From: Acidobacteriota bacterium
GTDB taxonomy: Bacteria > Acidobacteriota > Blastocatellia > UBA7656
DNA length: 64,000 nt
Reading direction: 5' to 3'
NCBI GenBank assembly: GCA_040754075.1
Contig: JBFMDH010000003.1
Span: 14,307 to 78,306, forward strand
In this document: in pieces, positions 1 through 64,000 of the stretch
Layout: each line of letters begins with the position of its first letter
Position numbering within the stretch: position 1 is the first letter of the stretch
Translations under genes and position numbers: made by a program
The notes under the pieces: model-generated
Seen by the model: the letters and a program-made list of their open reading frames with translations, nothing else
Told to the model about the DNA's origin: nothing
Database searches by the model: none

Positions 1-1436
1 CTAATCCATCGGCAGCAAACACCGACGGGCGGGCAATTGATATGCAACAAATCCTCAGCGCCGGGGAGTCAGATTATGCGCCGCTGTTTCGCGCCCTCAT
101 CACCCAACGCCACAAACAGGTTTTAAGCGATGACGAGTTTTTACAACTCCTGAAAGCTCACATTGACCACGGCTTCGATTTGATTCGTGAAGACAGTAAA
201 ACTTTCAAAAACTCGGATGACTGGGTTGATTATCTGATTGAACTCACGCAGACCGGACTCGACCAACGTAAACAGGAAGCCTTGCCTCAGCCTGAAATCG
301 TCGCTTCGTTTTCAGGATTGCTGACGCTAACGCTTGGCGAAGACGCCAAGACCGGCGAACCTGTCACTGTCGAATTCAATCGCCGCACCAATAATTACCT
401 GGCGGTCGCGGGTAAACCCGGAAGCGGCAAAACCCAATTCGTTAAAGACCTGCTTGTGCAATTGCGGCGACAATCCGATTACCAAGTCAACTTTATCTTT
501 TTCGACTACTCAAAAGGCGATGTTGCCGACGATGACAAATTCATTAAGGCGACGCGCGCTGAGGTTATCAAATTGCCTGATGCGAGTCTGCCTATCAACC
601 CATTCAGCCGCGTCAATGTCGGCAGCGAAATGGCAATCAAAATGGCGGCTCAAGAGTTTTCCGACACCGTGCGCGACATCGAACGAAATATGGGCGCAGT
701 GCAAGGGCAATTCCTTTATGACGCCATCCTCACGGCTTTTGACGTAGCGCGTGGCGAAACCCTGCCTTACCCGGATTTTCACGAAGTGAGAAAAGAAGTT
801 GATTACGCTTATTTCAACAACAACCGCAAACCCGACACCCTGAGCGAAGTGATACGGCAAATCACCGATTTTCAAATCTTCGGGAAGGCAAAAAATAAAG
901 AGTTGTGGAAAACCCTGACCGATAAAACCGTCGTGGTGGATTTGCATGGACTGACGGTTTTACGCGAACTAACGGTGTGTCTGGTGCTGGACGCGATTCA
1001 TCGGGAACTGATGGCGATGCCTGATTCAGAAGTCATCAACGGCGCACGAGCAATGCGGACAATCATCGTCATTGACGAAGCCCACCATTATTTGAAGGAC
1101 AAAAAACGCAATCGCATTTTGCAAAGATTGATTCGTGAAATTCGCAGCAAAGGGGCATCGGTTTTTCTGCTGTCGCAATCGCCCGACGATTACGACCAGA
1201 ATGAATTCAATTTTGCCGAGATGTTGGAATTTATTTTCGTTCTGCAATCCAGCGCCAACGCCAGTAAATTTTTGCAAAGCGCGCTTGGCATCACGGCGCA
1301 ACGCGCAAAGCCATTGCTTGCCGAAGTCGCCAATTTAAAATCGGGCGATGCCATTACCAAATCATTTGATGAAACCAAACGCGAAGGGTTCAGCCACTTA
1401 AAATTGCGGCAATTCTGGCGCGACTTCAAGAAATAA
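1..1436 (+). CDS. HerA/FtsK-like P-loop ATPase (DUF87-type), 5'-truncated at the window edge
   Basis: The frame is open from nt 3 to the stop at 1434-1436, and the first in-window ATG is at 42. Walker A is AVAGKPGSGKTQ, Walker B is IIVIDEAHHYL, and a C-terminal SQSPDDYD motif fits HerA/DUF87 helicase-like ATPases. The N-terminus lies outside the window. Confidence 0.6.
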   Translation, partial: NPSAANTDGRAIDMQQILSAGESDYAPLFRALITQRHKQVLSDDEFLQLLKAHIDHGFDLIREDSKTFKNSDDWVDYLIELTQTGLDQRKQEALPQPEIVASFSGLLTLTLGEDAKTGEPVTVEFNRRTNNYLAVAGKPGSGKTQFVKDLLVQLRRQSDYQVNFIFFDYSKGDVADDDKFIKATRAEVIKLPDASLPINPFSRVNVGSEMAIKMAAQEFSDTVRDIERNMGAVQGQFLYDAILTAFDVARGETLPYPDFHEVRKEVDYAYFNNNRKPDTLSEVIRQITDFQIFGKAKNKELWKTLTDKTVVVDLHGLTVLRELTVCLVLDAIHRELMAMPDSEVINGARAMRTIIVIDEAHHYLKDKKRNRILQRLIREIRSKGASVFLLSQSPDDYDQNEFNFAEMLEFIFVLQSSANASKFLQSALGITAQRAKPLLAEVANLKSGDAITKSFDETKREGFSHLKLRQFWRDFKK

Positions 1437-1518
1437 CCACAAGGCTTGCTTATTGCTTGTCACCTTAAACGGGCTGTGATAAGTTCTGGCTTCCGAAAAA
1501 CCTTGTTGGAGAGTGGTT

Positions 1519-1860
1519 ATGAATATTTCAGAAAGAGTTGTGGAGGGCGTCAGCGTCCTTGATTTATCAGGCAAAATCGTGCTCGGCGAAGGCGACATTC
1601 AAATTAAAGACCGGATTAAAGATTTGCTTGCCGACGGGCAACGCCGCATTTTACTCAATCTCGGCGATGTCAGCTACATCGATTCGGCAGGGCTGGGCGC
1701 GTTGATTAGCTGTTATGCGACGACCAAACGCGAAGGCGGCAGTTTGAAACTCATGAACCTGACGAAACGGGTGCAGGATTTATTGACGATTACCAAACTC
1801 ATCACCGTTTTCGATTGTTACGACAGCGAAAGAGAAGCGATTGACTCTTACGGTAAATAA
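1519..1860 (+). CDS. STAS-domain anti-sigma factor antagonist (SpoIIAA-like)
   Basis: A 113-aa protein with a GGAG Shine-Dalgarno (SD, ribosome-binding site) upstream of the ATG at 1519. The motif LDLSGKIVLGEG...VSYIDSAGLGALIS is typical of STAS anti-anti-sigma factors. Confidence 0.7.
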   Translation: MNISERVVEGVSVLDLSGKIVLGEGDIQIKDRIKDLLADGQRRILLNLGDVSYIDSAGLGALISCYATTKREGGSLKLMNLTKRVQDLLTITKLITVFDCYDSEREAIDSYGK

Positions 1861-1897
1861 AAATTGCCATAACGGGTTTAGACATTTCGACAGCTTA

Positions 1898-1934
1898 TCG
1901 GGCGCGGCTTTGACCTCCGCGCCTGTTTGCGTTT
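1898..1934 (+). terminator. Intrinsic terminator after the STAS gene
   Basis: Hairpin GGCGCGG-ctttgacct-CCGCGCC followed by the T-rich run tgtttgcgtttatt. Confidence 0.45.
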
Positions 1935-1941
1935 ATTCGCT

Positions 1942-2514
1942 ATGAGTCCGGTTACTCACCTGCTACTCGGTTGGCTGGTCGCCAATACCACTGAACAAAA
2001 CAATCGCCGCGAACGCACTCTCATTGCTATTGCAGGGGTCATTCCAGACATCGACGGACTCGGTATTATTGCAGATGTCATCACCCGCCAGACCGCAAGC
2101 CCTACCAACTGGTTTTCCGATTATCATCACATCTTTGGTCACAATCTTGGATTTGCCATCTTCGTTAGCCTGAGCGGGTTTTTACTTGCGCGACGCAAAT
2201 GGCTCGTCGCATCACTGATGGTTGTGAGCTTTCATATGCATTTGCTTGGCGACCTTGCAGGGTCGCGCAGTCCCGACGGGTATCAATGGGCGATTCCATA
2301 TTTATTGCCGTTTTCCAATGCCTGGCAACTCACCTGGCAGGGGCAATGGCAATTAAATGCCTGGCAAAATTTCGTCATCACCGGCGTGGCGCTGGCGCTC
2401 ACGTTTACCTTTGCCATCAAGCGCGGCTATTCACCGGTTGAAATTTTTTCGCCTCGCGCTGATAAACTTTTCATCGCCACCTTGCGAAAACGTTTTCAAA
2501 AATCGCAAGGATAA
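1942..2514 (+). CDS. Membrane-bound metal-dependent hydrolase, YdjM/DUF457-like
   Basis: Multi-pass hydrophobic 190-aa protein. The N-terminal HLLLGWLV and the histidine-rich HHIFGHNLG / SFHMHLLGDL motifs resemble LexA-regulated YdjM-family inner membrane hydrolases. Confidence 0.45.
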   Translation: MSPVTHLLLGWLVANTTEQNNRRERTLIAIAGVIPDIDGLGIIADVITRQTASPTNWFSDYHHIFGHNLGFAIFVSLSGFLLARRKWLVASLMVVSFHMHLLGDLAGSRSPDGYQWAIPYLLPFSNAWQLTWQGQWQLNAWQNFVITGVALALTFTFAIKRGYSPVEIFSPRADKLFIATLRKRFQKSQG

Positions 2515-2518
2515 AATT

Positions 2519-3625
2519 TTATGGTTGTTGCGCCAGGGCTTTAACGCGCTCGATGCTTTGTTTAATCGTCGGGTCGTTGGTCACGGAATAGGCTTTCTCG
2601 TAAATTCGCAAAGCCTGTTGATACTGTTTATCGCTTTCGTAGATGTAGGCGAGTTCAGACATTGCCGCCACCGAATCGGGAATTAATTGAATAGTGATTT
2701 CCAGCGCTTCCATCGCTTTGCGCGTCTTGCCGCTACGCGAAAGGGCGATGCCATAATAGAGCCATGCCTGCCCGTTATCGGTGTTTTCTTTCGCGAGTTT
2801 TTCGAGCGGGACAATCGCTTTCTCGAAATTTTTTGCGCCAAGATAGGCGCGCCCTAAAATGTTGGCGGTCTTTAGGTCATCACGCGCCGCCTGCAATTGT
2901 TCTGCGACGCTTGCCGCTTCATTCCACAAGGCATTTGCGGCACTCACGTTTGCGCCGAGCTTACGGGCTTTTCGCATTAAACTTTCGGCAAGCAATTCAA
3001 GCGCGTTGGCGTCTTCCGCATTCGCCTTTATCGCTTCACGAAAAGCCGGAATGGCGCGGTCATCATCCTCTCTCTTGAAATACATCAAGCCAAGCAAGTA
3101 GGCATTGGTTCCCGCGTCTTTGGCATTTTCATTTTTAGTTGCCGCAAGCAAAGGCAAGGCTTCGTCGTAACGTTCAAGATAATAATAAGCGCGACCGAGA
3201 GCCGCGCGCGCGCTCGGGTCAACCTCGCGTTTGGCTTTGGTATTTAAATCAATGTAGCGTTTGAGCGGCTCAAGGGCTTTATCGTATTCGGCGAGCAGAT
3301 AATGCGATAGCCCTATGGTGTAGAATGCACCGGCAATATCCGGGCTTTGCGGCGATTGCACTTCGAGGAGTTCGATGGCGCGCGCAAGCGGCATGCCGAC
3401 TCGTTTGTAACGTTTTAAATTGAATTCGCAAAGCCCGATGTAGTACCAGGCGCCGGCAAGGTCTGGGCGCTCTAAAACGAGGTCTTGAAATTCACTGAGC
3501 GCGGCGCGATAGTCGCCTTTTTTATAGTAGGCGACGCCTCTGTCCCAATCGGCTGCAAGCGTGGAATTGACCAGGAGTAGCGTCAGTAAAATGACCGCTG
3601 AAAAACTTTTCACGAAGGATTGCAT
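2519..3625 (-). CDS. Secreted tetratricopeptide-repeat (TPR) protein
   Basis: Signal peptide MQSFVKSFSAVILLTLLLVNSTLAA followed by repeated W/Y-x-x-G-x-x-x-Y-x-x-A-L TPR units (AWYYIGLCEF, AFYTIGLSHY, AYLLGLMYF, AWLYYGIALS). An alternative upstream ATG is at 3670. Confidence 0.7.
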   Translation of the reverse strand: MQSFVKSFSAVILLTLLLVNSTLAADWDRGVAYYKKGDYRAALSEFQDLVLERPDLAGAWYYIGLCEFNLKRYKRVGMPLARAIELLEVQSPQSPDIAGAFYTIGLSHYLLAEYDKALEPLKRYIDLNTKAKREVDPSARAALGRAYYYLERYDEALPLLAATKNENAKDAGTNAYLLGLMYFKREDDDRAIPAFREAIKANAEDANALELLAESLMRKARKLGANVSAANALWNEAASVAEQLQAARDDLKTANILGRAYLGAKNFEKAIVPLEKLAKENTDNGQAWLYYGIALSRSGKTRKAMEALEITIQLIPDSVAAMSELAYIYESDKQYQQALRIYEKAYSVTNDPTIKQSIERVKALAQQP

Positions 3626-3689
3626 CAGGCAAAGATTATGGCACGATGCGAATGTCGCGGCAAAGACCATTGTTCGTCATTTTCGTCGC

Positions 3690-4658
3690 TTAGTTGCTCA
3701 AATATTTTTTGAACCAGTTTGACACTCGTTGGTCTCTTTCAATTCGATTATTCGATAAGATGTGATTATCGCCCGCATAGATCATTAACTCATACGGCTT
3801 ACCCAGTTTCTGTAATTGTTCAGCCATCAAAAGCGATTGCAGCGGACTCACCAGAGAATCCGCGCCGCCGTGCATGATTAAAACCGGAGTGTCGATTTTA
3901 TCCGCCCAACGAATTGCCGAACGTTGATAAAAAATTTCCGGTTTCTTCTGCTCGAAATCCGGCCAGATTTGTTTTGCGACGGCGCTCGAATTAGGCGAGG
4001 CGGTGAGAAAGGCTTCCATATCGGTGAATGCGCCAAAGACCGCTGCCGCCTTTAGCGGAAAGCGATTGCGAAGGGCTTGATAGGTCATCATGCCGCCGCG
4101 CGATTCACCATACATAAATAGGTTCTCCGTATCGACAAAGTTGAGTTGCTTTGCCAGTTGAGCCGTATTCATCAAATCATTCATATCCGCGCCGCCCATT
4201 TCATCCTTGCCTTCGCCGCCATCACTTTGCCGGTAAAGCGGGGCGATGATGGCGAACCCTTCGCGTGCCAGCCGATGAAAAGAGACGATCAATTCGGCAG
4301 CAATATCCCGGCGAATGAAACTGCCGCGATTAAAAATGATGGTTGGCAATTTTTGCTCGGTTAGCTTTTGTGGTCGGTAGACATAGGCGGTGATTTTCAA
4401 GCGATCGCTTAGGTATTTGATTTTTTGAAACTCAAATCGCCGGTCGCGAACCGCCGTTTCATATTCACTTTTGGTGCAATATCTTGCAACATCGGAGGTT
4501 TTTTCCGCTTCCTCATAAGTCGGGAAGGTGTAATTCACACGTTCGATGATTTCTCCATCCGCTGAACGTGGTTGACGGCTCGAACTGTTTGAGAATGTCG
4601 TAGCGTCAAAAAAAATAAGTGCGATGAGGCAGAAAAATAAAAATCGCTGGTGGTGCAT
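3690..4658 (-). CDS. Secreted alpha/beta hydrolase, prolyl oligopeptidase (S9) family peptidase or esterase
   Basis: N-terminal signal peptide, nucleophile elbow YGESRGG (GxSxG), and a downstream IMHGGADSLV...D...H arrangement consistent with an S9 Ser-Asp-His triad. Confidence 0.65.
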   Translation of the reverse strand: MHHQRFLFFCLIALIFFDATTFSNSSSRQPRSADGEIIERVNYTFPTYEEAEKTSDVARYCTKSEYETAVRDRRFEFQKIKYLSDRLKITAYVYRPQKLTEQKLPTIIFNRGSFIRRDIAAELIVSFHRLAREGFAIIAPLYRQSDGGEGKDEMGGADMNDLMNTAQLAKQLNFVDTENLFMYGESRGGMMTYQALRNRFPLKAAAVFGAFTDMEAFLTASPNSSAVAKQIWPDFEQKKPEIFYQRSAIRWADKIDTPVLIMHGGADSLVSPLQSLLMAEQLQKLGKPYELMIYAGDNHILSNNRIERDQRVSNWFKKYLSN

Positions 4659-4915
4659 CTTTCCCTCACATAGCCTTTCCGGTTACTTGCTGGATGCTCA
4701 ATTAAAACCGTTTATAAAATGAGGTTTTTCGATTTTGAAAAACTTGAATCAAGATATTCGGCGGGGTTAAAACCGGCATGCAGTATAAAAGATAATCCCT
4801 CGGTCGCTCAAACGAACAGGCAGATTTCTCATTCAGCTATTGCAGTGCTGTCGATTCCTTCTTGTGCAAAACTGATAACTACAAAGCGATTGATTGAAGA
4901 TAAAAGAGCTGAAAT

Positions 4916-5350
4916 TCAGCTAATGGCTGCCAAATTCATCTGCTCAAGAGTACGCTTTAACCGGTCAATCTCTATTTCCAATTGCTCAAATAATTCTGCT
5001 GCTTGTTCGCTTTCACCTCTGGCACCGATTTCTTCCAAACGTCGCGCCGCTTCATAAGCGCGTGGGGCGTAAAGCTCGGCAAGCGAACCTTTCAATTTAT
5101 GCGTCTTTTCAGCGATTTTTTTACTATCGGCGGCTATTACACCGACGCGGATTTCCTGCAAAACAGGCTCATACCCTTGCAGAAATATATCAATGATTTC
5201 TCCGAGAAAATCTTCATCGCCCGCCAAGTTATCGAGCAGCGCTTCGAGATTGAATATCTGGTCGCAAGCAATCACTTCGGTTGGCTGAGAAACGCTTCCA
5301 TTAACGGCAGCAGGTATGGGGCGTTCGGAATGGGAAATTACTTCATTCAT
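4916..5350 (-). CDS. Histidine phosphotransfer (Hpt) domain protein
   Basis: Carries the canonical Hpt motif THKLKGSLAEL (HxxKG). A GGAGAAG SD lies 6 nt upstream of the second ATG. Stand-alone 144-aa protein. Confidence 0.65.
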   Translation of the reverse strand: MNEVISHSERPIPAAVNGSVSQPTEVIACDQIFNLEALLDNLAGDEDFLGEIIDIFLQGYEPVLQEIRVGVIAADSKKIAEKTHKLKGSLAELYAPRAYEAARRLEEIGARGESEQAAELFEQLEIEIDRLKRTLEQMNLAAIS

Positions 5351-5613
5351 GGTCTTCTCCAATCCACTGAATACAACGGCGTGCTTGACACACTAATGCC
5401 CGGTTCACTCACCGGTTTTAAATTTTGTGCGGAAGGAGAAGTTGACAGTAATTTTTCTGAGCAAGGAAGAAGTTTGTAAAACACCTCTAATCTAATTAAT
5501 CAACTCTTCGGGGTCAATACTTTTACCTGACTCATTTGGTTTGTGTAGGAAGCTCATTGACAGTCCTGCCGGTTAATGAAAAACCAACGGCTACAAACCG
5601 CTTCCCGCTGCTG

Positions 5614-8541
5614 TTACTGCGATACCCAGCCTTCGATTTTTCTCACCACAGGCAACATCTGCGGTGGGTCATAATTGGTCATTATAATCACCGTATAACC
5701 GCTTTCAGGAAACATGCTGAGACTTGAAGCAATGCCCGGTGCGCCGCCGTTATGTCCGAAGGCGCGTTTGCCATTGACCCGCATATCGCCAAATCCATAA
5801 GCGTATCTGGCATCGCCCCCGCCCATTGCAACTTTTCCGGTTGTAAACAGCTCTGTCAGTTTCGCGCTCAACAGTTTATTGGCGGTGAGCGCACTGGCGA
5901 ATTTCAACAAATCTTCCGGCGTTGAATAACCACCGCCCGCAGGTCCCCCGCGATTTGGACGCGAATCGCTATTCGCTTTGCGCATGGTCAGGCGTTCGCC
6001 TTCGTTGTCGCTCATAAGCGTGTAGCCCATCGCCATATTCGGGGTATTGGCGGTCATTGCAAAACAATCGCTACCTGTCATCCCAGCAGGTTTATAAATA
6101 TGCTCACGCACATAATCGAAATAATTTTGTCCCGATACTTTTTCGATAATTGCGCCTAACACGATAAAGCCCGAATTGCTGTACGCGAAACGCGCGCCGG
6201 GTTCAAACCGCAACGGTTCATCGGCAAAGAGCGCCAGATAATCCGCTACGGTTTTAATCTGCGCGCGCCGCTCATCGAATTTTTTATTCCAGTAAGAGCC
6301 AAGCCCCGATGTATGGGTGAGCAAATGATGAATCGTCACTTTGTCGCGCACATCAGGGTTGGGATAATCGGGCAGATATTTTCCGACCTTATCATCAAGC
6401 GCGAGTTTTCCGGCTTCAACGAGTTGTCCAATGGATACAGCGGTAAACATTTTATTCATCGAACCGAGATTGAATTTGGTATCCACGCGATTGGGCGTAC
6501 TGGTAGATTTCACCGCCATTCCGTAAGCTTTTTTGAAAATCGCTTTGCCGTCTTTGGCAATCAACGCGACGCCGGAAAATTTATCGGCGGCAGCCTGCGC
6601 ATCGAGAAACTTTTCAATCTCTGCGAGCATTTCGGACTGAGTCAATTTTTTTGCAGGGGTCGCGGGACGATCAGGTTTACCCGTCGCCGTTTCGTTGCCG
6701 TCGCTCTCAGTTGCCGGTTGCACCTGAATCATATCAACGGCGTGCGGCGGCGTTGGTTGCACCTGTAGGGTGAGGTTGAGTAGTCGTCGGTCTTTTTGGG
6801 TTTGAATCTGTGCAGTGATTTCCAAATCCGAAGAACTCACGACGCGATGAACTTTCACGCCACCGCTCTGGTTATAAAAATCCATATCTTTTTCGGCGAT
6901 TTCTATACCATCGCCGCGTTCGCGATGAAACTGTTCCATAGTTTTCAAATCGCCCGAATTGAGGGCTTTTACAAACGCCGCAAAAGTTTTTCCCGCAGGT
7001 GTATCGGGCAACTTCACTTCATCGTTTGAGGCATTCGATTGAGCCGTTGCGCCGACGTTTGCCGGAGTTGAAGCCGGGCGGGCGCGAATATCCATAATCT
7101 GATGCGGCGGGTTGGGCGCAACTTCAATGGCAAAAGTTATCCAGTTGTTATCCTTCTTTTTCTGCGCCAGCACTTCGATACCGGTCGCTGAAGAACTGAC
7201 TACTTTTGCGATTTTCAAGCCGCCATTTGCGGCAAAAAAGCCCATGTCTTCCTGCGCGTTGTCCGGGTTGCCGCCATTTGCCTGATGAAATTTTTTCAAC
7301 TCATCGAGGCTTCCGGTATTGAAAGCTTTTAAGAATGCGGCAAGCGTTTTTCCGGCAGGGGTGTCCGGCAATTTCACTTCATCACTTTGTGCGTTGACTT
7401 GATTGACTGGTGAAGATGTCGCAGTTTGCGGCGCATCAAGTTCGCGTTGCAATGAAGCCGCGAGTCCGTTGAGTTGCTGTTTTCTCTGGTTATCATTGGT
7501 TTTTGCCGCGATATTTTTGAGCGCCGCGACCTGCGCGACCTTCAACGCCTGCTCGGCTGGCACTTCAACATCGGGTTTAACGCCAGTGCCTTCCCAGTTG
7601 GTTTTGGTGATGGGATTGATGGCGCGGCCTGCGGGAACGCCGATGCCGAAATGTTCATTGATGCGACGAAAATCTACAGGGTGCGCGCCGCCGCCAGTGG
7701 TTTCACCGACGATGGTGGCGCGTTTCAGATTTTTCAAATTGTAGGTGAACTCTTCGGCTGCCGAAAAGGTGCGGCGACTGGTCAACACATAAACCTCGCG
7801 CTTTTCGCCATAGCGTTTGCCGCCGAGTTGTTCACGTGTCCAATGTTCAGTGGTTTTATCGGTTGGTCGCCAGTAAATATCATTGAGGTGAGTGCGTTTA
7901 TCGAATAAATAGCTGCAAATCAAGGCGACCATTTGCGGCTGCCCGCCGCCGTTTTGCCGCACATCGAAAATCAATGCCTCGGTGTTGGCTAAAAAATTCA
8001 TCGCCGCAGCTAAGGTTTCCGCGCCCCACTCGGCTTCAACAAACCCGCGAAAGTCGATGTAGCCGATGTTGCCTTCCAATCGTTCGACCTTTTGAAATCC
8101 GAAATTGTTAAAGGCGACCTGGGCGCGCTCCTGTTCAATGTCTGCTTTGCTCGGCTCTTTCAAATCGCGAAACGCTACTGGGCGAAAGACGACTCTCAGG
8201 TGTTTATCGTGACTGACTTCCTGCAAATGATTGGTCAGCGTCACTGCCAGCGCCGCAGGGTTGGTGATGGCATCGTATTCTTTGCGCTGCATACGTTCAC
8301 GAATCGCCGCTTCCATTTTTTTTGCGACTTCGGGAAAAACATAGGCGGCGTTTAACTGCTTCAATGCGCCTTCGATAACCTGCACTCGCGCGGCGGCGTC
8401 AAGTTGCGGCGCAGTCTGCTGCGCAATCGTGTTTGTGACTAAAGCATTGAATAAAACCGCCGCGATAGTCATTGCACTGATATTGATTCGCAGAATATTT
8501 AAAAGTTGTTTCAGGGGTTTCATTATTGATTTACCTCTCAA
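5614..8541 (-). CDS. Secreted multidomain fusion: S41 (tail-specific/IRBP-like) peptidase, two copies of a ~100-aa repeat domain, and a C-terminal beta-lactamase-fold serine hydrolase
   Basis: Signal peptide present. S41 motifs GNIGYIDFRGF and LIFDVRQNGGG, with a TSRRTFSAAEEF serine region. Two internal repeats each start DEVKLPDTPAGKT(L/F)AAF. The C-terminal domain has SMNK (SxxK), YSN (YxN) and GHNGG motifs of class-C beta-lactamase/PBP-like hydrolases. Confidence 0.75.
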   Translation of the reverse strand: MRGKSIMKPLKQLLNILRINISAMTIAAVLFNALVTNTIAQQTAPQLDAAARVQVIEGALKQLNAAYVFPEVAKKMEAAIRERMQRKEYDAITNPAALAVTLTNHLQEVSHDKHLRVVFRPVAFRDLKEPSKADIEQERAQVAFNNFGFQKVERLEGNIGYIDFRGFVEAEWGAETLAAAMNFLANTEALIFDVRQNGGGQPQMVALICSYLFDKRTHLNDIYWRPTDKTTEHWTREQLGGKRYGEKREVYVLTSRRTFSAAEEFTYNLKNLKRATIVGETTGGGAHPVDFRRINEHFGIGVPAGRAINPITKTNWEGTGVKPDVEVPAEQALKVAQVAALKNIAAKTNDNQRKQQLNGLAASLQRELDAPQTATSSPVNQVNAQSDEVKLPDTPAGKTLAAFLKAFNTGSLDELKKFHQANGGNPDNAQEDMGFFAANGGLKIAKVVSSSATGIEVLAQKKKDNNWITFAIEVAPNPPHQIMDIRARPASTPANVGATAQSNASNDEVKLPDTPAGKTFAAFVKALNSGDLKTMEQFHRERGDGIEIAEKDMDFYNQSGGVKVHRVVSSSDLEITAQIQTQKDRRLLNLTLQVQPTPPHAVDMIQVQPATESDGNETATGKPDRPATPAKKLTQSEMLAEIEKFLDAQAAADKFSGVALIAKDGKAIFKKAYGMAVKSTSTPNRVDTKFNLGSMNKMFTAVSIGQLVEAGKLALDDKVGKYLPDYPNPDVRDKVTIHHLLTHTSGLGSYWNKKFDERRAQIKTVADYLALFADEPLRFEPGARFAYSNSGFIVLGAIIEKVSGQNYFDYVREHIYKPAGMTGSDCFAMTANTPNMAMGYTLMSDNEGERLTMRKANSDSRPNRGGPAGGGYSTPEDLLKFASALTANKLLSAKLTELFTTGKVAMGGGDARYAYGFGDMRVNGKRAFGHNGGAPGIASSLSMFPESGYTVIIMTNYDPPQMLPVVRKIEGWVSQ

Positions 8542-8634
8542 ATGGCTGATGCGCCTTCGCGAAATTCATTAGAAGGCGCGCGAGTCAAAAAATGATTGGC
8601 TGGGGGAAACTAATGTTTAATCAACTTAGCATAC

Positions 8635-9063
8635 TTACTGAGCCGGTTGCGCCTGAATGCTCATAATACCGTGTGGCGCATTGCTGTCGACTTCGATGGC
8701 GAAATTCAACCGCCGTGCATCGCTTTTTGCTTCGACCAAAACTTCCAATGCATAGTCCGAAGATTTGTTGACTTTGATAACTTTCAACCCTCCGGTCTGT
8801 TTATACGCGCCCCAATCCTGTTCGGCATTATCGGGATTGCCTTTGCGTTCCTGATGAAATTTGCGCATCACATTGATGTCACCGGAATTGAATGCCTGCA
8901 AAAATGCCGCGAAGGTTTTACCCGCAGGCGTATCCGGCAACTTCACCTCATCGGTGGCTGGCGCAGCTGTTTTCGCATCACCTGATGAGGCTTGCGCGAA
9001 ATCGGTGTTAATGAACATCACCGCGAAAATCGCCATAAGTAGCAAGGTTGAAATTATCTTCAT
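8635..9063 (-). CDS. Secreted single-domain paralog of the repeat domain of the upstream fusion protein (possibly DUF3471-like)
   Basis: The ATG at 9061-9063 is preceded by GGAG. Signal peptide MKIISTLLLMAIFAVMFINTDFAQA, then DEVKLPDTPAGKTFAAFLQAFNSGD...PHGIMSIQAQP, which is clearly homologous to both internal repeats of the 5614..8541 protein. Confidence 0.65.
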   Translation of the reverse strand: MKIISTLLLMAIFAVMFINTDFAQASSGDAKTAAPATDEVKLPDTPAGKTFAAFLQAFNSGDINVMRKFHQERKGNPDNAEQDWGAYKQTGGLKVIKVNKSSDYALEVLVEAKSDARRLNFAIEVDSNAPHGIMSIQAQPAQ

Positions 9064-9091
9064 AAAAAATGGACTCCTCAAAGGTTGAATA

Positions 9092-11722
9092 TTAAAAACT
9101 GAATCGGATGCCGCTTTCGATTCTGCGTCCGGGCAGAGCGGCTGTTGCCTGCCCGTAAAAAGGCGATGTCTGAACGCCTGTAAAATTGATGCGATTGGGG
9201 TGATTGAAAATGTTGTAAGCCTGAACGTAGAGTTCACCGCGCCAGCGTTTGTTGATGCCGCCGGTGCCACCCATACCGCCAAGGATGTCGCTATCATTTG
9301 AGCGAATGATTTTTACCTGGGGACCGCCTGCGGCTTCTTTCGGTTTGCCGAATCCGAATCCCCAACCAAGGCGCATGCCCATATCGAAACGCGCCGCGCC
9401 ACGGGCGCTGTTGCGACCGACGCTCGCAGGACGGTCGTTGCTTACGCTGTCGCCGTTATTATCAAAGCCTGTGGTGATGTTGTAAGGCGCAGCGGAACTT
9501 GCCTGCAAAATCGTGCCGATGCGAATCGCGCCGGGAAATTGATAATTGAACATCGCGAACAGATGATGCCTTGTATCATAAGCCGCCGGTCCGCGTTCGG
9601 CGCGCAAATCCGCATTGTTTGCCGGGAGGCTGAACGGGCTATCGGTTTCGTTTATCGCTTTCATATAAAAATAACCGAAAGTGGCAAACAAATATCTTTG
9701 CGGCGGGCGCGTGAAATTCATGTTGACGTTGACGCCAAATTGTTGCCGCGAAGCGTACGCCGTTGATTCGACCTGCGTGATGTTGCCAAATTGCGCGTCG
9801 GGGCGAACGCCATTCACGGGCGCATTGAGATTATGTCCGCGCAAAGTGTGAACGCCGCGTTGATAGGAATAATTGGCGTTGAGGTTGATGGTTGGCGCAA
9901 GCTGTCTTTGTAAGCCAACCGAAAACTGCTCAAGGTAAGGCAGATTCATTTCCGGGTCAGCAACAATTTTACTTGCCGGTAAAATGATTTGCGCGCCGCC
10001 GGTCAACGGATTTGGGAAGCCCGGATTTTGCACAATCAAATCGCGTTGCCGTGTACCATCGACGCGCAGAATCTGTTCGGTGATTTCCGAACCGACCCAG
10101 CCGTAAAAAATTCCCGCCCCGGCGCGAAACGTGGTCTTGCCGTCTTTGAATGGCGACCACGCGATACCGAGGCGCGGCGCGAAATTGTTTTTATCCCGGA
10201 CGTTGTTCTGCCATTCGTAGCGCAAGCCCAGACTGAGTGACAGGCTTTTATGCAATTTAAAATCGTCCTGTAAATAAGCGCCAAACTGATGCTGCGAAAA
10301 TTCCACACGCGGGTCGCCCGAACGCTTGGAAAAGGTCGTCGGTCGCCCGGCGCGAAAATCATCAAGGCTTGCAAAGATGAATGTGCCATTGGCATTGACG
10401 CGCTCATTGCTCTGATAATTGCCGAATTCATAGAGCACGCCGGTGCGCATGGTGTGTTTGCCGATGACGAAATCGATGTTGTCGGCGACTTCCCACTCGA
10501 AGACCTCGCGCGTCCCGGAAATCTGCGCGCCGCCGCTACCAAAGGCATTCAACACCTGAATGGTCGGCGCTTGTGAAGCCGACGATTTATCAATCGCTTG
10601 CCAGCGCGCCTGAAAGAGAATTTCATTGACCAGTTTTTTACCAACCGCGCCGGTGTCTGCAAATCTGAACAGATGTTCGACGGTGTCATTGGTGTAGGCG
10701 CGTTCCGGCAAATCGAAATCGCCGACGCCGAGGTTATCAAGTCGTGAAGCGTTGCGCTGATATTCGGTTCTCAAAGTATGGGTTTTATTGAGCGCGTGTT
10801 CGATTCTTGCGGAAAAATTCAAAGTCTTTGACGGGCGACGCGCGACATCGTTGAACGCGCCGTCGGGTAAAGCGGCAACAATGGTTTTCGATTCATAAGC
10901 GTTATTGCCATCGGCATTCAAAAACAGCGACGTGCGATTTTTCCAGAGCGGTCCGTCGAGTGAAAACCCGAAGCGGCGAAATTGTTCGGGGGCGCGAAAC
11001 GGCGCAAAGGCGTTGCGCGCATTTAACGACTCATCGCGAAATCCGAAATTCATAGAGCCGTGCCAGTTGTTGACGCCGGGTTTGGTAAGGATGTCAACGG
11101 TGATGAAATCTGCTTCATGATTGTCCGCCGAATAAGGATTCATGCGAAAGCGGATTTCGCGGATTTGCGATTTGGGCGGTAATTTCCCGCCGCGAAAGCC
11201 GTTGACTTTAAAACTCGCGCCCGGTCCTGCCATATTGCGTATAGCCTGCTCGAATTCTTCGGGGTCGTCCGGCAGTTGCGAAATTTGCTCTGCGGTTAAA
11301 ACATTGGTGAAAGCGTTTTTGCCATTATCGAGACCTTTTTCCTGGGCGCTCTGGGCGATGGTGACATTTTCTTTTACACCTTCGATTTCCATTTGCACTT
11401 CAATTTTATTGTTACCTGATTTCAAAGATTTATCTTTGATTTCCCGGGTGATGAAACCGGCGACCGACACGCGCAATTGAAAGCCAGCGGTGGCAAGGCG
11501 CAGGAAAGTGGCTTCGCCGCGCTCGTTGGTTTGCGCGGTGTGCTCTTTGCCATCGCTGGTTTGCAATTGCAATGTCGCGGCGACAATCGCTGCGCCTGTC
11601 GGGTCAACCACGGTGATACGCAAGCTGGCATCGTTTTTTGATTGCGCGGGCGCATTCAAAATGGCAATGGCGAATATGAGAAGCAGACTGATGATTTGCG
11701 CAAAGCGTTTTGTTTTTAGCAT
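9092..11722 (-). CDS. TonB-dependent outer-membrane receptor with N-terminal carboxypeptidase-regulatory-like domain
   Basis: Signal peptide [29 protein letters not shown]-terminal [22 protein letters not shown]...ERGEATF Cna-B/CarD-like fold, a plug-like region, a long beta-rich body, and a C-terminal aromatic residue (…GIRFSF). Confidence 0.75.
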
Positions 11723-11851
11723 CGAAATACCTCTGAGCAGATAGCGAACGATGAATGATGAATTTAAGATAAAATCCAGCCGATTTTTGCTTCATCACTC
11801 ATCGTTCAAACTCAAATCTCTGGACACCGGACACCGGACTCATGACTTGGG

Positions 11852-12775
11852 TTACTTTTTGAATTTTTCAGCTTTCAGTGGCGGATTGATTTTGAACTTG
11901 GCGATTTCAGTCTCTTCGCTGACCGCGCCATTGGTGGCGCGGGTAATTTTGTGCGGCAACCAGATGCCATCAACCGCGCGATAATCGGTGTAGAAAATCT
12001 GTATCTCGATTTCGTTGGGTTTTTCCGGGGTGGCTTTAGCGGCGTCGGCTTGTTTTTCAATCTCTTTGGCTCGTTTATGCGCTTCTTCCTGACTGCCGGC
12101 TTGGAAGGATTCGGTTCGCACCATGATTTTTGGAGCGAAACCGCGATAACTGAGCATCAACGGTTGATGGGTTTTCTGGTCTAGAAACAGTCGCGCTGCA
12201 AAGCCATCCGCGCCGCGGGCTTCGATGACATCGGCTTTGCCTTCGGGGGCTTCGGCTTCGCCCGCGTAGGTGAATTCGATTTGGTAAGCATCGGGAACCG
12301 TAAGCAACCAGGCTAAAAGATTTCGCGCATAATCATTTTTCATGACGCGCAGTCGCTGCGCTTTAGCTTTTTCATCATCACTACCAGGGCGACGCATGAC
12401 GACCACGCCGCTACCCGAAGAACTCTGGTCTTCCAGCAGTTCGTTGCCATTAAATCCGCCGATGCGGGTGATGTGTGCTGCGCCGCCCATCATCGTCAGG
12501 TTTTCGGTGAGTTTGAATTTATCCGGGAACAAAAATTCCATTTCAAACTCGCCTTCCATTTCCGGGGCATTGGGCGCGAGAATGCGCCGGAATTTCCCGG
12601 TGCAGGAAAGGCTTTGGACGGCTTTCAATTTGGCTTCCCCGCCGAGCGCCTGCCGCGCCTGGGTGAGCAATTCCTGAGCGCGCGCTTTATCGCCGTCACT
12701 GGCGAGCAAAATCGGATTGGACGCGCCGGTAATCGCAAAAATAACAATAAGAATCAATTCAATCATCTTGTGCAT
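11852..12775 (-). CDS. Secreted hypothetical protein (LolA-like / outer-membrane lipoprotein-sorting-like, tentative)
   Basis: Signal peptide MHKMIELILIVIFAITGASNPILLA. No catalytic motifs recognised. The family assignment is tentative. Confidence 0.4.
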   Translation of the reverse strand: MHKMIELILIVIFAITGASNPILLASDGDKARAQELLTQARQALGGEAKLKAVQSLSCTGKFRRILAPNAPEMEGEFEMEFLFPDKFKLTENLTMMGGAAHITRIGGFNGNELLEDQSSSGSGVVVMRRPGSDDEKAKAQRLRVMKNDYARNLLAWLLTVPDAYQIEFTYAGEAEAPEGKADVIEARGADGFAARLFLDQKTHQPLMLSYRGFAPKIMVRTESFQAGSQEEAHKRAKEIEKQADAAKATPEKPNEIEIQIFYTDYRAVDGIWLPHKITRATNGAVSEETEIAKFKINPPLKAEKFKK

Positions 12776-13058
12776 AACTCCATTTCTCCTTCAACTGGTT
12801 TGGTCAGAACGCGCTGCCGCGACATCCCTATTAACGCACAAAATCGAAAAGAAGTGGTTAAGGATAGGCAAAGAGATTGTTAAGGATGTAAAAAGATGAC
12901 CGCCTTCACTCAGCTAAGGCAAATGGGTTGATTGAAGGTGAAGCGTAGAACAAACGCCGTGAAGCATTCAGCCCGATCAGGTATGGTCTGGCTTTTTCTT
13001 TCTCACTTTGCCGACCGGTTAGCTTAGGCTGATGCTGACGCTACTTTCTGCAAACAGG

Positions 13059-13108
13059 TCCCTGAATTTTCGCATTCGCGTTCTGCTCCAGAGTCAGGGC
13101 ATTTTTTT
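13059..13108 (+). terminator. Putative intrinsic terminator (stem CCCTGA / TCAGGG plus T-run) in an ORF-free region
   Basis: tCCCTGA...(28-nt loop)...TCAGGGcattttttt. The loop is long, so confidence is low. Confidence 0.3.
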
Positions 13109-13172
13109 ATCATTTTGCATCGCTTTTATTCCGCTTTGCGTCAGTGGCTATAGGCTTAAATTTCCGTGCCTG

Positions 13173-13202
13173 CCCCACTTATTTGAGTGGGGCTTTTTTT
13201 AT
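13173..13202 (+). terminator. Strong intrinsic terminator with no upstream plus-strand ORF (candidate sRNA 3' end)
   Basis: GCCCCACT-tatttg-AGTGGGGC followed by TTTTTTT. This is an 8-bp GC-rich stem with a 6-nt loop and 7 U residues, plus-strand specific. Confidence 0.6.
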
Positions 13203-13380
13203 TGCAAAATCTTTTGGTTCAAACTCTCAATAACGTTGACCTATTACCTCCAAGACCGGCGGTCTAAATGATGACTTAAACCAGATTTGATTGTTCAATT
13301 ATTCAGTGCCATTTTGCATCGTCAGTTTCAGGTTTCCCGTCTACTAATCGCGTAAACCGATTTTGAAAGGAGCAGGCATT

Positions 13381-14010
13381 ATGGCGAACTTTACGAAATC
13401 TGTTATCAGCGTTCCGGTGTTTGGAAAAACCACGATCACCATGCTTGGCGGCGGCCCGCCTCCGGCGAATCTGGCGCTTGATATTAGACCGGATAATCCC
13501 GGTTTGGTTTCTGCAACCCGGACAGCCACCCGATTGGGGCCCGAATATGATTGGGAGATTACCGGTAAATTTCCCGGAAAGACCCTGCTGCAAGCCCTCA
13601 TTCCCGGAACCGCGAGTACCTATTCCGCTCCCCTTGAAGTAGTGGTAACCGGGCGCATCACGATTAAATTTTCAGCCAATGGCGAAGGAACCATGACCTG
13701 TGTGGGCTTAGGAAATTTCAAGGTGTTAGGTCAACCGGGAAGACAATACCCCAAAGATATAACCGTTGATCCGAATGCCGACCCCACCGTCAAAAAGACG
13801 CTTCATCATAGTAAAGAATTTAATGTCGATATGCCCTTTGCAATACGAATCTGGGGACAGATGGGAATTTTTATTCACGAATTTCCTGATAACCTGAGCG
13901 AAAATGGCGGGCCCTCTGCCGGGTGTATTCACGTTGGCAAACCCAATTCAAAGCGCGTCTTCGACTATATCGTTACCCGAACGCGCATTACCATCGAATA
14001 CCCTTGGTGA
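13381..14010 (+). CDS. L,D-transpeptidase-like (YkuD-fold) domain protein
   Basis: AGGAG SD upstream of the ATG at 13381. The C-terminal GIFIHEFPDNLSENGGPSAGCIHVGKPN resembles the YkuD catalytic H...(S/T)HGC(I/V)R motif, with substitutions. Confidence 0.5.
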   Translation: MANFTKSVISVPVFGKTTITMLGGGPPPANLALDIRPDNPGLVSATRTATRLGPEYDWEITGKFPGKTLLQALIPGTASTYSAPLEVVVTGRITIKFSANGEGTMTCVGLGNFKVLGQPGRQYPKDITVDPNADPTVKKTLHHSKEFNVDMPFAIRIWGQMGIFIHEFPDNLSENGGPSAGCIHVGKPNSKRVFDYIVTRTRITIEYPW

Positions 14011-14348
14011 ATCGTAGAAGGAATGAACGGTTGTGAGACTATCCGTTGCTTGAGATAGCCAAACATCTGCCTATGTTGGCAGCACAATCGCCGGACTCAA
14101 GGAAAGCGCCGAGGGAAAAGTTCAGCCCTTGATGAAAACAAATCTGTCTTTGAGCAGCAAAACGGCAAAGGGCTGATTCCCGATAAATGAGGTTGAAAAG
14201 TTGCAATATGGGCAGCAAGCCGGGCGGCGCAATTTACGACTCAAACGCTAAAACCGAACCTCCTCCAATGGTAAATAATATTGAGGAACCGGGTAGTGAT
14301 TAGGGTTCTCAATGATTATCCGTATTGCCCGGTTTTCTCTACCTCGGT

Positions 14349-15086
14349 CTATCTTGACGCCGCCAGTGTCGCAATGGAGTTGCAGGCGCAGGCTTCGACG
14401 CCGTAGTTAAACCCATTTCTGAAAGCCGCTGTGCGTTTTTGCGAAGTGCCGTGGGCGTTTTTTGCATAGATGCTGATGGCGGTGTGGTCACCGGCTTCGA
14501 TGAGTGAACTGATGGCTTTCGGAATATCATTTGTCTCAAGACGTGGCGTGCGACTTTCGCTTCGGGCAAAGGCTCCGGCAAAACAATCGGCTTTCAACTC
14601 TTTTTCAATGTCGTAACGATTCGCAGAGATGCGCCCTTGTCTTTCAAGCAGGGTTTGCACCGCGTGTCCCCATTCGTGGGCGAGAATCGTCACTACCGCA
14701 AAATCGCCATGCTTTGCCATCTGAGCGTAAAAGAAATTGTAGTCATAATAAATCGCATGGGCTGACGGAATGTACAGGGCGTTGCGCAACGGTTGGCTGG
14801 CGCGATAGACCGTGGGCGCAGTGTAACGCAAACCGTTGGCGGCGAAAACCTCGCGCCAGTAAGCGTTGATGTAAAAGCCGGCGGTTCTCACCAGTTCATC
14901 AACTTCCCAGTTGGTCGGCGCAGCCATTTCGGTTGTGAAATTGAAATCGGCAGACGAAAAAGCGTAAACCGCAACCGGCTCAATCGGTCTGGTTGAAAAT
15001 GGCGCACCGGTTGACGCAAGACTGAACAGGGCGAATAAACCAACCAACGCATAAAGCACAACATTTCGTTTCACTCGTTTAATCAT
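14349..15086 (-). CDS. Putative neutral zinc metallopeptidase (YpfJ-like)
   Basis: HEWGH (HExxH) motif. N-terminal membrane anchor or signal MIKRVKRNVVLYALVGLFALFSLA. Confidence 0.6.
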   Translation of the reverse strand: MIKRVKRNVVLYALVGLFALFSLASTGAPFSTRPIEPVAVYAFSSADFNFTTEMAAPTNWEVDELVRTAGFYINAYWREVFAANGLRYTAPTVYRASQPLRNALYIPSAHAIYYDYNFFYAQMAKHGDFAVVTILAHEWGHAVQTLLERQGRISANRYDIEKELKADCFAGAFARSESRTPRLETNDIPKAISSLIEAGDHTAISIYAKNAHGTSQKRTAAFRNGFNYGVEACACNSIATLAASR

Positions 15087-15175
15087 TCGTTTCTCCTTTA
15101 AGCGATTTTTCTGTCAATTGGGAGCGGCGCAAAACGCCTGTCGATATTCCCTCAGAATAAAATTGTGTGAGTCGT

Positions 15176-15529
15176 TTAACCGACCAGCATGCGAAAGAAA
15201 CCTTTCAGTAGATTAATCGCGCCGGTAATAAACAAACCGATGGTGACAATATAAATGCCGCCGTTTTTTGCCGCTGAATAAGAAGCCGCGGTAATCACCA
15301 CGCCTAAAACCAACAGCGCAAGACCTGCGAAAAAGGCTTTGGCTCCGGCTTTGCGAAAAGCCGCTTTCTTGGCGCGTTGCGCTTCGCCGACGATTTGCCC
15401 GGCATCTTCCTGTGAAAACCCTTTGCCAATGAGTTCGACAATAACTTCGTGTTGTCGTTTGCCGTTGATGAGCGCCGACAGCGCTTCAATGTAGGATTGT
15501 TCAAAAATCTGGTGTAAGTTGTTGGTCAT
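15176..15529 (-). CDS. Small membrane protein, hypothetical
   Basis: 117 aa with two C-terminal hydrophobic helices (FFAGLALLVLGVVITAASY, IYIVTIGLFITGAINLL). Confidence 0.4.
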   Translation of the reverse strand: MTNNLHQIFEQSYIEALSALINGKRQHEVIVELIGKGFSQEDAGQIVGEAQRAKKAAFRKAGAKAFFAGLALLVLGVVITAASYSAAKNGGIYIVTIGLFITGAINLLKGFFRMLVG

Positions 15530-15604
15530 CTTCTTCTCCTTGAGTTTTCGTTTTCACCAGGCAAGGTCGCTGAAAACCGCGCGATATTGCCTGGTTGAAA
15601 AAAT

Positions 15605-15665
15605 TTTTTACTGAGCGTAAAAAATCAGCCGCGCCTTTTGCATCAACTCAAAGGACGCGGCTGAC
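15605..15665 (-). terminator. Intrinsic terminator of the lipoprotein gene (minus strand)
   Basis: On the minus strand: TCAGCCGCG...CGCGGCTGA, a 9-bp stem, followed by ATTTTTTAC. Confidence 0.5.
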
Positions 15666-15687
15666 GCGCAGCGCGGGTTAAAAAAGT

Positions 15688-16254
15688 TCAGGCGCGAATT
15701 TCAAAGGAATTTAAAAAGCGCGAGGCTTCGGATGGCACATTAGCGTTTTTAGGCATGACAAACATCACCTGATAGAGTCTGCGCCCGACAATCACCACTT
15801 GAGATACACCGATGAAATCATTACCTTCGATGCGCACGACGCGCCCGCTATAACCGCTGATGGAAACATTTTCCTGACGCATAATGCGTCCGCGCATGCC
15901 ATCTGCCTGACCTTGACAGGCGCGATTCAACGCCTCGCCATCCAGCGCATAAGGGTAATCATTGTAGGCGACAAAATAAGCATATCTGCCGTCGGGGCTT
16001 TCAACGGAATAGACGTGTTGGGTGACCCAATGACCGGATACAGTTTTTATTGGTCTGGTGGTGTATTGCGGATTGGCGGGCATCATTACCGAAAATCCAC
16101 CAAGGTTCGATGACACCGGAACCATGCTGCCGGATTGTCTGGCATATGCCGATTGCCCGGCATAGGCTGACAGCGCGCAACCGGTTATCAACATCGGCAA
16201 CATCGCAACGAACAACATAAAAAACGGTTTAATCAGGTAGCTTCTCTCAAACAT
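15688..16254 (-). CDS. Lipoprotein, hypothetical
   Basis: Signal peptide with lipobox LITGC. Confidence 0.5.
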   Translation of the reverse strand: MFERSYLIKPFFMLFVAMLPMLITGCALSAYAGQSAYARQSGSMVPVSSNLGGFSVMMPANPQYTTRPIKTVSGHWVTQHVYSVESPDGRYAYFVAYNDYPYALDGEALNRACQGQADGMRGRIMRQENVSISGYSGRVVRIEGNDFIGVSQVVIVGRRLYQVMFVMPKNANVPSEASRFLNSFEIRA

Positions 16255-16374
16255 TTTTTTCCTCTCCTTTTCTCAATCGGTTTTCTAAATTTTCAATAGA
16301 GCCTTCAGGCTCACTTGCTGAGTTATTGACGGGCGGCGCAACATGGCAGCCGATATTTGCCGCCGCTGAATTTA

Positions 16375-16488
16375 AAATCGCAGCGAGCCGATGTATAAAA
16401 GCGTGCCGATACTTGCCATCAATAAACCTGCCTTGATACATCCGGCGGCAATTGCCAGAAAGATAATGCTGATTTTTTCGTTCATCGT
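16375..16488 (-). CDS. Small hydrophobic peptide (38 aa), hypothetical
   Basis: ATG preceded by GGAGGGAAG 5 nt upstream. Encodes MNEKISIIFLAIAAGCIKAGLLMASIGTLLYIGSLRF. Absent from the ORF table because it is under 60 aa. Confidence 0.35.
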
Positions 16489-16687
16489 TTCTTCCCTCCG
16501 CTCGTGGACGGCGCGAAAAATCCGGGGATATTCCTGAACTCAAAAATTTTTTCAGCAATCAAAAAGGGGTGTGGATGAAGCGCCGGTCATCCCGTATAAT
16601 CTGCCTGATTTTATTGGGTATTCCGGTTAATCTGGATAGAACGAGCGCGTTTAATCGCGACTCTGAGCGGGTAGCGGAGGCTTCACC

Positions 16688-17788
16688 TTGGCTGAACAAC
16701 GAAAATCCGTCGAAGCGCTTCTTGAAGATGCAAAAGAAACCATCGAAGGCATCATCAGAAAAAAATTCCGCGTTTCGCTTTCGCCATCGGATGGTCGTTA
16801 TGAAAATCAAAATGCCCTGGAACTCTGCCAGGAAGTTTATACTCTGCTGTTTGAACGGTTGGTCGAACAGGAGCACAATCCCACCGCCGAACCGATTCGC
16901 AGCATTCGCGATTATGCAGCGGTTCTCACCTATCATCGTTGCGCCGAGTTGCGGCGCGCGCAGAATAAACAGTGGCACAGTTTAAAAAATAAAGTTCGTT
17001 ATTTTCTCGGCAAACGCCCTGAATATGCGGTGTGGAGTAATGACACCGGCGAATGGTTGTGCGGTTTCGTCTCGCAAAAAAATCGTCCGCCGAGTCGCGA
17101 ACTCGCTGTAAAACTTGAAGCCTTGAATCAGCATACGCCAACCATTTTGCCTGCCCATTTAATCAGCAAAGATTTGCGCAATCTCAAAGACGCCGACTGG
17201 CAGGAATTAATCGAAACCATTTTCAAACACCTCGACAGCGCCGTTGAAGTCGATGATATCGTCAGCGCCATCGCCGACATTTTCGGTGTGCAGGATGACC
17301 TGCCGCTTAGCGAAAGCGCTTTCGATAATGAAGAACCAGGGCGTCCGCCCATTGACCCGAAAGATGAAGGGTTGACGCCCGAAGAGACCCTCAGTCAACG
17401 CCAGTTTCTTGAAAAACTCTGGCAGCAGATTGTTGAACTGCGCCCCAATCAACGCATCGCTTATCTGTTGAACTTTCGCGATGCGGATGGCGATATTCAA
17501 TTATTTACCTGGAACGGAATCGTCAGCCTTGAACAGATTGGCGCGCTGCTTAATTTGACCGACGAACAGTTTGAACGGGCATGGCAGGCGTTGCCGCTGG
17601 ATGAAGCGACGCGGGCATTGCTTCGCACAACCACAGAGTATCACACGAAATTTGCGGCGCTTTTTGCGCATATTCCGCTCGAAGATTTATTGATTGCCAG
17701 GATGCTTGGCGGCGAACGCCAGCAGGTCATCAATTTGCGCAAGTGCGCGCGTGAACGGTTGGCGAAATATCTGCGGTCATTTCAATAA
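16688..17788 (+). CDS. Extended ECF-type RNA polymerase sigma factor (sigma-70 region 2 and region 4 like)
   Basis: TTG start. Region-2-like IRDYAAVLTYHRCAELRRAQNKQW and C-terminal region-4-like helix-turn-helix NLRKCARERLAKYLRS. At 366 aa it is unusually long for an ECF sigma. Directly followed by an anti-sigma gene. Confidence 0.5.
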   Translation: MAEQRKSVEALLEDAKETIEGIIRKKFRVSLSPSDGRYENQNALELCQEVYTLLFERLVEQEHNPTAEPIRSIRDYAAVLTYHRCAELRRAQNKQWHSLKNKVRYFLGKRPEYAVWSNDTGEWLCGFVSQKNRPPSRELAVKLEALNQHTPTILPAHLISKDLRNLKDADWQELIETIFKHLDSAVEVDDIVSAIADIFGVQDDLPLSESAFDNEEPGRPPIDPKDEGLTPEETLSQRQFLEKLWQQIVELRPNQRIAYLLNFRDADGDIQLFTWNGIVSLEQIGALLNLTDEQFERAWQALPLDEATRALLRTTTEYHTKFAALFAHIPLEDLLIARMLGGERQQVINLRKCARERLAKYLRSFQ

Positions 17789-17917
17789 TTTTTTACAGGA
17801 AAATTTATGAGCAAAAATATTTTTAGCGTTGGTAATATGCGAACCCTTTGGGCGACTTTAATAGCTGGAATAGACGGTTTTGCCGGTCACGGGCAGAGGT
17901 GAAAGGTTGGCACAATA

Positions 17918-18928
17918 ATGTTGGAGCACCTTACAAGTGAACAGATCGAGCAGTATCGCGCGCGGCGTTTAAAGCCCGAAGAGTTTTTACAGGCAGACCG
18001 GCATCTGTTTTCCTGTGCTGTGTGTCGCGCCCAGTTGCCGCCCGGTGAACTGCAAAGCGCGTTCAGTAAACTGAAGCGCAATCTGCAAACCGCATCCGAC
18101 CGGGACAGTCACCTTGATTATCAATTGCTCGAAGCTTTCGTCGATAATCGCGCCAATGAATTGGATAGAGAAATTGTCGAAAGCCACATTGAAATGTGCA
18201 GCGATTGTGCTGCCGAATTAAAAGAGCTTCAGGCATTTGCCGCCATGTTGAAAAGCTCAGCCGAGGCGGATAAACCTACGGTTGTCGCGCCTTCGCTGTG
18301 GCAAAAATTTCTCGCAGGCATTGGGCTATCAACTGCCGGCGCGTCCTTTTCCGTCTGGCGTCTTGCAGCCGTAGCCGCGATGTTGCTCTTAATTGCCGCT
18401 GTCTCGACTTTGGTGATTTTTCAACTGCGTAATTTCAAATCGCAACAAATGGCTCAAAGCGACAACCACCAAGCAACACCTGAAAACCTCAACGCCAATC
18501 AGAACAAGCCGGCAAATCCGGTCATCGCAACCGAGGGCAATCAAAATCAACAAACGAGTAATAAAAACATCGCGCCGCCCGCGCCGCCCCGACCCACTTC
18601 CGTATTCGCCTTTCTGGTGCCGCTGGAAATCGGTAAAGGAGGCGGCGATGAAAGCACATTAAAAATTGCCCCCGATGTCGGTTTTGTGGATTTAAAGGTC
18701 GCAATCAAAAACGCCGAAGGAAAAACATTCACCGCGCGATTGAAAAAACAAGGTGGCGGTGCGCGAAACTTCAAAATGATTAAAACTCAAGATGGCTTTG
18801 TCGCCCTCAGAATCCGCGCCAATGAATTGAGCGATGGCTTTTATTACCTGACGATTAGGCGCGCGCCCGCCGAAGCCGATGATTCGCCCATCGAAACTGG
18901 TTTTACGGTCGTGAAATTAAAAAATTGA
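17918..18928 (+). CDS. Anti-sigma factor, zf-HC2 type, single-pass membrane protein
   Basis: N-terminal HxxxCxxC zinc finger (HIEMCSDCAAEL), a transmembrane helix WRLAAVAAMLLLIAAVSTLVIF, and a C-terminal extracytoplasmic domain. Confidence 0.6.
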   Translation: MLEHLTSEQIEQYRARRLKPEEFLQADRHLFSCAVCRAQLPPGELQSAFSKLKRNLQTASDRDSHLDYQLLEAFVDNRANELDREIVESHIEMCSDCAAELKELQAFAAMLKSSAEADKPTVVAPSLWQKFLAGIGLSTAGASFSVWRLAAVAAMLLLIAAVSTLVIFQLRNFKSQQMAQSDNHQATPENLNANQNKPANPVIATEGNQNQQTSNKNIAPPAPPRPTSVFAFLVPLEIGKGGGDESTLKIAPDVGFVDLKVAIKNAEGKTFTARLKKQGGGARNFKMIKTQDGFVALRIRANELSDGFYYLTIRRAPAEADDSPIETGFTVVKLKN

Positions 18929-19047
18929 AAGTCCAAAAACGACAATAATGACCGGCATTTTTAGGCTATTGAGGCAGGCTGTGCCTGTCTTTTCAATCCA
19001 CCACCTAACTTCCGGTTGAAACTTTTTACCCATTGCGAGTTCGCTGC

Positions 19048-19446
19048 TTACATGCCTGTGGCGGGTTCACCGAACCCATTTTCTTTTGCCAGAAAGCTGT
19101 GGATTTTCAGTAACAAGCGTTGAAAATCGACAGGCTTGGTATCGTACTCATCACAGCCCGCGGCGAGCGCTTTTTCTCTGTCAGTCGAAAGCGCATGCGC
19201 GGTGAGCGCAATAATCGGTATGTGCCTGGTGGTAGCATCGGATTTCAGTCGTCGTGTGGCTTCCCAGCCGTCGATTTCGGGAAGACTCAAATCCATTAAA
19301 ATCAAATCGGGAAAACCCTTATGCGCTTCGGCGATTCCCTGTAATCCGTCACTGGCAACCGTCACTTCGTAACCTTTGCGCATCAGCCTTCGCGATAGCA
19401 TATCACTGTTCATTTCATTGTCATCAACCAGAAGAATTTTAGACAT
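19048..19446 (-). CDS. Single-domain response regulator (CheY-like receiver)
   Basis: ILLVDDNEMN...DLILMDLSLPEIDG...IPIIALTAH...K matches the receiver-domain D/D/T/K signature. The start overlaps the kinase stop by 8 nt. Confidence 0.8.
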   Translation of the reverse strand: MSKILLVDDNEMNSDMLSRRLMRKGYEVTVASDGLQGIAEAHKGFPDLILMDLSLPEIDGWEATRRLKSDATTRHIPIIALTAHALSTDREKALAAGCDEYDTKPVDFQRLLLKIHSFLAKENGFGEPATGM

Positions 19447-21802
19447 AAGCTTCCCTTTGAGAATTCGTTTGCGTGACCTGAACGTTAAGCGAATTTCGCA
19501 CCTCGCTGATCATCTCTTCACGGTTGTACTTGCCTTTGGTTAAAACCTTTGAGACTTGTCCTTGAGCGTAAGAAAATTCTTTGACATCGACATCTTTGGC
19601 GGTAATCGCGATGATCGGTATGGATTGCCAAAGAGGATTGCGGCGCAATTCGATGACGAATTCAAAGCCATCCATTTCAGGCATCATTAAATCGAGCAAA
19701 ATCACTTGCGGCGGACTGACCGCCACCTCCTGCAAGGCGACGCGACCATTTTCCGCCTGTCTGATTTGCCAGCCCTCTTTTTCCAGGGTGCGATAAATCA
19801 GCTCGCGGGTGGGCGCATCATCTTCAACAATCAGCACCTCGCCGCCGGGATTAGCGGTTTTGTATTGATTCAAGGTTTGAATCAACCGCAGGCGTTCAAT
19901 CGGTTTCACCAGATAAGCCGAAGCGCCGAGCGCATACCCTAAATTTTCATCTTCAAGAAAGGTCAGTAAAATTACCGGAATGTGCGATACCGCAGGGTTG
20001 GCTTTCAAAGCCGCAAGCACTGCCCAACCATCCATACTCGGCATCAGGACATCCAGAGTAATGGCTACCAGATTGACCTCGCTGGCAAGTTTCAAGCCGG
20101 TTTCGCCATCAGCCGCACAAATGACATGAAAACCTTCTCTGGTTAAATAATGGCGCATCAATTGGTGAACCGAAGGGTCGTCATCTATCACCAGAACCGT
20201 ATTGGCGGCGCGTTCAGGTTGTGAACCGGACGGTATGCGCTGAGTCGGAAAATTCGCTTCGTCGGTTTTGCGGTGCGTCAAATCACTTGCAATTTCAGCA
20301 GGCATGAACACGGTAAATGCGGAACCTTTGCCAGGTTCGCTTTGCACCGTGATCGTGCCGCCGAGTTGCTGACAGAAGTGTTTGGTAATCGCCAGACCGA
20401 GTCCTGAGCCACCGTATTTGCGTGTCGTTGACGAATCGGCTTGCGAAAATTCTTTGAACAATTTCTGCACTTGTTCGGGCGACATGCCGATGCCTGTGTC
20501 GCTCACGCAAAAACGAATCCAATCCTTATCGTTTATCATCTGGCGCGAGACCTGCAAATTGACTACGCCGTTTTGCGTGAATTTGCAGGCATTGCCTAGC
20601 AAATTAAACAACACCTGCCGCACTTTGGTTAAATCGGATTTCATGAAACCCAGTTGCTGGTCACAAAACACCTTTAGTTGATTGGCGTTTTTGTCAACCA
20701 GCGGGTGCGACGTGGTGATGACGCTTTCAACCAAACTTTGCAGGTCAAAATTTTCAATATGCAATTCCATTTTGCCCGCTTCGATTTTTGACAGATCAAG
20801 AATGTCATTGATGAGACTGAGCAGATGTTTCCCGGCGAGATTGATTTTTTGCAGGTCGGGCACAAAATCTTCATAACCGGAATCGGTGGCTTCTTCCTCG
20901 AGCATTTCGCTATAACCGATGATGGCATTTAAAGGCGTGCGCAATTCGTGGCTCATATTGGTTAAAAACTCACTCTTGGCGCGGCTCGCTTCTTCGGCTT
21001 TATCTCTGGCGGCAATCAACGCTGCATTGGTAGTGCGCAAATCGGCGGTGCGTTGCGCGACTTCCTCTTCGAGATGGTCGCCATGTTTTTTTAATGCTTC
21101 ATCGCGCTTTTCGATTTGTGCGAGCATTTCATTGAAGGTATTAATCAGCAGACCGATTTCGTCACGTCCGTATTGGACGGCGCGAATAGAATAGTTCTTT
21201 TCTTCCGACACCGTATTGGCGACGTGCGCCAGGTCAAGCAGCGGTTGAGTGATAATTTTCTGTAGTTGCGAGGAAATTAAAATAGCGATGAGCAAAGCCC
21301 CTAACACCACCCCGCCAACAATCACCGCATACCGATGCCAACGCGCGTGGATTTGCTCAAGGTCGGATTCAATAAACAGCGTTCCAATGGTTTCACCGTC
21401 GAGCACTATTTCACGATATAAAATCAACCGCTCATCGGTGAATTCCGTCAGGTTCCGGTGAAGCGGCGGCGGGGTGATTTTCAATCCATTGGGATTACGA
21501 ACGTAGCTTGCGAAAAGCGAATCGTCTTCAGCAAGAATAGTTGCTGAAACAATACCGGGTTCGGCTTTCAAAGCCGCAAGCACCTCTTCGGCAGTCTCTC
21601 GATCTTGAAAAGCAATGGCTGCCGTGCAGTTGGTCTTGATAATTTCTGCCTGCGCCGACAAGCGGTTTGCCATCTCGCGTTTGAAGGAGAGCAGGTCATA
21701 GGCGAGAAACGCTATGCAAGCGACCAACAGCGCGACGCTACTGGTAATCATAATGATTAAATTGAGCTTTCGTTTGATCGATAAATTTCTAAATGTGAAC
21801 AT
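19439..21802 (-). CDS. Hybrid sensor histidine kinase (periplasmic sensor, HAMP, HisKA, HATPase_c, two receiver domains)
   Basis: GGGAG SD before the ATG at 21800-21802. Two transmembrane helices flank a ~150-aa periplasmic segment. H-box is NMSHELRTPLNAI, with N/G1/G2 boxes (NLLGNACKFT, DTGIGM, GGSGLGL). Two REC domains follow (VLVIDDD..., VLIVEDD...). Confidence 0.85.
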   Translation of the reverse strand: MFTFRNLSIKRKLNLIIMITSSVALLVACIAFLAYDLLSFKREMANRLSAQAEIIKTNCTAAIAFQDRETAEEVLAALKAEPGIVSATILAEDDSLFASYVRNPNGLKITPPPLHRNLTEFTDERLILYREIVLDGETIGTLFIESDLEQIHARWHRYAVIVGGVVLGALLIAILISSQLQKIITQPLLDLAHVANTVSEEKNYSIRAVQYGRDEIGLLINTFNEMLAQIEKRDEALKKHGDHLEEEVAQRTADLRTTNAALIAARDKAEEASRAKSEFLTNMSHELRTPLNAIIGYSEMLEEEATDSGYEDFVPDLQKINLAGKHLLSLINDILDLSKIEAGKMELHIENFDLQSLVESVITTSHPLVDKNANQLKVFCDQQLGFMKSDLTKVRQVLFNLLGNACKFTQNGVVNLQVSRQMINDKDWIRFCVSDTGIGMSPEQVQKLFKEFSQADSSTTRKYGGSGLGLAITKHFCQQLGGTITVQSEPGKGSAFTVFMPAEIASDLTHRKTDEANFPTQRIPSGSQPERAANTVLVIDDDPSVHQLMRHYLTREGFHVICAADGETGLKLASEVNLVAITLDVLMPSMDGWAVLAALKANPAVSHIPVILLTFLEDENLGYALGASAYLVKPIERLRLIQTLNQYKTANPGGEVLIVEDDAPTRELIYRTLEKEGWQIRQAENGRVALQEVAVSPPQVILLDLMMPEMDGFEFVIELRRNPLWQSIPIIAITAKDVDVKEFSYAQGQVSKVLTKGKYNREEMISEVRNSLNVQVTQTNSQREAYV

Positions 21803-21825
21803 GCAAACTCCCAACCGGGGACCCC

Positions 21826-22428
21826 TCACCTGACCACTTTGGCAAGCGACAACAGTTTTGAACTGATGCGTAAACGCGAACGCTCGGCTAAATCCGTGTT
21901 AATTACCATGCCAACTTTATTGGCTTCTCTGGTTAATTGAATGACGCCGCCAAATTGTATAAAGCTTTCCATATCGCCGACCGTGAGGACACTTGCGCCA
22001 CGCACCGCGCCGTTGATTTGCGCCATCCGACCACTTTCCGAACTCGCTATAAACAGGATGTGGCAACTCTTCAAGCCAGCGCCAACCGATAATCTTTTGA
22101 CCACCAGAGGTCTGCCATTTGCCGATTTCCCACTGAGCAGTCGGTCAATGGCAGAGCCAAACGGGTCATTGCCGACAATGCCGACAACCAGCGGCGCGCC
22201 CGCATCCGTGAAACTTTCTGCCGGCCAGTCAACGAATTTGGCGAAGTTGTAAAGAAAGGCGGCTTTGATTTCATACTCACCGGCGCTTTGCGCGAATTGA
22301 TTGGCAGGCATCCACAGCAGAAGTGATAGGCAAAGTATAATGCGGCAAACCGAACGCCGGGTCTTCACCAACCGCGAATGTCGCGGATTGCCCTGAGCAA
22401 ATTTTTTGTTCGTTGGTTTAAGCATCAC
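21826..22428 (-). CDS. DUF4154 / YfiR-like periplasmic protein
   Basis: Signal peptide, then the YfiR/DUF4154 hallmark KAAFLYNFAKFVDWP. Sits immediately upstream of, and co-directional with, the hybrid kinase. Confidence 0.6.
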   Translation of the reverse strand: MMLKPTNKKFAQGNPRHSRLVKTRRSVCRIILCLSLLLWMPANQFAQSAGEYEIKAAFLYNFAKFVDWPAESFTDAGAPLVVGIVGNDPFGSAIDRLLSGKSANGRPLVVKRLSVGAGLKSCHILFIASSESGRMAQINGAVRGASVLTVGDMESFIQFGGVIQLTREANKVGMVINTDLAERSRLRISSKLLSLAKVVR

Positions 22429-22493
22429 CCTTCGCTAACCCGCTGCAACCTACTGTCCACTCGATTTTCAATTCGTCTCCAACCTATTGATGC

Positions 22494-24587
22494 TTATTTT
22501 TTCTTGCCAAATCCGTAACTGAGTTTGACGCGAAACCGGCGACCATCCTGGGTGATGGTATTTTGCCTAAGTTCTTCGCCGACCGGATCGCTGTATTTCT
22601 GGTCAAACAAATTGTAGAGGCTGAATGATAATTCCCAACCGTGCCCAAGCCTTTGTTTAAGCAGCGTCAGGTTGGTCATCCAATATCCATCAGCCGGGAT
22701 GCCGAGAGCGGTTTTTCTTTCACCGGTAAAACGAACATCCAGACTGGAATATAAAGTTTCTTTCCAAAGCGGCAGGCTGAGATTGAAATAAGCCTGTTGG
22801 CGCGGCGAATTGACCAGGTCATCGCCCAACCGCTCATCCTCGGTTTTTTGATAAACGAAACTGGCTTTGCTTTCCAGACGCTTCATTTTCGCTTCAATTT
22901 CAAGTTCGATGCCGCGCGCTTTGATGTGGTCGGCATTTCTGAAAACAATCAGATTGTCCAAAGGATCGATCTGCTGAGAGATAAGGCTATGGATATGATA
23001 AAAATAGCCGGATGCCGACAGACGAACATGGTTGCCGAGATATTGTTCAAAAACCGCTTCGGTGGTTTTAATAGTTTCCGGTTTAAGGTTGAGCGCAGGT
23101 TTTTGAATTGCGCTATCGCCATAAAACAGTTCAAAGACATTGGGCGCGCGAAACGCCTGACCATAGAGCATTTTGAACCAGGTTTTCTTAAACGGATTAA
23201 CTATCAAAGCGAGTCGCGGATTGACGGTCGAACCGAAGGTGCTGTAACGGTCAAAACGCAGACCGACATTGAGCAGCAGTTTTTTGGAGATGGCAAATTC
23301 ATCCTGCGCATAAAGCGCGTGAATATGTGAAGCGCGTCGACCGGCAAGATAAATTTCTCCCGTATCTTCGGCAAAATTATCCTGATCTTGTTGGAAATTG
23401 TGGCGAAATTCTGTGCCGAAGGTGAGTTTGTGTTTTTGCGCCAGGTTTTTGGCAAGCGTGAATTCGCTTCCCCATTGCCTGCCGGTGGCTGCGTCTTTGG
23501 CGATGTAAGTTGTCGGCGCTTCATCCGCTGAGCGTTGGTAAACTAAATCGCCGCTGTAGATATATTGGTCATAGTAAGCGCGTCCCGTGAGATGAAAGCC
23601 GGACGACAGATTGCGCTCATAGCGCAAGTCTGCATAGCCGAAACTATCGCGTGTGTTGTTGCGCCGGTCATTGAAACGGGTTTCAAATGCGGCGGTCGGA
23701 ATGCCTTTTTCTCTTGCCGAATAAACCCCTGCAACGGTGAAATTGCCGAACGACAAATTGCCGAAAAAATTATGAAACCGGTCATAGTCCGCGTCTTCGG
23801 CAATGCCATTGTTGGTTTCGGGCATGTCAAATTCTTTGTAGTAAAGACGACGATTGCCTTTGCTGTCATAAAAGGTGCCGGAAAGTAGCAATCCCAAGCC
23901 GTTGGCAAATTGGTCGCCATAACTGATGCGCCCTCTGTAGGTCTGCAAACTTCCGGCATCCGTTGAAACTTCCAATCCGTGAAACGCTTCGCCTTTTTTG
24001 GTGATGATGTTAATCACCCCGAAAAAGGCATTGGTTCCGTAAAGCGAAGAACTCGGACCCCGGATGATTTCGATTTGTTCAATGAGGTCGATGTCCACCG
24101 GGAAAGCGGTTTCATAATAGACACTGTCATAAATATTTTCATTGACGCGATGACCGTTAATCATCAATAGCAATCGGCTGTTGTAATCCTCCGGGCGACT
24201 GAATCCGCGTACCCCCACATAAGCATAATTTCGGTCATAGCTCACATAAAAGCCTTTGACGCTGGCTAATACGTCGGTCAGGGTGCGATACCCGAAACGG
24301 CGAATTTCTTCAGCCGTAATGACGGTTATCGATGCCGGCGCATCAGTCACTTTCTGGGCGAATTTTGATGCCCCGGTGACAATTTCAACCTCCATCAACT
24401 CTTCGATATCGAGTCCGGTCAAATCGGCTTTCTGCTTTTCATTCTGCGCCAAAGCGTTGGGCAAGCTGCCAGCCTGCGCCAGTGCAAGAGACAGTATCGC
24501 AATTCGTAAATGGATAAGCGTTCGCTTATAACACCACTTTGACAAGACAGTTCTGCAAAGAGCAAATATTCGATGGAATAGATGCAT
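22494..24587 (-). CDS. TonB-dependent outer-membrane receptor
   Basis: Plug domain motifs (DAPASITVITAEEIRRFG, IEIIRGPSSSLYGTNAFFGVINIITK) followed by a long beta-barrel region. Confidence 0.8.
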   Translation of the reverse strand: MHLFHRIFALCRTVLSKWCYKRTLIHLRIAILSLALAQAGSLPNALAQNEKQKADLTGLDIEELMEVEIVTGASKFAQKVTDAPASITVITAEEIRRFGYRTLTDVLASVKGFYVSYDRNYAYVGVRGFSRPEDYNSRLLLMINGHRVNENIYDSVYYETAFPVDIDLIEQIEIIRGPSSSLYGTNAFFGVINIITKKGEAFHGLEVSTDAGSLQTYRGRISYGDQFANGLGLLLSGTFYDSKGNRRLYYKEFDMPETNNGIAEDADYDRFHNFFGNLSFGNFTVAGVYSAREKGIPTAAFETRFNDRRNNTRDSFGYADLRYERNLSSGFHLTGRAYYDQYIYSGDLVYQRSADEAPTTYIAKDAATGRQWGSEFTLAKNLAQKHKLTFGTEFRHNFQQDQDNFAEDTGEIYLAGRRASHIHALYAQDEFAISKKLLLNVGLRFDRYSTFGSTVNPRLALIVNPFKKTWFKMLYGQAFRAPNVFELFYGDSAIQKPALNLKPETIKTTEAVFEQYLGNHVRLSASGYFYHIHSLISQQIDPLDNLIVFRNADHIKARGIELEIEAKMKRLESKASFVYQKTEDERLGDDLVNSPRQQAYFNLSLPLWKETLYSSLDVRFTGERKTALGIPADGYWMTNLTLLKQRLGHGWELSFSLYNLFDQKYSDPVGEELRQNTITQDGRRFRVKLSYGFGKKK

Positions 24588-24825
24588 AATCGCCTCCTGG
24601 ACATCAGCGTTTCTAAGATCAGGGATGGTACGGGGTAAGGAAGTTTTTATTTGCTGACCATAAAGCTGGCATATCGCGCGGGAGGGAAGATTGCAGGTAG
24701 TTTGGGAGCAGACGAGGCGAATTTAACAATCAACGGCGCGGAAATCAATACTTTTATCTGGCGCGCATATTGAACTTTAATCGAAAAAGCAAGTTGCCTG
24801 GCGTCGCCCGTAAACGATAAACAAA

Positions 24826-24856
24826 AGCGCCATAGAGGACGCCTGAGTTTGGCGTC
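24826..24856 (-). terminator. Stem-loop terminator downstream of the permease gene
   Basis: Perfect 11-bp stem AAGAGGACGCC / GGCGTCCTCTT. On the minus strand it is followed by GGCGCTTTTGTTT. Confidence 0.45.
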
Positions 24857-24875
24857 CTCTTAAACCGCGCCGCGC

Positions 24876-26816
24876 TTAACCGCCAATGTGCACAGCGGGG
24901 CGACGATTGGGGTCAGGTTCGGCGAGTCTTAATACCTCGCGGGTCACAGGCGCGGTATCGCCTTCGCCGAAAAAGATGAATTGCAAAACATATTTGAGCG
25001 GATTGCCTTCGCTCCAACCGAAATAGGCATGCGGAGTTTTGCCGGTTTCATCGCGCAGGTGCAGCAAGAATGCCGCAATCGCATTGGGAATCGCAGGGCT
25101 TTTGGTTCTGAGAATTTTATAAGGTCCAAGCGCAACGCCGCGCACTTTCAAGACGCCGGAAAATTCGGAAGCATCGCCGGGTCGCACTTCAAAGAAAACC
25201 ACCGGGTCATCTTCAGGGATATGATTGTCTTCGCGCGCCTCTTTCTCTTTATAAAGATATTCGCGCTCGTTGCCGCGGTCGCGTTTATTGGGAACAATGC
25301 GAATCTCATGACCTTTTGATAACTCGGCGATAAATTCCAGAGCTTTTTTGTCGAGTTCGACACGTTCGATACGCAATTCGGTTGAGCGCAAGGCGCGCGA
25401 AATCAGTGAAGTGGTCACAATTGCCAGAATAAAGAACGAAGCGATTTTCACGCCATCGGTTCGCTCAACGATATTGGTTATCGTTGTATAAGTGAAAACC
25501 AAAGTGATAGCGGCAAAGATATATTTCATATTGCCGTTTCTCCATGCCGCCATGGTCACAGCGATTGCCGCAGAGGTCATCAGTACCAAAACGCCGGTTG
25601 CATAAGCGCCGCCCTGCGCATCGACATTAGCCTGAAAAATGATGGTTACAGCAAACGCGATGCCCGTGAATACCAGCACCAGCGGGCGCGTGGCTTTCGC
25701 CCATTCGGGTGCCATGCCGTAACGCGGCAGATAACGCGGCACAATGTTGAGTAACCCAGCCATTGCCGAGGCTCCGGCAAACCATAAAATCAAAATCGTG
25801 CTGATGTCATAAGTGGTGCCAAACAGGTCGCCAAGATATTCATGCGCCAAGTAAGAGAGCGCCCGACCATTGGCTTCTCCACCTTTTTCAAATTTTTCAG
25901 CGGGAATCAAAATCGTCGTCGCCAAACTGCTGGCAATTAAAAAAATGCTCATGATGAAAGCTGCCGCGCGCAGCAATTTGCGGGTGTTGCGAATGCGCCC
26001 TTGCGGATGCGCTGCGGTGTCTGTGGCGTCGCCTTTCACCAAAGGCATGACCGCAACCCCGGTTTCAAATCCTGAAAGTCCGAGCGCCAGTTTCGGAAAG
26101 ACCAGAATTGCCGCGCCAATCATCCCCGCCGGATTGCTGTGCGCCGTAAATAGTTTGCTTTTCCAATCGGGAATCAATTCGGCGTGTTGAATGAGTTCAT
26201 AAACCCCGACGCCAATCACCACCGCATTGAGTCCCAGGTAAATAATCACTAAAAAAACCGCCAGTCCGATGGCTTCTTTGAAACCTTTAAGAAAAACTGC
26301 GCCGAGTGTGGCAATGAGCGCCAGGGTAAGCCAGACTTCGTGATGCAGAAAATGATAGTTGTGAACGAAAGGATTTTCGATTACATGGGCTGTGGCATCG
26401 GCTGCCGAAAGCGTAATGGTGATGATGAAATCGGTTGCCGCAAAACCAAGCAGAATGAGCACCAGGGTTTTGCTTTTCCAGCGCGATAACAACCCTTCGA
26501 GCATGGAAATCGAACCTTCACCATTGGGGCTTGCGGCAGCGACTTTGCTGTAAATCGGCAACGCGCCGAAAAGCGTCAGCAAAACCAGAATCAACGTCGC
26601 AATCGGCGACAACGCGCCCGCCGCTAAAAATGCAATGCCCGGTTGATAGCCGAGGGTTGAAAAATAATCAACCCCGGTCAAACACATGACCTTGTACCAG
26701 GGGTGCGTGTGATGGAGAGTTTCTTGATGTGGTTTTTTACTCGGAAGGTAGCCTTCGAGTAACCACTGTTTGAATGCGCCAGGGGTTTTCTTTTTCGATT
26801 TCGATGAATCTGCCAT
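24876..26816 (-). CDS. APC-superfamily amino acid permease with C-terminal cytoplasmic extension
   Basis: Twelve or more hydrophobic helices (res 50-450) with a characteristic G-rich loop, then a ~190-aa hydrophilic C-terminal domain. Confidence 0.65.
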
Positions 26817-26914
26817 GTCGTCCTCAGCTTTTCGTCAGATAGTCATTACTACGTCGTTTGCGCCAATTCGATTAAGGAATGAAATAATTTGTTTTGTGAA
26901 AACGATGAATAGTT

Positions 26915-27436
26915 TTACTGCAAATTCGGCTGGCTTAAAAGGTCAATATAAGCCACCGCGATTAAATCCTCTTGGTTAATCGCGAGTTTCTCCATCAACG
27001 CTTGAGTTGTGCGTTCGCCTTCGACCATCGTTTGGTCGTCGCGCATTACAAATTCAAGCTCAACAAAATGTCCGAGATTTTCGACTTCGTCAAGGTGTAT
27101 GCGGGTTTGTCCGGCAAGATAAAGCCAACGGCATTTACGCACCACGCCGCGCACAGGGAGAACCGTTGAAAGAATGGTTTTCAGCGTCTCAGGCTCACTG
27201 GTGCGAGCGATTAAATAGGTGGAGGTTTTTGCCGTTGGCGTATCGGCGCGTGAATACAAAATCAACTCGCCGCGCGTAGCGTCAAAGACGCGCAATTTCA
27301 AACGCCCCTGTGCGGTTTCAAAAAAGGTGTCTTCCTGAATGAGCAACTCGACGGGCGTATCGGAAATTTGTTCGGCTAAATTTTTGAGCGCCGCGAAATC
27401 GTTGACGCGGGCTTTGATTTCAATATTTTTCGGCAT
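26915..27436 (-). CDS. CYTH-domain protein (class IV adenylyl cyclase / triphosphatase-like)
   Basis: N-terminal NIEIKARV (the ExExK CYTH signature), 173 aa. Confidence 0.55.
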   Translation of the reverse strand: MPKNIEIKARVNDFAALKNLAEQISDTPVELLIQEDTFFETAQGRLKLRVFDATRGELILYSRADTPTAKTSTYLIARTSEPETLKTILSTVLPVRGVVRKCRWLYLAGQTRIHLDEVENLGHFVELEFVMRDDQTMVEGERTTQALMEKLAINQEDLIAVAYIDLLSQPNLQ

Positions 27437-27548
27437 GATGTAGTCAAGAAGTGAAACAAGCTATCTTCAAAATATTTTCTGAACCGCCAAGCCGCCAACT
27501 TCGCCCAACAAATTATTAAAAAATCCCGGCGGTTTTTTGGTTTGCAAT

Positions 27549-28562
27549 CTATTCAATCAACGCTTCAATGACCCGAATCTTTTCGGCAAGCGTGCCCGCA
27601 TTTGGAATCGGCACCAGTGGCAGCGTCGCGCCGTATTGCAAAACTTCATCGAGTTGAGCGCGGCAAAATTCCATCGTTCCGCAAATCGCCACGGCATCAA
27701 CCATTGCATCGCTCACCGCGTTAATCGCTTCTTTGCGCCGACCCATTTGCCAGAGGGTTTGAATTTGCCCGGCAACATCGGCAAACCCCAGACGCGCAAG
27801 CGATTCTTTATAAAAATCGCCCATTCCGCCGACATAATAGGCAAGCGGCAAGCGCGCCGCTTTTCTTGCGCTCGCCGCATCATCGGAAACCATAGTGTTA
27901 ATGAAAGGCGCGATGTCGATTTGCTTGACGTCACGACCTGCTGCTTCACAACCTTTTTGAATTTCGACAATGCCTTCGTTGAACTGCGTGCGCGCCCAGT
28001 GCGTGGGCAACCAACCGTCGGCGATTTCGCCGATTTGACGAAGGCTTTTCGGCGTCAGCGCAGCAATGTATATCGGCAAATCTGCCCTTACGGGTTTAAA
28101 TCCAAGCTTGAATCGTTGCAACTGAAAACACTCACCCTCGAAATCCGTCACTTCACCTGCGAGCAACAAACGAATGATTTGAATGGTTTCTTTGAGGCGC
28201 GTGAGTGGTTTTTGGAATGGCACGCCGTGAAAATCTTCGATGACGCGCGCCCCGCTGGTTCCAAGTCCCAGGCGAAATCGCCCGCCGGAAATTTCATCAA
28301 GGGTTGCGGCGCTCATCGCCAGCACCGCAGGGGTTCGCGAAAACACATTGACGATGCCTGTGCATAAATGGATTTGTTTGGTATGAACCGCGAGTTCCGT
28401 GAGTGTCGTAAAGGCATCGCGTTCCCAGGCTTCGGGAATCCAGATGCAGTCGTATCCGCAACCATCTGCGGCTTTCACACATTCAATGAGTTCGCGACGG
28501 TCGAAGCCGCTTTTATCAAAACCAGGCAAGCGTCCAAGATAGAGTCCAAGTCTTCGCGTCAT
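27549..28562 (-). CDS. LLM-class (luciferase-like) flavin/F420-dependent oxidoreductase
   Basis: MTRRLGLYLG... TIM-barrel LLM fold motifs (GYDCIWIPEAW, GGRFRLGLGTSG). An alternative upstream ATG at 28652 would add 30 aa. Confidence 0.6.
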   Translation of the reverse strand: MTRRLGLYLGRLPGFDKSGFDRRELIECVKAADGCGYDCIWIPEAWERDAFTTLTELAVHTKQIHLCTGIVNVFSRTPAVLAMSAATLDEISGGRFRLGLGTSGARVIEDFHGVPFQKPLTRLKETIQIIRLLLAGEVTDFEGECFQLQRFKLGFKPVRADLPIYIAALTPKSLRQIGEIADGWLPTHWARTQFNEGIVEIQKGCEAAGRDVKQIDIAPFINTMVSDDAASARKAARLPLAYYVGGMGDFYKESLARLGFADVAGQIQTLWQMGRRKEAINAVSDAMVDAVAICGTMEFCRAQLDEVLQYGATLPLVPIPNAGTLAEKIRVIEALIE

Positions 28563-28783
28563 CGTTTGCACATTAAACCGAAAACCCGCGATGCGGTAAA
28601 GTCGTGATGAAGGCGTGGCAGATTCGCGCCTTGTTTTAAAAATATTTTTCATTTCGTTTTGCTGATTTCATTAGCAGTTACCTGCAACCAAAGAAAAATT
28701 GAATGAAGTATAAAAATAACTTTCTTGACTCTGATAAAACCGGAATGCTATACCATAAGCGTTTGATAAACAGTCAAAGGCTT

Positions 28784-28870
28784 ATGAAAAAAACCATGTG
28801 TTCAATGTGTTGTTGTTGTTGCATGTGTCGCGGACGAGCGCGCGAAGCCTTTGATGGAGGTGCATCATAA
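28784..28870 (+). CDS. Polycysteine leader peptide (MKKTMCSMCCCCCMCRGRAREAFDGGAS), candidate cysteine-sensing attenuator ORF
   Basis: Seven Cys codons (TGT/TGC) in a 28-codon uORF, including five consecutive. It lies 125 nt upstream of cobA-cysH-cysC-sir. In-frame alternative starts are at 28796 and 28805. Confidence 0.55.
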   Translation: MKKTMCSMCCCCCMCRGRAREAFDGGAS

Positions 28871-28918
28871 ATTAAGTTCTACTAAATTCTGAGTAAACTC
28901 AGAAGGAATTTAAGAAAA

Positions 28919-28960
28919 CCCACCACAGGCTTCAAAACCTGCGGTGGGTTTTTCGTTTTT
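28919..28960 (+). promoter_or_regulatory. Intrinsic terminator (attenuator) between the Cys-leader and cobA
   Basis: CCCACCACAGG-cttcaaaa-CCTGCGGTGGG followed by TTTTTCGTTTTT, 37 nt before the cobA ATG. A second small hairpin TTCTGAG-taaa-CTCAGAA sits at 28876-28893. Confidence 0.55.
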
Positions 28961-28996
28961 GGGCAAATTATTTTAGCGGGTAACAGGCACACAACA

Positions 28997-29800
28997 ATGA
29001 GCAACAGGCAGGCACACACCGGCAAAGTCTATTTAATCGGCGCAGGTCCGGGCGATGCGAAACTCCTGACCATCAAAGCCGCCGAGAGTATCGCCGTAAG
29101 CGAGGTTATCGTTTACGACTATCTGGTTAATCCCGAAATCCTGGCGCACTCGCGACGCGGCGCAGAATTGATTTACGTCGGCAAACGCGCCGGTGAACCT
29201 TCCATCTCGCAAACTCAAATTAATCAAATCCTCATCGCACACGCCCGCGCCGGAAAAATCGTTTCGCGTCTCAAAGGCGGCGACCCGTTCATCTTCGGAC
29301 GCGGCGGCGAAGAGGCTGAAGCCCTGGTTGAAGCCGGTATCGCCTGGGAAGTTGTGCCGGGAATTTCGTCGGGCGTTGCCGCTGCGGCTTACGCAGGGAT
29401 ACCACTAACGCATCGCAACTATGCTTCAAGCGTTGCTTTCATCACCGGGCACGACAGCCGCAAAAATCGCCCTGCTGTCGACTGGCAAGCCGCTGCGAAT
29501 TTAGCCGACACCCTGGTGATTTTTATGTGCGCCGAAACCATTAAACAGATTGCCCGCGCGCTCGTTGCCGGCGGGCGCGCGCCGTCAACGCCGATTGCCA
29601 TCATTCGCTGGGGAACTTACGCGCATCAGGAAGTCTATGCGGGAAAGCTCGCAGATTTGGCGAATGATGACGGCGAATTTTTAGACATCAAGCCACCGGC
29701 GATTGCCATTGTTGGCGAGGTGGTCGCGCTCAAAGAAAAATTGAACTGGTTCCATCATCAGGTCTTTGAATTTGGACTAGCCGAGGTTGCAGGTTTTTGA
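28997..29800 (+). CDS. cobA: Uroporphyrinogen-III C-methyltransferase (siroheme synthesis)
   Basis: VYLIGAGPGDAKLLTIKA...GKIVSRLKGGDPFIFGRGGEE matches the SUMT (tetrapyrrole methylase) signature. Confidence 0.85.
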   Translation: MSNRQAHTGKVYLIGAGPGDAKLLTIKAAESIAVSEVIVYDYLVNPEILAHSRRGAELIYVGKRAGEPSISQTQINQILIAHARAGKIVSRLKGGDPFIFGRGGEEAEALVEAGIAWEVVPGISSGVAAAAYAGIPLTHRNYASSVAFITGHDSRKNRPAVDWQAAANLADTLVIFMCAETIKQIARALVAGGRAPSTPIAIIRWGTYAHQEVYAGKLADLANDDGEFLDIKPPAIAIVGEVVALKEKLNWFHHQVFEFGLAEVAGF

Positions 29801-29812
29801 AAGGAGAACGTC

Positions 29813-30541
29813 ATGGCGCAAGCGAAAAATCAACTCATCAACTTGACTCCAAATCACACCATGCTTACGCGCATCAGAAATGCCGCGGCGCTTTTTGAAA
29901 ATGCCGCGCCAACGGAAATTTTAGAATGGGCATTCAAACAATACGGCGACAAACTGACGATTGCCACAGGATTCGGTGTCGAAGGCATGGCGCTCATCGA
30001 CATCGCCGTAAAAATCAATCCGCAATTAAATGTGTTTTTTCTCGACACCGATTTTCTTTTTCCCGAAACTTACGCGCTGCGCGAAATCATCGAGGAACGC
30101 TATCAAATAAAAATTCAAGCTTACAAAACTGAACTGACGCCCGAAACTCAGGAAGAAATTTATGGCGCAAAGCTCTGGGCGCGTGACCCGGATTTATGTT
30201 GCCGACTAAGAAAACTTGAACCGCTCAAACAAGCCCTGCGCGATAAACTTGCCTGGGTCACTGCCATTCGCCGCGACCAGACGGCGACGCGCGCCAGTGC
30301 CCGCGTTGTCGAATGGGACGCGCGCTGGCAGTTGGTCAAAATCAATCCGCTGGCGCGCTGGACGAAGCGCGATGTGTGGAGCTATGTCGTTAGAAACCAT
30401 GTCCCCTATAACCCTCTCCATAACGAAGGCTTCACCAGCATCGGCTGTACCCATTGCACGCGCTTCGTCCGCGTCGGCGAAGAGGAACGCGCCGGTCGCT
30501 GGGCAGGACACGCGAAAACCGAATGCGGATTGCACGCCTAA
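29813..30541 (+). CDS. cysH: Adenylylsulfate/phosphoadenylylsulfate reductase, thioredoxin-dependent
   Basis: PAPS-reductase fold with the C-terminal ECGLH motif and the CC...CxxC cysteines of [4Fe-4S] APS reductases (CCRLRK...CTHCT). Confidence 0.8.
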   Translation: MAQAKNQLINLTPNHTMLTRIRNAAALFENAAPTEILEWAFKQYGDKLTIATGFGVEGMALIDIAVKINPQLNVFFLDTDFLFPETYALREIIEERYQIKIQAYKTELTPETQEEIYGAKLWARDPDLCCRLRKLEPLKQALRDKLAWVTAIRRDQTATRASARVVEWDARWQLVKINPLARWTKRDVWSYVVRNHVPYNPLHNEGFTSIGCTHCTRFVRVGEEERAGRWAGHAKTECGLHA

Positions 30542-30581
30542 AAATCAACCACAACCAAATAAAGAAGAGGAGATTAAATAA

Positions 30582-31181
30582 ATGAGTTCACAAGGCAATG
30601 TCATCTGGCTTACCGGGCTTTCGGGCGCGGGGAAAACCACGCTCACACAGGTTCTCAGCAAACGCTTGCGCGCCGCAGGCAAACGAGTAGAAATACTCGA
30701 TGGCGATGAGGTGCGCGAAAATCTCAGTCGCGGTCTCGGGTTTTCAAAAGCTGACCGCGATACCAACATTCATCGCATCGGTTTCGTTGCGCGTCTGCTG
30801 GCGCGAAACGGCGTGACGGTCATTGTCCCGGCAATCTCGCCTTACCGGGAGACGCGCAGCGATGTGCGCGAGTTGATTGAAAGTGATGATGTCCGATTCG
30901 TTGAAATTTTTGTGCGCTGTGATTTACCGACCTTGATTGAACGCGACGTCAAAGGTCTCTACAAAAAAGCGCTTGCCGGTGAGGTGAAAAATTTTACAGG
31001 CATCAGCGACCCCTATGAAGAACCGCTCACCCCGGACATTTTAGTTGATACGGCGCGGCAAACCCTTGAACAAAGTGAAGTAATTATTATTGCGAGGCTT
31101 GGTGAACTCGGTTTGTTCAACGATTATGCCGCGTCCCTGAACCAGTTTGCTTTGACTGAAACGACAGCAGTTCAAGGCTAA
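30582..31181 (+). CDS. cysC: Adenylylsulfate (APS) kinase
   Basis: [15 protein letters not shown] P-loop and [27 protein letters not shown]-like motifs typical of APS kinase. Confidence 0.85.
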   Translation: [199 protein letters not shown]

Positions 31182-31300
31182 GGAAAAGTTCAAAGCGTTG
31201 CTTTCAGATTAAACTTTACACCACGATTCATTTTTCTCTGACGCAACGCTTTGAACCCGTTTTTCAAACGGCGCTTCACGCGCCTTATAGCAGGCAGTTT

Positions 31301-32914
31301 ATGAGCAATATCGAAGAGATTAAAAAACGCAAAGACGGGTTAGATGTGCTCGCGGATATTTACCGTTACGCGGCGACCCAGGAGACGATTTCGCCCGATG
31401 ATGAAGCGTTGTTTCGCTGGTATGGCATCTACACCCAACGACCCGCCGAAGATGGATTCTTTATGGTTCGCACACGCATACCGGGCGGCGATTTGACGCC
31501 AACGCAGTTGCGCGTATTAGCGGAACTTGCCGAACATCATGGTCGCGGGCTTGCCGATATTACGGTGCGTCAGAATATTCAATATCACTGGGTGCGGGTT
31601 GAGAGTTTGCCGATAATTCTTGATCGGTTGCGCGAAGTCGGGTTATCAACCACAGAAGCTTGCGGCGATTGTGTTCGCAATATTTTGAACTGTCCGGTGT
31701 CGGGCGTCGATAGCGAAGAACTCTATGACACCACGCCGCTCATCAAAGCGGTGAATGAATTTTTCATCGACAATAAAGATTTCTCAAACCTGCCGCGCAA
31801 ATTCAAAATCGCCATCACCGGCTGCGCCTACGCTTGCGTCTATCCCGAAATCAATGACATCGGCATTTTCGCAGTTCGTGATGAACAAGGCGAAGTCGCA
31901 TTTCGCGCCCGCGTTGGCGGCGGGTTGTCAACCACGCCGCGATTCTCGAAAGATTTGGGTGTGCTGGTCGCGCCCGATGAAGTGGTCGATTTATGCGCGG
32001 CGGTGGCGACGGTTTTTCGCGACGAAGGCAATCGCAAAAATCGCAAACGGGCGCGCTTGAAATTTTTAGTTGAAGAGTGGCAAATCCCGCGCTTTCGCGA
32101 AGCCGTTGAACGGGTGATGGGGCGAAAACTCCGTCGCGCCGCAACGCCTGAAGCCGAACCCATTCAAGAGCGCGACCGCTCGCATCTCGGCATCCACCGG
32201 CAACGCGAAAACGGCTTGTATTATGTGGGGATTTCGATACTCGGCGGCAGAACCAATGCTTGTGAACTCAGGCGGCTTGCCGATTTAGCTGAACAGTTTG
32301 GCAGCGGCAGAATCCGCACCACCAACACGCAAAATATTTTGCTGCTCGACATTCCCGAAAAAAATATATTGGCGCTCACACAGCAACTCGACCTCAGCGG
32401 TTTCGATTATCAACCGAACTGGGCGCGCAAAGGCATGATTGCCTGCACCGGCATTCAGTTTTGCAAACTGGCAATTGCCGAAACCAAAAATCGCGCGAAG
32501 CAATTGGATGAATACCTTTCCGAACATGTCGAACTCACGGACAGCGTGCGCATCAGCGTGACGGGTTGTCCGAACTCTTGCGGGCAACATCATATTTGCG
32601 ATGTTGGACTCGAAGGCTCGCTCGTGCAAATCGGCGGCGTGAAGAAAGAAGCTTTTCAAATCTTTTTAGGCGGCGGCGTCGGCAGACATGAATCCTTCGG
32701 CAGACGCATAGGGGTTCGCGTGCTTGCCGATGATTTGGGCGAATCGCTTGGACGGCTCTTTGCGCGTTATAACGATGAGCGCGTCGGGCAAGAAACCTTT
32801 CAGGAATTCTGTCTGCGTCACAGCGATGAAAAATTGACGGAATTTCTAGCGGCTTCACCCCCAACGATTAATCCATCGTGCGCCGCGATTGAATCCCAGC
32901 CTGCACCGGTTTGA
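31301..32914 (+). CDS. sir: Assimilatory sulfite reductase (ferredoxin-dependent, siroheme/[4Fe-4S] hemoprotein)
   Basis: Nitrite/sulfite reductase ferredoxin-like half-domains, with cluster/siroheme cysteines in TGCAYACVYPEINDIG and TGCPNSCGQHHICDVGL. Confidence 0.8.
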   Translation: MSNIEEIKKRKDGLDVLADIYRYAATQETISPDDEALFRWYGIYTQRPAEDGFFMVRTRIPGGDLTPTQLRVLAELAEHHGRGLADITVRQNIQYHWVRVESLPIILDRLREVGLSTTEACGDCVRNILNCPVSGVDSEELYDTTPLIKAVNEFFIDNKDFSNLPRKFKIAITGCAYACVYPEINDIGIFAVRDEQGEVAFRARVGGGLSTTPRFSKDLGVLVAPDEVVDLCAAVATVFRDEGNRKNRKRARLKFLVEEWQIPRFREAVERVMGRKLRRAATPEAEPIQERDRSHLGIHRQRENGLYYVGISILGGRTNACELRRLADLAEQFGSGRIRTTNTQNILLLDIPEKNILALTQQLDLSGFDYQPNWARKGMIACTGIQFCKLAIAETKNRAKQLDEYLSEHVELTDSVRISVTGCPNSCGQHHICDVGLEGSLVQIGGVKKEAFQIFLGGGVGRHESFGRRIGVRVLADDLGESLGRLFARYNDERVGQETFQEFCLRHSDEKLTEFLAASPPTINPSCAAIESQPAPV

Positions 32915-33124
32915 AAGTCTGAGGACAGGTATTTCTATAAAGCTGCCATCGCGGTTTACCCGCTTGGGTTTGGTAGATGGGGGCACCAGAAACTTGCCAG
33001 TCGCTGATGGTTTAATGCGGACTTTCGCACAGCCGCCTTAACTTTTTGGGTAACATTTCCCAACTGAGGATGAAATTGTGAAGCGATGACGCGGCTTACC
33101 TGGTTTCAAGAGGTTGCTGATAAC

Positions 33125-33150
33125 CCGGCGGGCTTTTTGTAAACTGCGGG
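33125..33150 (+). terminator. Possible terminator of the cys operon
   Basis: AACCCGGCGGGCTTTTT, a GC-rich palindrome followed by a T-run. Weak. Confidence 0.3.
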
Positions 33151-33515
33151 TTGATGGTGAAGCGACTGCGGACATCGGCATTCTCGATAAATTCAATGAC
33201 CGGGGGATTCGATTAACCTACCGATTTTTTTTGATTTTCTCCGGCTTTCTTCATTGCAAAACCAACTTGCCCGGTTATTTGTCGCCCGCTGGCGCGCAAA
33301 AAAGACTGCGCTTATTGACCATCCGTTATCAAAATCCACGATAGTTTGCAGGGTTTTCCGGCAGGCAAATTTAAATTTTTGGCGGCATATCACTTGCTTA
33401 AATTTTTAGGCACGTTTTCAACACCTCTCAAACAATCCATCGTCTGTGAGTCAAGCGGGGCAATCACTCATGAAACGACTGTTGACCTGGCGATGAGACT
33501 AAGGAGAATCCGCAA

Positions 33516-34985
33516 ATGCAAGCGCAACCGTCAATTCTCACTTGCCCGAATGGACATCGCAATCCACCGATTGAAGGCGGGGTGTTTTGTCCGACCTGCG
33601 GAGGTCAACTGGTAGCGGTTGCGCCGCCAGACGCTACTGCTCGACCACAGCCGCCTTTCAATACTCCCCCGCAATTTTATAACCGGACGCCGAATTTTCC
33701 GCCGCCAATGAATTATCAACCGCCGCAATGGTATGCGCCGAATATGGCGGGACAGAATTTTGCTCAAGGGTTTTGTCAGTTTTGTGGCGGCAATGGCGCA
33801 AGACTCGCTCCCCATCTGATGGTCTGTCCCGATTGTCATTGGTTGCGCCCGCTCGTTCCCGGATATGCTTTGGATTGTTCGGTATTTCAATGGGCACAGG
33901 ATGGTGCGGCAATGGCGAAGCTGCGCTCACTCAGCCCGCTCAACGCCGCCGCCCGCACGGTTTCCGATAAAGTCGGGCGGCGTTGGATAGAGACAACTTT
34001 CAATGCCATTCAATTGAGCGATAAACAATTGCCGGCGGTTTATCAGCAAGCGGTGCTGGCGGCGCGGATTCTCGCACTCCCGTTTATGCCGGAAGTTTAC
34101 GTTTCCGGCGACCGGATGTGGGATGCTGCAACCTATGGCAGCGACACCAGCGCCTTCGTAATCATCGGCACAGCTCTGGTCACCAATTTTCAAGGAAAAG
34201 ATTTATTGTTTATGCTGGCGCGCGAAATGGGACATTGCCGCGCCGGTCACGCGCTCTGGAAAACTGTCATCCGATTTTTACTCGGTGAACAAAGTCCCAG
34301 ACGCGGCATGATGGCTGGCGGCTTGCTGGCGAATTTGAATCTTTCCCATCTGGTCGAAGGAGCCGTCGAATTGCCGTTACTGGCTTGGGCGCGACAATCC
34401 GAAATTACTGCCGACCGCGCCGGATTGCTTGCAGTTATGGACGAAGAAATTGCCCGCCGCGTGCTGTTGACCTGGTATCTCAAATCGGCTCAGTTGATTC
34501 GCCAAATCAATATGGAGGCGTGGCTGGAACAGGAAGCCGATAGCGATGACCAGATGACGAAATTGTCCGAGATGACTTCATCATCTACGCCATACATTAC
34601 GCGCCGCCTCAAACTGTTGACCCAATTTGCTCGCAGCCCCGAAATGGAAAACTGGCGCGCAAGAATGCGTGGCATCATTGCGCCGCCGCCTGTGCCGCGT
34701 GCACAGCGTCCGCCGTTAATTGCGCAAGGCAACCAACCTGCGCCTGCAAGTCCGGCAGTTGCGCCGCCACAAACCAAACCCGCAGATGATGCGCTTCGCA
34801 TCATCTGTTCAGCCTGTCGCACACCGATGCGCATTCCGCGCAGCGCGCTTGCAGGCAAAGCCGCTTTGAATGTGCGTTGTCCGAACGCTCAATGCGCCAA
34901 AATCGTTACCTTGAAAAAGCAACCTGCGCCGCCTCAACCTGTGGCGACTCCAAATAAGGAAGCCGAATCGGAAGTTGATTCATAA
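33516..34985 (+). CDS. Zinc-ribbon-flanked M48-like (HtpX/BepA-fold) protein with a degenerate HExxH (R-E-M-G-H)
   Basis: AGGAGA SD. N-terminal double zinc ribbon (CPNGH...CPTCGG; CQFCGG...CPDCHW). Central region ...FMLAREMGHCRAGH... plus downstream SEITADRAGL matches the M48 pattern AHExxHxxxxH...ExxADxxG, except the first His is Arg. C-terminal zinc ribbon CSACRT...CPNAQC, preceded by Pro-rich linkers. Confidence 0.5.
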   Translation: MQAQPSILTCPNGHRNPPIEGGVFCPTCGGQLVAVAPPDATARPQPPFNTPPQFYNRTPNFPPPMNYQPPQWYAPNMAGQNFAQGFCQFCGGNGARLAPHLMVCPDCHWLRPLVPGYALDCSVFQWAQDGAAMAKLRSLSPLNAAARTVSDKVGRRWIETTFNAIQLSDKQLPAVYQQAVLAARILALPFMPEVYVSGDRMWDAATYGSDTSAFVIIGTALVTNFQGKDLLFMLAREMGHCRAGHALWKTVIRFLLGEQSPRRGMMAGGLLANLNLSHLVEGAVELPLLAWARQSEITADRAGLLAVMDEEIARRVLLTWYLKSAQLIRQINMEAWLEQEADSDDQMTKLSEMTSSSTPYITRRLKLLTQFARSPEMENWRARMRGIIAPPPVPRAQRPPLIAQGNQPAPASPAVAPPQTKPADDALRIICSACRTPMRIPRSALAGKAALNVRCPNAQCAKIVTLKKQPAPPQPVATPNKEAESEVDS

Positions 34986-35011
34986 GGCTTTGCAGAAAAG
35001 GAGAATTTACC

Positions 35012-36169
35012 ATGAACTCTGATGAAACCATCGTCGTTACAGAAATCCCTGTAACGGATGCCAATCCGGCGGTCATTGAAATCATCACCGCTAAGCCCGA
35101 CACTCAGGCAACAGTAACCAACGAAACTGACACACCGGCGATTGTCGAGGCGATTCAGGATGTGATTGAAGCGATTACCGGTGATGATGCCAACCCGGAT
35201 ATAGCCGGTTATGTCATCGTTGATGCGGAGAGCGCCGAACCGGCGATTGCCGCTTTGTCAGTCGAAGAAGCGGAAAGTGAAAATCTGACCGCCGAAGAGG
35301 CTGGCGAAGTGGCGGAAATCTCTGTTGATAGCGCCGCAGAGGTCGCGCCTGTCATTGACCAGGCGTCAACGATGGATGCCGGACTTTACGTTGCCGGTGA
35401 AGCGACCGATACCATAGAACCAATAAATACCGATGAAGTGATTGCACAACCTGAATCGGTCAACGAAAGCGCCACGGAACCGACGGAAGCAGACCTTGAA
35501 ACTGCTGAAGCCCAGGCTCATGCGCAAGCGGCTGACGAAGCCCAAGCCCGCGCCGATGCAGACATCGAAGCAGGCGATTATCGCGCCGCGGCAGAAGAAC
35601 GCGAGATTGCCGAAAACGAAGCGTGGGCGGCGGTCGATAGCGATATGTTGCATGGCGAAAGTTCCTATCGTCTGGAAAGCGCCGCAGACGAACAAGCCGA
35701 AGGTAAGTATTGGGAGCAGGAGGAAGCCAAACACGCTGAGGCGGGCGATTATGAAGCCGCCCGCGAGGATGCTTCACGCGCCGCAGATGCCATCGGCTGG
35801 GCGGATTATTACGCCGGCGGTGATGACCACAGTGGACAGGCGCGCGCCGAGTACGAAAAAGAAGACTGGGCAGTTTGGGAACAAAATCAGGCGGATGCTG
35901 ATCGACAGGAAGCGGTCAATTACGCCGAGAGCGGCAATTTTGAAAACGCCGCGCAATATGCAGAATATGCCGCAGAGCATCAGGAACAGGCAGATACCTA
36001 TGGACAAGAGGGCGAACATGACGCCGTCGGTGCAGTGTATGATCCGTCTTCGGATGTCGCAGAAGATACGCCCGTCGATGCGCCCGATACTTCTTATGAC
36101 ACCTATGATACGACGACCACCGATTACGCAAGCGATACGTCTTATGATGCGGGCGAATCCGATTATTGA
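35012..36169 (+). CDS. Hyperacidic, low-complexity, predicted intrinsically disordered protein (385 aa)
   Basis: AGGAGA SD, starting 27 nt after the preceding stop. Extreme D/E/A/T/Y bias with no hydrophobic segment and a Tyr-rich C-terminal tail DTSYDTYDTTTTDYASDTSYDAGESDY. The in-phase opposite-frame ORFs here are artefacts of the GAN-rich composition. Confidence 0.5.
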   Translation: MNSDETIVVTEIPVTDANPAVIEIITAKPDTQATVTNETDTPAIVEAIQDVIEAITGDDANPDIAGYVIVDAESAEPAIAALSVEEAESENLTAEEAGEVAEISVDSAAEVAPVIDQASTMDAGLYVAGEATDTIEPINTDEVIAQPESVNESATEPTEADLETAEAQAHAQAADEAQARADADIEAGDYRAAAEEREIAENEAWAAVDSDMLHGESSYRLESAADEQAEGKYWEQEEAKHAEAGDYEAAREDASRAADAIGWADYYAGGDDHSGQARAEYEKEDWAVWEQNQADADRQEAVNYAESGNFENAAQYAEYAAEHQEQADTYGQEGEHDAVGAVYDPSSDVAEDTPVDAPDTSYDTYDTTTTDYASDTSYDAGESDY

Positions 36170-36324
36170 TTCAACCCGAAAAGCTGCGTAGACGAGAAAA
36201 TGATTGGCAACGCGAATCGTTGACGATTGCTTTTACTCAGCGCCCGTTGAGCAAGCGGTCTTTTCAACGACGCGGTCATAGACCGCTGGTTCAACCTCAG
36301 TCAATGATTTTGGCAAGCGGCTCT

Positions 36325-36365
36325 AAAAAACCTTGAGTTGTTGGAAAACCTCAAGGTTTTAAAAG
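36325..36365. terminator. Bidirectional stem-loop between the acidic-protein gene and mutY
   Basis: AAAAAACCTTGAG-ttgttggaaa-ACCTCAAGGTTTTAAAAG: a palindrome with A/T runs on both sides. Confidence 0.45.
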
Positions 36366-36448
36366 TGCAGACCTGATATTGAAGTGTTGAGAGGCGCGCA
36401 AACTTCTGCCATCGGGGTGCGAAGTACCTTGCAAACAGCTTTCATCGG

Positions 36449-37561
36449 TTAAGCATCGATGCGCCGCAAATCTTCGATGATTTTTTTATTAGCTTTGGGA
36501 AACGCATAATTTTCGAGGTCGGCGAATTTGACCCAGCGAATTTTTTGACTGGTCTTGGGACGGGCTTTGCCGCTCACATACCGACAATGAAAAGCATGCA
36601 GGGTGATGCGAAAGTGAGTGAATGAATGTTGCACCACCGAAAAGCGTTCGCCGACTTCGACGACAATGCCGGTCTCTTCCAGCATCTCGCGGGCGCAACA
36701 AGCTTCGAGCCGTTCTTCGGGTTTGAGTTTACCGCCGGGAAATTCCCAGAGATTGCCAAGCAAGCCTTCCGACGGGCGCAAAGCGATCAGGACTTTGCCA
36801 TCTTTATGTACGACACCGATGACGATTTGATGATGCGGGATGGCGGCTTTCTTTGATTTGCGCGGAAATTCAGCGAGACGATTTTCATGATAGGCGCGAC
36901 AATACGGACGAATCGGGCAACCTTCACACGCCGGATTTTTCGGGCGGCAAATCAATGCGCCGAGTTCCATCATCGCTTCATTAAACTTTCCGGCGCGACC
37001 CATCGGAACCAGGGAATCGGCGATGCGCTGAAATTCGCGTTTGGCGGCGGGTTTGCGAATGTCCGATTCGATGACCAGCACTCTTGAGAGCACGCGCATC
37101 ACATTGCCATCAACCGCCGCATAGTCTTGGTTGAATGCGAGACTCGCGACGCTTGCGGCGGTGTACACGCCAAACCCTTTCAACTCTAAAAGCGCCTCGC
37201 GTGAAGCGGGCAACTCACTGTGATGTTTTTCGACAATCACGCGCGCCGCGTCGCGCAGGTTGCGGGCGCGCGCATAGTAACCAAGCCCTTCCCAGGCTTT
37301 CATCAACACCGTGTCTTTAGCTCGCGCCAAAGACTTAACATCAGGAAAAGTTTTTAAGAAGCGTTCGTAAAACGGGATGACGGTGGCGACTTGCGTTTGT
37401 TGCAACATCACTTCGGCAATCCATATTTGGTAGGGGTCGCGTGTCTGTCGCCACGGCAAATCGCGTTTATGTTTTTCAAACCACGCGAGCAACGCTTCGA
37501 TGAATTTTTTCTTGTTGAATTTTTTCGGTGGCGGCAGCGTCGTGCTCATTTTCCTTTTCAC
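36449..37561 (-). CDS. mutY: A/G-specific adenine DNA glycosylase with C-terminal NUDIX-like domain
   Basis: HhH-GPD motif (LPGVGRYTA-like FGVYTAASVASL), [4Fe-4S] cysteines CxxxxxxCxxC...C (CRPKNPACEGCPIRPYC), and C-terminal MutT-like residues. Confidence 0.85.
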   Translation of the reverse strand: MKRKMSTTLPPPKKFNKKKFIEALLAWFEKHKRDLPWRQTRDPYQIWIAEVMLQQTQVATVIPFYERFLKTFPDVKSLARAKDTVLMKAWEGLGYYARARNLRDAARVIVEKHHSELPASREALLELKGFGVYTAASVASLAFNQDYAAVDGNVMRVLSRVLVIESDIRKPAAKREFQRIADSLVPMGRAGKFNEAMMELGALICRPKNPACEGCPIRPYCRAYHENRLAEFPRKSKKAAIPHHQIVIGVVHKDGKVLIALRPSEGLLGNLWEFPGGKLKPEERLEACCAREMLEETGIVVEVGERFSVVQHSFTHFRITLHAFHCRYVSGKARPKTSQKIRWVKFADLENYAFPKANKKIIEDLRRIDA

Positions 37562-37705
37562 TTCTTAGGATGTGATGAAACTGGAGTTTAGCGAACCCGC
37601 GCCGGGCAAACAAATGTGTCCGTATCGCCGGTGGCAGCAGGCAGGTTTATTGGCAAACAAACCCACCCGCTACCGCAAGCTATATGAACATTGTAGTATC
37701 TTCCT

Positions 37706-38530
37706 ATGCCTGAACTTCCTGAAGTTGAAACCGTGCGCCGCTCTTTGGAGTTGTTGTTGCCTGCAAGAACCATTGTTGAGATTTCGGTGCGTGAGCCGCG
37801 ATTGCGCGTGACGGTTGACGAAGACCGATTGAATGAATTGATTTTGCAACGCCAGGTCGAACGCCTCACGCGGCGCGCAAAATATCTCATCGTGCATTTC
37901 ACCGAGGGCAGTTGTTTGATTTTGCATTTAGGGATGACCGGACAACTGCTTATCCTTTCGGCGCACGAGCCGCTCGATAAACATGACCATGTCATTTTAA
38001 CTCTCGATAATGGATTGCATCTGCGCTTTCGCGACCCGCGCCGATTCGGTTGTGTCATCGCCATTGAACAGAGCCAACTTGATGAACACGCGACGCTCAG
38101 ACAACTCGGCGTCGAGCCGCTTTTGGAAAATTTCACTCCTGAATATTTATTCCGCCGTTCGCGTAAATCGAAAAAGCCGGTGAAGAATTTCATTATGGAT
38201 CAGCAAATCGTTGTCGGAGTGGGCAACATTTACGCCAGCGAAGCGCTGTTTCTGGCGGGCATTCATCCATTGCGCGAGGCCGGACGCATCACGCTCAAGC
38301 GTTATGAAAAACTGCACGCGGCAATTATTCAAGTTTTACAGGAAGCCATCGCGCTTGGCGGCACGACGATAGATGATTTTCGCAACAGCGACGGAACGAG
38401 CGGTTACTTTCAACAAAAACTGCGCGTTTATGGGCGCAAAGGCGAACCTTGTCCCAGTTGTCAAACCCCGATTCGCTCGCAAGTGCTTGCCGGTCGTTCG
38501 ACCTTCTTTTGCCCTAAGTGTCAGCGGTGA
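37706..38530 (+). CDS. mutM: Formamidopyrimidine-DNA glycosylase
   Basis: N-terminal MPELPEVETVRR (catalytic Pro2/Glu3), H2TH domain, and C-terminal zinc finger CPSCQTPI...CPKCQ. Confidence 0.9.
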   Translation: MPELPEVETVRRSLELLLPARTIVEISVREPRLRVTVDEDRLNELILQRQVERLTRRAKYLIVHFTEGSCLILHLGMTGQLLILSAHEPLDKHDHVILTLDNGLHLRFRDPRRFGCVIAIEQSQLDEHATLRQLGVEPLLENFTPEYLFRRSRKSKKPVKNFIMDQQIVVGVGNIYASEALFLAGIHPLREAGRITLKRYEKLHAAIIQVLQEAIALGGTTIDDFRNSDGTSGYFQQKLRVYGRKGEPCPSCQTPIRSQVLAGRSTFFCPKCQR

Positions 38531-38810
38531 GTATTTCTATTTTCGCACCGTTGAAATGCGAATAAGGCTGCAAAATTCTGTTTGAAACATTCAGCCACCC
38601 TTGCTTGTTTCATAATGCTTTGTGGTTGCTCGGCATTAGACCGCAGAGATAGTAATGCCAGGATAAGTTATTGAGAGAAAAACGCTTCAAGCGAATCGCT
38701 TATCACTTGATAAAAACAATCTATTTGCCCGCTCAATAAAACAGTGTTATTCATTCAACGACCAAAACTTCCGGGCAGGCTGTGTCAATCCTTTCACAAA
38801 CGGTGAATGA

Positions 38811-40364
38811 ATGGCTGAGAGAATAAAAGTATTCGATACGACGCTACGTGATGGTGAACAATCGCCGGGTTGCAGTATGAATCTCGAAGAAAAGCTGCGT
38901 CTTGCACACCAACTCGACACCCTTGGCGTGGATGTTATCGAAGCCGGATTCCCAATTGCCTCAGACGATGATTTTGCGGCAGTTCGCGAAATTGCGCGAC
39001 AGGTTCGCCGTCCGATTATTGCAGCCCTGGCGCGCGCCACTCGCGAAGACATCGAACGCGCCTGGGAAGCTTTACAGGAAGCCGCCCGCCCACGCATTCA
39101 CACATTCCTTGCCACTTCCGATATTCATCTGACCGCTAAATTAAAAATCACCCGCGAAGAATGTCTGGCGCGCATTGCCGAATCGGTCGCCTTAGCCAAA
39201 AGTTTTACCGATGACGTCGAATTCTCAACCGAAGATGCAACCCGCACCGACCTCGACTTTTTAGTTGAAGCCGTCAGCGCCGCCGTCAAAGCCGGTGCCA
39301 CAACCGTGAATATCCCGGACACCGTTGGGTACACCATTCCACGCGAATACGCGCATATCATCAAGACGCTTCGCGAACGTGTCGAAGGCATCGAAAAAGT
39401 CACCATCTCTGTGCATTGTCATAATGATTTGGGAATGGCAGTTGCCAATTCGCTCGCGGCTATCGAAGCCGGAGCCAGACAAATCGAATGCACCATCAAT
39501 GGCATAGGTGAACGCGCCGGTAACGCTTCACTGGAAGAATTAGCGATGGCGCTCAATGTTCGCAAAGATTTGCTCGCCTATGAGACCGGCATTAACACGA
39601 CGGAAATTTATCGCAGCAGTCAGATGTTATCGAACATCACGGGTATTCCGGTGCAACCCAATAAAGCCATTGTCGGACGCAATGCTTTTGCGCACGAAGC
39701 CGGAATTCATCAACACGGGGTCATCGCCGATAAGTTGACTTATGAAATCATGAAGCCTGAAACCGTTGGCGTAAAACAAAGCGTCCTGGTGTTAGGCAAA
39801 CATTCCGGGCGTCACGCTTTGCAAAAACGTTATGAAGAGATGGGCTATGTGTTGACCCGAATTGAACTCGATAAAGCCTACAAACTCTTCACTATGCTTG
39901 CCGACCAGAAGAAAGATATTTACGACGAAGACCTGGTCGTCATTCTGCAAGATGGTCTGCGCGAAATTCCCGAAACCTTTAAACTGCGAAATGTTGAAGC
40001 GCTCGCCGGAACCACCAAAGATTCGTGGGCAACTGTGACCCTCGAACGCGATGAACAGGCGATGTCACGCAGCGCACACGCCGGAGGTCCGGTGGCTGCG
40101 GCTTACGCGGCAATTGATTTTCTTACGGGAACAAATCCCACACTGATTGATTACGAAGTGCGCTCAGTAACCGGCGGAGCCGATGCCGTGGGCGAAGTTT
40201 TTACGCACATTGAAATTGATGAAAAAACCTTCACGGGTCGCGCTGCTTCCACAGATGTTGTTGAAGCCAGCGCCCGCGCTTATTTGCATGCCATCAACAA
40301 AGCTCTGCACGCGCGCAGTTTGAATGCGCCTAAGAAAAAGAGCTTTGCAGGAGCAGCGGATTAA
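38811..40364 (+). CDS. leuA: 2-isopropylmalate synthase (or closely related citramalate synthase)
   Basis: [16 protein letters not shown] and [21 protein letters not shown] motifs of the HMGL-like DRE-TIM fold, with a C-terminal LeuA dimerisation/regulatory domain. 517 aa. Confidence 0.8.
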
Positions 40365-40369
40365 AAGAA

Positions 40370-40513
40370 ATGCAATACTCGGCAAATCGAAAACCGAATA
40401 GTTTTGCCAAAGCCGTCGTCAAAGAAACCGACGATATTCTTGCGCTTTCCGTCATTACTCTGCTTATTCCGGTAATTATTGTAGTCGTAGTACTGCTTAT
40501 TAAAAGCGGATGA
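40370..40513 (+). CDS. Branched-chain amino acid leader peptide (47 aa: MQYSANRKPNSFAKAVVKETDDILALSVITLLIPVIIVVVVLLIKSG)
   Basis: ATG 6 nt after the leuA stop. Twenty of the last 26 codons encode Ile/Leu/Val, including the run ATT ATT GTA GTC GTA GTA CTG CTT ATT. Followed by alternative hairpins and an intrinsic terminator ahead of ilvB. Confidence 0.7.
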   Translation: MQYSANRKPNSFAKAVVKETDDILALSVITLLIPVIIVVVVLLIKSG

Positions 40514-40582
40514 CGGTAACTTGCAAAAGAAAGCAAAAGCAAAAGCCGTCATCAAGAAAAAAAGATGACGGCTTTTGAATTT
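40449..40582 (+). promoter_or_regulatory. Four-segment transcription attenuator of the ilv operon
   Basis: Segment 1 CCGTCAT (40449-40455, inside the leader ORF). Segment 2 GATGACGG (40509-40516, overlapping the leader stop). Segment 3 GCCGTCATC (40544-40552). Segment 4 GATGACGGC (40563-40571) followed by TTTTGAATTTT. Pairings 1:2, 2:3 (antiterminator) and 3:4 (terminator) are mutually exclusive. Confidence 0.65.
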
Positions 40583-40631
40583 TACGGCGCAGCATCAACG
40601 AAATTGATTGCCATATCAAAAAGGAAATCGC

Positions 40632-42383
40632 ATGGGAGCCATAGCACGAGAACTCATTAAACGGGCAGCACAGCACGAACCCACGCCGCAAGTGATGAGC
40701 GGCGCACGCATCGTTTGTGAAGCGTTGATGCGCGAAGGCGTTGACACAATCTTCGGTTATCCGGGTGGGGTGGTGTTGCCGATTTACGATGAATTGCTTA
40801 ACTACAAAGGCAAAATCCGTCACATCCTGGTGCGTCACGAACAGGGCGCAATGCACATGGCTGAAGGTTACGCGAAAGCCACAGGCAAAGTCGGATGTGT
40901 GTTGGTCACCTCAGGTCCAGGCGCAACCAATACAGTCACCGGCATTGCCAATGCTTTTTTGGATTCAACGCCGCTGGTGGTCATCACCGGTCAAGTGCCG
41001 ACGAAACTCATCGGCAACGATGCCTTTCAGGAAGTCGATACCGTGGGCATCACGCGCGCCTGCACCAAGTACAACTATCTGGTAAGCGATGCGCGCGATT
41101 TGCCGCACATCATCAAAGAAGCCTTTTTCATTGCCCAAACCGGGCGTCCGGGTCCCGTGTTGATTGATATTCCCAAAGACGTTTGCACCCAAACCGCGCC
41201 CTTCGTTTATGCCGATAACATCAACGTTGCGGGCTATGCGCCCCACCTGTTTGGTGAATCGGAATCCATCAAACGCGCCGCGCAAAAAATCGCGTCTGCC
41301 GAAAGACCGATTCTCTACATCGGTGGCGGCGTCATTCACGCCAATGCCTTCGATGAAATCGTCGAACTTGCTGAGCGGCTTTCTTTGCCGGTCACGCCAA
41401 CTTTGATGGGACTTGGTGGATTTCCGTCGGGGCATCCGCTCAATTTGGGAATGCTTGGCATGCATGGAATGTACTGGGCAAATATGGCGGTTTCCGAAGC
41501 CGATTTGCTGATTGCCGTCGGCGCGCGATTTGATGACCGGGTGACCGGCGCGCTCAATAAATTCGCGCCCCATGCCGAAATCATTCACGTCGATATTGAC
41601 CCCGGTTCAATCAGCAAAAATGTTCGCGCCACCATAGGCATCGTCGGCGACGCGAAAACCGTGGCGCAACAATTGATTGATGCGCTCAGCGAAGCAGAAT
41701 GCGCGACGAGTCGCGAACGCCTCAACAGTTGGTGGCAACAGATAAACGAATGGAAAACTTATGCGCCGCTCACTTTTGATGATACGGATGAGGTGATTAT
41801 GCCGCAGCGGTTGATTCGCGAATTGCACCGTTTAACCCAGGGCGACGCGATTATCGCAACCGATGTCGGACAGCATCAGATGTGGCTTGCGCAATATTAT
41901 CCGTTCAATTCGCCGCGCCAGAATTTGACGTCGGGGGGACTCGGCACAATGGGTTATGGATTCCCTGCGGCGCTCGGCGCGCAACTGGCTTTTCCGAATC
42001 GTCAGGTGATTGCTTTTGTCGGCGACGGCGGATTTCAAATGACCGCGCAGGAACTGGCGACCGCTGTGAAGTGCCGCGCCAATGTCAAAGTCATTGTCAT
42101 GAACAACGCGACGTTGGGAATGGTGCGCCAACTGCAAGATTTGTTCTATGACGGTAATTGCACGAATGTTGATTTAAGCGGCAATCCCGATTTCGTCAAA
42201 CTCGCGGAAGCTTACGGGGCAACCGGACTGAGAGCCACACGCCCCGAAGAGTTGAGCGAAGTGTTAGAACGCGGCTTGAATACGCCCGGCGTGGTGGTGA
42301 TGGATATTGCGGTTGCCGATAACCTGAATGTCTATCCGATGGTTCCCGCAGGCGCAGGGCTGACGGAGATGATTTTGAATTGA
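40632..42383 (+). CDS. ilvB: Acetolactate synthase large (catalytic) subunit
   Basis: AGGAAA SD. TPP-enzyme motifs ([19 protein letters not shown]...N...) and 584-aa length. Confidence 0.9.
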
Positions 42384-42387
42384 AGAA

Positions 42388-42521
42388 GTCTGGAGTCTGG
42401 AGTCGAGAGTCTGGAGTCTCAAATTTGTAGGGGTGAGAGTAGCTTCAAAAATAGAGAGGCAAAATCAACGTTCAAATTTGAAACTGCGGACTCCAGACTC
42501 CAGACTCTCGACTCCAGACAG
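42388..42521. repeat. Inverted arrays of tandem heptamers (GTCTGGA x4 / GACTCCA x4) flanking a ~65-nt spacer in the ilvB-ilvN gap
   Basis: The left arm is gtctgga gtctgga gtcgaga gtctgga gtctc. The right arm is gactcca gactcca gactctc gactcca gacagtc, its approximate reverse complement. Inner direct repeats caaatttg x2. Confidence 0.7.
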
Positions 42522-42525
42522 TCTT

Positions 42526-43050
42526 ATGAAACATACAATTTCAGTAATTCTTGAAGACCGCTTCGGAGATTTGCAACGCATCGTTGGCATGTTCAGCGCC
42601 AAGTGTTTGCCGATTGAATCCCTGAGCGTTTCACCGACCATGAATGGCACGCTCTCTTCGGCAACTATCGTCACCAGTGGCGAAGCAAAAGCCATCGAAC
42701 AGATTGTCAAATTGCTCAATCGTCAGGTGCGCGTATTGAGCGCGGCGGATGTGACGAATCTCGATTGTATCGAGCGCGAAATGGCATTTGTGAAAGTCAA
42801 AGCGGAAAACGGCGAAGCGCGACAAAAGGCTTTGAATCTGGTGTCGCTTTTCCATGCCAAAATCGTAGATGCGACCAACGAAGGTTTCATTGTCGAAGTC
42901 ATTGGTGACAGCAATACGGTTCGCGGTCTGGTGCATTCGCTGCAACCGTTCGGCGTGCACGAGGTCGTGCGCACCGGAACCGTAGCCATCGAGCGATTGA
43001 ACGAAGCGGGTGAGCAAGCGGCTGCTAATTGCCAGGTCGCGGCAGATTGA
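42526..43050 (+). CDS. ilvN: Acetolactate synthase small (regulatory) subunit
   Basis: ACT domain MKHTISVILEDRFGDLQRIVGMFS and a C-terminal AHAS small-subunit domain. Confidence 0.85.
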   Translation: MKHTISVILEDRFGDLQRIVGMFSAKCLPIESLSVSPTMNGTLSSATIVTSGEAKAIEQIVKLLNRQVRVLSAADVTNLDCIEREMAFVKVKAENGEARQKALNLVSLFHAKIVDATNEGFIVEVIGDSNTVRGLVHSLQPFGVHEVVRTGTVAIERLNEAGEQAAANCQVAAD

Positions 43051-43160
43051 TTTTTGTTGAGCAAACGGTCTTTGACCGCGATGAGTATTACTCATTGAGC
43101 AAACGGTCTTTGACCGCAAATAAGAAGATTTGATGTCCGTTGAGTGAGCGGTCTAAAGAC
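43051..43160. repeat. Three tandem ~36-bp repeats, each carrying the palindrome (A/G)CGGTC-N3-GACCGC, in the ilvN-ilvC gap
   Basis: ttgagcaaacggtctttgaccgc x2 and ttgagtgagcggtctaaagaccgc, plus the palindrome ATGAGTATTACTCAT at about 43082. A related copy, ttgagcaagcggtc...gcggtcatagaccgc, lies at 36246-36301. Confidence 0.65.
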
Positions 43161-43208
43161 CGCGAGCGAAATTTAAACCAGGAAGATATTTTTAATTCAG
43201 AGGATTTT

Positions 43209-44225
43209 ATGAAAATTTTTTATGACAAAGATGCTGACCTTGACTATCTACGAGGTAAAAAAATCGCCATCATCGGGTATGGTTCACAAGGTCATGCGCA
43301 TGCGAATAATTTAAAAGATTCGGGTTGCGATGTAATTGTCGGACTCAAAGCCGGGAGCCTTTCGCGCGCCAAAGCCGAAGCCGCCGGTCTCACGGTTCAA
43401 GACACTGCCGAAGCTGCCTTCAACGCCGACATCATCATGATGCTGGTGCCCGATGAAGTCGCGCCGAAAATTTATGCGCAGGATATTGCGCCAAATCTGT
43501 TGCCCGGCAACTCCCTGGTGTTCGCGCATGGCTTTTCGATTCATTTCAAAAAAATCGTGCCGCCGGAAAACGTCAATGTTTTTATGGTTGCGCCCAAAGG
43601 TCCCGGTCATCTGGTGCGCCACGAATACACCGAAGGACGCGGTGTTCCGTGTTTGCTGGCAATTCATCAGGACGCCAGCGGCAACACCCAACAAACAGGA
43701 CTCGCTTATGCGTCGGCGATTGGCGGCGGTCGCGCGGCAATTTTGGAAACCACGTTTCGCGAAGAGACCGAGACCGACCTTTTCGGTGAACAAGCGGTCT
43801 TGTGCGGCGGTCTCGCCTCGCTCATTCAAGCCGGTTTCGATACCTTGGTTGAAGCGGGCTATTCACGCGAGATGGCTTATTTTGAATGCCTCCACGAAGT
43901 CAAACTCATCGTTGATTTAATTTATGAAGGCGGCATTTCCAACATGCGTTATTCGGTATCGAACACCGCCGAATATGGCGATCTATCGCGCGGCGGGCGC
44001 GTCATTAATGACGGCGTGCGGCAAGAGATGAAACAACTTTTAAAAGAAATTCAGTCGGGCGAATTCGCCGACGAATGGATGGCTGAAAATGAAGCCGGTA
44101 AACCGCGTTTCAAAGCTATGGAAGCCGCAGGACTGGCGCATCCGATTGAAGAGGTCGGCAGAGAGTTGCGCGGCATGATGCCCTGGCTTCAGCAAAATAA
44201 ATTGGTCAACAAAGCGAAAAATTAG
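43209..44225 (+). CDS. ilvC: Ketol-acid reductoisomerase
   Basis: NADP-binding motif [17 protein letters not shown], class-I KARI length (338 aa), and the C-terminal knotted domain. Confidence 0.9.
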
Positions 44226-44349
44226 CGAGAAGTGACGGGTGATGAAAGGGGCTGTTTCAAAGTGCTGAGAAGCAAATCGCATGGAAGACTCCTTAGAAAT
44301 TCGCCCGCTAGTCACTCGCCACTTGTCGCTAAATTAAAGAGAGGTAGTT

Positions 44350-44724
44350 ATGGGTTTTTACGATTGGGACAAAATGCGAGCCGAAGATATTTCGGAACTC
44401 TATAAACGGAAAATGGCGATTGGCGAAAATCTCACGGTCGCGCGCGTCGAAGTGCAACAGGGCGCAACCACCCAGACGCATTCACACGAGAGCGAAGAAG
44501 TCATCATGGTTTTAAAAGGCGCGTGGCGATTTTATCTGCCACACGGCGAAATCACCCTGCGCGCCAATCAAATGCTGTCGATTCCACCGGGCGTCGAACA
44601 TTCATCGGAAGTTCTGGAAGACACGGTTGCCATAGACATCTGCACACCGATGCGCTTTGATTGGATTACCGGCGAAGACCGTTTTTTGCATCAAGACCCG
44701 GATCAATTGCTCTGGGCAGTATAA
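44350..44724 (+). CDS. Cupin-2 domain protein inserted in the ilv operon
   Basis: Small beta-barrel cupin motifs (HSHESEEVIMVLKGAWRFYL, PPGVEHSS). Located between ilvC and ilvD. Confidence 0.55.
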   Translation: MGFYDWDKMRAEDISELYKRKMAIGENLTVARVEVQQGATTQTHSHESEEVIMVLKGAWRFYLPHGEITLRANQMLSIPPGVEHSSEVLEDTVAIDICTPMRFDWITGEDRFLHQDPDQLLWAV

Positions 44725-44725
44725 C

Positions 44726-44893
44726 TGGTGGTCGGTAGCCGGTCGTCGGCAGTCGGTTTTTAGCAATCAGTAGTTTGGTAAAACATTTGCTCTAGTTGTT
44801 GAGTTGAAATTCAATTACTAAACCAAATCCGTGCGAGCAACTGAATACGAAGAACCGATAACCGGCTACCGGCTACCGACTACTGACTACCAA
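44726..44893. repeat. Inverted arrays of tandem heptamers (GGTNGYC x4 / reverse complement x5) flanking a ~95-nt spacer in the cupin-ilvD gap
   Basis: Left arm: ggtggtc ggtagcc ggtcgtc ggcagtc ggt. Right arm: accgata accggct accggct accgact actgact acc. Confidence 0.65.
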
Positions 44894-44895
44894 CT

Positions 44896-46563
44896 ATGAG
44901 AAGTAATTTAATCAAACTCGGCGCAGAACGTGCACCGCATCGCAGCTTGCTCAAAGCTTGTGGTGTGACCGATGGCGATATGCCGAAACCGTTTATCGGC
45001 GTTTGCAATTCTTACATTGACATCATTCCCGGTCATCGCCATTTGCAGGAACTCGGCAAACTCGCAAAAGAAGCGGTGCGCGAAGCCGGTGGCATTCCAT
45101 TTGAATTCAATACCATCGGCGTTGATGATGGCATTGCGATGGGACACATCGGCATGAAGTACAGTTTGCCGTCGCGTGAAATCATCGCCGATTCGGTTGA
45201 AACGGTCATCGAAGCGCACCGGCTCGATGGCATGGTCTGCATTCCGAATTGCGACAAAATCGTGCCGGGAATGTTGATGGCGGCGATGCGCGTCAATGTG
45301 CCGGTGATTTTTGTAAGCGGCGGCGCGATGCGCGCGGGCAAGCTCTCAACCGGAAAAAGCGTCGATTTGATGCACGTCTTTGAAGGCGTCGGCGCAGTGC
45401 AAGCGGGAAAACTTTCTGCCGCAGAGCTTCAGGAAATCGAAGATGTCGCGTGTCCGACCTGCGGTTCATGTTCGGGAATGTTCACCGCCAATTCGATGAA
45501 CTGTTTGATGGAGGCGCTGGGGGTCGCGCTTCCCGGCAACGGTACGTTTTTAGCAGATTCAGTTGATCGCCGTGAACTGGTGAAACAAGCGGCAGCGCAG
45601 ATTATCGAACTGGTGAAAGCCGATTTCAAACCGAGCGATTACATCACGCTCGCGTCGTTTGATAATGCCTTTGCGCTCGATGTGGCGATGGGCGGTTCAA
45701 CCAACACCGTGTTGCACACGCTGGCGATTGCCCGTGAAGCGGGAATCGAATATCCGCTTGAACGTTTGAATGAAATCTCTCAGCGTGTGCCGACGATTTG
45801 CAAAGTCAGCCCGGCGCGTCCCGATGTGCACATCGAAGATGTTGAGAGAGTCGGCGGCATCAGCGCCATTTTGAAAGAACTCGCAAAACGCCAAGGGGCG
45901 CTGGAGTTAAATCAAAAGACCGTGACTATGCAAACGCTTGGCGAAAATATTCGCGAAGCCGCCGCGCCTGATGGCGATGTGATTCGCACCCTTGAAGAAC
46001 CTTTTTCGGAAACCGGCGCGCTGGCAACTTTATTCGGTAACCTCGCGCCCGAAGGCGCAGTCATCAAACGCGCCGCCGCCGATCTGGATTATTTTACCGG
46101 CACGGCGATGGTTTTCGATTCGATGGAAGAAGCCTGTTCTGCTATTTTAAGTGGACTCGTAAAAAAAGGTTCCGTGGTGGTGATTCGTTACGAAGGACCA
46201 CGCGGCGGTCCCGGTATGCAGGAGATGCTTGCGCCGACGGCAAACATCGTTGGCATGGGACTCGGGCGCGACGTGGCGCTGATCACCGATGGGCGGTTTT
46301 CGGGCGCGACCCGCGGCATCTGCATCGGGCATGTTTCACCGGAAGCCGCAGCCGGCGGGACGATTGCCGCGCTTAAAGACGGTGATGTGATTACCATCGA
46401 TTTGAAGAACAATCGTCTGGAAGTTGATTTGGATGCAAGCGAAATCGCCGCGCGCCTTGCCGCCTTGCCGCCATTTCAAACGCGCGTCAAGAGTTCGTAT
46501 TTGCGGCGCTATGCATCGCTTGTGACATCGGCGAACACCGGAGCGGTTCTCAGAAAAGTTTGA
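44896..46563 (+). CDS. ilvD: Dihydroxy-acid dehydratase
   Basis: ILVD/EDD family motifs ([36 protein letters not shown]). 555 aa. Confidence 0.9.
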
Positions 46564-46572
46564 AGAGTGCAG

Positions 46573-46653
46573 GGGTGAAAAGGTGAAGAGGTGAATGCGA
46601 AATTTAAATCGCTTTAAGCTCTGAATCCTGAGTCCTGAATCCTGAATCCTGAC
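46573..46653 (+). repeat. Tandem short repeats in the ilvD-leuB gap (GGTGAAR-A x3; CTGARTC heptamer x5)
   Basis: ggtgaaaa ggtgaaga ggtgaatg, then ctgaatc ctgagtc ctgaatc ctgaatc ctgact, immediately before the leuB ATG. Confidence 0.65.
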
Positions 46654-46654
46654 T

Positions 46655-47716
46655 ATGAAACTGGATATAGCCACATTACCGGGTGATGGAATCGGCAGAG
46701 AAGTCGTTGCCGAGGGCGTGAAGGTGGTTTGCGCCATTGCCCAGCGGTTCAATCACGAAGTCGATATTCGTGAGTATGCCATCGGTGGCTCGGCGCTTGA
46801 TGAATTTGATTCACCGTTTCCCGAAGCGACTGCAAAGGGTTGTCTGGCGAGCAAAGCCGTTTTATTAGGTGCGGTCGGTGGTCCAAAGTATGATGCGAAT
46901 CCGCGAGGCAAAAAACCCGAAGACGGACTTTTGGCGCTCAGAAAAACTTTGAAGGCGTATGCCAATCTGCGCCCGATTGTGGTTTACCAGGAGTTAATTG
47001 AGGCTTCGCCGCTGCGACCTGATATTGTCGAAGGTTGCGATATGTTGATCGTGCGCGAACTGCTCGGCGGATTGTATTTTGGCGAGCCGCGCGGCATCAA
47101 AGAAGACCAGGCGTTTAACACGATGGCTTATTCGATTCCTGAAATCGAACGCATCGCCCACGTGGCGTTCAAAGCCGCTGAAAAACGACGGGGCTTAGTG
47201 GCATCGGTTGATAAAGCGAATGTTTTGGAAACCTCGCAACTCTGGCGCGAAACCGTGAGCCGCGTGGCGCAAGCTTATCCAACCGTCAAACTCGAACACA
47301 TCTTGGTTGATAATTGCGCCATGCAAATTGTTCGCGACCCGCGCCGCTTTGATGTGATTTTAACCGAAAATATGTTCGGGGATATTTTGTCAGATGAGGC
47401 AGCCGTGATTGCCGGTTCCATCGGTATGCTGGCATCTGCAAGCCTTGGCGGCGAGGTGGGACTGTATGAACCGGTTCATGGTTCTGCGCCTGATATTGCA
47501 GGTCAAGGCAAAGCCAACCCGCTTGGCACTATTGCATCGGTTGCGATGATGTTGCGTTATTCATTCGACCTTGAAGAAGAGGCGCGTGCCGTTGAAAGCG
47601 CCATCAAAACCGCTCTGGCAAACGGTCTGCGCACGGCAGATTTAGTCACTGGAAGCTCAGCGGTTCCGACAGCTGTAATGGGCGATGCCATAAAATCGCT
47701 GCTCCTTAGTATTTAG
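46655..47716 (+). CDS. leuB: 3-isopropylmalate dehydrogenase
   Basis: Isocitrate/isopropylmalate dehydrogenase motifs ([32 protein letters not shown]). Confidence 0.9.
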
Positions 47717-47839
47717 TCCTTGGCTCACATCCTCAGTTGAGCAAATCAATCACCTTAAACAAGCGATTGCGAGTTGTTCAAAAAAAGATACAGCTAAGGT
47801 CTAGGTTTAAAAATAACAAGAAAAACTCGGTGGAAGACT

Positions 47840-50800
47840 ATGAAAGACGATGTCCCTTTTAGGTTGCTCTATGATTCTCAATTTGAACACGACGCTTGCG
47901 GTGTAGGGTTTGTCGCGGATATTGCAGGAAATCCGAGTCATGCGCTGTTGGAAATTGCATTGCAGGCGCTCAATCATCTCGTGCATCGCGGCGCGATTGA
48001 TGCCGATGGCAAAACCGGCGATGGCGCAGGTGTGCTCACCCAACTGCCGAAAAAATTCTTTCAGAAAAAGATTGAAAAATTATGCGGCGCGCGACTTCAA
48101 GCGGAAGATATTGCCGTCGGCATGTTTTTTCTGCCGCAGGATGAAACCATTCGTGTCCGCTCGAAAAGCGCCATCAAACGCGCGCTCAAACAATACAACC
48201 TGGAATTTTTAGCCTGGCGCAATGTGCCCGTAGATAAAAACGCGCTGGGCACAAAAGCTGCTGAAACTTTGCCGCGCATCGAACAGGCTTTGATTGCGCG
48301 CGGCGACTGTCCGCTTACGGAATTTGAGTCAACCCTCTACCTGGTGCGCAAAGAGATTGAACGCCAGACCGCCAACCTCAAAGGCTTTTACACCGTTTCA
48401 CTGTCAAATCAAACCATCGTCTATAAAGGTTTGTTGGTTGCCTCGCAACTCAAAGCCTTTTACAAAGATTTAAGCGACGGGGATTTCGCTTCGGCAATCG
48501 TCGTCTTTCATCAACGCTATTCAACCAACACGTTTCCCAACTGGTCGCTCGCTCAACCGTTTCGCATGATTGCTCACAACGGCGAAATCAATACCATTGC
48601 CGGAAATCGCAACTGGATGCGAGCGCGTGAAGCCACCTTGAATTCACCTTTCTGGCAAGAACGCATCGAAAAACTCAAACCGGTCATCTGGTCTGCGGGG
48701 TCGGATTCGGCAAGTTTAGATAACACCGCCGAGTTATTGATTAAGAGCGGGCGCGATGTGCTGCAGTCGATGTTGATGTTGATGCCTGAAGCCTTTGAAA
48801 ACGCTCAGGGGATGAATGCCGATTTGCGCGGTTTTTATGATTATTCGGCGTGTTTGATGGAACCCTGGGACGGTCCGGCGGCGGTCGCCTTCAGCGATGG
48901 CAAAATCGTCGGCGCGCGATTAGACCGCAATGGACTGAGACCTGCGCGTTACGCCGTCACCAGTGATGGCTTGATGATTCTGACTTCCGAAGCCGGAGCT
49001 ATTGAACTCGCGCCGGAAACCATCGTCGAAAAAGGCAGACTTGCGCCCGGCGAAATGATTGCCGTGGATACGACGCGCGGCGTGGTCTTGGGCGATGAAG
49101 AAATCAAACGCGGGTGCGCGGCGCGCAAGCCCTATGCCGATTGGGTCAGAGACGGCTTTGTCGCCTGTCCCAGCATTGCCGATAACAACTGCACCGATGA
49201 TTTCAATGACCTCAGTTTAACCGAGCGCATGAAGGCTTATGGTTACACCCTTGAAGATGTGCAGCGCATCATCGACCCGATGTTTGAAGAAGGCAAAGAG
49301 CCTGTGGGTTCGATGGGCGACGATACGCCGCTTGCGGTTTTATCTGCGAAACCGCGAGTGCTTTATAACTATTTCAAACAGCGGTTCGCGCAGGTTACCA
49401 ATCCGGCGATTGACCCGATTCGCGAACGCGGCGTGATGTCTTTGGAAACCCTGCTTGGCGCAAGAGGCAGTTTGCTTGAAGAGCGCGCGGAGTTTGCCAA
49501 ACTGGTTAAATTGCATAGCCCGGTGATTACCAACAACGAGCTTGAATGGTTAAAAAACCTCGATAAACAGGGCTTTTCGGCGATAACTTTGAAAACGCTT
49601 TTTGAAGTAAAAAATGATCATGCCTGTTCAGAGATGGTTTCAGACCGCCAGGCAAGCGGTCAAAGATCGCTTCTCAACTCTAAGCCTGAGTTATCCGGTT
49701 CTTGCCTGGAAAACGCGCTTGATGAGTTATGCGCACAGGCAAGCGAAGCCGCCGACAAAGGCTACGCGATTTTAATTTTAAGCGATAAAGGCATAGATGA
49801 ATCACACGCGCCGATACCGATGTTGCTTGCCGTGTCGGCTGTGCATCATCACTTGATTCGCGAAGGCAAACGCCTGCGTGTCAGTCTGATTGCCGAAACT
49901 GCGGACGCCCGCGAAGACCATCACTTCGCCTGTTTGATGGGTTACGGAGCCAGCGCGGTGAATCCTTATCTGGCATTTGAAATCGTTGCCAACGAAGTTC
50001 AGCATCGCGGCATGAGCACACCGGCGGCGCTCAAAAATTACAAGACCGCGGTTGAAAACGGCTTGTTGAAAATCTTGGCGAAAATGGGCATCGCGACGAT
50101 TGCCAGTTACAGCGGCGCGCAGATTTTTGAAGCCATCGGCGTCGGCGACCGGTTGATTGAAAAATATTTTACCGGCACACCTTCACGCATCGGCGGCATC
50201 ACGCTTCGCGAAATCGCCGGAGACGGGTTGCAATTTCACGCCTCGGCATTTGCCGTAAAAGATAAACAGCAACTCGATGATGCAGGCTATTATCGCTATC
50301 GCGCGGGCGGCGAATTTCACACCTTCAATCCGCAGGTCTTTCGATTGTTGCATAAATTCGCGAGAGCCGGTGATGAAGAAGCCTTCAAAAAATTCGCTGC
50401 CCAAATCGATACGCGCGCGCCGGCGGCGCTTCGCGACTTGCTGGAATTTCGCAAAGGCGAAAGCATCGCGCTCGATGAAATCGAAGCCGCAGAAAATATC
50501 GTGCGGCGGTTTTCGATTTCCGCCATGTCGCTTGGCGCATTATCGCCCGAAGCCCATGAAACTTTAGCGATTGCCATGAATCGCCTTGGCGCAAAGAGCA
50601 ACAGCGGCGAAGGCGGCGAATCGCCCGCGCGTTATCGTCCGCGCGAAGATGGCGACTCGGCAAACAGCCGCATCAAGCAAGTGGCTTCGGCAAGGTTTGG
50701 CGTGACGCCCGAATATCTGGTGAGCGCCGATGAACTCGAAATTAAAATCGCGCAGGGCGCAAAACCCGGCGAAGGCGGACAATTGCCCGGTCATAAAGTG

Positions 50801-52462
50801 ACTGCCGAAATTGCCGCCATTCGCCATTCAGTGCCGGGCGTGACTTTGATTTCGCCGCCGCCGCATCACGACATTTATTCCATCGAAGACCTCGCGCAAC
50901 TGATTTACGATTTGCGTCGCATCAATCCGCGCGCCCGCATCGCTGTGAAGTTGGTTTCGGAAGCAGGCATCGGCACGATTGCCGCAGGTGTGACGAAAGC
51001 TTTTGCTGATGTCATTCACATTGCCGGGCACGATGGCGGCACGGGCGCGTCGCCTCTCAGTTCGATTAAAAACGCCGGTTCGCCCTGGGAACTCGGACTT
51101 GCGGAAACCCAGCAGACGCTGGTGCTCAATGATTTGCGTTCGCGTGTGCGCCTGAGAGTTGATGGCGGCTTCAAATCGGCGCGTGACGTAGTGATGGCGG
51201 CGATGTTTGGCGCAGAAGAATTCGGCTTTGCGACCTCGGCGCTTGTGGCGCTTGGTTGCGTGATGGCGCGGCAATGTCATTTGAATACCTGTCCGGTTGG
51301 CATCGCAACCCAGGAACAAAACTTGCGCGAACGTTACGCAGGCAAACCCGAAATGGTGATTAATTATTTCCTTTCGCTTGCCGAAGACGTGCGCGTTTTG
51401 CTTGCCGAACTCGGATTTCGTTCGCTTGATGACATCGTCGGGCGCGCCGATTTGCTGGTTGAAAAAACCGATGTCAGGCTGCCGAAAGGGGTGAAATTGG
51501 ATTTGCGCGCGCTGGTTGCTAATGCCGATGAATCCAATACGCGCCCGCGCCGATTCATTGCGGCGCACAAACGTCACGAAGAGGATTCATTGGAAGAGCG
51601 CATGATGTTACAGGCATCGCGCGCCATCTTTACAGGCAAACCGATTCAACTGTCTTACAAAATTAAAAACACTGACCGCGCCGTGGGCGCGCGCCTCGCA
51701 GGAGAGATTGCCGGAATTTACGGCAATGCCGGCATGCAGGATGCGACCGTTGATATTATTTTGCGCGGCAGCGCCGGTCAGAGTTTCGGGGCGTTTTGTG
51801 CGTCGGGCATGAAACTGACAGTCATCGGCGAAGCCAATGATTATGTCGCCAAAGGTATGGGCGGCGGCGAAATCATCATTCGCCCACCGGCTGAAGCCTC
51901 TTTCGATTCATCGAAAAATGCCATCATCGGCAATACCGTGTTATATGGCGCAACCGGCGGAACCCTGTTCGTTGCGGGTCGCGCCGGTGAACGTTTCTGT
52001 GTTCGCAACAGTGGCGCAGATGCGGTGGTCGAAGGCGTTGGCGACCACGCTTGCGAATATATGACTGCCGGAACCGTCGTGGTGCTTGGCGAAGTGGGGC
52101 GCAATTTTGCAGCCGGGATGACCGGCGGCGTGGCGTATGTTCTGGACACGGATGAAACCTTTGAGCGGCGTTGCAATCAAGAGATGGTGACGCTCGAAGC
52201 GTTAAAGAGCGAAAGCGATGCGCAAGTGGTGCGCGCCCTCATTCAACGACATTTTGAACTCACCGGCAGTTTGAAATCTCGCGAAGTGTTGTGGAACTGG
52301 AAAAATTATCGCCGTCAATTTTGGAAAGTCATCACCCAGGGCGCAAAGTTAATCGAAGCGCAGAAAAAAACCGAGAGCAAAGGCGCCGCGGTTCAGGGCA
52401 GTCGCAGAGTTTTTGCTGCCGCCGAACGCTGGGTAAAAACCAGGCTTTTCCAAATTATCTGA
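47840..52462 (+). CDS. gltB: Glutamate synthase large subunit (GltB; length consistent with a ferredoxin-dependent type)
   Basis: N-terminal Ntn amidotransferase CGVGFV (Cys1 after Met removal), a central FMN/Fe-S domain, a synthase domain and a C-terminal GXGXG domain. 1540 aa. No adjacent gltD. Confidence 0.85.
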   Translation: MKDDVPFRLLYDSQFEHDACGVGFVADIAGNPSHALLEIALQALNHLVHRGAIDADGKTGDGAGVLTQLPKKFFQKKIEKLCGARLQAEDIAVGMFFLPQDETIRVRSKSAIKRALKQYNLEFLAWRNVPVDKNALGTKAAETLPRIEQALIARGDCPLTEFESTLYLVRKEIERQTANLKGFYTVSLSNQTIVYKGLLVASQLKAFYKDLSDGDFASAIVVFHQRYSTNTFPNWSLAQPFRMIAHNGEINTIAGNRNWMRAREATLNSPFWQERIEKLKPVIWSAGSDSASLDNTAELLIKSGRDVLQSMLMLMPEAFENAQGMNADLRGFYDYSACLMEPWDGPAAVAFSDGKIVGARLDRNGLRPARYAVTSDGLMILTSEAGAIELAPETIVEKGRLAPGEMIAVDTTRGVVLGDEEIKRGCAARKPYADWVRDGFVACPSIADNNCTDDFNDLSLTERMKAYGYTLEDVQRIIDPMFEEGKEPVGSMGDDTPLAVLSAKPRVLYNYFKQRFAQVTNPAIDPIRERGVMSLETLLGARGSLLEERAEFAKLVKLHSPVITNNELEWLKNLDKQGFSAITLKTLFEVKNDHACSEMVSDRQASGQRSLLNSKPELSGSCLENALDELCAQASEAADKGYAILILSDKGIDESHAPIPMLLAVSAVHHHLIREGKRLRVSLIAETADAREDHHFACLMGYGASAVNPYLAFEIVANEVQHRGMSTPAALKNYKTAVENGLLKILAKMGIATIASYSGAQIFEAIGVGDRLIEKYFTGTPSRIGGITLREIAGDGLQFHASAFAVKDKQQLDDAGYYRYRAGGEFHTFNPQVFRLLHKFARAGDEEAFKKFAAQIDTRAPAALRDLLEFRKGESIALDEIEAAENIVRRFSISAMSLGALSPEAHETLAIAMNRLGAKSNSGEGGESPARYRPREDGDSANSRIKQVASARFGVTPEYLVSADELEIKIAQGAKPGEGGQLPGHKVTAEIAAIRHSVPGVTLISPPPHHDIYSIEDLAQLIYDLRRINPRARIAVKLVSEAGIGTIAAGVTKAFADVIHIAGHDGGTGASPLSSIKNAGSPWELGLAETQQTLVLNDLRSRVRLRVDGGFKSARDVVMAAMFGAEEFGFATSALVALGCVMARQCHLNTCPVGIATQEQNLRERYAGKPEMVINYFLSLAEDVRVLLAELGFRSLDDIVGRADLLVEKTDVRLPKGVKLDLRALVANADESNTRPRRFIAAHKRHEEDSLEERMMLQASRAIFTGKPIQLSYKIKNTDRAVGARLAGEIAGIYGNAGMQDATVDIILRGSAGQSFGAFCASGMKLTVIGEANDYVAKGMGGGEIIIRPPAEASFDSSKNAIIGNTVLYGATGGTLFVAGRAGERFCVRNSGADAVVEGVGDHACEYMTAGTVVVLGEVGRNFAAGMTGGVAYVLDTDETFERRCNQEMVTLEALKSESDAQVVRALIQRHFELTGSLKSREVLWNWKNYRRQFWKVITQGAKLIEAQKKTESKGAAVQGSRRVFAAAERWVKTRLFQII

Positions 52463-52642
52463 ATGCGAGAAAATAAACTGTCCGAATTCGTATTAAATTC
52501 GCGAATTGAACAGCAATGATAGAAAAGCGATTGAAGACGGTTTTCACATCATCAATCACATCATTCAGGAAAATCAGGCAATCAACGATTAATTCGGGTA
52601 AATAATCAAAATTAAGAATAATCACGAATCTAGGGGTTAGCT

Positions 52643-53596
52643 ATGGATTTAATGCAACTTGAAATGTTTGTTGCGATGGTCGAAGAACAGAATTTTCATA
52701 AAGCCGCTGAGCGTGTCTTTCGCACCCAACCGGCGCTCAGCATGGCGCTTAGAAAACTCGAACAGGAACTCAGCGCGCCGCTGTTTGACCGCTCAGACCG
52801 CAACAACTATTCGCTTACCGATAGCGGCGAAGTGCTCTATGAATACGCCAAACGCCTGCTCAATCTGCGCGATGAAGCGATAACCACTTTGCAACGCCTG
52901 CACACCTTGCAAAGCGGACGCATTCGCATCGGCGCTAATGAAAGCACCAGTCTTTACCTGTTGCCGCAACTCATTCTGGCGTTTCGCGAACAATTTCCGA
53001 AAATCAAAATCGAAGTCTTTCGCCAACTCTCGACGAAATTGCCGACCGAACTAAGGCAGCGCAATTTGGATGTCGCTATCTTAGCCTATTTGCCGGAAGG
53101 CTCTGACCTTGAATCAACCTTGATTGTGCGCGATGAACTGGTATTGATTGCCAGTCCCGAAAACCCGCTGGCGCATGAACAGCGCGTTCATATACGCGAT
53201 TTGGGCGGCGAATCGTTTATTGCCCACAATGCTCATTCACCGGCGCGGCAAAAAGTTATTGATACGTTTCGCAAATATCAAACGCCTTTAAATATCACCA
53301 CCGAAATCGCCACGATGGAGACGATCAAAAAATTCGTTTCCATGAATATCGGTCTTGGGTTTGTGCCGCTCATGTGCGTAACCGAAGCGGTCGAGCGCGG
53401 CGAACTGGTTGTCGTACCGCTTGAAGGCTTTCATTATGAACGCAATTTGTGGGCGGTGCGGCGGCGAACGGAAGCCCATTCACACGCGGCGCAGGCGTTT
53501 ATGAAAGTCATTCAGACGATGTTGGAAGAGAATTTGCAGAAAGCCGCTATTCCATCCATCAATCGCGATGGGGATGAAACGGCACAGATAAATTAA
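52643..53596 (+). CDS. LysR-family transcriptional regulator
   Basis: N-terminal helix-turn-helix MDLMQLEMFVAMVEEQNFHKAAERVFRTQPALSMALRKLE, then a LysR substrate-binding domain. Confidence 0.85.
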   Translation: MDLMQLEMFVAMVEEQNFHKAAERVFRTQPALSMALRKLEQELSAPLFDRSDRNNYSLTDSGEVLYEYAKRLLNLRDEAITTLQRLHTLQSGRIRIGANESTSLYLLPQLILAFREQFPKIKIEVFRQLSTKLPTELRQRNLDVAILAYLPEGSDLESTLIVRDELVLIASPENPLAHEQRVHIRDLGGESFIAHNAHSPARQKVIDTFRKYQTPLNITTEIATMETIKKFVSMNIGLGFVPLMCVTEAVERGELVVVPLEGFHYERNLWAVRRRTEAHSHAAQAFMKVIQTMLEENLQKAAIPSINRDGDETAQIN

Positions 53597-53695
53597 ATTT
53601 TGCGAGCAACGCCGAGTGTTGGGCTTGCCGTCAGAATAAGCGTCTGCGTAAAATTCGCATCTGACAAATCATCATCACATTTGAGGAGAAAGAAA

Positions 53696-53962
53696 TTGAA
53701 GAAAGCCAGATTATTCATTGTTGTACTTTTCATAGCCGGACTCGTTCCGATCTTTACCAGCAGTTCAATGGCTTATCCGCCATTTGTCGCCAAATCCAAA
53801 AAGTTCGGAGCCAAAGATTGCAAGTTCTGTCATGTGAAAGCCGAAGGCGGTCCCCCCTTCAACGCGCGTGGCAAGTGGTTAATCAGCGAAAAGACCAAGC
53901 GCAACGCCGATGCCGTTGACCCGGAATGGCTCGCGGATTACAAACCTGCGAAAAAGAAATAA
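53696..53962 (+). CDS. Small secreted CxxCH-motif protein (mono-heme c-type cytochrome-like)
   Basis: TTG start 7 nt after GAGGAG. Signal peptide MKKARLFIVVLFIAGLVPIFTSSSMA. Single CKFCH heme-binding motif. 88 aa. Confidence 0.45.
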   Translation: MKKARLFIVVLFIAGLVPIFTSSSMAYPPFVAKSKKFGAKDCKFCHVKAEGGPPFNARGKWLISEKTKRNADAVDPEWLADYKPAKKK

Positions 53963-54125
53963 CCCCGCGATTAACAACATAAAAGGCTAAAGTGAGCAGT
54001 CGGCGCTTTAGCCTTTTGTATTTTGTGAAGCTGATTTTTTGCGGGATTATCATTGAAACTGATTGAACAAATCACCGAAGCCTCGATGGGGCACGATTCA
54101 ATACCTTGAAACGCCGTTGGTTTTA

Positions 54126-55718
54126 TTAATCATTCGTCTGTTTCAAAGCTTTTCGGTCAATCTTGCCGCGATCATTTTTCGGAAGGTCGGCGACAAATTC
54201 AATCCAGCGCGGGTATTTGTAAGGCGCCAGGCGACTCTTCACCATATCTTTTAAATCCGTTTCCAACTCTGCGTTTGCCGCGTGACCTTCGGCGACCACA
54301 ATAAAGGCTTTCGGTTTGATTAAGCCTTGTTCATCCATCGCGCCGATAACCGCAACTTCGGCGACTGCCGGGTGTTCGAGCAGACAATTTTCAATCTCTG
54401 TGGGCGAAGCAAACATGCCGCTCACCTTCAACATTTCATCGGTGCGCCCGGCATACCAGTAATAACCCTGTTCATCGACGCGAAACTGGTCGCCGGTCGT
54501 ACACCAATCGCCCGCAAAGGTCTCTTTGCTCTTGTCGTGCGCGTTCCAATAACAAAGCGCCGCCGAATCGCCTTTGATTCTCAGCGTCCCCATTTCGCCG
54601 GTCGGCACTTCGCGCCCTTCTGCGTCAACAATCTGCGCGGTGTAGCCTTCGACGATGCGACCGAGGCTGCCGAGTTTGACATCGCCCGGACGATTGGTGA
54701 TGTAGATATGAAACATTTCGGCAGAACCGATGCCGTCTAAAATCTCTACGCCGAAAGTCTCAATCCAACGCAAATAGAGTTCGGGCGGCAGGGCTTCACC
54801 CGCCGATAAACAAAACCTGAGACTCGACAAATCATAACGCTTCGCGCTGTTCGCTTGATGTTGCAGCATGGCGTTAATCATGGTCGGTACGCTGGTTAAA
54901 ATCGTCGGGCGATATTTTTCAATCATTGCGAACATGGCTTCGGCAGTTGAACGCTCGGCAAACAGCGCGGTTGCGCCGCCGACCGCAAATGGAAACAGTA
55001 GATTGGTTCCGGTCGCGTAACCGAAAAATAATTTCGGGACTGAAAGCGTGATGTCCGATTCGTTGATACCAAGCACCCGTTTGGCGTAGCACTCGGTGTT
55101 GTAAGGCATATCGTGTTGCAGATGAACGGCGGCTTTCGGTTGCCCGGTCGAACCTGATGTAAAAAGCCAGATAGCGAGGTCGTCGCGGGTCGTCGGCGCG
55201 GTTGCCAGTTCGCTGGAATGTTCGGCGATGGTTTGCTCAAACGGGTGAATATCACAGTAGCCGGCGATGCCTTCGATTTTACCTGTGACCTCTGTGTCAA
55301 CAACGAGAATGTGTCTGAGGAAACGCGAATGCGCGACCGCAGGTGTGAAGCGTTCCATCACGTCTTTGTGAACCACGGCGACTTTGGCGCGAGTGTATTC
55401 GAGATAATATTCGTAATCGCTGGTCGGCAAAATGGTGTTGACCATGGAAATCACCGCGCCGATTTTTGCAGTGGCAAACCACGCGGCGACGAATTCGATG
55501 GAATCCGGCAGCACAAGCAACACACGGTCTTCAATTTCAACACCAAACGAACGCAAGGCATTGCCGCAAGCGTTCGCCATTTGCTGCACGTCGCTGTAGG
55601 TGTATTGTTCATCGCGATAGTAAACGGCAACCTTATCGCCGCGCCCTTCGCTGATGTTGTGATCAAGATAATAAGTTGCAATGTTGAACGGTTCTGGAAA
55701 AGATATGGTCATAGTCAA
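54126..55718 (-). CDS. AMP-dependent acyl-CoA ligase (benzoate/aromatic acid-CoA ligase-like)
   Basis: AMP-binding motif LFTSGSTGQPKAAVH. Other adenylate-forming enzyme blocks (YGSAE-like GIGSAEM, GDxxxxDxxGxxxxxGRxDxxxKxxG region) are present. Confidence 0.75.
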   Translation of the reverse strand: MTMTISFPEPFNIATYYLDHNISEGRGDKVAVYYRDEQYTYSDVQQMANACGNALRSFGVEIEDRVLLVLPDSIEFVAAWFATAKIGAVISMVNTILPTSDYEYYLEYTRAKVAVVHKDVMERFTPAVAHSRFLRHILVVDTEVTGKIEGIAGYCDIHPFEQTIAEHSSELATAPTTRDDLAIWLFTSGSTGQPKAAVHLQHDMPYNTECYAKRVLGINESDITLSVPKLFFGYATGTNLLFPFAVGGATALFAERSTAEAMFAMIEKYRPTILTSVPTMINAMLQHQANSAKRYDLSSLRFCLSAGEALPPELYLRWIETFGVEILDGIGSAEMFHIYITNRPGDVKLGSLGRIVEGYTAQIVDAEGREVPTGEMGTLRIKGDSAALCYWNAHDKSKETFAGDWCTTGDQFRVDEQGYYWYAGRTDEMLKVSGMFASPTEIENCLLEHPAVAEVAVIGAMDEQGLIKPKAFIVVAEGHAANAELETDLKDMVKSRLAPYKYPRWIEFVADLPKNDRGKIDRKALKQTND

Positions 55719-55730
55719 TAATCCAAGTTT

Positions 55731-56172
55731 AGTGATGAGTAATGAGTGATGAGTTTCTCATTTAGAGTTCATCACGTCGCCTCTGAACAGATGCGCGTAA
55801 TCCTCCGATTATCTGTCCTAATTCTTTTGCTTTTGTCATCAATGAATCAAAAGCTGGTTTCTCTAAATATCCCGCGTCTAATGCAACATAAAGTTGCGAA
55901 CGGAATTCGGCACAGGACGCTTTGGCAATCGAAAGAAATTGATGAAACTCTGTAGCTTTTCCTCGCTCAAACCCTTCAGCGATGTTTGACATGATCGAGA
56001 CTGAGGCTCTGCGAATTTGATCTTTCAAGCCATAATCCCGCGCAAATTTTCCTTCCTCAGTAACTTTATAAATGAATGAGGTCAACGCCCGAGCTTTTTG
56101 CCAGGCGATAAAATCTTCAAATTGTTCTATCCTGTTTCCACTCATTACTCATTACTCATCACTCATTACTTT
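55731..56172. mobile_element. Cassette: four-helix-bundle gene flanked by inverted arrays of tandem heptamers (AGTRATG x3 / YACTCAT x4)
   Basis: Left arm: agtgatg agtaatg agtgatg ag (55731-55753). Right arm: cactcat tactcat tactcat cactcat tact (56139-56172). The arms are reverse complements of each other. The cassette sits exactly in the gap between two minus-strand genes. Confidence 0.55.
55762..56145 (-). CDS. Four-helix-bundle protein of the type found in 23S rRNA intervening sequences (TIGR02436-like)
   Basis: 127 aa, all-alpha, with conserved pattern ...[56 protein letters not shown]... typical of this family. Confidence 0.6.
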
Positions 56173-56173
56173 C

Positions 56174-56751
56174 TTATTGCCAGGTCGCGTAAAACTCACA
56201 AAACGCATCGCCGCGCCCGGTGCAACGGGTGTGCAGGACGCGCGGGTTTTCGGCTCCGCAAATTTCGATGGCGCGGCGAAAATATTCGGTGCCGCTGGCG
56301 CAATAACTCACGGGCGGCGGGGTGTCGTAATTGATTTTGAGCATGCCGCTATTCGGGCTTAACTCTTCATAAGTCGCGGTGCCGAAATCTTGATAGGAAC
56401 GATGAATGAGCGCCGTCTGTCTTAAAAAGGCGTGAATGTCGGCGTCGAGCAAACTGCTGTACGCGCCGGATAAATTCGAGGTCGCGGAAAATTCTCCGAG
56501 TTTTTGAAATATCGCTTCCGGGTTGCCGTCAAGCACATCGGCGATGGCATTATCTACGCGGTCAAGTAGAGCGAGGGTGTACCAATGATCGATTTCGATT
56601 TCGCTAAGCGCGGCGCGGTCGGCTTCGCTAAGTTGCTCCAGCACTGTAGTCCAAACGTCGAGTCCGTGATTCATCAAAACGTATAAAAATCGTGAGCGCA
56701 AAACTCCGCCTTTGATGTGCATATCAGCGTAAGCGGTTGATGGCGAATTCA
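56174..56751 (-). CDS. Hypothetical protein with C-terminal Cys motif (CASGTEY...CTGRGDAFCEF), possibly V4R/DUF2378-like
   Basis: GGAG SD before the ATG at 56749-56751. No confident family assignment. Confidence 0.35.
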
Positions 56752-56828
56752 TGTTGCATCTCCAATCGTGTAAAATCAGCGGCTCAGTCGGTCGAATTAT
56801 AGCCGAAACCAAAAGGTCAAGGTAGCAC

Positions 56829-57902
56829 ATGAAAAAATCAACTACGAAAAAAGTTGTGCGATTGAAAGTTAAAAAATTGCAAAATGCGATTACCGATGTC
56901 GCAGGCATCGCGGTCGGTCACGCCGCCAACGAAGAAGCGCGTACCGGCTGCACGGTGATTTTATGTAATGCTGAAGGGGCGGTCTGCGGCGTTGACGTGC
57001 GCGGCGCGGCACCCGGCACGCGCGAAACCGATCTGCTCGACCCGTCGAATTTAGTTGACCGCGTCCATGCGGTTTTGCTTTCGGGCGGCTCGGCTTTTGG
57101 ACTGGATGCCGCAACTGGCGTGATGAAATTTCTGGAAGAGCGCGGCATCGGCTTCGACACAGGGGTAGCGCGCGTGCCGATTGTTCCGGCGGCGGTGATT
57201 TTCGATTTAGCAGTGGGCGCGGCAAACATTCGCCCCGATTCGGTGATGGGTTATCTCGCCTGTATGAACGCGACGAGTGAACGGGTTGCCGAAGGCGCGG
57301 TTGGCGCGGGCACAGGCGCGATGGTCGGGAAAATTTTGGGGTTGTCGAATGCGTCGCCGGGTGGTGTGGCAACGGCTTCGATGAAACTCGCATCGGGAGC
57401 GACCGTCGGTGTGCTGGTGGTGGTTAATGCTTTTGGCGATATTGTTGATCCGACGAGCGGCGAAATTTTAGCGGGCGCAAGGTTTCCCAACGGGCGTGGC
57501 TTTTTGAATACGCAGAGAGCCATTGAACAGGGCTTGCCGCAAAGAGGGGGCAGAGGTTCCGCACAAGCAAAAGCGAAGAATAGAGAGAAGGGTGAATTAA
57601 AAAATGTTTCGCGCAAGCTCTCGGCGATTTCAAAACATCCGTTTGCTTCGGGAATAGAAAACACCACGCTGGCAGTTGTGGCGACCGATGCGAAACTCAC
57701 GAAAGCCGAGGCTCGCAAAGTCGCACAGATGGCGCATGACGGACTGGCGCGTGCCATCCGCCCGATTCACACCATGTTTGACGGCGACACCATTTTCGCG
57801 TTATCAACCGGCGCGATGCAAAGTGACGTGACCACCCTTGGCACTGTCGCCGCAGAGCTATTAACCAAGGCGATTGTTCAAGTGGCAAACCTTAAACTGT
57901 AA
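56829..57902 (+). CDS. DmpA/S58-family (ArgJ-like fold) aminopeptidase or amidase
   Basis: ITDVAGIAVGHA...GCTVILC...GVDVRGAAPGTRETDLL and a central self-cleavage-type GS/T site (AVLLSGGSAFGLDAATG) are typical of P1/S58 peptidases. Confidence 0.65.
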   Translation: MKKSTTKKVVRLKVKKLQNAITDVAGIAVGHAANEEARTGCTVILCNAEGAVCGVDVRGAAPGTRETDLLDPSNLVDRVHAVLLSGGSAFGLDAATGVMKFLEERGIGFDTGVARVPIVPAAVIFDLAVGAANIRPDSVMGYLACMNATSERVAEGAVGAGTGAMVGKILGLSNASPGGVATASMKLASGATVGVLVVVNAFGDIVDPTSGEILAGARFPNGRGFLNTQRAIEQGLPQRGGRGSAQAKAKNREKGELKNVSRKLSAISKHPFASGIENTTLAVVATDAKLTKAEARKVAQMAHDGLARAIRPIHTMFDGDTIFALSTGAMQSDVTTLGTVAAELLTKAIVQVANLKL

Positions 57903-58983
57903 CATCCGCGCTGCGCGTGAACTCGGCGGTTTTCGGGTCGCGGGCGTGCGCGTGTTTATAATCATCGGCGTTGTGATGCACATCGGGCGGACAGCCGCGC
58001 TCAATCATTGAAGCGAAATAGGCATCAATCTGGTCGAATATCTCGGTGATGGTTGGCGAATGAAAGACCCGTTCGCGAAGTCGCGCGCCGCCCGCAAGTC
58101 CGTGTGTGAAATAGCCGCACATCTGTTTCAACTTGCCACTCAATGCGCGTTCCGGCATTTCGTCTTTCAGGAGTTCGTAATAGCGATGCAGAACCTGTTG
58201 CTTTTCGCCTAACCCCGGTTGATAAATATCGCGCCCTTCCATCAAATCGACGGTCTGGCGAAATATCCACGGGTTGGCAATCGCGCCGCGCCCGATCATC
58301 ACTGCGTCAACCGCTGTTTGCTTGAATCGCGCAACGGCTTGTTCGGCATTGATTACATCACCGCAACCGATGACTGGAATGTTCACTGCCTGTTTGACCG
58401 CCGCAATCACCTCCCAATTGGCGCGTCCGCTATAACCTTGCATTCTGGTGCGCCCGTGAATCGCAACCATATTGCCGCCGCTGCCTTCGACGATTTTCGC
58501 GACTTCGATGGCATTGATGCTGCTGTCGTCCCAGCCTGTGCGAAGCTTCATGGTCACAGGAATTTTCACCCGGCGACGAATCGTGAGAAGGATTTTTTCG
58601 AGTTGCGGCAAATCGCGAAGCAGCGACGAACCGCCACCGCCTTTCACCACTTTTTTAGCAGGGCAACCGCAATTGATATCAACGATGTCTGCGCCTGCTT
58701 CTTCGATGATTTCCGCAGCCATTGCCATGCGCTCTTCGTCGTAACCGAAAATCTGAATCGACAGCGGGCGCTCTTCCGGCAAAAACCGCATCATGCGGTG
58801 CGTCCGCATATTGCCGCGTGTGAGTCCTTCGACGGAAATAAACTCGGTGACGATTAACCCGACGCCGGTGAGTTCTTTAATCAGGCGACGAAAAGAGGAA
58901 TCGGTGACGCCAGCCATTGGCGCTAAGACCAGCGCCGGATTGATGCGCACATTGCCGATAAACATTTCACGAACTGCATTCAT
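57892..58983 (-). CDS. dusB: tRNA-dihydrouridine synthase
   Basis: LAPMAGVTDSSFRRL...DINCGCPAKKV...GRTRMQ matches Dus family motifs (FMN TIM barrel with catalytic Cys). Confidence 0.8.
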   Translation of the reverse strand: MNAVREMFIGNVRINPALVLAPMAGVTDSSFRRLIKELTGVGLIVTEFISVEGLTRGNMRTHRMMRFLPEERPLSIQIFGYDEERMAMAAEIIEEAGADIVDINCGCPAKKVVKGGGGSSLLRDLPQLEKILLTIRRRVKIPVTMKLRTGWDDSSINAIEVAKIVEGSGGNMVAIHGRTRMQGYSGRANWEVIAAVKQAVNIPVIGCGDVINAEQAVARFKQTAVDAVMIGRGAIANPWIFRQTVDLMEGRDIYQPGLGEKQQVLHRYYELLKDEMPERALSGKLKQMCGYFTHGLAGGARLRERVFHSPTITEIFDQIDAYFASMIERGCPPDVHHNADDYKHAHARDPKTAEFTRSADVTV

Positions 58984-59059
58984 AGAGCGAAAAGTTTAAC
59001 ATGCGAGCGGCGCGGGCGGACAGTTTTTAGAAATTTGTGGCGATACGGCATAGGGTTTT

Positions 59060-59180
59060 GTGAAAGTGAAAAGCGTAAACTCTGAAAGGAAGAAATTTTC
59101 CTGGATAGAGGCGGATACAACGCACCATCAGATGAATCCGCTCTATCCGAGAGTAAACCTTTCACTTTCGCAAGCGGCGC
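59060..59180. repeat. Nested inverted repeat (long imperfect hairpin) built from short tandem units, upstream of the DUF1592 gene
   Basis: Outer arms gtgaaagtgaaaagcg / cctttcactttcgc. Inner arms GGATAGAGGCGGAT / ATCCGCTCTATCC, with a 19-nt loop. Confidence 0.55.
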
Positions 59181-59347
59181 ATAGCGTTTCATGGTGAGGC
59201 GTCGGATTTTGAAAAAATTCATGATTTGGAAAAGGTTCAAACGCAGCCATTAAATTTTCAGTCTTTCTATTTCAGGCAGCACCCTTGGCGCGTATAATAA
59301 AAGCCACGTTCCGACCTTGATTTCTTAAACCGGATTAAGGCGCGTTT

Positions 59348-61825
59348 ATGAGCAGAAAGCTTCTAGCCCGATTGTTGATAGTTTTATCCCCGTTGGTGTG
59401 GCTGATGATTGCCCCGCCAACCGAGCATGCGCAAAAAACCGCAAGCGCCATTACTTTCGATAAAACCATTCAACCTTTTTTAGCCGCCAATTGTTACGCT
59501 TGCCATAATGCCAAAGTTAAATCGGGAGGCTTGAATCTCGAAGCTTATAAAACGCGCCAGTCGGTCGCGCAAAACCGCGCAAGCTGGGAACCTATCGCAG
59601 AGAAATTGCGCACCGGCGAGATGCCGCCGCAAGGCGTGCCGCGACCAAATAAAGTTGAGGTTGAAAAAGTCGTCAACTGGATTACGAGTGAACTGGCGCA
59701 TGGCGCGTGGATGACCAAGCCCAATCCCGGTCGCGTCACAGCGCGCCGTCTGAATCGCGCCGAATATAACAACACCGTGCGTGATTTGCTGGGCGTGGGT
59801 CTGCGCCCCGCCGATGATTTTCCCCAGGACGATTCCGGTTATGGGTTCGATAACATCGGCGATGTGCTGTCGCTTTCACCTGTGCTGATGGAAAAATATT
59901 TCGCCGCCGCAGAACGTGTCGCTCGTACAGCAGTGTTCGGACAAGCGTTAATCAAGCCGACGCTGGTGCGCAAAGGCGCAATCGGACAACGCATCATGCC
60001 GCGCAACACGCCTTTATTCGACTATGACCTCACCGGACTCAGCCTGCCGAACGGCTTGCAGACGACTTATCGTTTTCCGGTGGATGGTGAATATAATCTG
60101 CGCAGCTTTTTGGGCGGCATTCGTCCAGCCGGGTCAGAAGCTTTGCAAATCGCTTTATGGATAGATGGTGAGCAGGTCAAAGTTGTTACCTTCGATCCTG
60201 ATGGGGTCGCGTCGTTTGCCCAGGATAGGCAGGAATTCTGGGGCATGGCACAGGATTTCCGCACGCGCATCACTGCCGGTGAGCATTGGCTGGCGGTTTC
60301 AATTCTGCGCCTCTACGAAGGGTTGCCGCCCGCTTACAAGGGACCCAATCCATCAAAGAAACCAACGCCGCCACCGCCTGTATTCAAAGCGCCGCCGAAT
60401 CTGCCGCCGGAACGAGTTGAAGAACTCAGAAAAGCTTTTGAAGCGCGCCGCGCCGAAGTGATACCGGCAAATGATGCGCGCATCACCGCCATTGAAATTG
60501 GCGGTCCCTACGAACAACCGCGAGGACCTTCGGCAGTGAGTCGCAAGTTAATTTACAGTTGCGGGCATGTTGACGGTCATCATCAAGCGGATTGTGAGCG
60601 GAAGATTATTGCGAATCTCGCGCGTCGCGCTTATCGTCGTCCGGTCACGCCGGAAGAAATCAATCAATTGGTAAACCTCAGTTCATTAGCCAGACAACGC
60701 GGCGATTCATTTGAAGAAGGGCTTACCCTGGCGCTTGAAGCGATGCTGGTTTCGCCGCATTTTCTCTTTCGCATCGAAAAAGACCAGGCGACAACGGCGC
60801 AAACCGCGCGTCCGTTGAATGATTATGAACTGGCTTCACGCATCAGCTATTTTCTGTGGAGCAGTATGCCCGATGATGAATTGCTGCGATTGGCTGAACA
60901 AAAGTTACTCAGAAAACCCGAAGTGCTCGCAGCGCAAATCAGACGTATGCTACAGGACGCGAAATCCTTTGCGCTGGTGGAAAATTTCGGCGGGCAGTGG
61001 CTGGAACTCCGCAAACTGGAATCGGTCAACCCAGACCGTAACCGCTTTCCCGAATTCGATGAATACCTGCGCCGCTCGATGCGTCGCGAAACCGAATTAT
61101 TTTTTGATTACATCATTCGCAATGACCAGAGCATCCTCGATTTCATTGATGGCAACTACACCTTTGTGAATGAGCGACTGGCAAAATTTTATAAACTCGA
61201 TGAGGTGAATGGCGCAGATTTTCGCAAAGTCGCGCTGACCGGCACAGAGCGCGGCGGCGTACTCACGCAAGCCAGTGTGCTCACGGTTTCATCCTATGCG
61301 ACGCGCACTTCGCCTGTGCTTCGCGGTCGTTGGATTTTGGAAAATCTGTTGAATGCGCCGCCACCGCCACCGCCGCCCGATGTGCCAAACCTCGATGAAG
61401 CGAAAATCGGCAAATCGATTTCACTACGTGAACAATTGGAACAGCATCGCAAAAATGCGACCTGCGCCGCCTGCCATGCGCGAATGGACCCGCTGGGGTT
61501 TGGACTCGAAAATTTCAACGCCATCGGCGCGTGGCGCACCGAGGATGGTAAATTTCCGATTGACTCGACAGGCACGCTGCCTGATGGCAGGACTTTTAAA
61601 GGTGCCGGGCAACTCAAAGCGCTGTTGAAAGCTGACCGCAATGCCTTTGCCGAAGGCTTGACGGAAAAATTATTGACCTATGCGCTGGGACGCGGGCTTG
61701 AAGCCTATGATAAACCGGCAGTGAAAAAGATTGCCGCTCGCGTGACTGCCGACAATTATCGTTTTTCCAGTCTGGTGCTGGAAATTATCAAAAGCCTGCC
61801 GTTTCAAATGCGAAGAGGAGATTGA
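59348..61825 (+). CDS. DUF1592-family protein (with DUF1595/DUF1587/DUF1588-like regions), planctomycete-type, N-terminal CxxCH
   Basis: Signal peptide, then CYACHNAKVKSGGLNLE (cytochrome-c-like motif), and a C-terminal CAACHARMDPLGFGLENF motif typical of this family. 825 aa. Confidence 0.6.
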   Translation: MSRKLLARLLIVLSPLVWLMIAPPTEHAQKTASAITFDKTIQPFLAANCYACHNAKVKSGGLNLEAYKTRQSVAQNRASWEPIAEKLRTGEMPPQGVPRPNKVEVEKVVNWITSELAHGAWMTKPNPGRVTARRLNRAEYNNTVRDLLGVGLRPADDFPQDDSGYGFDNIGDVLSLSPVLMEKYFAAAERVARTAVFGQALIKPTLVRKGAIGQRIMPRNTPLFDYDLTGLSLPNGLQTTYRFPVDGEYNLRSFLGGIRPAGSEALQIALWIDGEQVKVVTFDPDGVASFAQDRQEFWGMAQDFRTRITAGEHWLAVSILRLYEGLPPAYKGPNPSKKPTPPPPVFKAPPNLPPERVEELRKAFEARRAEVIPANDARITAIEIGGPYEQPRGPSAVSRKLIYSCGHVDGHHQADCERKIIANLARRAYRRPVTPEEINQLVNLSSLARQRGDSFEEGLTLALEAMLVSPHFLFRIEKDQATTAQTARPLNDYELASRISYFLWSSMPDDELLRLAEQKLLRKPEVLAAQIRRMLQDAKSFALVENFGGQWLELRKLESVNPDRNRFPEFDEYLRRSMRRETELFFDYIIRNDQSILDFIDGNYTFVNERLAKFYKLDEVNGADFRKVALTGTERGGVLTQASVLTVSSYATRTSPVLRGRWILENLLNAPPPPPPPDVPNLDEAKIGKSISLREQLEQHRKNATCAACHARMDPLGFGLENFNAIGAWRTEDGKFPIDSTGTLPDGRTFKGAGQLKALLKADRNAFAEGLTEKLLTYALGRGLEAYDKPAVKKIAARVTADNYRFSSLVLEIIKSLPFQMRRGD

Positions 61826-61831
61826 ACATCA

Positions 61832-63187
61832 ATGATCATCACCCGCAAACATCTGCCGCGACGAATATTTTTAAAAGGCGTGGGAACCGCGATTGCCTTG
61901 CCGATGCTCGATGCGATGACGCCTGCACTGGCGTTGCCCAATCAAATGAAAGCCCGGACGCCTGTTCGTTTAGCTTTTGTCTATGTGCCAAACGGCATCG
62001 TCATGAAAGACTGGACGCCGAAAACCGCTGGCAAAGATTTTGAGTTCACGCGAATTTTGAAACCACTTGAAGCCTTTCGCGAAGATTTGCTGGTGCTTTC
62101 GGGACTCGATGACCACAACGGCAATGCGCTTGGCGACGGTCCGGGCGACCACGCGCGCGCCGGTGCAGCGATTTTAACCGGTGTGCATTGCAAAAAAACT
62201 GCGGGCGCAGATATTCATAACGGCATTTCTGCCGACCAGGTCGCGGCAAAAGCCATAGGCGCAAAGACTCGTCTGGCATCAATGGAACTCGGTTGCGAAG
62301 ATTCGCGCACTGTGGGCAATTGCGATTCGGGGTACAGTTGCGCTTATACCAACAGCATTTCCTGGCGCAGCGAAACCACGCCGATGCCGCCCGAAGTCAA
62401 TCCGCGCAACGCATTTGAACGATTGTTCGGGACAAATGATTACAGCCTCAATGCCGAAACCCGCGCCAGACGGGCAGAATATCGTAAGAGCATCCTTGAT
62501 TTGGTTCGCGAAGATTCCGAGAAACTGAGCAAGAGTCTAGGGCAGGCAGACCGTCGCAAAATTGACGAATACCTCACCGCAGTGAGAGAAGTTGAAAAGC
62601 AAATCGCTGCTGCCGAAAACGATAATGCACAGGTCAATCCGACGATTGAAAAACCCGCAGGCATTCCCGCGACGTTTCGTGAATATGCGAAAATCATGTT
62701 TGACCTGCAACTGGTGGCTTTTCAATCCGACATCACGCGCATCTCTACGTTGATGCTCGGTCGTGAAGGCAGCATGCGCGTCTATCCCGAAATTGAAGTC
62801 CCAGACCCACATCATCCGCTTACCCATCATCGCAATAATGCCGAGTGGATCGAGCGAGTCACGAAAATCAATTGTCTGCACACAGAATTATTCGCCTATT
62901 TTCTGCAACGGCTCAAATCCACAAAAGAGGGCGAAGGCACATTGCTCGACCATTCGATGATTGTTTATGTCAGTGGTCTAAGCGATGGCAATCGACACAC
63001 GCACGAAGAGTTGCCGGTGATTTTGGCGGGACGCGGCGATGGCAAACTTCAACCCGGATGCCATATGGTTTACAAAAGAGGCACGCCAATTACCAATTTG
63101 TATATGAATTTGCTTGAACACTTGGGCGTTCAAGTTGAGCGCCTTGGCGACAGCACCGGTAAACTCGCGCAGCTTACGGAAGGGTAA
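61832..63187 (+). CDS. DUF1552-family protein with twin-arginine signal (partner of DUF1592)
   Basis: GAGGAG SD. Tat motif RRIFLKGVGTAIALPMLDAM. 451 aa. Confidence 0.6.
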   Translation: MIITRKHLPRRIFLKGVGTAIALPMLDAMTPALALPNQMKARTPVRLAFVYVPNGIVMKDWTPKTAGKDFEFTRILKPLEAFREDLLVLSGLDDHNGNALGDGPGDHARAGAAILTGVHCKKTAGADIHNGISADQVAAKAIGAKTRLASMELGCEDSRTVGNCDSGYSCAYTNSISWRSETTPMPPEVNPRNAFERLFGTNDYSLNAETRARRAEYRKSILDLVREDSEKLSKSLGQADRRKIDEYLTAVREVEKQIAAAENDNAQVNPTIEKPAGIPATFREYAKIMFDLQLVAFQSDITRISTLMLGREGSMRVYPEIEVPDPHHPLTHHRNNAEWIERVTKINCLHTELFAYFLQRLKSTKEGEGTLLDHSMIVYVSGLSDGNRHTHEELPVILAGRGDGKLQPGCHMVYKRGTPITNLYMNLLEHLGVQVERLGDSTGKLAQLTEG

Positions 63188-63297
63188 AGATTTTTACATC
63201 GCTTTAATTTCTAAAATTTTTTCCTGCGGCTGTGCTGCTTTAAAGATTTTTACATCGCTTTAATTTCTAAAATTTTCTTCTGCGGCTGTGTTGCTTT
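63185..63297 (+). repeat. Tandem duplication of a ~57-bp unit beginning at the DUF1552 stop codon
   Basis: taaagatttttacatcgctttaatttctaaaatttt(t)tcctgcggctgtgctgcttt occurs twice with three mismatches/indels. Followed by hairpins CGGGGA...TCCCCG and GGGGC-tac-GCCCC. Confidence 0.75.
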
Positions 63298-63492
63298 GAT
63301 GTGCGGGGATTTTCAGACTCCCCGATGCTTCGCTTATTTTTTTCGGGGCTACGCCCCAAATTGGCAGCGCAGCCGAAGAAGTATTGAATTTGTAATCAGC
63401 ACGGTTAATCCACTGGCTGAATAAGGTTCCGACACATTAACGTTAAAGCCAAGCCGTCAATATTCCCTGCACAATTTTGGAGAAAACCATTG

Positions 63493-64000
63493 ATGATGAA
63501 AACTGCAACTGTCGTGCTCCTGTTTTTATTTGTCTTTCCTTTAACCACTTTCACACAAACGCAACCACCGCAGGAAAATTATCCGTTAAGCGCGGATTCC
63601 AAACCGCAACCCGGCGTGCCGAAAGGCGAAGTGCTCAAATTCAGTTTTGCTAAATCGAAAATTTTTCCCGGCACCTATCGCGATTACTGGGTCTATGTGC
63701 CGGCTCAGTATTCGCCCGATAAACCCGCCTGTGTGTTGGTCAATCAAGATGGCTTGCAATACGATGCGCCAACGGTTTTCGATAATTTGATTCACAAAAA
63801 AGAAATGCCCATCACCATCGGCATATTCGTAATGCACGGGCGCGTGCTTGCCGCCGATAGTAACACCGCGCTTGACCGCTTCAATCGCAGCTTTGAATAT
63901 GACGGACTCGGCGATAACTATGTGCGTTTTTTGCTTGAAGAATTGTTGCCTGAAGTGGAGAGCAAAAAAACTTCGGATGGACGAGCGATTCGCTTATCTA
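63493..64000 (+). CDS. Secreted esterase (enterochelin/feruloyl esterase-like alpha/beta hydrolase), 3'-truncated at the window edge
   Basis: Open frame to the window end, not in the ORF table. Signal peptide MMKTATVVLLFLFVFPLTTFTQT. The GTYRDYWVYVPAQY motif is typical of the PF00756 putative esterase family. Confidence 0.55.
   Translation, partial: MMKTATVVLLFLFVFPLTTFTQTQPPQENYPLSADSKPQPGVPKGEVLKFSFAKSKIFPGTYRDYWVYVPAQYSPDKPACVLVNQDGLQYDAPTVFDNLIHKKEMPITIGIFVMHGRVLAADSNTALDRFNRSFEYDGLGDNYVRFLLEELLPEVESKKTSDGRAIRLS

Follow-up and report, generated by a model that had tools for sequence, protein, structure and literature searches.

The leaders of the ilvGMEDA (ilvL) and ilvBN (ivbL) operons of E. 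coli are the classical multivalent attenuators of branched-chain amino acid biosynthesis, and the E. coli leader peptide is 32 amino acids long. Acidobacteriota are abundant in soil and mostly uncultured. Outside E. coli, leaders rich in Ile, Leu and Val (ILV) codons together with terminators have been described upstream of ilvB in Actinobacteria (PMC1262725, PMC10272879, PMC11857589). These include the uORF attenuator of the Corynebacterium ilvBNC operon, which corresponds to the ilvB-II motif and follows a three-hairpin model (PMC10272879, PMC11857589), as well as the ilvB leaders of Mycobacterium and Streptomyces, in which Ile/Val/Leu runs lie beside a poly-U terminator hairpin (PMC1262725). 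S. aureus possesses a leucine-rich attenuator peptide (PMC5794164), and leader-peptide attenuation is also discussed for Listeria (PMC5864092). The ilvB-OMG and Leptospira ilvB motifs, whose BCAA-rich peptides are also rich in Thr (PMC10272879), have been re-interpreted as uORF attenuators, and the same source (PMC10272879, section 14) suggests ilvB attenuators of this kind in Leptospira as well as in "various bacterial phyla", with uORF attenuation being regarded as common for ilvB. The assertion in the earlier note on this DNA that such attenuation is not generally described outside Proteobacteria is wrong, since it has been described in Actinobacteria and Firmicutes and proposed for Leptospira and other phyla. 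For Acidobacteria, our full-text searches yielded no description of such an attenuator, and according to a 2010 survey hardly any of the attenuators predicted in the phylum had an assigned function (PMC2965389).

The element analyzed here lies within a window of 64,000 nt from an Acidobacteriota bacterium, an uncultured MAG, and is part of a branched-chain amino acid gene cluster on the forward strand whose genes were identified by NCBIfam scans and, for the cupin gene, by a Pfam scan. Downstream of fpg (37706-38530), leuA (2-isopropylmalate synthase; 38811-40364; NF002086, E 4.9e-230) precedes the attenuator, and ilvB (acetolactate synthase large subunit; 40632-42383; TIGR00118, E 7e-248) is the first gene under its predicted control. 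The operon continues over 42433-47716 with ilvN (42433-43050), ilvC (43140-44225), a cupin_2 gene (44350-44724), ilvD (44896-46563) and leuB (46655-47716), all on the + strand. IlvB is 100% identical to the Acidobacteriota bacterium MAG protein P0001 (562 aa), for which the NCBI call begins at Met22 (40695) of the 583 aa encoded by the window ORF, and the next relatives in the protein search are labelled Acidobacteria or Blastocatellia.

As the earlier note had reported, an ORF of 47 codons plus UGA (40370-40513, + strand) starts with an ATG 6 nt past the leuA stop. Its translation is MQYSANRKPNSFAKAVVKETDDILALSVITLLIPVIIVVVVLLIKSG*. The ORF is thus delimited by its own start and stop codons before ilvB, is short and translatable, and carries a cluster of codons for the amino acids of the pathway. 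The note's figure of 20 ILV codons among 26 had to be corrected: 20 is the total of the whole peptide (6 Ile, 6 Leu and 8 Val over all 47 codons), and 18 of the last 26 sense codons are ILV. Codons 23-44 (40436-40501, + strand) form the putative regulatory run, in which 18 of 22 codons are ILV (six each of Ile, Leu and Val), including ten in succession (VIIVVVVLLI), while two further Val at codons 16-17 lie outside of it. This balanced usage implies, by analogy to E. coli ilvGMEDA, that control would be multivalent. When every stop-to-stop segment of 22 aa or more was taken from all six frames of the window (n=1752), the leader ORF was the single ILV outlier, with 18 of 22 codons against 13 in the next best segment and a longest ILV run of 10 against 7. 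Short ORFs are common in this region (165 of at least 30 aa in 14 kb), and the leader could accordingly be regarded as a chance ORF in an AT-rich spacer beside an ordinary leuA terminator. Its standing as the unique ILV outlier among 1752 segments, its conservation in all orthologues, including those without an upstream leuA, and the covariation in support of the structure, both presented below, speak against such a coincidence, which is effectively refuted and retains next to no probability.

Four RNA segments proposed in the earlier note were recovered at the places it had given, with segment 2 overlapping the leader stop. Segment 1 (40449-40464), the 5' arm of the anti-antiterminator, consists of CCGTCA(T), with CCGTCAT at 40449-40455, and CTGCTT, and its partner is AAGCGG-ATGACGG of segment 2. 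Segment 2 (40504-40517; AAGCGGATGACGGT) has the core GATGACGG at 40509-40516 and contains the leader stop UGA (40511-40513). Between segments 2 and 3, a small TTGC...GCAA hairpin (40521-40542) extends the antiterminator helix. Segment 3 (40540-40553; CAAAAGCCGTCATC), with the core GCCGTCATC at 40545-40553, takes part in two helices, closing the antiterminator as its 3' arm (40545-40553) and opening the terminator as its 5' arm. The 3' arm of the terminator is segment 4 (40564-40583 with the U-tract; GATGACGGCTTTTG), with the core GATGACGGC at 40564-40572 followed by TTTTGAATTTT. All of these features are on the + strand. An intrinsic terminator is therefore located between the uORF and the structural gene, and the antiterminator helix shares a strand with it. 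Folded separately, the 1:2 region yielded -17.5 kcal/mol, 2:3 with the TTGC/GCAA extension -16.8 kcal/mol and 3:4 -22.5 kcal/mol, the last of these helices being a stem of 14 bp with TTTTGAATTTT behind it. Its loop, at 10 nt, is larger than typical. The claim of mutually exclusive pairings was borne out by these energies and by segment 3, which is common to the 2:3 and 3:4 helices. The minimum-energy fold of 40365-40632 (268 nt) combines 1:2 with 3:4 and was better than 200 of 200 dinucleotide shuffles (z = -3.4). As in classical attenuators, the most stable structure is that of the terminator state, and the antiterminator can win only kinetically.

The comparison with related genomes suggested in the earlier note revealed ILV-rich uORFs upstream of ilvB in 10/10 orthologous loci. 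These were chosen only by similarity of the IlvB protein (70-87% identity), blind to the element, before the contigs were fetched, and each of the ten combines the uORF with a stop inside segment 2, an antiterminator and a terminator. The common design places the stop within GCGG(A/G)TGAYGG, followed by complementary segments 3 and 4 and a T-run, and the order ilvB-ilvN-ilvC-cupin was kept in every relative examined. In the group with 77-87% identity, comprising four distinct loci (L081, L082, L083 and L085, with L084 duplicating L083), the order is leuA, gap, ilvB-ilvN-ilvC-cupin-ilvD, and the uORF begins 5-24 nt after leuA in each gap. The peptides of this group contain the ILV run followed by ...LLIKSG*, ...LLIRSG* or ...LIIKSG* (asterisk, stop), and the nucleotide sequence reads AGCGGATGAC(G/A)G across the stop, then GCCGTCATC ... 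GATGACGGC and a T-run. In the five loci with 70-74% identity (L086, L087, L089, L090 and L091), ilvB is the first gene and leuA is downstream or absent; their ILV-rich uORFs end in ...SG* or ...GG*, with the stop within GCGG(A/G)TGATGG and GGCCATCATCC ... GGATGATGGCC plus a T-run thereafter. Since the element is kept in these five loci without an upstream leuA, it belongs to ilvB and is not a leuA terminator. By eye, no leader was found in four Pyrinomonadaceae/Blastocatellia loci with IlvB of 57-60% identity (L001, L004, L015 and L024); the element may be missing from these four, or they may harbour a paralogue.

Across the ten orthologous loci, the peptide varies freely in its N-terminal half, with total lengths from about 36 to 65 aa, and only the ILV run and the stretches coinciding with RNA segments persist. 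GCGGATGA of segment 2 dictates the C-terminal ...SG* or GG*. As judged from these ten loci, conservation is at the nucleotide rather than the peptide level. This bears on the idea that the product of the ORF is a genuine small membrane protein with a single span and that the hairpin is merely the terminator of this ORF or of leuA. The charged N-terminus and the 22-residue hydrophobic stretch do resemble a transmembrane helix, gene callers had predicted the uORF as a protein in some relatives, and NCBIfam matches the leader only below threshold, in the membrane segments of sugar transferases (E 0.015-0.11). However, the leader peptide matches no family (0 Pfam-A families at E <= 1), its N-terminal half is unconserved in sequence and length, and conservation tracks the RNA pairing, including wobble positions and a three-way covariation of segments 2, 3 and 4. 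Moreover, a constitutive terminator placed between the promoter and an essential biosynthesis operon in 10/10 loci would be senseless without an antiterminator, and the element goes with ilvB throughout, irrespective of an upstream leuA. We therefore consider a membrane protein highly improbable.

The covariation was examined in an alignment of 15 ilvB-type sequences, ten of which were chosen by IlvB alone and five of which were contributed by a pattern search in which much of segments 2-4 was preset. GCGG.TGA is the invariant segment 2 core in all 15. Paired cells amounted to 89% for the terminator, compared to 22-54% when the partner was slid, and to 88% for the antiterminator, compared to 19-52%, figures that represent a small number of independent events (in essence a single clade split and L097) and a shuffle control that ignores relatedness. 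Four terminator pairs exhibited compensatory changes, namely 71:96 and three further pairs. Pair 71:96 is AU in nine sequences and GC in six, the antiterminator pair 34:71 is UA in nine and CG in six, and neither is broken in any of the 15. Segment 3 column 71 (G in six, A in nine) changes together with column 34 in segment 2 and column 96 in segment 4, so that segments 2/3/4 occur in the concerted states C/G/C and U/A/U. One strand that co-varies with two alternative partners is the signature expected of a switch.

Segment 1 is the weakest part of the model; we regard it as probable in the window and as uncertain across the family as a whole. The RNAalifold consensus of five window-clade sequences contained 1:2 (CCGTCA:UGACGG plus CUGCUU:AAGCGG), the TTGC/GCAA hairpin and 3:4, although all four pairs of the TTGC/GCAA hairpin are invariant in the five sequences and hence uninformative on structure either way. 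All five carry CCGTCA in the same frame despite different encoded residues (SVI, PVI, PVI, AVN and AVT), a constancy that points to selection on the RNA. When the 1:2 duplex was compared to codon shuffles one sequence at a time, p ranged from 0.02 to 0.19 in the window clade, a marginal difference, and from 0.04 to 0.85 in more distant relatives, where the duplex did not stand out from chance. The geometry with the stop inside segment 2 would let a three-segment version work.

A sister set of elements upstream of ilvD emerged when metagenome contigs were searched with the pattern GCGGATGAYGG-N15-45-CRTCATC-N5-25-GATGAYGG, which matched at least 120 stretches. Among the matches listed, 81 fall in 80 loci and 75 have a classifiable downstream ORF; 53 of these 75 are located just upstream of ilvD, four upstream of ilvB and 18 inside unrelated genes. 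The ilvD-linked elements among the listed matches carry uORFs of about 39 codons, e.g. MTSIAITNTRGGQAVIESGRVPVVIVGIGFVLVGGRTGG*. At the Y/R/Y positions left free by the pattern, 50 of the 52 unique ilvD-type sequences among these matches have U/A/U and the other two are G-U compatible; likewise, listed loci adjacent to ilv genes are Watson-Crick consistent in 54 of 56 cases, with G-U in the other two, while the listed chance matches inside unrelated genes display every Y/R/Y combination. Segment 1 of the ilvD type, CGCCATCA, lies about 105 nt upstream and outside the search pattern, and a perfect segment 1 complement of at least 7 nt is present in 27 of the 52 ilvD-type sequences among the matches listed, compared to 3.5% of shuffles. 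The UGA is inside segment 2 in 15/15 ilvB-type and, among the matches listed, 52/52 ilvD-type sequences, a register that is partly fixed by the search pattern for the pattern-derived ones. The ilvD set resides on soil metagenome contigs, and one of its IlvD proteins is 88-93% identical to MAG proteins of Candidatus Acidoferrum and Candidatus Angelobacter, the latter MAG being classified as Acidobacteriota, Terriglobia. An nhmmer profile of the ten sequences chosen by IlvB recovered ilvD-type elements with E values from 1e-9 to 1e-4, which is not independent evidence for homology, as the ilvD loci had been found by a pattern derived from the same core. One switch core has apparently been reused at ilvB and ilvD, and both common ancestry and convergence are possible origins of the two types of element.

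A strongly conserved candidate promoter/operator element (38698-38755, + strand) is located about 58 nt before the leuA ATG and follows the scheme GCTTATCAnnTGATAA-aaAc-TATCTATTTGC-N17-18-GTGTTATTC. It contains the palindrome TTATCA-CT-TGATAA at 38700-38713 (TTATCAnnTGATAA palindrome), then ATCTATTTGCC at 38719-38729, 17 nt and TTATTC at 38747-38752 preceded by GTG. The motif is located upstream of leuA in the window and in L081-L085, and immediately before the ilvB leader in L086, L089 and L114 as well as, by eye, in L087. The simplest reading would be an operon promoter with an operator-like palindrome, with leuA sitting between promoter and leader in the lineage of the window, and the element is the probable start region of a leuA-leader-ilv transcript. 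No sigma-70-like site was detected on the + strand between 39125 and 43283, which lends no support to a separate promoter inside the operon for the leader, and given the motif upstream of leuA the attenuator in the window is probably operon-internal. All transcripts would then serve for leuA expression and that of ilvBNC-cupin-ilvD-leuB would require read-through, and the escape of leuA from attenuation proposed in the earlier note fits the conserved motif. Upstream of leuA (38531-38810), no second leader or Leu-rich uORF was found on inspection. The AGGAG nearest to the leader ATG is 16 nt away and no strong Shine-Dalgarno sequence is present at a distance of 5-10 nt, which makes it plausible that the leader is entered by ribosomes that terminate at the leuA stop and re-initiate. 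As a tentative and rather doubtful extension, a modular switch (GGATGAYGG with the stop plus segments 3 and 4) may have been duplicated or moved among the branched-chain biosynthesis loci of Acidobacteriota, to ilvB in Blastocatellia-like lineages and to ilvD in Terriglobia, and leuA placed between promoter and leader in the lineage of the window, leaving an operon-internal leader entered by re-initiation. If so, translation of leuA would deliver the lead ribosome in place of the classical pause-and-load step.

We consider it likely that the element is a ribosome-mediated leader-peptide attenuator that ties expression of ilvBNC-cupin-ilvD-leuB to the supply of charged Ile-, Leu- and Val-tRNA, and this central proposal of the earlier note is supported by the 10/10 orthologues together with the covariation. 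Transcription would start from the promoter-like element upstream of leuA and proceed through leuA, and the leader would be initiated at the ATG 6 nt past the leuA stop, either afresh or by re-initiation after leuA. The geometry is such that a ribosome completing the leader would mask segment 2 while a stalled one would leave it free. With plentiful BCAA, the ribosome would reach the UGA and cover segment 2, allowing the 3:4 terminator to form and RNA polymerase to stop near 40575-40585. If any one of the three amino acids were scarce, the ribosome would stall at codons 23 to about 40 and cover or separate segment 1, whereupon segment 2 would pair with the freshly made segment 3, no terminator would form and transcription would read through into ilvB. 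An untranslated leader would form 1:2 and lead to termination. A stall at the last three to four ILV codons would already cover segment 2; not all 18 codons would thus act as read-through signals.

We do not take this mechanism as proven, mainly because of a look-alike: for the S. coelicolor ilvB leader, mutation of the candidate codons is reported to have had no effect, and the leader did not show classical attenuator behaviour (cited in PMC1262725). A comparable switch in the window could be real and yet be set by the translation rate, by Rho/ppGpp or by binding of a protein or small molecule, with the uORF being a generic translated spacer. Besides the S. coelicolor example, the conserved palindromic, operator-like promoter motif, which suggests an additional layer of protein-based control, and the statistical weakness of 1:2 in distant relatives would agree with this. 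We nevertheless regard it as improbable, since the peptide drifts among the orthologues in all features but its ILV richness, which every one of them retains, no riboswitch or T-box was detected at E <= 10, and the stop lies inside segment 2 in the loci checked, as a sensor of ribosome position needs. In addition, the same ILV enrichment is found upstream of ilvB in unrelated phyla: in a survey of listed matches to IlvB relatives of at most 60% identity from many phyla, an ILV-rich uORF preceded ilvB in 11 of 76 loci on the sense and 0 of 76 on the antisense strand, the 11 loci including Desulfobacterota, Rhodothermus, Arcobacter, Solibacteraceae and other Acidobacteriota.

Read as an attenuator, the element resembles E. 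coli ilvL/ivbL in its short ILV-rich uORF, in four segments with mutually exclusive 2:3 and 3:4 pairings and a probable 1:2 pairing, in the intrinsic terminator directly before the first structural gene and in a stop placed so that a finishing ribosome would block the antiterminator. It differs from them in having no sequence similarity, with no leader-peptide match in Pfam and NCBIfam and none in Rfam, in the longer peptide (47 aa here and 36-65 in relatives), in the stop embedded in segment 2 itself, and in the position of the leader 6 nt after leuA, where it is probably operon-internal and not at the 5' end of a transcript. With Corynebacterium ilvBNC it shares a BCAA-rich uORF, a terminator and alternative hairpins, and the Corynebacterium element was likewise identified by comparative genomics, with a mechanism proposed to depend on uORF translation; the phylum is another one, the sequence is unrelated, and the Corynebacterium element has reporter and mutational support whereas the element in the window is known from sequence alone. 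The ilvB-OMG and Leptospira motifs are likewise conserved RNAs upstream of ilvB in which the start and stop codons share a frame, and their BCAA-rich peptides differ in length and sequence. The element in the window matches no Rfam family and appears to be a separate, lineage-specific sequence family. In the Mycobacterium and Streptomyces leaders the ILV codons overlap the terminator hairpin, whereas here they lie upstream and only the stop overlaps the switch.

At the gathering threshold, Rfam 15 produced no match relevant to the element across the whole window, and for 40365-40632 (+ strand) there was no match even at E <= 10. The listings at E <= 10 between 38 and 48 kb (mir-240, snoRNAs and lncRNA fragments), as well as a plastid 3'UTR listing that covers the terminator on the minus strand, score well below gathering, make no biological sense and were attributed to chance. 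As the element is absent from Rfam, Pfam and NCBIfam, the uORF is passed over in genome annotation or entered as a hypothetical protein. The element is real and, as a likely attenuator, a lineage-specific member of a well-known class and mechanistically ordinary, in that it would confirm rather than challenge the textbook model. It is modestly new with respect to the phylum, the probable operon-internal site right after leuA and the apparent reuse of the core at ilvB and ilvD; the latter two provide modest material on the movement and evolution of attenuators. As a concrete, well-conserved cis-regulatory element for amino acid biosynthesis in Acidobacteriota, the family is a candidate entry for RNA databases and could help to set operon boundaries in MAGs.

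GTA, a Val codon that is rare in the genome, accounts for four of the eight Val codons in the leader, compared to 7% of the Val codons in ten neighbouring genes. These codons could raise the sensitivity of the leader or could reflect RNA constraints, and GTA runs recur in the leaders of the relatives.

A conserved promoter/operator-like motif, in which the perfect palindrome TTATCA-NN-TGATAA is followed by ATCTATTTGC, 17-18 nt and GTGTTATTC, was found at window positions 38698-38755 and in L081 (approximately 856-915), a locus of the window clade, as well as in L086 (approximately 2661-2715) and L089 (approximately 2496-2550), two related loci with ilvB as the first gene and IlvB at 70-74% identity. 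Members of the window clade carried the motif 5' of leuA, whereas in these relatives it preceded the ilvB leader, which suggests from sequence comparison that a rearrangement placed leuA between promoter and leader in the window clade. The palindrome itself suggests an additional, protein-based layer of control.

Within the Ile/Leu/Val-rich leader, four of the eight valine codons (window 40472-40492) were the rare GTA, compared with 7% of the valine codons in ten neighbouring genes, and GTA GTA GTA runs reappeared in the leaders of the window-clade loci L081-L083. The start of ilvB downstream was ambiguous. The ATG at window position 40632, with AAGGAA 6 nt 5' of it, yields a product of 583 aa, the length of most relatives, while the public annotation of an identical MAG IlvB begins at Met22 (window 40695) and gives 562 aa.

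Further downstream, the 124-aa cupin_2 protein (window 44350-44724; Pfam E 8e-11) had no match in NCBIfam. In all of the related ilv operons that were examined (L081-L091), its gene came directly after ilvC, regardless of which gene stood next, and this constant position suggests an unrecognised role tied to branched-chain amino acid synthesis. The intergenic region between the cupin gene and ilvD contained two inverted repeats of 44 nt each (window 44728-44771 and 44840-44883), 77% complementary, composed of short GGTAGCC/GGTCGTC-like units and separated by a 68-nt AT-rich spacer; they may be a repeat element or fold into a long hairpin in the mRNA.

A second set of attenuators, located 5' of ilvD, comprised at least 52 unique examples among the listed matches to metagenome contigs (L092-L171), including L095:3081-3148 and L094:5760-5827. 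In these ilvD-linked examples, the uORF spanned about 39 codons, was rich in Ile/Val/Thr/Gly and ended in GG* or SG*, with its stop codon inside GCGGATGATGGCG. Segment 1, CGCCATCA, was conserved about 105 nt upstream, a terminator was likewise part of the set, and CATGGCGA is a possible additional upstream arm. IlvD of one such locus exhibited 88-93% identity to MAG proteins of Candidatus Acidoferrum and Candidatus Angelobacter (Terriglobia).

Other ILV-rich uORFs 5' of ilvB were present in several phyla, with 11 of 76 loci on the sense strand and none of 76 on the antisense strand among the matches listed. They lay 80-220 nt upstream of ilvB in L042 (Rhodothermus), L043 (Solibacteraceae) and L063 (Arcobacter) as well as in the Desulfobacterota loci L019, L021, L025, L026, L028, L035 and L039. 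The Desulfobacterota peptides shared the recognisable pattern ..NLISLIL.LV...GLIMA.

Follow-up and report, generated by a model that had tools for sequence, protein, structure and literature searches.

Tandem heptanucleotide arrays in operon spacers of a Blastocatellia (Acidobacteriota) MAG are best read as the terminal inverted repeats of self-folding intercistronic insertions of the intervening-sequence (IVS) type, which occur with and without an ORF and would be pinched out of the mRNA by their own stem; we put the probability of this interpretation at roughly 0.55. The window, the whole 64,000-nucleotide stretch analyzed, contains both an ilv operon (leuA-ilvB-ilvN-ilvC-cupin-ilvD-leuB) whose spacers hold ORF-less elements and a cassette with an IVP gene, IVP being the PF05635/TIGR02436 "23S rRNA intervening-sequence protein," a four-helix bundle.

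The heptamer arrays that an earlier note described from the sequence are real: the window has six period-7 arrays scoring at least 10, compared with a mean of 0.1 and a maximum of 2 in 200 dinucleotide-preserving shuffles. No two window elements have the same sequence, the units including AGTCTGG, GGTNGYC, GTGATGA, CTGAATC, and others, and GGG runs are absent from the window units apart from a single GGGG at 46571-46574. Across 582 kb of the window plus relatives, period 7 is enriched among tandem arrays, with 39 versus no more than three for each of the other periods between 4 and 12, and the autocorrelation of intergenic DNA peaks at lags 7, 14, and 21, the lineage-wide period-7 signal being restricted to intergenic DNA. 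A reverse-complement partner lies no more than 800 nt away in 36 of 53 arrays and a direct partner in only two, and the inverted pairing of the arms reported in the note is equally real, with complementarity of 100%, 77%, and 96% over 25, 44, and 24 nt, respectively, in three elements described below.

Strong inverted-heptamer hairpins occupy three of the six ilv spacers (ilvB-ilvN, ilvC-cupin, and cupin-ilvD), so the initial impression that almost every spacer carries one was overstated. The ilvB-ilvN element (42387..42519, plus strand; TRF, inverted repeats, and fold) has a 5' arm at 42387-42419 (AGTCTGG x4.7), a loop at 42420-42488, and a 3' arm at 42489-42519 (GACTCCA x4.4). The arms are complementary over 31 nt at 87% and include a 25-nt core (42395-42419/42495-42519) with perfect complementarity, in which the variant unit GTCGAGA has its mirror, TCTCGAC, in the opposite arm; the predicted RNA fold is -70.7 kcal/mol (z -8.2). 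The stem base sits 4 nt past the ilvB stop codon and 6 nt ahead of the ilvN ATG, and the spacer has no Shine-Dalgarno sequence before ilvN. The cupin-ilvD element (44727..44896, plus strand; TRF, inverted repeats, fold, and compensatory changes) consists of a 5' arm at 44727-44757 (GGTNGYC units, a period-7 array by TRF), a loop at about 44758-44854, and a 3' arm at 44855-44896 (ACCGRCT x5, with the TRF array, x5.1, at 44861-44896). Its inverted pair (44728/44840) spans 44 nt at 77%, its RNA fold is -76.7 kcal/mol (z -8.4), and it runs up to the ilvD ATG (44896), again with no Shine-Dalgarno sequence in the spacer before the start. The ilvC-cupin hairpin (44222..44335, plus strand; inverted repeat, fold, and orthologues) has degenerate IVP-type arms (GTGACGG GTGATGA at 44231-44245 and GTCACTC GCCACTT at 44306-44320), an inverted repeat of 44 nt at 70%, and an RNA fold with z -4.8, and it retains a Shine-Dalgarno sequence downstream. 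The loops of the ilv spacer elements are 45 to 100 nt long and contain no ORF, and tblastn finds no IVP remnant in them.

We note that elements are concentrated in the ilv operon. Two further spacers were considered and rejected as heptamer elements: the ilvN-ilvC repeats are unrelated, three direct copies of 23 nt that have small hairpins of their own, and leuA-ilvB is a leader-peptide attenuator. Strong hairpins within an operon already under attenuation control could be intrinsic terminators or attenuators that partition operon transcription, but the 3' arms are not followed by a U-tract, a terminator scan returns 17 hits versus a shuffle expectation of 15.6, and the genuine attenuator, which does carry a U-run, is a distinct structure upstream of ilvB. 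We consider this explanation scarcely credible.

The ilvD-leuB spacer (46574..46652, plus strand; TRF, fold, and orthologous spacers) is an unpaired variant of the heptamer design. Its two arrays, GGTGAAR x about 3 at 46574-46595 (a period-8 row by TRF) and CTGAATC x4.6 at 46621-46652, the latter ending 2 nt ahead of the leuB ATG, are one-sided as first described, but they are noncomplementary and do not pair, with no significant RNA fold for the spacer (z -0.8). The one-sided design is conserved in L001-L003 and is retained in four genomes. The arrays could instead be multivalent sites for a post-transcriptional regulator, with each heptamer bound by one protein, perhaps IVP itself or one of the cold-shock, S1, or CsrA type that has been proposed for TAACTGA repeats; translation of the next gene would then be under its control and the hairpin would be secondary. 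The 3' arms abut the starts of ilvN, ilvD, and leuB, all lacking a Shine-Dalgarno sequence, TAACTGA repeats provide a parallel in lying 1 nt before starts with one CspB protein per heptamer (PMC4679880), and 2GSC, the nearest solved homologue, has five chains in its entry; the units can also be phased as AG[T/G]NNNN, although this AGK phasing was picked post hoc. However, arm complementarity is the dominant feature and the heptamer varies between spacers and between genomes, so no single sequence-specific binder fits, and we regard regulator sites as an unlikely general explanation. Among the insertions as we interpret them, some members may have acquired sequence-specific roles, since the ilvD-leuB arrays are unpaired and the ilvC-cupin loop is conserved above the level of coding DNA, and a "neutral pinch-out" model does not explain such possible roles. 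The ilvC-cupin element has orthologues in two relatives (L001 and L125), and its column identity among the three genomes is 92%, compared with about 81% for coding DNA.

The link to IVSs comes from the full cassette at 55731..56170 (minus strand; Pfam, NCBIfam, complementary arms, and sequence), which lies between two minus-strand genes, 3 nt past the upstream stop codon and 12 nt short of the ATG that follows. In the sense direction, it has a 5' arm at 56140-56170 (GTRATGA x4.4, with the ATG inside the arm), an ORF at 55762-56145 that matches PF05635 by Pfam (E 6.5e-36) and TIGR02436 by NCBIfam, and a 3' arm at 55731-55754 (ACTCATY x3.4), both arms being TRF arrays and complementary over 24 nt at 96% (55731/56140). 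The matching architecture proposed for this four-helix-bundle cassette is thus borne out, and it extends well beyond the window. Among 73 metagenome IVP genes, complementary flanks are present in 56, and a period-7 run is found in 49 versus 1 for other periods; in a like-for-like control, 43 of 64 IVP genes are bracketed, compared with 10 of 693 other genes. Bracketed IVP genes are also found on plasmids of Nostoc, Calothrix, Stanieria, Picosynechococcus, and Riemerella, and the IVP gene and its upstream neighbor are co-oriented in 52 of 59 instances. In sense orientation, cassettes and ORF-less elements alike run from a G/T-rich 5' arm to an A/C-rich 3' arm (5' arm G>C in 53/56 cassettes and 18/20 ORF-less elements). 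Some also have the heptamer in common: the GACTCCA/AGTCTGG units of the window recur as the arms of two cassettes (L111 and L115), and heptamers of the GTGATGA type are present at 44226 and 11791. The claim of one element family rather than coincidence is supported by this common architecture, polarity, and heptamer usage, together with the recurring orthologous design and empty sites described below.

Another member, absent from the earlier note, is located on the minus strand at 11746..11839 (sequence, fold, and TRF), where a hairpin at 11746-11807 with IVP-type arms (GAACGATGAGTGATGAA / TTCATCATTCATCGTTC) occupies a co-directional spacer (RNA fold z -4.4). In the sense direction, a direct array (GTCCGGT x2.6, 11822-11839) comes before the hairpin. 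A hairpin between divergent genes at 59058..59173 (plus strand; inverted repeat, fold, and sequence) is a doubtful member. It was credited with the same heptamer architecture; the hairpin itself stands (31 nt at 74%; RNA fold of 59050-59190, z -5.3), but its arms (GTGAAAG TGAAAAG) have weak heptamer character and weak 7-nt periodicity.

Comparison of 33 related ilv loci shows that the same spacers are empty in some and hairpin-filled in others, and the design is found again in orthologous spacers of about 30 Blastocatellia genomes. Empty spacers range from an overlap up to 28 nt, and filled spacers conserve the design with a different heptamer. The ilvB-ilvN spacer is short in 12 loci (a 4-nt overlap in eleven and 24 nt in the other) versus long in 14, and that of ilvC-cupin is 9 to 28 nt in 7 versus long in 22. 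Across 36 strong hairpins, the stem begins a median of 2.5 nt past the stop codon (5' tail) and stops a median of 13 nt short of the next start (3' tail); the median tail sum of 16 nt is inside the 9- to 28-nt range of empty ilvC-cupin spacers. We propose that the arms pair in the polycistronic transcript, in any of several 7-nt registers, to form a stem of 25 to 45 bp that would pinch the insertion out of the message and leave stop and start codons as near as in an empty spacer. The insertion would be tolerated because this brings stop and start together and keeps translational coupling, and a ribosome terminating upstream would open the stem base beside the downstream start. By analogy, the elements are probably RNase III substrates: in the homologous rRNA IVSs, the enzyme cleaves duplexes of this sort, long and nearly perfect, and the ilv mRNA is therefore predicted to be segmented into pieces with stem-protected ends.

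The arrays turn over by slippage, with length differences of exactly 7 or 14 nt in population samples, and the two arms remain complementary as they do so; in three orthologues (the window, L001, and L125), the arms of the cupin-ilvD stem covary, with compensatory double changes in 8 of 67 pairs. These steps of 7, also seen among orthologues, and the exact mirroring of a variant unit in the opposite arm are what would be expected of neutral by-products made in place. On that explanation, 7-nt units in AT/GT-rich spacers grow by slippage during replication, and "quasi-palindrome correction" through template switching holds the arms complementary, with no mobility, cargo relationship, or function. 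There are also no target-site duplications at element boundaries and no transposase with the elements, no known transposase is encoded by the cassette ORF (the candidate "autonomous" partner), and two IVP alleles traced across samples are always in the same context, none in two. For the same reasons, the MITE-like status suggested in the earlier note is not established and the evidence for mobility is indirect, and multiple near-identical copies are not seen, the window elements all differing. By-products of this kind, however, would not account for one gene family being bracketed at 48 times the frequency seen for other genes, for polarity fixed relative to gene direction, or for the precise position directly past the stop codon. 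Nor do they account for the recurrence of arm families: an arm family can be present in two spacers of the same genome (L003, L126), and it lies in a different spacer in a relative (L127), the contrast between L127 and L128 coming from short contigs of low coverage. We think it improbable that the arrays are simply such by-products.

A further explanation, already suggested for the Xanthomonas GGGAATC repeats, is that the arrays influence replication, supercoiling, or recombination by forming DNA structures such as cruciforms, slipped DNA, or G-quadruplexes; in DNA, the arms are near-perfect palindromes. The sense-strand fold is better than the antisense fold in 15 of 20 ORF-less elements (p = 0.06), and cassette arm mismatches comprise 47 G:U versus 72 A:C, a spectrum that does not favor sense-strand RNA; since this wobble test gives no clear sense-RNA signal, a DNA-level palindrome is equally compatible with it. 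A rearrangement junction between L127 and L128, on short, low-coverage contigs, falls at an element boundary, and G-rich heptamers have a published precedent as G-quadruplex formers in the Xanthomonas GGGAATC repeats (PMC4692102). But most units lack a G3 tract, and orientation with transcription, between the stop and start of co-directional genes, is not predicted by a purely DNA-structural role, which we consider very unlikely.

The earlier note did not recognize the arrays as a family already described, but tandem heptamers have precedents in cyanobacterial STRRs, TAACTGA repeats, and inverted GGGAATC pairs of Xanthomonas. STRR units of heterocystous cyanobacteria are CCCCAGT, TTGGTCA, and CAACAGT; the Blastocatellia elements are likewise 7-nt intergenic tandem repeats but do not use these units. 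TAACTGA direct repeats of Beggiatoaceae, Cyanobacteria, and Bacteroidetes are sets of one unit, with one inverted case among 170 sets, and no link to PF05635 genes is drawn (MacGregor 2015, PMC4679880). Like STRRs, they are intergenic tandem 7-mers, often few nucleotides before a start, with shorter, repeat-free spacers in related genomes, whereas inverted arrangement and unit diversity are the rule in Blastocatellia. The Xanthomonas GGGAATC heptamers form 70 to 75 convergent inverted pairs of one G-rich unit genome-wide, read as a G-quadruplex former, with no gene link drawn and no mobile-element association reported (Rehm et al. 2015, PMC4692102). They resemble the present elements as intergenic tandem heptamers, often close convergent pairs able to form a stem-loop, with the repeat type kept between species and the length variable; here, however, the units are numerous and unrelated, and most have no G-tract.

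Within a genome, REP sequences belong to a single conserved family that has a GTAG/CGTC head and is accompanied by a RAYT transposase. Proteobacterial REP/BIME/REPIN elements are similarly short palindromes in co-directional operon spacers, able to form mRNA hairpins, and nonautonomous relatives of a gene-carrying element, but the present elements have periodic arms and neither a conserved sequence nor a transposase, and no RAYT was seen in a non-exhaustive look at the window. The closest likeness is to rRNA IVSs, which insert in helices 9, 25, and 45 of 23S/16S rRNA. The IVS analogy is apt, as the same gene family occupies the cassette loop (55731-56170, not the ilv spacer elements), the inverted-repeat stem is about 25 to 30 bp (24 nt at 96% in the cassette and 25 to 44 nt in the ilv arms), and the elements are sense oriented inside a host transcript. 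The host differs, being an mRNA operon spacer between protein-coding genes rather than an rRNA helix, and no rRNA is present in the 40 IVP loci scanned (of 80), nor any Rfam match in the window. IVSs with an S23p/PF05635 ORF are known in Leptospira and Coxiella, and short ORF-less versions exist; in that of Coxiella, which carries an S23p ORF, the terminal repeats form a 28-bp stem that RNase III cuts midway (PMC4990558). We found no description of tandem-heptamer arms for IVSs in the literature.

Heptamer repeats and IVSs are each already known, and no description of a link between them was found in the literature. The ilv spacer hairpins of a soil bacterium and the arms of its IVP gene, a small, widespread gene first known from rRNA insertions, thus join two puzzles hitherto studied apart. 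A bolder proposal, which we offer as speculation with the odds against it, is that Avd-like IVS proteins are the dedicated partner of a widespread class of these transposase-less heptamer-array elements, and that the protein, probably a pentamer like Avd, recognizes the 7-nt arms and promotes copying, homogenization, or insertion beside stop codons, such that rRNA IVSs, STRRs, GGGAATC pairs, and operon hairpins are one system. If true, such a partner system would account for the overabundance of heptanucleotide repeats that has long been noted in bacterial genomes.

The ilv operon of the window runs, on the plus strand and by Pfam assignment, as leuA (38811-40364), ilvB (40608-42383), ilvN (42526-43050), ilvC (43209-44225), a small cupin gene (44350-44724), ilvD (44896-46563), and leuB (46655-47716), and Tandem Repeats Finder (TRF) places heptamer arrays where an earlier note had described inverted arrays in almost every spacer. 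Across the window there are six period-7 arrays, against 0.1 expected (200 dinucleotide shuffles; maximum 2). In the ilvB-ilvN spacer an inverted-repeat tool pairs arms of 25 nt at 100% complementarity, with even a variant unit, GTCGAGA, matched by TCTCGAC, and RNA folds surpass those of shuffled sequences here (z = -8.2) and in the cupin-ilvD (z = -8.4) and ilvC-cupin (z = -4.8) spacers. Another such hairpin, absent from the earlier note, is at 11746-11807 on the minus strand. The inverted heptamer arrays are confirmed, and the design reaches far beyond the window. A common design for the ilv spacers applies to these three, but not to leuA-ilvB, which is an attenuator, or to ilvN-ilvC, which has 23-nt units; counting ilvD-leuB as a structured member was an overstatement, as its two arrays are noncomplementary and its fold is nonsignificant (z = -0.8).

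The leuA-ilvB spacer (40370-40590) contains an open reading frame (ORF) for a 47-aa leader peptide, MQYSANRKPNSFAKAVVKETDDILALSVITLLIPVIIVVVVLLIKSG, with a Val/Ile/Leu-rich C-terminal end, LLIPVIIVVVVLLIKSG, and downstream of it a terminator hairpin (AAAAGCCGTCATC/GATGACGGCTTTT) and U-run. This is a classical leader-peptide attenuator, and GATGACGG, which is located at the leader stop and duplicates the terminator 3' arm, is likely the antiterminator. The arrangement upstream of ilvB is also kept in related loci L001-L003 and L013, and its position indicates that the attenuated operon begins at ilvB. The ilvN-ilvC spacer (43051-43208) has three direct copies of a nonheptameric unit of ∼23 nt, TTGAGCAAACGGTCTTTGACCGC, with a small hairpin in each, and is only 16 nt long in L001, the closest relative. 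As a dispersed family this repeat is unconvincing, with 4 matches against 0.9 expected and equally good results in 2 of 100 shuffles. The window-wide count of GTGATGA and its complement (37 versus 7 expected from shuffles) is uninformative, because the occurrences are mostly intragenic, and an Rfam scan of the whole window returned no families. We note separately that a 56-nt AT-rich unit is tandemly duplicated at 63185-63297 (94% identity; TRF score 205), adjoining the 3' end of a gene that ends at 63187.

The cupin query recovered 32 orthologous loci, all of them metagenome-assembled genomes (MAGs) of Blastocatellia, Pyrinomonadaceae, or Chloracidobacterium, with 93% cupin identity in the closest. 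The lineage sample comprises 36 genome loci (518 kb) retrieved by this query, 32 of which are these Acidobacteriota ilv loci, and totals 582 kb together with the window. These 582 kb contain 39 arrays of period 7, whereas none of the other periods between 4 and 12 exceeds 3, and autocorrelation peaks at lags of 7, 14, and 21 in intergenic DNA and is absent from coding DNA. A reverse-complement partner lies within 800 nt of 36 of 53 arrays, and a direct partner of only 2. The heptamer-array design is lineage-wide. The 124-aa cupin (window 44350-44724 and L001-L032) is itself a conserved ilv operon member throughout Blastocatellia, in the order ilvC-cupin-ilvD or ilvC-cupin-leuA/leuB, and a comparison with NCBIfam gave no matching families.

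Comparison with relatives, proposed earlier as a check for presence or absence, shows that orthologous ilv spacers are either empty or filled with an element. At the ilvB-ilvN junction, eleven genomes have a 4-nt overlap, one has a 24-nt spacer, and 14 have a long spacer, with strong hairpins in 10 of these 14; the ilvC-cupin spacer measures 9 to 28 nt in 7 genomes, and 22 have a long one. The heptamer differs in almost every genome with a filled spacer (GGATACA/CTGAATC, GGATTTT, TATTTTC, AGATGTT, GGTCATT, AGGATCT, TCCGTAG, and others). Among 36 strong hairpins, the median distance from the stop codon to the stem is 2.5 nt and that from the stem to the next start codon is 13 nt, and the summed unpaired tails (median, 16 nt) fall inside the 9- to 28-nt range of empty ilvC-cupin spacers. 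In these loci arrays cluster in the ilv operon, where 22 of 142 junctions have one, versus 4 of 187 other codirectional junctions. The ilvC-cupin loop (window 44246-44304) is nearly invariant across the window, L001, and L125, and the whole element has 92% column identity over these three genomes. Conservation of the loop above that of their coding DNA, which is ∼81% identical, suggests a sequence-specific function beyond the hairpin, such as a small RNA or protein site.

The same design brackets a gene. The window ORF at 55762-56145 (minus strand; 127 aa) is a member of PF05635 and TIGR02436, the four-helix-bundle "23S rRNA intervening-sequence protein" (IVP) family, in which this protein has over 7,900 relatives; among solved structures, Xanthomonas XCC0516 (PDB 2GSC) is the nearest, and the PF05635 description is of Avd-like, functionally uncharacterized proteins. 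The ORF is situated between two minus-strand genes and is flanked by arrays (GTRATGA/ACTCATY) with 96% complementarity, with its start ATG inside the 5' arm. Among 80 metagenome loci encoding relatives, complementary flanks occur at 56 of the 73 testable and a period-7 flank run in 49, versus 1 for other periods; a control that treated all genes alike gave complementary flanks for 43 of 64 IVP genes and 10 of 693 other genes. The heptamer class follows IVP similarity (ACTCATY, then NCTCAGN, then GACTTTG), which argues that the arms are inherited with the gene. Such brackets are found in Acidobacteriota, Cyanobacteriota, and Bacteroidota, including plasmids from cultured Nostoc, Calothrix, Stanieria, Picosynechococcus, and Riemerella, where GGGTGTA, GTAGGGA, and AACCTTG are among the units. 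The IVP gene is co-oriented with its upstream neighbor in 52 of 59 cases. On a plasmid of Picosynechococcus sp. PCC 7003 a cassette separates cas10/cmr2 from cmr3 in a type III-B CRISPR module, another separates nrdB from nrdA on a Nostoc edaphicum plasmid, there on the opposite strand, and two with different heptamers occupy consecutive spacers of a polysaccharide operon (L135-L140). Rfam detected neither rRNA nor any other family in 40 IVP loci, and searches with the window IVP gave no matches in PADLOC or in phage and viral collections. A few non-IVP genes, an ilvD paralogue among them, are also bracketed by complementary arrays with scores of 21 to 29 (L007, 14240-15997; L030, 11727-12884; L083, 566-1531); these may reflect adjacent spacers with elements of one arm family.

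The ORF-less elements and the IVP cassettes belong together. Relative to gene direction, the 5' arm is G-rich and C-poor in 53 of 56 cassettes and 18 of 20 ORF-less elements. The AGTCTGG/GACTCCA heptamer of the window ilvB-ilvN arms is common to cassettes L111 and L115, and the GTGATGA type of the window cassette recurs in the hairpins at ilvC-cupin and 11746-11807 and in the ilvB-ilvN element of L001. The window cassette begins 3 nt past the upstream stop and ends 12 nt ahead of the downstream ATG, matching the ORF-less elements in geometry. The earlier proposal of one IVS-like family (IVS, intervening sequence) is partly borne out by this common polarity, heptamer use, and stop/start placement.

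Array copy number changes by slippage in steps of 7. One cassette followed across ten metagenomes has six or eight units in its 3' array, a difference of exactly 14 nt, and the adjoining cassette has three or four units in its 5' array. Arrays are also found at contig breaks and several ORF calls here extend into heptamer arms; arrays polymorphic in 7-nt steps and located at contig breaks are relevant for MAG assembly and gene-start calling. In the cupin-ilvD arms of three orthologues, 8 of 67 pairs have changed on both sides in a compensatory way, so that complementarity is kept; for the ilvC-cupin stem, RNAalifold gives one-sided changes only. Two spacers of a genome can share an arm family (GGTTACT in L003 and TCCGTAG in L126), and the window arm ACCGGCTACTGACTACC is upstream, not downstream, of the cupin gene in L127. 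Two metagenome contigs that encode the same cupin protein, L127 and L128, share 99.8% identity between the Shine-Dalgarno sequence and the end of the cupin gene and are entirely different upstream, where one has ilvC and a GGAAAAA-type hairpin and the other a minus-strand gene and an ACCGGCT-type hairpin; the divergence sets in at the right end of the element. Either the DNA was rearranged at the element or strains were mixed in assemblies of low coverage, and the contrast carries limited weight given the short, low-coverage contigs. Recent transposition was sought and not found, as IVP alleles P0004 and P0081, traced across samples, were always in one context, and no target-site duplications or conserved target were found at outer boundaries. 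We noticed post hoc that AGAA is frequent before the 5' arm and that termini often read AGT...ACT.

The comparisons establish a 7-periodic palindromic insertion between stop and start codons, in gene-tied orientation, with and without cargo. In polycistronic RNA, pairing of the arms would draw the stop codon close to the start codon, such that the insertion would be structurally excluded and presumably tolerated. The footprint of a terminating ribosome would extend into the first one or two 5'-arm units and free the matching 3'-arm end beside the downstream ATG, which would matter for ilvN, ilvD, and leuB; in the window, a Shine-Dalgarno sequence is missing from all three. The 25- to 45-bp near-perfect duplex would probably also be cut by RNase III, by analogy with the Coxiella IVS. 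As a gauge of RNA-level versus DNA-level selection, the two forms give conflicting signals: the sense strand folds better in 15 of 20 ORF-less elements (p = 0.06), and the mismatches in cassette arms are 47 G:U versus 72 A:C. Alternatively, the elements could act as terminators, which is unlikely because they have no U-tract and a terminator scan does not exceed shuffles.

Heptanucleotide tandem repeats are over-represented in several bacterial phyla, those of cyanobacteria being termed STRR, and IVSs fragment 23S rRNA. TAACTGA direct repeats end just ahead of start codons in Beggiatoaceae, Cyanobacteria, and Bacteroidetes (PMC4679880), and 70 to 75 Xanthomonas GGGAATC arrays form convergent inverted pairs, which were read as G-quadruplex formers and reported without mobile-element association (PMC4692102). 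Neither of these papers mentions a four-helix-bundle gene, and a literature text search, with most subscription journals outside its reach, found no publication linking one to heptamer repeats. Known 23S rRNA IVSs include ones that carry an S23p ORF between terminal inverted repeats; in Coxiella, a 28-bp terminal-repeat stem surrounds the S23p ORF and RNase III cuts mid-stem (PMC4990558). The window elements resemble these in their terminal inverted repeats and, in the cassette, the S23p/IVP ORF but differ in being located in mRNA spacers and having heptamer arms. We read them as IVS-type cassettes in mRNA spacers, with inverted repeats made of heptamer arrays.

The heptamer-repeat excess, 23S rRNA IVSs, and the PF05635/TIGR02436 orphan family, which stand apart in the literature, are here tied together, and ORF-less copies of the IVP-bracket design occupy operon spacers at a precise stop-start position. 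The link is directly testable, and it bears on operon mRNA segmentation in poorly studied phyla, on the role of the IVS protein, and on how a transposase-less gene enters unrelated operons (ilv, nrd, cmr, and polysaccharide).

Follow-up and report, generated by a model that had tools for sequence, protein, structure and literature searches.

A PF05635 four-helix-bundle gene between inverted heptamer arrays in a protein-coding operon: a possible mRNA counterpart of the 23S rRNA intervening sequence

The closest described relative of the locus studied here is the intervening sequence (IVS) of the Coxiella 23S rRNA, an element of 428 nt that carries an S23p ORF in its loop and is closed by a 28-bp terminal stem (Warrier et al. 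2016, PMC4990558). RNase III cuts have been mapped in this stem, and two or three tandem GACAGAT heptamers, varying in number among strains, stand ahead of the ATG (PMC4990558). Excision of the IVS by RNase III has been shown for Coxiella, Salmonella and Leptospira only (PMC4990558). Proteins of the corresponding family, PF05635, assemble into a toroidal homopentamer (Lin 2006, cited in PMC4990558), and PF05635 genes have already been recorded inside cas operons (PMC3936711).

A second group of described systems comprises the heptamer arrays that lie near start codons, often as convergent pairs, in Xanthomonas and Nostoc; X. campestris has 70 such convergent (inverted) pairs (PMC4692102). Heptamer arrays are also found in Beggiatoaceae, Cyanobacteria and Bacteroidetes, with TAACTGA as the unit (PMC4679880). 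Horizontal spread has been suspected with "no mechanism evident", and the roles proposed for the repeats are the formation of G-quadruplexes or binding by S1, Csp or CsrA (PMC4692102, PMC4679880). The table of the Xanthomonas study contains, uncommented, a GGGAATC array between bccP (XCC0517) and XCC0516, the crystallised PF05635 homologue, whose start codon the array overlaps (PMC4692102 supplement).

In the window, that is, the whole 64-kb stretch of DNA that was analysed, a PF05635 gene lies between two inverted heptamer arrays. A sequence-only reading had assigned this 127-aa ORF to the rRNA-IVS family, placed it between two minus-strand genes with its start codon inside the repeat, and described the flanking arrays as perfect reverse complements at the heptamer level. 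This description proved right in its essentials. The family assignment is borne out by profile searches: the product of the ORF (55762–56145, minus strand) matches PF05635 with 123 bits against a cut-off of 33.8 (Pfam, E 6.5e-36), the alignment spanning residues 10–114 of the protein on a model of 106 positions, and TIGR02436 with 116 bits against a cut-off of 24 (NCBIfam). A Pfam search of the protein at E values up to 10 gave nothing beyond PF05635 and bAvd. Its sole relative in the PDB is XCC0516 of Xanthomonas campestris (2gsc, E 5e-15), and of the motif GxxRxxxSxxxNxxE, described for homologues of XCC0516 (PMC3936711), it carries R-x3-S-x3-N-x2-E. The family, annotated as "four helix bundle protein", is very large, with more than 7,700 close relatives in a single search; taken singly, the locus is one more member of it, and its value is the general architecture that it exposes.

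With its arrays, the gene fills the whole spacer between two co-oriented host genes, and these host genes are on the minus strand, as had been claimed; the cassette gene is on the minus strand too. The upstream host gene (56174–56752, minus strand, from the ORF list) encodes a conserved 192-aa protein with no assigned function; among its 50 homologues, one encoded in an Acidobacteriota MAG is 100% identical, and its matches to HNOB and TIGR02265 are sub-threshold only. Three nucleotides beyond its TAA stop (56176–56174) begins the 5' stem arm of the cassette (56140–56170, minus strand), a purine-rich array that reads (AGTAATG/AGTGATG) × 4.4 on the coding strand. The ATG of the cassette gene (56145–56143) does lie within the last unit of this array and is the last of several ATGs there, the others being out of frame. 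At the other end, the stop codon (55764–55762) is 7 nt from the second array and is directly followed by a mini-palindrome, ATGAG-AAA-CTCAT (55749–55761, minus strand), read from the sequence. The 3' stem arm (55731–55754, minus strand) is pyrimidine-rich, (CTCATCA/CTCATTA) × 3.4 on the coding strand, and is followed after 18 nt by the ATG of the downstream host gene, an AMP-binding acyl-CoA ligase (54126–55712, minus strand; Pfam AMP-binding, E 7.5e-77). We take the ATG at 55712 as the probable start of the ligase because the sequence MTISFPE is conserved among its orthologues; the ORF tool gives a TTG at 55718. An S58 peptidase and a Dus-like enzyme are the other neighbouring genes.

Both arms were found by Tandem Repeats Finder, by the search for inverted repeats and by folding. 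Tandem Repeats Finder gives period 7 for both, with 3.4 copies of the unit AGTGATG at 55731–55754 and 4.4 copies of the unit ACTCATT at 56140–56170. The arms are complementary over 24 nt at 96%, with a single mismatch; when the register is moved by units, 17 nt match at 100%. The inverted arrangement therefore stands, while its description as perfect at the heptamer level was a slight overstatement. The pattern AGTRATGAGTRATG occurs five times in the window, every time in one of the two cassette arrays, against 0.02 occurrences expected from shuffles. When the sense RNA is folded, the two arms pair in both the minimum-free-energy and the centroid structure (z −4.6). Since one purine-type unit stands ahead of the pyrimidine-type arm, the gene lies within the 5' arm and not at the centre of the loop; the same succession of purine-type units after the stop, a loop and then the 3' arm is found in two further loci of the family (L004 and L010), and 10 of 49 loci have a purine-rich array as the first one downstream. 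The scan for promoters and terminators at the cassette gave no signal above shuffles. No Rfam family, rRNA included, was detected within the 64-kb window, the defence-system search gave no match, and a pattern scan of viral contigs revealed no close relative of the cassette protein.

The likeness to the 23S IVS with an S23p ORF (the helix-45 element of Coxiella burnetii, and also Leptospira) extends to several features. In both cases, a gene of the same protein family lies in the loop in the sense of the host transcript, the element measures about 430–440 nt, the inverted-repeat stem is about 24–28 bp long, there is no strong Shine–Dalgarno sequence, and tandem heptamers in strain-variable number stand directly before the ATG. 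A long stem encloses the whole element here as it does there (24 nt, 96%, z −4.6). The systems differ in that the host of the cassette is the spacer of a protein-coding operon and not an rRNA helix: no rRNA is present in the 64-kb window, and both neighbours are protein-coding. Moreover, both arms of the cassette are built wholly of heptamer arrays. Its ORF is conserved and intact; that of Coxiella is in decay and apparently not translated. Finally, RNase III cuts have been mapped in the Coxiella stem, whereas processing of the cassette stem would follow by analogy.

The arrays themselves resemble the STRR of Calothrix and Nostoc, the GGGAATC repeats of Xanthomonas and the TAACTGA repeats. They consist of at least three tandem 7-nt units in a spacer near a start codon and vary in length; the published repeats likewise have period 7 and about 4 units, are intergenic near start codons, vary in length between relatives, are patchily distributed across phyla and are transcribed (PMC4692102, PMC4679880). 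In those studies the repeats were never tied to a gene family, whereas the arrays described here enclose a PF05635 gene.

Comparison of orthologous sites shows that the cassette is an insertion between two host genes. The site is defined by the order S58 peptidase, 192-aa gene and CoA ligase, which is kept on five related contigs; six orthologous spacers were usable, most metagenome orthologues of the 192-aa gene having no CoA ligase as a neighbour. In two of them (L082 and L083), the spacer is 72 nt long, has no arrays and folds without structure (z 0.17). In a third (L084), it is 146 nt long and contains degenerate inverted arrays of the AGTAATG type around a loop of about 60 nt, with no gene (z −3.5). 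The spacer of L085 is occupied by an unrelated 86-aa ORF, and that of L081 by other palindromic repeats, likewise an unrelated insert. The element is thus sporadically present among relatives, with filled, empty and arrays-only spacers and other inserts at the same site. Its nearest homologues (74–79% identity, in Pyrinomonadaceae and Chloracidobacterium) are found in unrelated gene contexts. No target-site duplication is visible between the window and L084 or L082, genomes that are only about 70% identical in protein, so that their junctions are not alignable base by base. A search for recent transposition yielded none: identical proteins on 7 and on 17 contigs came from different samples but in every case from one and the same locus.

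Arrays-only hairpins stand to the cassettes with a gene as MITEs do to autonomous elements, and in L084 such a hairpin occupies the same site. Unlike MITEs, the cassettes have neither defined ends nor a transposase, their arms evolve by slippage, and no target-site duplication is visible in the diverged flanks. The sequence-only reading had also connected the cassette with the empty heptamer arrays in the ilv spacers of the window. This connection holds in part. Arrays without the gene are present at the very same spacer in L084, and in other genomes there are gene-less hairpins that bear the same unit as their own cassette; the ilv-spacer arrays, however, are composed of other units (AGTCTGG, ACCGGCT and CTGAATC) and are therefore linked to the cassette by kind and not by sequence. 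Further points of that reading agreed with what was found: relatives with an empty site exist, the IVS-like topology in an mRNA context corresponds to that of Coxiella (ORF in the loop, 28-bp stem, heptamers before the ATG), and other copies of the family are flanked by arrays, on both sides in 42 of 78 homologues.

These homologues come from 80 loci that were fetched as relatives of the cassette gene at 57–79% protein identity, with 78 genes evaluable; as the loci were picked by similarity to the cassette gene, the set carries an ascertainment bias. The hosts are Acidobacteriota, Nostoc, Chloroflexota, Planctomycetota, Nitrospirota, delta-, beta- and gammaproteobacteria, Deinococcota and others. 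A period-7 array was found within about 120 nt upstream of 53 and downstream of 54 of the 78 genes, and about a quarter of the homologues have no array under the thresholds used. Complementary flanks that form stems are present in 57 of 78, with 1609 of 1763 stem positions paired (91%). The period is specific, with 221 arrays of period 7 against 3–17 for each of the periods 5, 6, 8, 9 and 10; the window itself has seven arrays of period 7 (at least three units), three of period 6 and none of period 5, 8, 9, 10 or 11. Beside the genes there are 2.6 arrays per kb, compared with 0.25 in the remainder of these loci and 0.056 in control loci chosen irrespective of the PF05635 family, which corresponds to an enrichment of about 10-fold and about 47-fold, respectively.

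More than 20 different units are used across the loci. Nevertheless, an identical unit is present on both arms in 24 of 35 loci, whereas 5000 permutations averaged 4.1 such loci and never exceeded 11. Identity of the arm units within loci despite the change of unit between loci amounts to large-scale covariation of the arms. Some units recur across distant phyla, namely AGTGCTG (15 loci), AGGACTG (11 loci) and AGTGATG/AGTAATG (9 loci). The arms have a median length of 30–31 nt and a median of 4.4 units; 30 arrays have three units, 39 have four, 19 have five and 4 have six. The distance between array and gene ranges from −6 to 86 nt upstream and from −10 to 69 nt downstream, and the cassette is therefore not a rigid unit. 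Judged from the sequences, the inverted-array layout is general for the PF05635 family, extending over at least eight phyla and plasmids. In this PF05635-biased set of loci, essentially no other passenger genes were found in purine-first heptamer hairpins.

Among neighbours with a callable coding strand, those upstream are co-oriented with the cassette gene in the ratio 36:0 and those downstream in the ratio 36:4. Together with the lack of a promoter or terminator signal, this fits a promoter-less passenger of host operons. The observation that the purine arm comes first (45 of 48) was also considered as proof of a fixed polarity of the gene and was rejected, because an inverted repeat reads alike on both strands and is uninformative on gene orientation; of the two observations, co-orientation with the neighbours alone bears on it.

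Where samples have an identical cassette protein, the differences between their arrays consist of one or two 7-nt units and of C/T changes inside units; the arms thus behave like microsatellites and change faster than the sequence around them. The mismatches in the 57 stems, read on the sense strand, comprise 38 G·U and 42 A·C pairs, so these stems contain no wobble signature of the sense RNA. This symmetry speaks against a purely RNA-level view and suggests that complementarity may be maintained in the DNA, or by the mechanism that generates the arrays, and not by selection on the sense RNA.

The turnover of cassettes can be followed in one polysaccharide operon of related Pyrinomonadaceae, in which two adjacent spacers are affected and the decarboxylase of the operon is 90–95% identical. 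These spacers are occupied by orthologous PF05635 cassettes with arrays differing in length and unit, by an unrelated PF05635 lineage (27–35% identity) with different arrays, by an arrays-only hairpin or by a normal gene; overall, the PF05635 lineages that alternate here are 27–96% identical. One spacer has a GxxExxY gene (PF13366/TIGR04256) between perfect inverted arms of 27 nt with period 8.

The explanation that we favour, and consider moderately probable, is an IVS-type stem-loop cassette in an mRNA spacer, that is, a promoter-less PF05635 gene in sense orientation bracketed by inverted heptamer arrays. Genome comparison supports it through insertion, complementarity of the arms across changing units, gain and loss of 7-nt units and gene-less copies at like sites, and also through sense co-orientation and the spread across phyla of the gene together with its type of arm. 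On the polycistronic transcript, the arms would pair into a stem of about 24–30 bp, at whose base the stop of the upstream gene and the start of the downstream one would come to lie about 25 nt apart. By analogy with the Coxiella 23S IVS, the stem may be a substrate of RNase III. Cutting would remove the insert from the RNA or insulate it there, and this could make cassettes tolerable in operons and in rRNA helices; the cut would either render the insert harmless or let it modulate the two flanking cistrons. The arrays would travel with the gene or be specified by it, instead of being a property of the host site. Counting against this explanation are the equal numbers of A·C and G·U mismatches, the variable distances between array and gene, the homologues without arrays, and the finding of neither a recent transposition nor a visible target-site duplication.

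A possible but rather unlikely alternative, and the main rival to the IVS-type reading, is that the arrays are binding sites of the PF05635 pentamer. The gene would then be flanked by its own targets, for autoregulation or in a RAYT/REPIN-like manner, gene-less arrays would be further targets, and the protein would modulate translation or processing at operon junctions. The toroidal homopentamer reported for the family (Lin 2006, through PMC4990558) speaks for it, as does a unit number that peaks at 4, drops sharply after 5 and has a median of 4.4, and most Xanthomonas arrays also have 4 units. The arrays abut start codons, X. campestris has 186 GGGAATC arrays besides the overlap of one of them with the start codon of XCC0516, and a binding partner, not named, has been proposed in the literature (PMC4679880, bioRxiv 10.1101/2022.06.06.494920). 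Distant arrays in a locus share the unit of its cassette 39% of the time, where chance would give 18% (p 5e-4). Different protein subfamilies have different units, although co-inheritance explains this co-variation equally well, and within a close clade the class of unit is only weakly coupled to the protein, with 63.9% identity within classes and 62.0% between them. Two proteins that are 92% identical (L022 and L029) have different mixes of units, and the 64-kb window contains four unrelated types of array unit with one PF05635 gene, which likewise argues against recognition of the arrays by the protein. A protein-to-unit specificity in the close clade was separately tried and rejected: the difference in identity is significant but tiny and driven by orthologues, and the L022/L029 pair breaks it.

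The comparison with REP/REPIN sequences and their RAYT genes belongs here. REP hairpins influence mRNA stability, and RAYT belongs to the Y1 transposases of IS200/IS605 type. The common features are short hairpin repeats dispersed in operon spacers and a gene flanked by inverted copies of them. However, the gene between the repeats has no Y1 transposase domain, as Pfam gives PF05635 and bAvd only, and PF05635 is a four-helix bundle without known catalytic activity. Furthermore, the arms of the cassette are tandem heptamer arrays, whereas REP is a fixed palindrome of about 35 nt, and PF05635 genes are multi-copy in many genomes.

It is quite unlikely, in our view, that the cassette is a DNA-level element in which the arrays serve as terminal inverted repeats or cruciform ends for a recombinase or transposase acting in trans, with MITE-like arrays-only copies and an incidental RNA structure. 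Inverted termini, insertion polymorphism and gene-less derivatives at one site would be expected of such an element, although its ends are not fixed and no target-site duplication was found in the diverged flanks. The symmetric mismatch spectrum of the stems and the spread across phyla at 60–80% protein identity also agree with it, as does the occurrence of the unrelated GxxExxY family (PD-(D/E)XK nuclease fold) in analogous inverted-array cassettes that can take the same spacer. On the other hand, the arms change by slippage of units between near-identical strains, there is no transposase in or beside the cassettes, identical copies at different sites were not found, and strict co-orientation with host transcription is unexpected for a simple DNA transposon.

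Coincidence, in which a small gene lies by chance between two microsatellites of a genome rich in intergenic heptamers, is very improbable: other heptamer arrays do occur in operon spacers of the window and such repeats are over-represented in some bacteria (PMC4692102), but the explanation is already contradicted by the permutation and density controls, with arms that share their unit in reverse complement both at this site and at 24 of 35 others (about 4 by chance), the roughly 10-fold and 47-fold enrichments, and the recurrence of the pattern in at least eight phyla and on plasmids. The Avd accessory protein of diversity-generating retroelements is a pentameric four-helix bundle that binds nucleic acid and the reverse transcriptase. 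That the cassette gene encodes an Avd is a negligible prospect: the fold is homologous, and there is a distant sequence match to bAvd (PF22296, E 1.3e-4) and one to the Avd equivalog, but the score for the latter (NF033474) is 19 bits, where 80 is the cut-off, no reverse transcriptase is found among the adjacent ORFs and no template repeat nearby, and the gene context is another.

A wider reading, which we put forward tentatively and consider unlikely as a whole, is that the heptamer arrays of Nostoc and Calothrix, Xanthomonas, and Beggiatoaceae and Bacteroidetes are the footprint of one PF05635-linked system. The PF05635 pentamer would be the trans-acting partner that recognises arrays of about 4–5 heptamers, one unit per subunit, and perhaps propagates them; the gene would ride in a hairpin of its own target repeats, in the way that RAYT genes lie between REPs; the gene-less hairpins at operon junctions would be non-autonomous derivatives; and GxxExxY genes (PD-(D/E)XK fold) would use the same vehicle with a repeat core of their own, CACAGAG. 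If true, the two gene families would together make up a class of hairpin-bounded mini-cassettes, not recognised before, whose members settle in transcribed spacers and in rRNA helices.

A full-text literature search, with subscription journals mostly outside its coverage, returned no paper stating a general link between PF05635 and heptamer arrays, and the general architecture that ties IVS proteins to intergenic heptamer repeats is apparently undescribed. It may unite three questions: the origin and mobility of rRNA IVSs, the function of the "four helix bundle protein" family and the meaning of intergenic heptamer arrays. If so, it would account for PF05635 genes that lie in cas, acc, fab and polysaccharide operons and leave them functional, and in annotation such genes with their hairpins would be flagged as inserts and not as members of the operon.

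More distant members of the family (29–47% identity) occur on annotated plasmids of Nostoc, Calothrix, Riemerella, Stanieria, Picosynechococcus, Azospirillum and Geminocystis, where they are flanked by inverted short-period arrays of other units. The member on the Picosynechococcus plasmid is located between cmr2 and cmr3.

Two distinct cassettes built on PF05635, the family of the 23S rRNA IVS-type four-helix-bundle proteins, occupy consecutive spacers of a single polysaccharide operon (1041–1442 and 2501–2905 in L159–L166, each locus being numbered in its own coordinates). The two are 53% identical, and the length of the arrays varies by 1–2 units across samples that share an identical protein. 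In another locus, L172, the second spacer holds an unrelated PF05635 lineage (about 27–35% identity) with CGAAATC-type arrays. A spacer that is occupied by a PF05635 cassette in sister genomes carries, in L169, an arrays-only hairpin (3440–3625) composed of (TTTCTCA)n, about 85 nt and (TGAGAAA)n, and its polarity is reversed, with the pyrimidine arm coming first.

The gene between the arms can also belong to another family. In L167, the spacer that contains the PF05635 cassette of sister genomes carries a GxxExxY protein gene (2003–2443; PDDEXK_3, TIGR04256/PF13366, PD-(D/E)XK fold), whose arms at 1975–2003 and 2455–2482 are perfect 27-nt inverted, period-8 repeats with the core CACAGAG. CACAGAG/CTCTGTG arms also flank GxxExxY genes on Bernardetia and Bacteroides plasmids, and one GxxExxY gene of Sphingomonas is located between fabD and fabG. 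The repeats flanking the GxxExxY genes of Fusobacteria and Prevotella are direct, not inverted.

Gene-less heptamer arrays are found elsewhere in the window. The hairpin at 42387–42519, (AGTCTGG)x4.7, a 69-nt loop and (CCAGACT)x4.4, makes up a whole spacer, beginning 3 nt past the stop of the ORF at 40608–42383 and ending 7 nt short of the ATG at 42527, a start resembling that of an acetolactate-synthase small subunit (MKHTISVILEDRFG). RNA folding gives it −70.7 kcal/mol (z = −7.3), and its geometry is like that of the PF05635 cassette of the window (55762–56145, minus strand), whereas the repeat unit differs. The pyrimidine-type heptamer arrays at 44861–44896, (ACCGGCT)x5.1, and at 46621–46652, (CTGAATC)x4.6, each stand alone and run right up to the start codon of the gene that follows (ATG at 44896 and at 46655, respectively); a Shine-Dalgarno sequence is absent at both of these starts. 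Each array looks like a 3′ hairpin arm whose partner is missing.

The sole crystallised close homologue of the PF05635 protein of the window is XCC0516 of X. campestris. A GGGAATC array (622956–622983) lies there between bccP (XCC0517) and XCC0516 and overlaps the start codon of the latter; it was labelled "conserved" by the authors, who drew no link (PMC4692102, supplement file 2, repeat #15). In a deltaproteobacterial MAG (L038, 140–3387), four PF05635 paralogues, one of them partial, are clustered within 3.4 kb and show 38–64% identity to the 127-aa protein of the window. The Stanieria and Nostoc PCC 7120 plasmids (L177 and L178) have a separate sequence feature about 40 nt upstream of the PF05635 ATG, which differs from their CTGCCYT heptamer arms.

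For the CoA ligase gene downstream of the window cassette, the ORF tool sets the start at TTG 55718; the ATG at 55712 is more probable, because all orthologues begin there with MTISFPE. A palindromic, GC-rich motif (gtcgcgtagcgacg, gtcgtcgcgtcagcgacg, cgccgctgacgcgaca) recurs several times in the orthologous spacer of a relative (L081, 4580–4848) and is another kind of intergenic repeat at the orthologous site of the cassette. Near the end of the window, an AT-rich 56-nt unit is present in two tandem copies (63185–63297; 94% identity, TRF score 205).
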